Source of the DNA: Octopus bimaculoides
Taxonomy: Eukaryota
Reading direction: 5' to 3'
DNA length: 32,073 bases
Assembly: GCF_001194135.2 (NCBI RefSeq)
Contig: NC_068981.1
Span: forward strand, 30,516,176-30,548,248
Position numbers and translations under genes: made by a program. The notes under the pieces were generated by a model that did not search any database, was not told where the DNA came from, and was given only the letters and a program-made list of their open reading frames with translations. Shown piece by piece: positions 1 through 32,073 of this stretch. The stretch's first letter is position 1. Each line of letters begins with the position of its first letter.

Positions 1-242
1 TTAACGTATCCATGCATGGTCTTCTGCTGGAATGCATTCATCCTCTCCTCTGATGTTATGTTACGGTAGAGTCTTGCAATTTCTTTGGGTAAGAGTTCAG
101 GGTTGTCGAATAGGGAATGCTTGTCAAGTAGTTGCCTTCCCAATCTCATGATGGTATTTACCTTATGTCTGCAGACTTCATCAAGGGGTGCACTTCGACA
201 CTTGGTGGTTATGAGATGATATCGAAGAGATATGACACGACA
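1..242 (-). mobile_element. RLE-type (R4/NeSL-like) non-LTR retrotransposon fragment, post-RT linker region, running off the left edge
   Basis: Stop-free minus frame 242->3 (80 codons, absent from the ORF track): CRVISLRYHLITTKCRSAPLDEVCRHKVNTIMRLGRQLLDKHSLFDNPELLPKEIARLYRNITSEERMNAFQQKTMHGYV. It ends in the K-x-(M/L)-H-G-x motif that precedes the CCHC/RLE domain in these elements. Its 5' end abuts a (TATG)n tract. Confidence 0.7.
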
Positions 243-272
243 TGTATGTATGTATGTATGTATGTATGTACA
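241..272. repeat. (TATG)n tetranucleotide microsatellite
   Basis: catgtatgtatgtatg... read directly. Confidence 0.9.
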
Positions 273-1648
273 TATTTATGCATTTATATTATATATATGA
301 TATCCAAAGATGCTTATATAAAAACGCGCGTTGGTTTTTTGCATTAAATTGTATTATTCTTCGTTCTAGGTAATGATCCTTTTGATATGCTACAGAATTC
401 CTTTAAATTCTTCTAACTGAACTTTAGATTTACTAATTGAACTAGGAGTAAAACCGTAGATGTAAATTCTATTGGAATTTTATGGACTCCTATCAATCAA
501 TATAGTTAGCCAAGTTTGGGTCGGTTGTTAAAAGTCGGCTTCTTTTCGGTGTCTTTGCGTTTAGTGGGGAGAAGAGAAGAAGAATTTAACTTCATTGGCC
601 CCCGCGTTGAAATAGAGTGAGCTCAAACAAAATTACCCATGTGCCATCTAGTAAGGTTGAAGACGGACTTCGGATTAAATTTAAAACTACCTCAAAGAAA
701 AACAAGTGAAAACGAAACCAGCTGCCAATAGCAAGCTGATACCATTTGGTAGTATGTGCTATGAGTTTGTTAATTGCATGAGTTACTTAACTGCGAGCCA
801 GGTTAGACTTCTTATCGTTCTCCGTCCTTTACCTATCGGAACTTCTAGGATGTGACAAGTGGAGAGAGAGAGAGAGAGAGTTCCATACCAGCATCCGGCT
901 AAGACAAACAGAACACGGAATAAAACGACAGAGAATATGAAACTGAACATCTCTCTCTATTTCTGTCTCTATCTCTATTTCACTCTCTCTTTCAAAGTAT
1001 GTATCTATATATGCATGTATGCATGTACACACAAACACTCACACGCATATATATATATATATATATATATATANNNNNNNNNNNNNNNNNNNNNNNNNNN
1101 NNNNNNNNNNNNNNNNNNNNNNNNNNNNNNNNNNNNNNNNNNNNNNNNNNNNNNNNNNNNNNNNNNNNNNNNNNNNNNNNNNNNNNNNNNNNNNNNNNNN
1201 NNNNNNNNNNNNNNNNNNNNNNNNNNNNNNNNNNNNNNNNNNNNNNNNNNNNNNNNNNNNNNNNNNNNNNNNNNNNNNNNNNNNNNNNNNNNNNNNNNNN
1301 NNNNNNNNNNNNNNNNNNNNNNNNNNNNNNNNNNNNNNNNNNNNNNNNNNNNNNNNNNNNNNNNNNNNNNNNNNNNNNNNNNNNNNNNNNNNNNNNNNNN
1401 NNNNNNNNNNNNNNNNNNNNNNNNNNNNNNNNNNNNNNNNNNNNNNNNNNNNNNNNNNNNNNNNNNNNNNNNNNNNNNNNNNNNNNNNNNNNNNNNNNNN
1501 NNNNNNNNNNNNNNNNNNNNNNNNNNNNNNNNNNNNNNNNNNNNNNNNNNNNNNNNNNNNNNNNNNNNNNNNNNNNNNNNNNNNNNNNNNNNNNNNNNTA
1601 TATATATATACATATATATACATACACATACATACATACATACACATA

Positions 1649-2295
1649 TAGGGTGCGATGGGTAAATTGTCGCCATTTTATATTTTCAAGTTCGCGCATG
1701 TGCATTGTTTGTTTTTGATTTTGTGGACTACACAGTATAGTAGGTCAGTTGGGCACCATCCGTGAGAAAAACAGCACCGTAATGGTGATGTTTCTGCCAG
1801 AAATTTGGAAACGACACGCTGTACTGCTTGGCATTCGCGCCGGAAGCTCCAATACGAACATTTCAGAGTGCTTGGGTGTCAATCTGAGGATAGTGCAATC
1901 TGCGGACATGTATCGAGAATGATAAAAATCAAACATCCAGTCAACATCATGGTGTTTAGAGTGATCATTAGTGATGGTGATGGTATGCCTCCATTTATCT
2001 TTCCACACAACCTCAGACTGAACACGGAGGCCTACATCAAGTGCCTAGAGGAGGTAGTGCTGCCCTGGGTCAAGAGAGTGGCTGCTGGAAGACTTTATGT
2101 CGAGCGACAGGACCCTGTACCATGCCACACAAGCAGGAAAACCCAGTCATGGCTGTCAGACAATTTCTGCGACAACATCACACCTAACATCTGGCCACCT
2201 AACTCCTCAGACTGCAATCCCCTTGATTATTATATGTGAGGGCACTGTTGAGCGAGAGAGACCAACAAAAAACTTAATCAAGGCGACCTTCTAGA
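1649..2295 (+). mobile_element. Tc1/mariner DD37D (maT/mori) transposon remnant, internally deleted and 3'-truncated
   Basis: An N-terminal HTH-like frame from ATG 1782 (MVMFLPEIWKRHAVLLGIRAGSSNTNISECLGVNLRIVQ) is joined at about 1900 to the catalytic C-terminus KHPVNIMVF...EEVVLPW...RQD...WPPNSSDCNPLDYY. Exactly 37 residues lie between the QD Asp and the PLD Asp. A frameshift near 2237 leads into GTVERE. The putative left TIR tagggtgcgatgggtaaattgtcgccatt starts at 1649, after a TA. Confidence 0.85.
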
Positions 2296-2443
2296 AGAGT
2301 TGTATATAACACACATTCGCATGCACGCGCGCACACACACACACAAGACACACACACACACACACAGACTCACAGTACACACACATATATAATATAGCAA
2401 AAATTTATCATGTGTTATATAAACGATACTGGTTTTGGATCTA

Positions 2444-2760
2444 CGTCGTGTGACGTCGAGGATTCATTTAGGATTGAGAGAAGGAGAAACAGAATTATTT
2501 GCTCCGGAATTAGTATGGTTGCTGTGAATTCCAGAGAGACGTGTACCCGTAACATAATTCTCAGTCAGAATCAGGGTGGCGTACTTTTCGAATTGGAGAT
2601 AAAAATCTACCCGGCAGATATCTGCTGAGACTCCGCCTACCTAATTTCACTCACAAGGTACTGGTAGATCCAAAATAAAAACAATCCAAGATGTTACGCA
2701 ATCGGATCGAACTCAACACCAGTTGGGTGTGCAGTAAACTTTTTAACTATTCGGTCATAC
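2444..2760 (-). mobile_element. Degenerate SINE with a family-C-like head and a family-B-like body/tail
   Basis: 2444-2580 aligns by eye to 23230-23365 (cgtcg..gacgtcgagg; cagagagacgtgtacccgtaac vs cacagacacgtatacccttaac). 2637-2760 aligns to 31005-31130 (ctacctaatttcactcacaagg vs ctaccaaatccactcacaagg). Confidence 0.55.
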
Positions 2761-2817
2761 AGCATTTATGCCATCAATATATATGTATGCATTCACACAC
2801 ACACACATACGCATACC

Positions 2818-2864
<47 letters not shown>

Positions 2865-4791
2865 NNNNNNNNNNNNNNNNNNNNNNNNNNNNNNNNNNNN
2901 NNNNNNNNNNNNNNNNNNNNNNNNNNNNNNNNNNNNNNNNNNNNNNNNNNNNNNNNNNNNNNNNNNNNNNNNNNNNNNNNNNNNNNNNNNNNNNNNNNNN
3001 NNNNNNNNNNNNNNNNNNNNNNNNNNNNNNNNNNNNNNNNNNNNNNNNNNNNNNNNNNNNNNNNNNNNNNNNNNNNNNNNNNNNNNNNNNNNNNNNNNNN
3101 NNNNNNNNNNNNNNNNNNNNNNNNNNNNNNNNNNNNNNNNNNNNNNNNNNNNNNNNNNNNNNNNNNNNNNNNNNNNNNNNNNNNNNNNNNNNNNNNNNNN
3201 NNNNNNNNNNNNNNNNNNNNNNNNNNNNNNNNNNNNNNNNNNNNNNNNNNNNNNNNNNNNNNNNNNNNNNNNNNNNNNNNNNNNNNNNNNNNNNNNNNNN
3301 NNNNNNNNNNNNNNNNNNNNNNNNNNCATATATATGTATGTACGTACGTACAAATATAAATACATACACATTTATATAATGTGTGAGTATATGTTTGTAC
3401 ACATCTATTCACGTATAGATAATGGAGCGAGTTTGTAAAGCTATTAGTGACAGGATTAATAATTATATTTTCGTTTTTCTTCATTTATGTTTTTGATTTT
3501 TAAATTGCATTATTATCAGTTTTGAAAATTGCCTGTTTTAGACTTCGAAGACAAACTAACAGTGATTCAGACTGATGTATATTTTATATTAGTACAAACA
3601 CACTCAGACACACATACACACACACACACTCGCATACGCGGTCNNNNNNNNNNNNNNNNNNNNNNNNNNNNNNNNNNNNNNNNNNNNNNNNNNNNNNNNN
3701 NNNNNNNNNNNNNNNNNNNNNNNNNNNNNNNNNNNNNNNNNNNNNNNNNNNNNNNNNNNNNNNNNNNNNNNNNNNNNNNNNNNNNNNNNNNNNNNNNNNN
3801 NNNNNNNNNNNNNNNNNNNNNNNNNNNNNNNNNNNNNNNNNNNNNNNNNNNNNNNNNNNNNNNNNNNNNNNNNNNNNNNNNNNNNNNNNNNNNNNNNNNN
3901 NNNNNNNNNNNNNNNNNNNNNNNNNNNNNNNNNNNNNNNNNNNNNNNNNNNNNNNNNNNNNNNNNNNNNNNNNNNNNNNNNNNNNNNNNNNNNNNNNNNN
4001 NNNNNNNNNNNNNNNNNNNNNNNNNNNNNNNNNNNNNNNNNNNNNNNNNNNNNNNNNNNNNNNNNNNNNNNNNNNNNNNNNNNNNNNNNNNNNNNNNNNN
4101 NNNNNNNNNNNNNNNNNNNNNNNNNNNNNNNNNNNNNNNNNNNNNNNNNNNNNNNNNNNNNNNNNNNNNNNNNNNNNNNNNNNNNNNNNNNNNNNNNNNN
4201 NNNNNNNNNNNNNNNNNNNNNNNNNNNNNNNNNNNNNNNNNNNNNNNNNNNNNNNNNNNNNNNNNNNNNNNNNNNNNNNNNNNNNNNNNNNNNNNNNNNN
4301 NNNNNNNNNNNNNNNNNNNNNNNNNNNNNNNNNNNNNNNNNNNNNNNNNNNNNNNNNNNNNNNNNNNNNNNNNNNNNNNNNNNNNNNNNNNNNNNNNNNN
4401 NNNNNNNNNNNNNNNNNNNNNNNNNNNNNNNNNNNNNNNNNNNNNNNNNNNNNNNNNNNNNNNNNNNNNNNNNNNNNNNNNNNNNNNNNNNNNNNNNNNN
4501 NNNNNNNNNNNNNNNNNNNNNNNNNNTATATGTATGTATATATGTATACACACGTACACATACACACACACAAACACACGCACATATATGCACATATATA
4601 TATATTTTTTACACGCATTTATGGTTAAAAATATACTCATTGAGGAATGCTTGTGTTTTGTATATTTTATATTCACCCACCTCTTTCATTTATTTATCTT
4701 GCTATTATACATTTTATTTGTTATATATTTATGTATATATTTCTCGACATATGCAAACAAGCACACACGAACACACAGAGACACACAAAGT

Positions 4792-4830
<39 letters not shown>

Positions 4831-5379
4831 ACACACACACACATATTTGTATAAGTATGTATTTGAATAGCGTGTTTTATGTCCATCATATAAGTTAATA
4901 TATACAAACGGAAGATATAAACTCAGTTTATATAACTTGGAAAACATACAGTGATTCATTCATCCTCTGTTACTCAGAGTATCACTCAGGAACTCCCCCC
5001 TCTCTCTCTCTGGACGCACACACAAGGACGCGCACACACACAGAGAAATACACACAGACTCACACACACAGAAACACATAGTTGCACACACGCACACGAT
5101 GTATATGCTTGCGATATTTCTTACAATGCTTTTCGTGTTATAAACTGTCGGACTAGTTATGTCTCTACGTACAAGAGTAGTTTGTGATTGGTTACGTTGA
5201 TACAGGTGATCGAAATTGTGCCCTGGTAACACTGTGTGTTGAAGATTGAAGCAGCACAAGTTCGTCGCTTTGAAAGAGATTATTTTGAAAGGCTGGCTGC
5301 AACTAGCTTAAGCAGTTTTTAAAAGCCAAATTTAATTAATTTTAAAGTTAGTACATTTGGAGATTTTGGTAGTAGCATA

Positions 5380-5815
5380 AGAGGAACTTTCGTTGGCAAC
5401 TGTGGTTCGAGGTGATGTATTTCGCTTTACTATGTGGAATTATCAGTTATATGACCGGACATACTTTTGGTCTTTTTGGAAAGGATCTCTTCTTCGGCGT
5501 TTCCATGGATAGTTATGAAATTGTTCCACCTCATCACCCCCCCCCCCACAAAAAAAGCAAACCCCGTTGGTACATAGATGATGTATTCGGAAGGTTATGC
5601 TATCTGAATAGCCTCTGAAATAATCTGAATGAAAGGATAAATTTAAGAAGGATCTAACCATTAATTCGATGACCAACTTCCCAGAATAAGATCAAGATTA
5701 AATAAAAGCAAATATTACCCATAGAGAAAACCGAATGAGGTCTCCATTTCCATCCATAAAAATTCCAATCATCAGACAGCCATAATTGCGAACCTGATTT
5801 ATTCTTGAACCTGAA
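5380..5815 (+). mobile_element. Penelope-like reverse transcriptase relic
   Basis: Motifs in the expected order across frameshifts and stops: ELSLAT, GVSMDS (~GVAMGS), KPRWYIDDVF (YxDD), YLNSL, DDQLP, RKP, IHKNSNH, IIANL. This is the Penelope RT domain order. Confidence 0.6.
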
Positions 5816-5989
5816 TAACTTCAATAGCGCTGCTCGTCTTGCTTGGAGCGATCTCTGAAAAACAAAAAATGTTTTATATGGATAGAATCCTCACTCATAA
5901 CGCACTCTAGTAAAACCAGGAAGAGGAAAGGAATCTAGTTTACCACCGCCGGACCTAGTAGTGACCATGAACATAGCCATGAGTTTCCT

Positions 5990-6950
5990 AACTTTAATAA
6001 GCCAAAAGCACAATTAACATAAGCATTTAAGTCCCATAATATTAAAGTTAGTTATTTCTCTATGGACAACATAAGTTTCCTGATCAAATACAATGGCGAA
6101 CATACTCAAGCAGAATCACCATTCCGTAGTCCATCAGTAACTGTTAAAGTGAGTATGGATGTCTACTCAGGAACTCCTGTCTTTATTAAAAGTCTTACAT
6201 CGAGAAACCTTTGCGCCCTACCCCACATATCATTGACAGGAATTATAAGGGAATTATAAGGGTGAGTTGCAAGTACTTTCAAACGTATCTTCCACATTTC
6301 TGAGAGCTCAGAACAGAGAAACATTGTAATTGTTTGCATAATTTGTCTAAAAACTTCGGAACCACTGACTGGTATATCATCCATGGCACATCTCTGAAAG
6401 AACCAGACTGTATGCAAATATAAACTTGATCTAACAGTAAATTTTAAATTTTTAAATTGCAGCCAAAAGTGGAGATTCTTTTAAAATGTCAAAAACAAAC
6501 TCCAAAAGCACGATTTATAAAAAAAAACATTGACTTTAAAAATAGGATTTAGTGAGTCCTAACCACTCTTCAGAGTAATCACACTTACAACAATTCTGAA
6601 TTGCTTTTTTCCTCACTACAAAATAGTGTAAGAGTAGTGAATGCAAATCGTTATAAACGTGATCATACATATGAAACATACAGTGGCCATAACGGTGTAG
6701 TTATTTATTTGAAAGACCTTACTAAGAAGAATGTGATGATGTAAAAACATCCTATTGCTCTCTTAGGCAGGCCGAAAAATAATTGGGAATCGTCTTTCAG
6801 TTCTGTTTCAGGATAATTGTCTGACACCAGAAAAAATATATCGGTCATTCAAAGTATTGGATCTAAGTTGCTATAGATAGCAAAAGTTTATCAAGATATG
6901 GCATTAACAGCTGTTCTGATTTGCAAATATTACATTAATCAACTCTATAA
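5990..6950 (-). mobile_element. Second, more degraded Penelope-like RT relic
   Basis: Minus-strand motifs in order: DKLLLSIAT*IQYF, LNDRYIFSGV, WFFQRCAMDDI, KFLDKL, RFLDV, HTHFNSY, HREITN. Several frameshifts and stops. Confidence 0.5.
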
Positions 6951-7006
6951 TAAATGTAATGGTGTTGGTGTTGGATCACATTCGTTCAACGACAGGATTC
7001 ACTTGT

Positions 7007-7560
7007 TCAGGTCAGGTATGGGGGTATGCGCCGTTGTAGTGCGTCGCTGTATCCACCATTTGTTGATACCTGCAGAAGTCGTCCCTCGTAACAATCAAAT
7101 CAGTGTCCCTGTCAGTTCTCACCTCTGCAAAATACTTCCTGACCAGCACGAACTGCCATCCCAGCCGGATACTCAAAGAAGAGAACACGTGACTCAGTAT
7201 CCAACTCAGGAAATCGAGCAACATGATCAAACACTCTAAGCTGAAGTCCTCGGATCATACTAATAACAGGATGAATCCCAGTCTTTGAGTATAGTCGTTG
7301 GTTGGATAAGAAATCCGACCAATAATCCTGTAAGAAATCCGACCATAATCCTGTAAAGCCTCTGATGCCAAAAAAGATCAGGTTGTTCATAAGGGCTCCG
7401 GACAGTATCCAAGCCACATAATTGTAGATTAAGACACGGTGGACCCGAATCTAGGAGCTCCTGCTCAGAAATCGATCACGCCAAGAAGCCGCTCCAGCCA
7501 TCCTTATATAATGAGCCCACAACTGCACCAGCACGCCCGAGTCATTTTAGGACTTTGGAC
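7007..7560 (-). mobile_element. RTE-clade LINE 3' end
   Basis: LGRAGAVVGSL...WRDRFLSRS...AWILS...WSDFLSNQRL...QLRVFDHVARFPE...YQQMVDTATHYNGAYPHT* follows the typical RTE C-terminus. The stop at 7012-7014 lies in a (CCTGA)2 tail (tcaggtcagg 7007-7016). A 24/23-bp tandem duplication lies at 7307-7353. Confidence 0.85.
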
Positions 7561-7818
7561 TCCGAAAAAAACAAAAACATCATTCTACTTAATATCGACG
7601 GCTATGTAGGTGGGGGAAATATTTAATGCAGAATATCACAAATCTAATTACAAATACTAATATGTTGAGATATGAAGATTAACTCAAGGAATAATATGAT
7701 TGAGGTGTATGTGTTGCGGGTTCGGTTACATTGCACGTTATTTCGATTAAATTATTTTACCCTAGCGTCGGATTGACCAAACAAATTCGTTTTGGCTATA
7801 AGCGCAAGTGCTGAAATC

Positions 7819-7986
7819 GTGGGGTTGGGGACAAGTCGATTACATCGATCCCAGTGCATGATTCATACTTATTTAATCGACCTCGTATGTTGGCCTCGGT
7901 GGAATGGGAACTCAGAACGTAAAGAAGGAAGAAAAACTGCTAAGCATTTTGCCCGGCGTGCTAACGATTCTGCCAGCTCATCGTCT
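7819..7986 (-). mobile_element. SINE family A, older degenerate monomer
   Basis: Head ...cgtgctaacgattctgccagctc, B-box region ggaatgggaactc and gtcgattacatcgat hairpin are present; the aaaggatgaaaggc segment is deleted. Confidence 0.75.
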
Positions 7987-8004
7987 TTGATTGACCACTA
8001 TATT

Positions 8005-8432
8005 CTTTTCTACTCAGGTACTAGGCCCGACATTTTTGGGGAGGGGGCCAGTCGATTAGATCGGCCCCAGTGCGCAATTGGTACTTAATTTATCGACCCC
8101 GAAAGGATGAAAGGCAAGGCCGACTTCAGCGGAATTTGAACTCAGAACGTAAAGACAGATGAAATACTGCTAAACCTTCGGCCCGGCGTGCTAACGTTTC
8201 TTATTTTTTTATTGCTCACAAGGGGCTAAACATAGAGGGGATAAACAAGGACAGACAAAGGGATTAAGTCGATTAAATCGACACCAGTGCGTAACTGGTA
8301 CTTAATTTATCGACCCCGAAAGGGTAAAAGGCAAAGTCGACCTCGGCGGAATTTGAACTCAGAAAGTAACAGCAGACGAAATACCGCTAAGCATTTCGCC
8401 CGGCTTGCTAACGTTTCTCCCAGATCGCCGCA
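8005..8432 (-). mobile_element. SINE family A head-to-tail dimer (full monomer + head-truncated monomer with alternative tail) with target-site duplication
   Basis: Two B-boxes (ggaatttgaactc on +). Junction at 8187-8215. TSD gattgaccactatatt (7989-8004) / gattgaccaatatatt (8436-8451), 15/16 identical. Confidence 0.9.
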
Positions 8433-10115
8433 TTAGATTGACCAATATATTGAAAGTAGAATTTGGTAGACGAATACTATGGGNNNNNNNNNNNNNNNNN
8501 NNNNNNNNNNNNNNNNNNNNNNNNNNNNNNNNNNNNNNNNNNNNNNNNNNNNNNNNNNNNNNNNNNNNNNNNNNNNNNNNNNNNNNNNNNNNNNNNNNNN
8601 NNNNNNNNNNNNNNNNNNNNNNNNNNNNNNNNNNNNNNNNNNNNNNNNNNNNNNNNNNNNNNNNNNNNNNNNNNNNNNNNNNNNNNNNNNNNNNNNNNNN
8701 NNNNNNNNNNNNNNNNNNNNNNNNNNNNNNNNNNNNNNNNNNNNNNNNNNNNNNNNNNNNNNNNNNNNNNNNNNNNNNNNNNNNNNNNNNNNNNNNNNNN
8801 NNNNNNNNNNNNNNNNNNNNNNNNNNNNNNNNNNNNNNNNNNNNNNNNNNNNNNNNNNNNNNNNNNNNNNNNNNNNNNNNNNNNNNNNNNNNNNNNNNNN
8901 NNNNNNNNNNNNNNNNNNNNNNNNNNNNNNNNNNNNNNNNNNNNNNNNNNNNNNNNNNNNNNNNNNNNNNNNNNNNNNNNNNNNNNNNNNNNNNNNNNNN
9001 NNNNNNNNNNNNNNNNNNNNNNNNNNNNNNNNNNNNNNNNNNNNNNNNNNNNNNNNNNNNNNNNNNNNNNNNNNNNNNNNNNNNNNNNNNNNNNNNNNNN
9101 NNNNNNNNNNNNNNNNNNNNNNNNNNNNNNNNNNNNNNNNNNNNNNNNNNNNNNNNNNNNNNNNNNNNNNNNNNNCGTGATTTTAGGCTTTTCCCCAACG
9201 ATAATTGCAACATCAGAACCTCAGTGAAGTGAACTTGCTTCACACGAAAATGAACTTGTTTCAATCAAAAGAGAAAGAAGGAAAGAGAGGGAAGGAGAGA
9301 GAGAGAGAGAGAGAGAGAGAGTCGTGGTTTTGAATCGCTAGGAGCCAACTTCATGCACTACAGCGCTCCCTACTCTTAAAAGTAAGATATTTCAATCTAT
9401 AAAACGAAACCTTAACAAAAGAAAATGCTTCCCTTTGGTTACGTTGTTTTAAATATAAACTAGAAAAATGCTTCTTTTCATTTATACATTCATTCGTTAT
9501 TTTATTTTCAGTTACAGATTATTGAAATGATGCACTTGACGTAAAAATAATTCAATAGTTCACTGAGGCTATTGAGGTAGTTTCTACAGTTTTATGAATT
9601 CTATATATGATACATGAGAACGTTATAACATTACTATAGCTTCATAATCTCCTTAAGCCCCAGTTCAGTCTACATTAAATGATTTTTGGTCACCAGATTG
9701 ATAATCCGAAGCAATCCTTCTTAATGTTATTGTACAACAACCAAAAAGTTTACTAAGTTTCCTTGAAATTTATGCTGTAAGATTTTTAAAGTGTTTTTTT
9801 AAAAATTTTTATCCGAATTAATTATAATTTTCTTTTTTAAATAATATATCAGCGTGAATACCGTTTATTAGCTGCAAGGAAGACATGTGATGCAGGATCG
9901 ATTTTCAGTCGAGCCATTTCACATTATTTATTCTCTGTATCATCAATTTTCAATGGTACTTCACATATAGTCGGCCATGCATGATTTGTTCTCTACATAA
10001 TACTTAAAAATCGAAACTTTTAAAAGCTATGGAACATTTTCATTTGCCATAACATATCAAAGGATGCTCACTGTGTAAATATGTTGCGTTTGCAGTATTT
10101 TGGATACTTAAAGTT

Positions 10116-10242
10116 GGCGAGCTGGCAGAATCGTTAGCATGCCGAGAAAAATACTTAGCAGCATTTCTTCCATCTTTACATTCTGAGTTCAAATTCCTCT
10201 GAGGTCGACGTTTGCCTTTCATTCTTTCGGGGTCGATAAATT
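10116..10242 (+). mobile_element. SINE family A, 3'-truncated
   Basis: ggcgagctggcagaatcgttagc head; B-box gagttcaaattcc 10185-10197; gcctttcattctttcggggtcgataaatt body. Confidence 0.85.
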
Positions 10243-10375
10243 ATATCTAGATTTAAATTTTTCTCCCACGGCTCCGATATAACGTTTGATATTTGTACAA
10301 CCATTGTAGCGAACAAATATAGACACACAAACACACAAATGGTAACTTCATAGACAGCCGCTACAATACCAACAA

Positions 10376-10500
10376 CATCAGCAGCAGCAGCAGCAACAAC
10401 AGCTACCACGATGGCAGCAGCGTGGGTGAACACGCAAACACGGTAAGTTAGAAGAACGGTACAAAAAGTCGGGTTCAAGAGCAGCAGCAGCAGCAGCGGC
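10376..10500. repeat. Interrupted (CAG/CAA)n tracts
   Basis: cagcagcagcagcagcaacaacagc and gcagcagcagcagcagcggc read directly. Confidence 0.75.
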
Positions 10501-10914
10501 AACGGGATAGGAGACGGGGCTGAGTGGAAGGTCATAGTGCTTCTAAGAACAATGAAACACACAATGCCACACACACACGCACACACACACACTTATGTAC
10601 GCACATACACATGTACACGCACACACACACAAACACAGACTCATGCGTATATAAAGATACACATCAGAGAAGAATAGAATGGAATAAGCAGAGCAAGAGC
10701 ACACACGAAGACGGAAAGTGTTGCTGAAGAGGTCACAAATGTGTAACGAAAGATTTCCGGACAATGGACTTGATTTAGAACAAGAACAGTAATAAACGAT
10801 TGAAGAACGAATATACAGAGCGTGTGTTCATTTGGCAAAAACAAATGACCATCCCAAAATACAATAATGTCTGTTTCAACACACGACTTTACATCAGGAA
10901 TCTTGCAACACAAA

Positions 10915-10953
<39 letters not shown>

Positions 10954-11128
10954 CTTAATATTAATAAGGATAAGATCGATATTTAGATATTGATTTTATC
11001 AAGTGGCCAGCATGGGAATAAAAACCATCAATATGAACATTTTATTGTGGTTTAGAGTCAAGATTTGACTGCTATTTTCAGCATGGCGGTATCTCATAGA
11101 TACTCTAAATTATAATTTTATATATATA

Positions 11129-11324
11129 TTGTTGTTGTTATGTAAGCCTAAGTTAGCCCCTAATCATTTAACGCTATGTTTGCCTAAAAGTATGATCAAA
11201 GTATTGTGTATCATGTCGTTTATTCAGATATAGTGTATCTAGAACTGAATATACATCTTCCTTTTCTTTATTCGAATTGGGCGTGAATTAAAAACGATTT
11301 GGCAGCTAGAACAATCGAGCGATC
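11129..11324 (-). mobile_element. SINE-like repeat family E, 3' part with (ACA)n tail
   Basis: The reverse complement of 11225-11243 (tctagatacactatatctg) matches 24882-24900 (tctagatatactatgtctg) at 17/19. The (TTG)n at 11129-11140 corresponds to the tail. Confidence 0.55.
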
Positions 11325-11397
11325 AAACAGAGACTTTGATTATTGATTTGTTTACGAGTTTCAGTTTTTGTTGCTTTGCCCATCTCATTGATCCCGA

Positions 11398-11718
11398 TCA
11401 AGCAGACTTATGAAGAATGGTATTCCAAATCTGACCATTTCTTTTAAAGTTATCCAAGATTACATTAAGGTGGCAAAGAATTGTTTGATCGAAATTTTGT
11501 TGATTTTCTAGGAGATTAATCGTTTGTCGAAACCTCTGGTATAAATTCATTCTTAAGACGATCTGGCACATTCGGGCGTAAATATCTGACCACTCATGTT
11601 TATTTGTCATTGGAGAGCAGCTCCTTATTTTAGACGATGTGCATTCAAACAACACGTGATTCACCAGCGTAAAGGGACTTCGAGACTCAATGATACTTTG
11701 ACCTCGTTCTGTGTCTCT
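11398..11718 (-). other. Unassigned 106-codon open frame, possibly a LINE C-terminal relic or an exon
   Basis: Stop-free from 11718 to the TGA at 11398-11400. Non-repetitive and protein-like, with NHVLFEC (H-x4-C half of a zinc knuckle). No clear start or splice acceptor. Confidence 0.25.
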
Positions 11719-11814
11719 TCAGTTAAAGCTACCCCGCCGAATTGATGAATCTAACAAGAGCACGCAGTTCTGTGTGCATCCCATAAATTATTATCCGCTG
11801 TTATTTATTTGGAT

Positions 11815-11982
11815 ACACTGAATTGATTGTAGACTTCCTCGGACAAAATGCTTTGCAGAATTTCTTCCAGCTCTTTGCATTCTCAATTCAAGTTGCACCG
11901 AGCTCAGCTTCCCCTTACATCCTTTCAGGGTGGATAACATAAAGTACTAGCCAAGTACTGAGGACGATTGTAATCGACTAAC
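11815..11982 (+). mobile_element. SINE family A, highly degenerate copy
   Basis: aaatgctttgcagaatt...ttctcaattcaagttgcaccgag...catcctttcagggtggataa...gattgtaatcgact is colinear with the 10116-10242 copy. Confidence 0.6.
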
Positions 11983-12048
11983 GTTTGCTGGCTTTGTGCT
12001 TAAATAAGAAATCAGATTTACCCTGTGTCGTAGTAACCTCTATGTGAA

Positions 12049-12160
12049 GGCGCGTGGTCTAGTGTTTAGTTTCGCACTTAGGATCTCATGGTCGTAGTTT
12101 CAATTCCGGGACCGAGGACTGCATTGTGTTCTTGAGCAAAACACTTCATTCCACGTTAGT
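12049..12160 (+). mobile_element. tRNA-derived SINE head followed by a CORE-like box
   Basis: A-box-like tggtctagtgt and B-box-like gtttcaattcc, then tgtgttcttgagcaaaacactt, which resembles the CORE-SINE ccttgggcaagt box. Confidence 0.6.
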
Positions 12161-12629
12161 CTGTGATTACTGTGTGCACCTGTAAAGGCAATGCTGATAC
12201 GCAGAAATAACCTTTGTGGGTTATTCAGCGAGATATTGCACAACCCTCATCTATCATTTTCGACACCAGAATCCGCCAATAGCACTATAAAACGATATAG
12301 CACTTATGAATAATCACTCCTACGAAAGAAAATAAAGCAAATTTGAAATACAACAAAGCGATCCAAATAGAGAGAAAAAGAAAGCCTAATAAAAAACAAT
12401 GTCCATTCAAGAAAAATCATGGAAAACCTACAGATGCTATTGCGGCTAGCGTGATAGAGGTGAATAAGTCTACACCGTCTTTAGAAACACGAAGGTAGCG
12501 AGCACTAGCATGAAAATTCCTGTATGTAAACACCAAATCACATGCTTATACATGTGTACATCTTGATCTCTCGTTCTACACTTTTCAGCGCTCGTCCGGG
12601 GCATTGGAATTATGAAATAATATGCACTT

Positions 12630-12631
12630 TA

Positions 12632-12663
<32 letters not shown>

Positions 12664-12813
12664 GCCTCCCCCACAACACTCACACACACATATCCATATA
12701 CATAGTTATATATGTAAATAAATATATATATATACGTACATATACATATATATACATATACATACATATATATATGCATGCATTGCTATACATACATATA
12801 TGTATACATATAC

Positions 12814-12892
<79 letters not shown>

Positions 12893-12899
12893 TACATAT

Positions 12900-12934
<35 letters not shown>

Positions 12935-13029
12935 GTAGATAGATAGAAAGATAAATATATATACATATATACTCATGTATATATATTTATATATATGAAT
13001 ACACATATGTATTATATAACCCACATATG

Positions 13030-13092
<63 letters not shown>

Positions 13093-13818
13093 NNNNNNNN
13101 NNNNNNNNNNNNNNNNNNNNNNNNNNNNNNNNNNNNNNNNNNNNNNNNNNNNNNNNNNNNNNNNNNNNNNNNNNNNNNNNNNNNNNNNNNNNNNNNNNNN
13201 NNNNNNNNNNNNNNNNNNNNNNNNNNNNNNNNNNNNNNNNNNNNNNNNNNNNNNNNNNNNNNNNNNNNNNNNNNNNNNNNNNNNNNNNNNNNNNNNNNNN
13301 NNNNNNNNNNNNNNNNNNNNNNNNNNNNNNNNNNNNNNNNNNNNNNNNNNNNNNNNNNNNNNNNNNNNNNNNNNNNNNNNNNNNNNNNNNNNNNNNNNNN
13401 NNNNNNNNNNNNNNNNNNNNNNNNNNNNNNNNNNNNNNNNNNNNNNNNNNNNNNNNNNNNNNNNNNNNNNNNNNNNNNNNNNNNNNNNNNNNNNNNNNNN
13501 NNNNNNNNNNNNNNNNNNNNNNNNNNNNNNNNNNNNNNNNNNNNNNNNNNNNNNNNNNNNNNNNNNNNNNNNNNNNNNNNNNNNNNNNNNNNNNNNNNNN
13601 NNNNNNNNNNNNNNNNNNNNNNNNNNNNNNNNNNNNNNNNNNNNNNNNNNNNNNNNNNNNNNNNNNNNNNNNNNNNNNNNNNNNNNNNNNNNNNNNNNNN
13701 NNNNNNNNNNNATATAGACACATAATATGGATACATATATATATAATATGGATATATATGTACAGATATGTATAGTATGAATATATATACATATATATTA
13801 ACTAGCAATTCATATGTG

Positions 13819-13850
<32 letters not shown>

Positions 13851-14324
13851 ATATAAATATATATGTGTGTGTGTGTGTGTGTATGTATGTGTGTGTGTGT
13901 TTGTGCATAGATATATGAATATAAGAGTAATAAGTAATAACGTATGAATTCATAAAGAAATAAGCATAGAGAAAATGGTGAGAAAAAAGAATATGTCCAA
14001 AACACCATAAAGAAAAGCCGTGTCTATGTAATGTATGTTATTGGAAATGGTAAAGAGGGGAAAAATAGTGGCGAAGGATTAAGAAACGCATAAGCCAACA
14101 ATAGACTGTTACGTATTGTTATATAACGCATATTTGACTCTTATATTACACACAAACACACATACATACACATAGAGGCACAAACACGCATAGATATATA
14201 TATATGATGAACTGTATGTGAGTAATGTAGACATATTTATAGATATCCATATGTATGTATGTATGTATGTATGTATATATGTATGTACGTACGTATGTAT
14301 GTATGTATGTATGTATGTATGTAC

Positions 14325-14388
<64 letters not shown>

Positions 14389-14793
14389 NNNNNNNNNNNN
14401 NNNNNNNNNNNNNNNNNNNNNNNNNNNNNNNNNNNNNNNNNNNNNNNNNNNNNNNNNNNNNNNNNNNNNNNNNNNNNNNNNNNNNNNNNNNNNNNNNNNN
14501 NNNNNNNNNNNNNNNNNNNNNNNNNNNNNNNNNNNNNNNNNNNNNNNNNNNNNNNNNNNNNNNNNNNNNNNNNNNNNNNNNNNNNNNNNNNNNNNNNNNN
14601 NNNNNNNNNNNNNNNNNNNNNNNNNNNNNNNNNNNNNNNNNNNNNNNNNNNNNNNNNNNNNNNNNNNNNNNNNNNNNNNNNNNNNNNNNNNNNNNNNNNN
14701 NNNNNNNNNNNNNNNNNNNNNNNNNNNNNNNNNNNNNNNNNNNNNNNNNNNNNNNNNNNNNNNNNNNNNNNNNNNNNNNNNNNNNNNNNNNNN

Positions 14794-14828
<35 letters not shown>

Positions 14829-15546
14829 CACATACGTAAATAATATATGTTTATATGTGTGTGCGTACGTGCGTATATATATGTACATTTTTTTTAATGT
14901 ACATACATGCGGGTATATTCTTTCTCTGTCTCTATCTCTCTCTCCCCTCTCTCTCTCTATATATATGCGTTTGTGTGTGTGTGTGACCGTATATTACATT
15001 TACATACTCTGTGTGCAATATTTGCGACGGCTGATTACATATAGCAATTCTTTGATGAATTCTATCATAATATATCTTAAAAGATGCCAACACAAAGTAC
15101 TTATACATACTCACAACACTCTTATAAACACTAATATATATGCAGATGCACACATAAAAACTTATATATGGTTGTATGTAAGTGTCAAGGCATTTATTGG
15201 AAGCTGTCTTTATGTGCCTAAAAAATCCAGTTGGAGAGAAATTCCATCGCAGTAAGAAGCATACACCTTGGAGTGGTTTCTTCACACAGTCGGATAAAAC
15301 GATTAAAAAATAGGTTATGCCCACATAGATACGTACTGCCGTGCCCATGCATAAGCTTACGCACACACACATACACACACACACGCTCATACACGCACAC
15401 TGACACAGACACAGATGCACGCATGCACGTATCCACAAATCGAAGAGTTTTCCGAGAAGAGCATTCACACACAGATTTATATAGTCATGCATTGATGTTT
15501 ACATACACACCATGTATGGATATTTATATGTATGTAAGAGTGTGTG

Positions 15547-15640
<94 letters not shown>

Positions 15641-15943
15641 NNNNNNNNNNNNNNNNNNNNNNNNNNNNNNNNNNNNNNNNNNNNNNNNNNNNNNNNNNNN
15701 NNNNNNNNNNNNNNNNNNNNNNNNNNNNNNNNNNNNNNNNNNNNNNNNNNNNNNNNNNNNNNNNNNNNNNNNNNNNNNNNNNNNNNNNNNNNNNNNNNNN
15801 NNNNNNNNNNNNNNNNNNNNNNNNNNNNNNNNNNNNNNNNNNNNNNNNNNNNNNNNNNNATATGTAAATAGACATTAGTATATAAAAACGTTATTCAGGA
15901 ACAGGCTCACATGCGCTTAAAGAAACAAAATATGCATATAGTG

Positions 15944-16013
<70 letters not shown>

Positions 16014-16020
16014 TATGTGT
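12630..16020. repeat. Compound (CA)n/(TA)n/(TATG)n/(GA)n microsatellite-rich region containing three assembly gaps
   Basis: Read directly; gaps at 13093-13710, 14389-14793 and 15641-15859. Confidence 0.9.
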
Positions 16021-16532
16021 GTGAATGTATGTTTGTTTAAACATATAGGCACACGTATACGCACATATGCATATATAAAATTTTAGTGTTACTAGAGAAC
16101 ATACTTGTCAAACAACGAAAGGTTAAAATCACGATTTCGACCTCCTCAGCTTTCATAGAGCTTTCATGCCGCAACGTGTTTAGGGAACTAGGACTGCCTC
16201 TATTCCTTTATTATATTATCTAATTTTTCTGGAACACAAAATGCCAAATACAATATTCCAGACGATTTTATTCTGGGTAATACATGATATAAGAACAGAG
16301 TGACTAGCAGAGGATCGGAAGTTCCAACAGCATATGTTGAAACGTGGCTGCTTTAATGTTGGACTTGTATGTTATATGCAGAAAGAAATTTTTCTAGAGC
16401 AAGACAATAACTTCGTGTACGGTGTGAATTGTTTCTTACATTCTATGGTGTATCATCAAAGATCTCAGTATACATATGTAAAGATCTACATACATGTATG
16501 TGTGTAAGTTGTCTACACATATGAATATATGT

Positions 16533-16581
16533 TCTTTAATTCGTTTCAGCCATTTCGCTGCGGTCATACTGGAGCACCATC
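16533..16581 (-). mobile_element. SINE family C tail fragment
   Basis: gtttcagccatttcgctgcggtcatactggagcacc matches 30738-30773 gtttcagtcatttgactgcggccatgctggagcacc. Confidence 0.55.
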
Positions 16582-16682
16582 GTGATTTTGCACTTTTACA
16601 TATAATTCTTTGGCTGATTACTTTAGAGTGGTGGGGCTTCATATCACCACACCTGTATGTGCTTTTGCTTTGATTGTTGACC

Positions 16683-17075
16683 CATTTGGTATATGAGGTA
16701 ATTTGATACCGCTACCTTTATCTGTACCTCATGCCGGGCCGTTGGTTCATCCAGTATTGTGAAAAGGAGAATGTCCAGTTCCTTTTTGAAGACATTCACG
16801 TCTGCATTTTATAAGTTTCTTAATTTTTGTAGCAGGGCATTGAAGAACTGTGGGCTTTTGAACCCCAAGCTATTACCTTACCTGGTCCTGAATTTACAGT
16901 ACTTTGGTACAACACAACAGCCTCCATTTTGGGCATTTGAATACCACTCAATACCGAAATTAGGTACTTGCACTTCCAGAATATTTTTCATATGTAGATT
17001 ATTAGATATCTGTCATCTTTTCTCCAGGAAGTAAAGACGTATTTTTTAGCGTCTCCCTATATCTCATTTGCTGCA
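16683..17075 (-). mobile_element. CR1/L2-group LINE 3' coding end
   Basis: Minus frame LYFLEKR*Q...ILEVQVPNFGIEWY...FRTR*GNSLGFKSPQFFNAL..KLRNL*NADVNVFKKELDILL...DEPT...VSNYLIYQM matches the LYSLERRR...GPxLFN...FKxxLD...PDEP signature of this group. Confidence 0.8.
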
Positions 17076-17465
17076 CTGTTACAATCTCTTTAGTATATAT
17101 ATATATATATATNNNNNNNNNNNNNNNNNNNNNNNNNNNNNNNNNNNNNNNNNNNNNNNNNNNNNNNNNNNNNNNNNNNNNNNNNNNNNNNNNNNNNNNN
17201 NNNNNNNNNNNNNNNNNNNNNNNNNNNNNNNNNNNNNNNNNNNNNNNNNNNNNNNNNNNNNNNNNNNNNNNNNNNNNNNNNNNNNNNNNNNNNNNNNNNN
17301 NNNNNNNNNNNNNNNNNNNNNNNNNNNNNNNNNNNNNNNNNNNNNNNNNNNNNNNNNNNNNNNNNNNNNNNNNNNNNNNNNNNNNNNNNNNNNNNNNNNN
17401 NNNNNNNNNNNNNNNNNNNNNNNNNNNNNNNNNNNNNNNNNNNNNNNNNNNNNNNNNNNNNNNNN

Positions 17466-17505
<40 letters not shown>

Positions 17506-18336
17506 GTGTGTGTCTCTGTGTGTGTATGCTGGCATCTCCAGTCGAAGACGACGATGTATGGATGTTCAGCAAAAGCTCAACATCCATACATGTGATAGCT
17601 TACATCCTCCATTAAATATGCGTTGCCTGAACTCGTATACGGTGAACCACTCAACAAGGTTCAAATTAACACCTCAATATCCCACAAAATATCTTAGACG
17701 TCACACAATGGAAAACAATCGTTTATAAAGTTATCAACGCGAAAACACGCAGACCATAACAAGCACCACAGGAGCTGATCGAAAAATGTTTGCGTCCCGT
17801 ATGGACATATAAGAATTATGCGAACTGGTGGAAGAGATATGCGACAATACAAGTTCGCTTCAACAGCGAATAAAAAGCCAAAGAACTCTCTACACTCACC
17901 CTTCAGTCTGAGGAACTAGTTTTGATTCCGACAAACCTTGGTCAACGAAAATCTCAATCAAAATTATCTATCCAGAAGTAGAGACACAATGGCTGTTGTC
18001 CGCCATTTGTTACAACATGGAAAACATAAATATATTAGTGATTGCTGTCTTAGAGCTACAAAATTGGCCTTTTTTTTCGATGGCCAGATAACTGAAGAGA
18101 TGGCGGCGTGGATTTCCACCCCGACATCCGAAACTCGGAGTTTTATCATGGCTACCGAATATTTGTCACATATTATTTACAGATAAATTCCTCTACATAA
18201 TATCGAGGTCTCTTTCCTTCTTTTGTTGTCTTATCTTTTCTATCAATACATATATATATGCTCACTTATGTATATATGAAGCATATATATGTACATATAC
18301 ACACAAGCACACACGCACATATACACATTTATGTGA

Positions 18337-18373
<37 letters not shown>

Positions 18374-18787
18374 TGTATGTATGTATATATATATATAGAT
18401 AAATAGATGCTTGGCTGTATGTTTGTATGTTTGTGACACATCTTAACTTCCAGAAGCAAATTCACTGCTGTTTACTGTGGAAAAATGTTCTGGCTTATAG
18501 TAAAAGGTGTAAAAACATCGTATCTGTTCATTGCCTTCCGCTAGTGGACTCCTAGATGTGTTTCTTTCTCCTGAACNNNNNNNNNNNNNNNNNNNNNNNN
18601 NNNNNNNNNNNNNNNNNNNNNNNNNNNNNNNNNNNNNNNNNNNNNNNNNNNNNNNNNNNNNNNNNNNNNNNNNNNNNNNNNNNNNNNNNNNNNNNNNNNN
18701 NNNNNNNNNNNNNNNNNNNNNNGGTCTGCGAGCGCAAGTCAATCATTAATATTGGCTGTTGAATGGTAAAGCTACGGCTGCTACTAT

Positions 18788-18844
<57 letters not shown>

Positions 18845-19613
18845 GGGAGGCGTGTGTGATGCCTGAACGCGTCTGTGCGTATGAATGTGTGTATAATAAA
18901 TTGTAGTAAAAGTAATGGAGGAACAACGCTTTATTTAAAGAATGTTGGAAATTTAAGGAGGCGAGGTCATGGAGAACATGTGTAAAGTTTATGAACAGAG
19001 CCTTTTTCTTTACTAAATGGATTCTTGCCGACACAAACGGCCAATAGGCTTTCAGAATTCAAATGATTGAAGACAGATAAAAACATAATTGAAGTGCATA
19101 AACGGGAATAAAAATAATTATCAAACATGTTTCATTTGGAGATTATGAATAAATATAAACAATTTTTATAATAATTAGTTGGTTCATCGAGTATAATGAC
19201 GAAGAATAACAATAAATACAAACAAGTTAACTCTTATGGAAATCGAACGAGTCAAAATAACAACAAAAGAAACAGAACGCTATTTGTAAAAATATAATAT
19301 TTGTATAAAAATAAATAAATTTCCAATACAAGTACATGCTTTAGAAAACCTTATACTGCTAGGCATACACAGAACACTTCCTGCTTGAGACACATTCAGT
19401 AATAAGACAATGATAATAACAACATCACAGTGAAGATGACATCCTAAAATGCAACGAAAAAAATATCTAGAAAAAAATCAAAGCAAAATCTATGCAAGTC
19501 CATAAGGTACCCCCACCTAGAAAAGAGAAAGAAAACGAAAAAAAAAAAATCCAAAAAAAATCAAAAAAAATCGTAAAACGGAAATTGAGAAGAAAATGAA
19601 ACCAGAAACTGAA

Positions 19614-19660
<47 letters not shown>

Positions 19661-19678
19661 ACAATAATAATAATAATA
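19614..19678. repeat. (TAC)n-(TAA)n compound microsatellite
   Basis: Read directly. Confidence 0.9.
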
Positions 19679-19704
19679 GTTTCAATAAATTTAGGATAGG
19701 TGTT

Positions 19705-19826
19705 AAATCGATAACATCGACCACATGCTCAGCTGGCACTTATTTTATTGACCTCGTAAGGATGAAAGATAAAGGAAACCGCGGCGTATTTTGAACTTAT
19801 ATGTAAAGAACCGGAAGAACTGCCGA
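19705..19826 (-). mobile_element. SINE family A, degenerate, runs into a gap
   Basis: atcgataacatcgac hairpin, ggcacttattttattgacc, aaggatgaaag, attttgaact. Confidence 0.55.
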
Positions 19827-20364
19827 TNNNNNNNNNNNNNNNNNNNNNNNNNNNNNNNNNNNNNNNNNNNNNNNNNNNNNNNNNNNNNNNNNNNNNNNNN
19901 NNNNNNNNNNNNNNNNNNNNNNNNNNNNNNNNNNNNNNNNNNNNNNNNNNNNNNNNNNNNNNNNNNNNNNNNNNNNNNNNNNNNNNNNNNNNNNNNNNNN
20001 NNNNNNNNNNNNNNNNNNNNNNNNNNNNNNNNNNNNNNNNNNNNNNNNNNNNNNNNNNNNNNNNNNNNNNNNNNNNNNNNNNNNNNNNNNNNNNNNNNNN
20101 NNNNNNNNNNNNNNNNNNNNNNNNNNNNNNNNNNNNNNNNNNNNNNNNNNNNNNNNNNNNNNNNNNNNNNNNNNNNNNNNNNNNNNNNNNNNNNNNNNNN
20201 NNNNNNNNNNNNNNNNNNNNNNNNNNNNNNNNNNNNNNNNNNNNNNNNNNNNNNNNNNNNNNNNNNNNNNNNNNNNNNNNNNNNNNNNNNNNNNNNNNNN
20301 NNNNNNNNNNNNNNNNNNNNNNNNNNNNNNNNNNNNNNNNNNNNNNNNNNNNNNNNNNNNNNNN

Positions 20365-21182
20365 CAAGTATGTGGTTCGTAGCAAACAAGCTGATGTCGA
20401 CCAGAAACACACGCTTCAATGGTTACGAAGCTCAGGGCTAAAAGCAGAGAGTGAAGGTTTCATATTAGCTGTTCAAGACCAAAGCGTATCAATCCGGAAC
20501 TACCAAGCCAATGTGATAAAAAATGGAGCTGACCCAAAATGCCGATTCTGTAACGATGCGATTGAAGCAATAGACCACCTAATCTCAGGGTGTAGAGTCT
20601 TAGCACCTGTAGAATATAAAGCAAGACATGACAGAGTCGGCTAGTATTTACACTGGACAATATGTCGGCATTATAAAATCAAAACCGCTGACAAATGGTA
20701 TAAACACCAACCTGAAGCTGTGACTGAGGGAGAAAATGCATCCATTCTCTGGGACTTCCCCGTACATACCAACAGAACTATAAAAGCTAATAAACCGGAT
20801 ATTATAATAAAAGATCAGACAAAGAAGAAGTGTTTATTAATTGACATGAGTATTCCTTACGATCATAATATAGCGGCGAAAGAATTTGACAAGATAAGTA
20901 AATATAAAGACTTGCTAATAGAAATTGAAAAACTGTGGTATCTCAAGGCGACTACCATACCAGTGATTGTAGGATCTCTAGGAATGATAAAAAAAGGTAC
21001 TGAAACCTATTTGAAAATGATACCAGGTTTACCATCCATACCGGAAGTGCCAAAAATCGTGTTAACTGGAACGACTCATGTACTGAGAAGAGCATTATCG
21101 CTGTGAAAACAACATCCATTCATGAATTTATTTATCTATTATTTTTTTTTAAAATACATATTTTACCTGTGAATTTGTGTGT
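20365..21182 (+). mobile_element. R4/Dong-clade RLE non-LTR retrotransposon: C-terminal zinc knuckle, restriction-like endonuclease and start of 3' UTR
   Basis: One frame 20366-21106 with a single internal TAG (20642-20644, RHDRVG*YLHW). C-x2-C-x8-H-x4-C at 20540-20593; KPDI at 20792-20803; LLIDMSIP, KISKYKDL, IPVIVGSLG. Both ends lie in gaps. Confidence 0.92.
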
Positions 21183-21698
21183 NNNNNNNNNNNNNNNNNN
21201 NNNNNNNNNNNNNNNNNNNNNNNNNNNNNNNNNNNNNNNNNNNNNNNNNNNNNNNNNNNNNNNNNNNNNNNNNNNNNNNNNNNNNNNNNNNNNNNNNNNN
21301 NNNNNNNNNNNNNNNNNNNNNNNNNNNNNNNNNNNNNNNNNNNNNNNNNNNNNNNNNNNNNNNNNNNNNNNNNNNNNNNNNNNNNNNNNNNNNNNNNNNN
21401 NNNNNNNNNNNNNNNNNNNNNNNNNNNNNNNNNNNNNNNNNNNNNNNNNNNNNNNNNNNNNNNNNNNNNNNNNNNNNNNNNNNNNNNNNNNNNNNNNNNN
21501 NNNNNNNNNNNNNNNNNNNNNNNNNNNNNNNNNNNNNNNNNNNNNNNNNNNNNNNNNNNNNNNNNNNNNNNNNNNNNNNNNNNNNNNNNNNNNNNNNNNN
21601 NNNNNNNNNNNNNNNNNNNNNNNNNNNNNNNNNNNNNNNNNNNNNNNNNNNNNNNNNNNNNNNNNNNNNNNNNNNNNNNNNNNNNNNNNNNNNNNNNN

Positions 21699-21741
<43 letters not shown>
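21699..21741. repeat. (TAA)14 microsatellite
   Basis: Read directly, immediately after the gap. Confidence 0.95.
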
Positions 21742-21742
<1 letters not shown>

Positions 21743-22324
21743 TTTGCCCTGATGCAGTTCCAGGCACTAGGTCTCATGGTTTCTGATCTTAACTGGTTGG
21801 GAGTGTTACTGTGTACACGATTTATCTTTGTGTAAAAAAAAAAAAAAACCAGAAAAGAAATTGGCTTCAGAAAATATTCTGCTCAATACCATAGATTTGT
21901 CTGTCACTTTCTTGGCTTTAACCAGTTGAAAACGTCCTTCAGTTGCTGACAACATGTGCATCTCTGTTCACGAGCAGAAGTAGTGAGTGAGCATCATAGC
22001 TATGCGTTGAGAGGAATTTTTGCGGGGTAAGAATAATTCACCTCTGATAACATGCGTGTTTCGTTCATCTTTTTTAAACATCTCTTATTCAGGGACCTTT
22101 CGAGCTGGGTGGGCTACCCAACCTGACAAAAATTGTTACTGAGCCCCCGACTTCAATTTCAGATGCTGTTTATCTTGATATGAGATCACCACGTCGCGCA
22201 CATATGTTTGTGACGCATGCGCCTTGTGTAATCTTACCAGACGGGTAGTCATGACGAGTATATTAGGCCGTATATATTTGTACCCTAGTATCACTTTGAT
22301 GGCATGCGCTACTCTCTCACTCGA

Positions 22325-22325
<1 letters not shown>
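21742..22325 (+). mobile_element. About 580-bp non-coding element bounded by (TAA)n and (TAC)n/(TAA)n
   Basis: Complex sequence with sharp microsatellite boundaries at both ends, no ORF and no obvious Pol III boxes. That it is a recurrent octopus repeat, and its orientation, are recollection and unverified. Confidence 0.5.
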
Positions 22326-22365
<40 letters not shown>

Positions 22366-22366
22366 T

Positions 22367-22407
<41 letters not shown>

Positions 22408-22478
22408 TTACTACTACTACTACTACTAATAATAATAATAATGATAATAATAATAATAATAATCATAATAATAATAAT
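22325..22478. repeat. (TAC)n followed by (TAA)n compound microsatellite
   Basis: Read directly; the motif switches at about 22427. Confidence 0.95.
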
Positions 22479-22664
22479 ATAGGCACCGGGTGTGAAATTT
22501 CGGGGGAGGGGCAAGTCGATTTCCACTGGTACTTATGTTATCGATCCCGAAAGGATGAAAGGCAAAGTCGATCTCAGCGGAATTTGAACTCAGAACATTA
22601 AGATAGACGAAATGCCGCTAAACATTTTGTCCAGCGCGTTAACAATTCTGCCAGCTTTCCGTCT
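22479..22664 (-). mobile_element. SINE family A monomer (alternative gggggagggg-type tail) embedded in (TAA)n
   Basis: cgaaaggatgaaaggcaaagtcgatctcagcggaatttgaactcagaac...ttctgccagct, with a tail similar to 8005-8060. Confidence 0.85.
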
Positions 22665-22666
22665 CA

Positions 22667-22822
<156 letters not shown>

Positions 22823-23213
22823 GCGTAATCATCTGCATGAAATGTCAGAAACTGTTCGACAAGTGAGTACTATGGACACTTTAACAGGCTAATCTGAAAA
22901 AGCCAAACAAGTTGCTATAAATAAAAAGCAACAGCCTTGTATATACCCGAGGCATAAGAAGATAAGCTGAAGGATACCGCGTAGTTATATATATATAAAA
23001 AAAAAAGATTAAAATGACACTTCTAATAATTCTGCAGCAAATTTACCTTGCATCGGTAATTTTATATGACGGTACAAGGTCATACAATTTATAATGTAAA
23101 AAGCATAGGCGTATTGTTCGACAACAATACACGGCTACGTTGCTCTTATTTTACTTCCCACAGAATATCATGAATGTTATATAATACAAGGGTTTGATGG
23201 ATGACACTTGATG

Positions 23214-23604
23214 TTGCTGTTGGCACTCCGTCGCTTACGACGTCGAGGGTTCCAGTTGATCCGATCAACGGAACAGCCTGATCGTGAAATTAACGTGCAA
23301 GTGGCTGAGCCCTCCACAGACACGTATACCCTTAACGTAGGTAGTTCTCGAGGATATTCAGCGTGACACAGTGTGACAAGGCTGACCCTTTGAAATACAG
23401 GCACAACAGAAACAGGAAGTAAGAGTGAGAGAAAGTTGTGGTGAAAGAGTACAGCAGGGTTCGCCACCACCCCCTGCCGGAGCCTCGTGGAGCTTTAGGT
23501 GTTTTCGCTCAATAAACACTCACAACGCCCGGTCTGGGAATTGAAACCGCGATCCTATGACTGCGAGTCCGCTGCCCTAACCACTGGGCCATTGTGCCTC
23601 CACC
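23214..23604 (-). mobile_element. Full-length tRNA-derived SINE family B with 15-bp TSD
   Basis: A-box TGGCCCAGTGG (23581-23591 rc), B-box GGTTTCAATTCCC (23536-23548 rc), (CAA)-type tail. TSD ggatgacacttgatg (23199-23213) / ggatgacactagatg (23605-23619). Confidence 0.9.

Positions 23605-32073: not shown

What the first reader, a model, noticed from the sequence alone, without database searches (positions are those of the whole stretch)
8187..8215. Identical 29-bp monomer junction in two independent SINE-A dimers
Seen: cgtgctaacgtttcttatttttttattgc occurs at 8187-8215 and 24100-24128. In element sense, the tail ...gcaataaaaaaataAGAAA runs into (AGAAA)cgttagc of a head-truncated monomer. The loci have different TSDs, flanks and second-monomer tails, so this is not a segmental duplication. 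Inference: either an Alu-like dimeric SINE lineage with an exchangeable second arm, or a precise AGAAA-microhomology-guided template jump or circular-template multimerisation during reverse transcription. I cannot tell whether this is already described.
Basis: partly seen in the sequence, partly recalled or inferred. Interest (0 to 1): 0.75.

Follow-up and report, generated by a model that had tools for sequence, protein, structure and literature searches.

The report
Octopus SINE multimers, one fixed junction
Two short retroposon (SINE) copies in an octopus genome window are each a head-to-tail pair joined at exactly the same nucleotide, and the same joint is found in other octopod sequences, so this is a compound SINE lineage of a kind already known from other animals rather than a new type of element.

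Summary
The 29-mer is exact at 8187-8215 and 24100-24128. Its identity is not special in itself. Both sites lie in homologous SINE dimers that are 86-90% alike, where an identical run of 29 or more is expected in 50-88% of cases. What is real is the shared joint. A full unit with a "type-1" tail (...GCAATAAAAAAATAAG(AAA)) runs straight into a second unit that starts at CGTTAGCAC and lacks its first 13-16 bases.

Each whole dimer is flanked by its own target-site duplication (15/16 and 19/20 matches). The flanks differ, and the second units belong to two tail families, so this is not a segmental or assembly duplication.

The same joint occurs in six further loci from public assemblies. They include arrays of at least 3 units, two or three further heterodimers, and one dimer cut off inside the first unit.

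Best reading: a compound (dimeric or multimeric) SINE lineage retroposed as single cDNAs, with the joint made by a reverse-transcriptase template switch.

I could not resolve whether the joint is inherited from master copies or re-made each time.

The host is Octopus bimaculoides or a close relative. Interest is modest.

The parts
8187..8215 (-). 29-mer of the finding, copy 1: last 20 nt of the type-1 tail of arm 1 plus the first 9 nt (CGTTAGCAC) of the head-cut arm 2
   Evidence: (exact match)
24100..24128 (-). 29-mer of the finding, copy 2: the same joint in dimer B
8197..8431 (-). Dimer A, arm 1 (upstream unit in element sense). Full head GCGGCGATCTGGGAGAAACG..., central domain, and type-1 tail ending ...GAGCAATAAAAAAATAAG + AAA. 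8197-8201 is the AGAAA whose origin (tail or head) is ambiguous.
8005..8196 (-). Dimer A, arm 2 (downstream unit). Starts at CGTTAGCACGCC and lacks the first 13-16 nt of the head. Type-2 tail ...CTGGCCCCCTCCCCAAAAATGTCGGGCCTAGTACCTGAGTAGAAAAG.
8436..8451 (.). Target-site duplication of dimer A, copy next to the head of arm 1 (GATTGACCAATATATT on +)
   Evidence: (15/16 match, 0 of 500 shuffles)
7989..8004 (.). Target-site duplication of dimer A, copy next to the tail of arm 2 (GATTGACCACTATATT on +). Its AATATA part overlaps the canonical end of the type-2 tail.
   Evidence: P0145 shows the type-2 tail ends ...AAGAATATA
24110..24346 (-). Dimer B, arm 1: full head GGCGGCGAGCTGGCAGAAACG..., type-1 tail ...GGGCAATAAAAAAATAAG + AAA (24110-24114)
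23912..24109 (-). Dimer B, arm 2: starts at CGTTAGCACGTC, with a type-1 body and tail (tail shortened: ...TTTAGCCCCTTAAAATAAAATAAG, overlapping the TSD)
24351..24370 (.). Target-site duplication of dimer B, head side (TGACACAGAACTTATTTTAT on +). 4 extra bases (TTGC) lie between it and the head.
   Evidence: (19/20, 0 of 500 shuffles)
23892..23911 (.). Target-site duplication of dimer B, tail side (TGATACAGAACTTATTTTAT on +). The site lies in a 33-bp minisatellite, and removing the dimer plus one copy restores the period.
7790..7985 (-). Older single copy of the same SINE superfamily (type-2-like tail, full head with AGAATCG). Dimer A was inserted 4-5 nt upstream of its head.
22480..22660 (-). 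Single copy, full head (AGAATTG), type-2-like tail ending in (ATT)n
10113..10243 (+). Single copy, full head (AGAATCG), 3' part missing
11840..12015 (+). 5'-truncated single copy with another tail that reads ...GCTTAAATAAGAAAT
19734..19806 (-). Fragment of a copy next to an assembly gap; its tail is followed by (ATT)n(AGT)n

Best explanation
The element is a Pol III-type SINE of octopods: a head with box A/B-like motifs, a CORE-like centre, and at least two alternative 3' tails. Its 'type-1' members also exist as compound head-to-tail multimers.

In a multimer, every unit after the first starts at ...(AAA)CGTTAGCAC, directly after the complete type-1 tail of the unit before it.

A whole multimer is copied into one cDNA and integrated in one target-primed reverse transcription event. 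This part is shown by the TSDs around the whole dimers and by a dimer that is 5'-truncated inside arm 1.

The joint itself was most likely created when the reverse transcriptase, nearing the 5' end of one SINE RNA, switched to the 3' end of a type-1 SINE RNA, helped by 2-5 nt of shared sequence (AG..AAA). This is inferred.

I think the joint is then mostly inherited. Compound copies act as source genes, transcribed from the promoter of the first unit through the terminator-free A-rich type-1 tail, and recognised by the partner LINE through the tail of the last unit. Copy-choice between the homologous units would vary the unit number (2, 3 or more) and swap the last unit (type 1 or type 2). This is inferred and not shown.
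For: The same joint occurs without any indel in the two window dimers.

It also occurs in six further loci from Logan assemblies: L015, L014, L012, L010, L007 (two joints) and L005 (two joints). L007's first joint lies outside the ORF that was used to find the locus.

TSDs flank the whole dimers, 15/16 and 19/20 matches with 0 of 500 shuffles each, and there is no TSD around single arms.

In L012, arm 1 is only the last ~49 nt of the type-1 tail, and the sequence upstream is no more SINE-like than shuffles. The joint therefore lay inside one cDNA that was cut short.

Type-1 to type-2 heterodimers with the same joint occur at window A, L014 and L010, and probably L012, whose second arm ends in a type-2-like (ATT)n tail.

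The consensus has no run of 4 or more T's, so Pol III can read through the joint. The only T4 runs in the two dimers are single-copy C-to-T changes.

Compound SINEs that amplify as units make up 13% of described families (PMC3531059).
Against: No arm-specific diagnostic positions were found. Over 145 shared nt, A1-B1 is 91.0% and A1-B2 is 91.7% identical, and the branch lengths are about 5.5, 8.5 and 7.5. A long-lived master dimer should have accumulated differences between its arms, unless copy-choice keeps them alike.

Old dimers (63-80% alike) and young dimers (~90%) share the joint, which fits recurrent formation equally well.

Two kinds of second arm require either several masters or module exchange.

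The six external loci were found with a query that contains the joint, so they prove recurrence but not frequency.

Confidence: 0.45

Rival explanations
1. Recurrent template jump. Every multimer is made anew during target-primed reverse transcription. The LINE reverse transcriptase copies one SINE RNA of any tail family up to ...CGTTAGC/AAA near its 5' end. It then continues on the 3' end of a separate type-1 SINE RNA. The switch point is always the same because of the short AG(AAA) match or a fixed stop in the template. No dimeric source gene is needed.
For: The young dimer B has two arms that are both as close to A1 as to each other, with no arm-specific differences. Old and young dimers carry the same joint. 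The second arm can be type 1 or type 2, and arrays have 3 or more units. Whole-array TSDs and the truncated L012 fit equally well. Type-2 elements with an AGAAACG head exist, for example P0145 of O. bimaculoides, so suitable donors are available. Template switching is the accepted origin of chimeric SINEs (PMC5729268).
Against: Template jumps described for LINE-type enzymes occur at the 5' end of the donor RNA (established knowledge, not tested here), whereas here 13-16 nt remain uncopied every time. If the type-1 tail ends at ...AATAAG, as the three terminal tails suggest, the homology is only 2 nt, which is weak for single-nucleotide precision. Three of the single type-2-like copies in the window read AGAATCG or AGAATTG at the switch site, and none of the four joints with a type-2 or type-2-like second arm carries that T.
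Confidence: 0.33
2. Targeted nested insertion. A type-1 SINE inserts into the head of a resident SINE at AGAAA/CG, because the antisense TTTCT there pairs with the 3' end of the type-1 RNA. The 5' end of the new cDNA is then resolved by homology with the resident head. The result looks like a full arm 1 plus a head-cut arm 2, and the outer TSDs are those of the resident copy.
For: This would explain the fixed site, why arm 1 always has a type-1 tail, why arm 2 can be any family, and why arrays can grow unit by unit. Outer TSDs are compatible. Insertion of one SINE into another is one of the two origins discussed for mammalian B2, Dip and Ves tandems (PMC8466645).
Against: L012 has a 5'-truncated arm 1 with no stub of a resident head and no duplicated CGTTAGC... 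segment upstream. B1 is not younger than B2. The model also needs a homology-resolved 5' end in every case.
Confidence: 0.12
3. Post-insertion DNA events or artefact. This covers local tandem duplication or unequal crossing-over of a single copy (a nascent SINE-derived satellite), a single circular RNA copied more than once round, or an assembly duplication.
For: TRF reports locus B as a 218-bp repeat of 1.8 copies at 90%. The window is a gapped draft with 13 runs of N. SINE-derived satellites exist in reptiles (PMC10702118).
Against: Arms within a dimer are not more alike than arms of different loci. In A, L014 and L010, and probably L012, the two arms have different tails. The two window loci differ by about 10% and have different flanks and TSDs. 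The same joint appears in contigs of several independent runs.
Confidence: 0.05

Closest known systems
Compound (dimeric or trimeric) SINE families that amplify as one unit: Alu, B1-dID, Twin, and the colugo CYN and armadillo DAS monomer/dimer/trimer series (SINEBase definitions, PMC3531059; cited in PMC4758252)
   Same: Head-to-tail units with a fixed joint. TSDs surround the whole compound element. The downstream unit is not a complete independent element. About 13% of described SINE families are of this kind.
   Different: Here the units are nearly identical to each other, with no arm-specific differences seen. The last unit comes in two tail families. The unit number varies (2, 3 or more). 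No dimer transcript or dimer-specific subfamily has been shown.
Tandem SINE multimers of mammals: B2 (about 40% of copies), Dip (49%, up to 8 units), Ves (11.5%) (PMC8466645; PMC10702118)
   Same: Head-to-tail arrays of SINE units are frequent, may mix families (B1-B2, Dip-B1), and have an unresolved origin: insertion into a tail or a dimeric template.
   Different: Those arrays are described as consisting of full-length units joined at A-rich tails. Here every downstream unit lacks the same 13-16 head bases and there is no spacer.
Chimeric retroposons made by template switching of a LINE reverse transcriptase (for example PittSINE from TguSINE1 plus tRNA-Asp, PMC5729268)
   Same: One cDNA copied from two RNAs, flanked by one TSD. 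This is the likely way the joint arose.
   Different: Those are single founding events that gave a new family. Here the same joint is seen with different partners, and possibly arose repeatedly.
Octopus SINEs OR1, OR2 and OK (Ohshima and Okada 1994, cited in PMC4824008, PMC4758252, PMC5804259). Those papers place either OR1 or OR2 in the CORE-SINE superfamily.
   Same: Octopod host, a Pol III-type head, and a centre (GCCTTTCATCCTTTCGGGGTCGATAAATTAAGTACC) that from memory resembles the 3' half of the CORE domain.
   Different: No reference sequence was available, so identity with OR1, OR2 or OK could not be tested. I found no mention of dimers for them in the searchable literature.
SINE-derived satellites of squamates (PMC10702118)
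   Same: Tandem units derived from SINEs.
   Different: Those are long arrays of parts of SINEs that grow at the DNA level. Here there are 2-3 whole units inside one TSD, dispersed like retroposons.

Membership tests
SINE (SINEBase definition, PMC3531059) | Short (<1 kb), interspersed, many copies | tested here: met
   There are 9 copies or fragments of about 200-235 nt in 26.7 kb of non-N sequence, on both strands. Related copies occur in O. bimaculoides proteins and in Logan contigs. The genome copy number was not measured.
SINE (SINEBase definition, PMC3531059) | Head at least 60% identical to a tRNA, 5S or 7SL RNA over at least 60 nt | tested here: not met
   ARAGORN found no tRNA in the window. 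Rfam gave no hit at the gathering score and no tRNA, 5S or 7SL hit at E <= 10 on 23880-24380. Box A-like (TGGCAGAAACG or TTAGCACGCCGG) and box B-like (GAGTTCAAATTCC) motifs are seen by eye only.
SINE (retroposon hallmarks) | Variable-length target-site duplications at the ends | tested here: met
   16-nt (15/16) and 20-nt (19/20) direct repeats flank dimers A and B, with 0 of 500 shuffles each.
SINE (retroposon hallmarks) | 3' end shared with a partner LINE | tested here: inconclusive
   The only LINE fragment in the window (20372-21106, weak zf-RVT) has an unrelated 3' end. No other LINE was available.
Compound (dimeric) SINE amplifying as a unit (Alu-like) | The same joint in independent copies | tested here: met
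   About 10 joints in 8 loci sit at the same position. Three of them were unselected: window A, window B, and the first joint of L007.
Compound (dimeric) SINE amplifying as a unit (Alu-like) | TSD around the whole compound element, none around single units | tested here: met
   for both window dimers. The old external copies are too decayed to test.
Compound (dimeric) SINE amplifying as a unit (Alu-like) | Arm-specific or dimer-specific diagnostic substitutions shared by copies | tested here: not met
   A1-B1 is 91.0%, A1-B2 is 91.7% and B1-B2 is 89.0% identical, and the B2 branch is not longer than the others. Only three type-1 arms were available, so power is very low.
Compound (dimeric) SINE amplifying as a unit (Alu-like) | Transcript of the whole dimer from the first unit's promoter | not testable with these tools
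[quoted passage not shown] | Full-length units, each with its own ends, and variable joints in the A-rich tail | tested here: not met
   The downstream units always lack the first 13-16 nt, the joint is fixed, and there is no internal TSD.
CORE-SINE superfamily (OR1/OR2-like) | Central domain homologous to the CORE consensus | not testable with these tools
   No CORE, OR1 or OR2 reference sequence is held. The resemblance of the centre to the 3' half of CORE is from memory only.
SINE-derived satellite | Long arrays, with units of an array more alike than units of different loci | tested here: not met
   There are 2-3 units per locus. B1-B2 (89.0%) is not above A1-B1 or A1-B2. Some dimers have arms from different tail families.

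The most novel reading that the evidence does not exclude
The joint is not inherited but re-made at each insertion. On this reading the partner reverse transcriptase regularly stops 13-16 nt short of the 5' end of a SINE RNA, at a fixed position in the tRNA-like head. The stop might be caused, for example, by a modified base or a processed 5' end. The enzyme then resumes on the 3' end of a type-1 SINE RNA, producing n-mers whose unit number follows a geometric series. That would make this SINE a natural, countable reporter of template jumping by a LINE enzyme in vivo.
Probability: 0.3. Interest if true: 0.55.

Novelty: new member of a known kind. Interest (0 to 1): 0.3.

Why it matters
SINEs make up several per cent of octopus genomes (4% in O. 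bimaculoides per PMC12988792, 11.6% in O. vulgaris per PMC13282606). They have been linked to genome reshuffling and neural expression.

If a sizeable share of them are compound elements with a fixed joint, three things follow:
- Repeat libraries and copy counts that treat them as monomers are off.
- Age estimates that pool the arms are affected.
- The family offers a clean case for asking how compound SINEs arise, by master dimers or by repeated template jumps. That question is left open even for mouse B2 and jerboa Dip tandems (PMC8466645).

This is useful for cephalopod repeat annotation but would not surprise a transposon specialist.

Tried and rejected
Searches that led nowhere:
- A word-indexed protein search with the 77-aa ORF across the joint found nothing.
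- Exact-pattern scans of the metagenome contigs for the joint and for the SINE core, and of the prokaryote genome contigs, gave 0 hits.
- A mariner-like ORF led to one O. bimaculoides locus (L001, half N) and three ENA contigs (L002-L004, ERZ21867824). None of them holds the SINE.
- A LINE ORF search gave only corals, shrimp and unnamed contigs.
- Contig look-ups of P0020 and P0146 failed, and all 12 look-ups are spent.
- The look-up of sequencing runs and read laying were closed, so there was no read depth, no census and no RNA evidence.
- Sequence strings and run accessions were not found in any paper.
- No paper on octopus SINE dimers was found. The Albertin 2015 paper is not held.

Explanations rejected:
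- Assembly or segmental duplication, because of about 10% divergence and different TSDs.
- A single circular template, because of the heterodimers.
- Simple insertion into a tail, because of the fixed head cut and the absence of an internal TSD.
- The 29-mer as evidence of selection or recent copying, because a run of that length is expected from homology.

Not established:
- A tRNA origin of the head could not be shown.

Full report
**Observation**

The 29-mer CGTGCTAACGTTTCTTATTTTTTTATTGC is present exactly at 8187-8215 and 24100-24128 and nowhere else in the window, even with 3 mismatches. Both copies lie inside repeats on the minus strand.

A BLAST of one unit against the window finds nine copies or fragments of the same short element:
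- 7894-7979
- 8053-8201
- 8200-8431
- 10116-10243
- 11840-11947
- 19734-19806
- 22527-22656
- 23915-24114
- 24113-24345

The window is a gapped draft with 13 runs of N totalling 5377 N.

**Anatomy**

Read in element sense, each of the two loci is a head-to-tail pair.
- Arm 1 has a full head (GGCGGCGAGCTGGCAGAAACGTTAGCACGCC...). It has a centre shared by all copies (...GAGTTCAAATTCCGCCGAGGTCGACTTTGCCTTTCATCCTTTCGGGGTCGATAAATTAAGTACC...). Its 'type-1' tail reads ...CCTTTGTCTGTCCTTGTTTGTCCCCTCTATGTTTAGCCCCTTGTGGGCAATAAAAAAATAAG(AAA).
- Arm 2 follows with no spacer. It begins at CGTTAGCACG, so it lacks the first 13-16 bases of the head. The exact number depends on whether the AAA belongs to the tail or to the head.

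In locus B, arm 2 is again type 1. In locus A, arm 2 has a different 'type-2' tail (...CTGGCCCCCTCCCCAAAAATGTCGGGCCTAGTACCTGAGTAGAAAAG), related to the tails of the single copies at 7790-7985 and 22480-22660.

**Is the 29-mer more than chance?**

Against shuffled sequence, yes. That is the wrong null, however. The two dimers align over about 400 nt at 86-90% identity with no indel at the joint. In simulations, a pair of that length and identity has an exact run of 29 or more in 51-88% of cases. The identity of the 29-mer therefore says nothing by itself. The finding is the shared junction point.

**Independent insertions, each a single event**

Dimer A is flanked by AATATATTGGTCAATC / AATATAGTGGTCAATC (8436-8451 and 7989-8004). 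Dimer B is flanked by ATAAAATAAGTTCTGTGTCA / ATAAAATAAGTTCTGTATCA (24351-24370 and 23892-23911). Neither match was reached by any of 500 shuffles.

B sits in a 33-bp minisatellite. Removing the dimer and one repeat copy restores the period, so the repeat is a true target-site duplication. No duplication flanks a single arm.

Over 145 shared nt, the arms are 84-92% alike:

| Pair | Identity |
|---|---|
| A1-B1 | 91.0% |
| A1-B2 | 91.7% |
| B1-B2 | 89.0% |
| A2 vs the type-1 arms | 84-87% |

This excludes an assembly or segmental duplication. It also excludes a local tandem duplication, because arms of one locus are not more alike than arms of different loci.

**Host**

A mariner-like ORF in the window (1805-2239) is closest to an Octopus bimaculoides protein. 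A locus of the O. bimaculoides assembly GCA_001194135.2 shares several other repeats with the window at 72-89% identity. The closest protein-database relatives of the SINE-derived ORF are O. bimaculoides entries XP_052828027.1, A0A0L8GQ56 and XP_052826731.1. The window is therefore from O. bimaculoides or a near relative.

**Does the joint recur elsewhere?**

As a workaround, I searched the 77-aa antisense ORF that crosses joint B against 1.84 billion representative proteins. Nineteen proteins came back. Four are unrelated low-complexity repeats, and about fifteen are translations of this SINE.
- Six carry the translated joint (ANVSYFFIA-like): P0148, P0153, P0156, P0158, P0161 and P0162.
- P0161 appears to carry it twice. 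The second, frame-shifted copy is a diverged match read by eye, both in the protein and in L005.
- Seven read through a full head (RRANVSASSPP-like): P0145, P0149, P0150, P0151, P0152, P0154 and P0157.

The DNA behind the six junction-bearing proteins was retrieved as Logan contigs of runs SRR11869384, 85, 90, 91 and 94. The organism is not stated, and the contigs are identical between runs.

In all six loci a type-1 tail ...AATAAG(A)AA abuts a CGTTAGCAC-type cut head at the same position:
- L015, L014 and L012 align across the joint without a gap.
- L010 shows the joint with CpG decay.
- L007 holds two joints, so at least three units. The first joint lies outside the ORF used to find the locus.
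- L005 also holds two joints.
- L014 and L010 are type-1 to type-2 heterodimers like window locus A. L012, whose second arm ends in a type-2-like (ATT)n tail, is probably one too.

These copies are only 63-80% like each other and like the window copies, so they are old.

There is an ascertainment caveat. The query contained the joint, so these loci prove that the joint recurs, but they do not show how common it is or that other joints are absent. The unselected joints (window A, window B, and the first joint of L007) are 3 of 3 at the same point. In the window, all three type-1 units sit in dimers.

**Mechanism: what is shown**

Whole multimers are integrated in one event, as the outer TSDs show.

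In L012, arm 1 is only the last ~49 nt of the type-1 tail. The sequence upstream is no more SINE-like than shuffled sequence. The joint was therefore inside a single cDNA that was cut short. This is what 5' truncation of a compound cDNA predicts. It is not what insertion of one SINE into the head of another predicts, because that would leave a head stub and a duplicated CGTTAGC... segment.

A single circular template cannot give heterodimers.

**Mechanism: what is inferred**

The joint looks like a reverse-transcriptase template switch from near the 5' end of one SINE RNA to the 3' end of a type-1 SINE RNA.

- The three terminal type-1 tails available end at AATAAG-, AAATTAG- and AAATAC-like sequence without AAA. 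These are B arm 2, L007 unit 3 and the last unit of L005. B arm 2 is ambiguous because its TSD overlaps the tail.
- Copy c11840 instead reads AAATAAGAAAT.
- The overlap is therefore somewhere between 2 and 5 nt.

Three single type-2-like copies in the window read AGAATCG or AGAATTG at that place. None of the four joints with a type-2 or type-2-like second arm carries the T. However, a type-2 element with AGAAACG does exist in O. bimaculoides (P0145).

**Master copies or repeated jumps?**

I could not decide this.

For inheritance:
- The precision of the joint despite weak homology.
- Known template jumps occur at RNA 5' ends, not 13-16 nt before them (established knowledge, not tested here).
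- Compound SINEs that amplify as units are common, at 13% of families (PMC3531059).
- The consensus has no T4 terminator before the end of the last unit.

For repeated formation:
- There are no arm-specific differences in the young dimers.
- Old and young dimers share the joint.
- There are two kinds of last unit, and the unit number varies.

Copy-choice between homologous units of a compound RNA would reconcile these facts with inheritance. My estimates are:

| Explanation | Probability |
|---|---|
| Propagating compound templates | 0.45 |
| Recurrent jumps | 0.33 |
| Nested targeted insertion | 0.12 |
| DNA-level events or artefact | 0.05 |

**Comparison with what is known**

The closest known kinds are the following.
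- Compound SINE families such as Alu, B1-dID, Twin, CYN and DAS.
- The very frequent tandem multimers of mouse B2 (about 40% of copies), jerboa Dip (49%, up to eight units) and bat Ves (11.5%). Their authors state that they do not know whether these arose by insertion into tails or from dimeric templates (PMC8466645; PMC10702118).

The octopus case differs from the latter in that every downstream unit lacks the same head bases.

Membership as a tRNA-derived SINE could not be confirmed. ARAGORN and Rfam find no tRNA, 5S or 7SL similarity even at E <= 10. The box A and box B motifs are seen by eye only.

The centre resembles the 3' half of the CORE domain. The octopus SINE OR1 or OR2 is listed as a CORE-SINE (PMC4824008, PMC4758252, PMC5804259). 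No reference sequence was available, so this remains a lead from memory.

I found no description of octopus SINE dimers in the searchable literature. Subscription papers, including Ohshima and Okada 1994 and Albertin 2015, are not held.

**Verdict**

This is a real, recurrent compound SINE with a fixed head-cut joint in octopods. It is a new member of a known kind and of modest interest. The one open and testable question is whether the joint is inherited or re-made.

Noticed in passing
window 7972-8025; also P0145 (O. bimaculoides XP_052828027.1) and L014: A type-2 tail lies next to a FULL head of another SINE three times. In the window, the tail of A arm 2 is 16 nt (the TSD) from the head of the copy at 7790-7985. 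In P0145 the translated type-2 tail (YILVYS...) abuts the full head (SASSPP) with no spacer. In L014, unit a and unit b are about 15 nt apart. This may be chance in SINE-dense DNA, a preference for inserting just upstream of SINE heads, or a second kind of end-to-end joint.
   Followed up: partly
window 23600-23911 and 24351-24440: A 33-bp minisatellite (unit about TATTTTATCGATCAGAGAACATGATAGGGTGCT) is the insertion site of dimer B. The target ...ATAAAATAAG/TTCTGT resembles the SINE tail end, which suggests priming by tail-target pairing.
   Followed up: partly
window 12045-12200 (+): A different SINE-like element lies directly after copy c11840. It has a tRNA-like head (GGCGCGTGGTCTAGTG...GTAGTTTCAATTCCGGGACC) followed by TGTGTTCTTGAGCAAAACACTTCATTCC. 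From memory this resembles the 5' half of the CORE domain, so it could be OR-type. It is a single copy in the window, and ARAGORN does not call it.
   Followed up: partly
window 1805-2239 (+): Remnant of a mariner/Tc1-like transposase ORF (144 aa). It is 65% identical to O. bimaculoides LOC128250757 and 72% identical to an ENA contig protein. There is no Pfam hit at E <= 0.01.
   Followed up: partly
window 20372-21106 (+): C-terminal fragment of a LINE ORF (weak zf-RVT, E 5e-4), with relatives in corals, shrimp and many unnamed contigs. Its 3' end is unrelated to the SINE tails, so it is not the partner LINE.
   Followed up: partly
window 19614-19660, 22325-22479, 22668-22822: The type-2-like SINE copies at 19734-19806 and 22480-22660 end in (ATT)n that grades into (AGT)n/(TAC)n microsatellites, and the second is also preceded by (TTA)n. 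The tail repeat of this family seems to seed long trinucleotide arrays.
   Followed up: no
window, 13 runs of N (for example 1074-1598, 8484-9175, 12696-13711 region): Most assembly gaps are bordered by di- or tetranucleotide microsatellites (AT, CA, TATG). One gap starts 33 nt beyond the TSD of dimer A, so the 5' context of locus A is short.
   Followed up: no
L002-L004 (ENA ERZ21867824 contigs): Sixty kb of an unnamed long-read assembly share the mariner-like element with the window (83% DNA identity) but hold no copy of this SINE. That organism, presumably a mollusc, lacks the family or has it at much lower density.
   Followed up: partly
P0146 (O. bimaculoides A0A0L8GQ56, 706 aa): An aminopeptidase-N-like gene model whose N-terminal 95 residues include an antisense translation of this SINE. 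This is either an exonised SINE or an annotation artefact.
   Followed up: no
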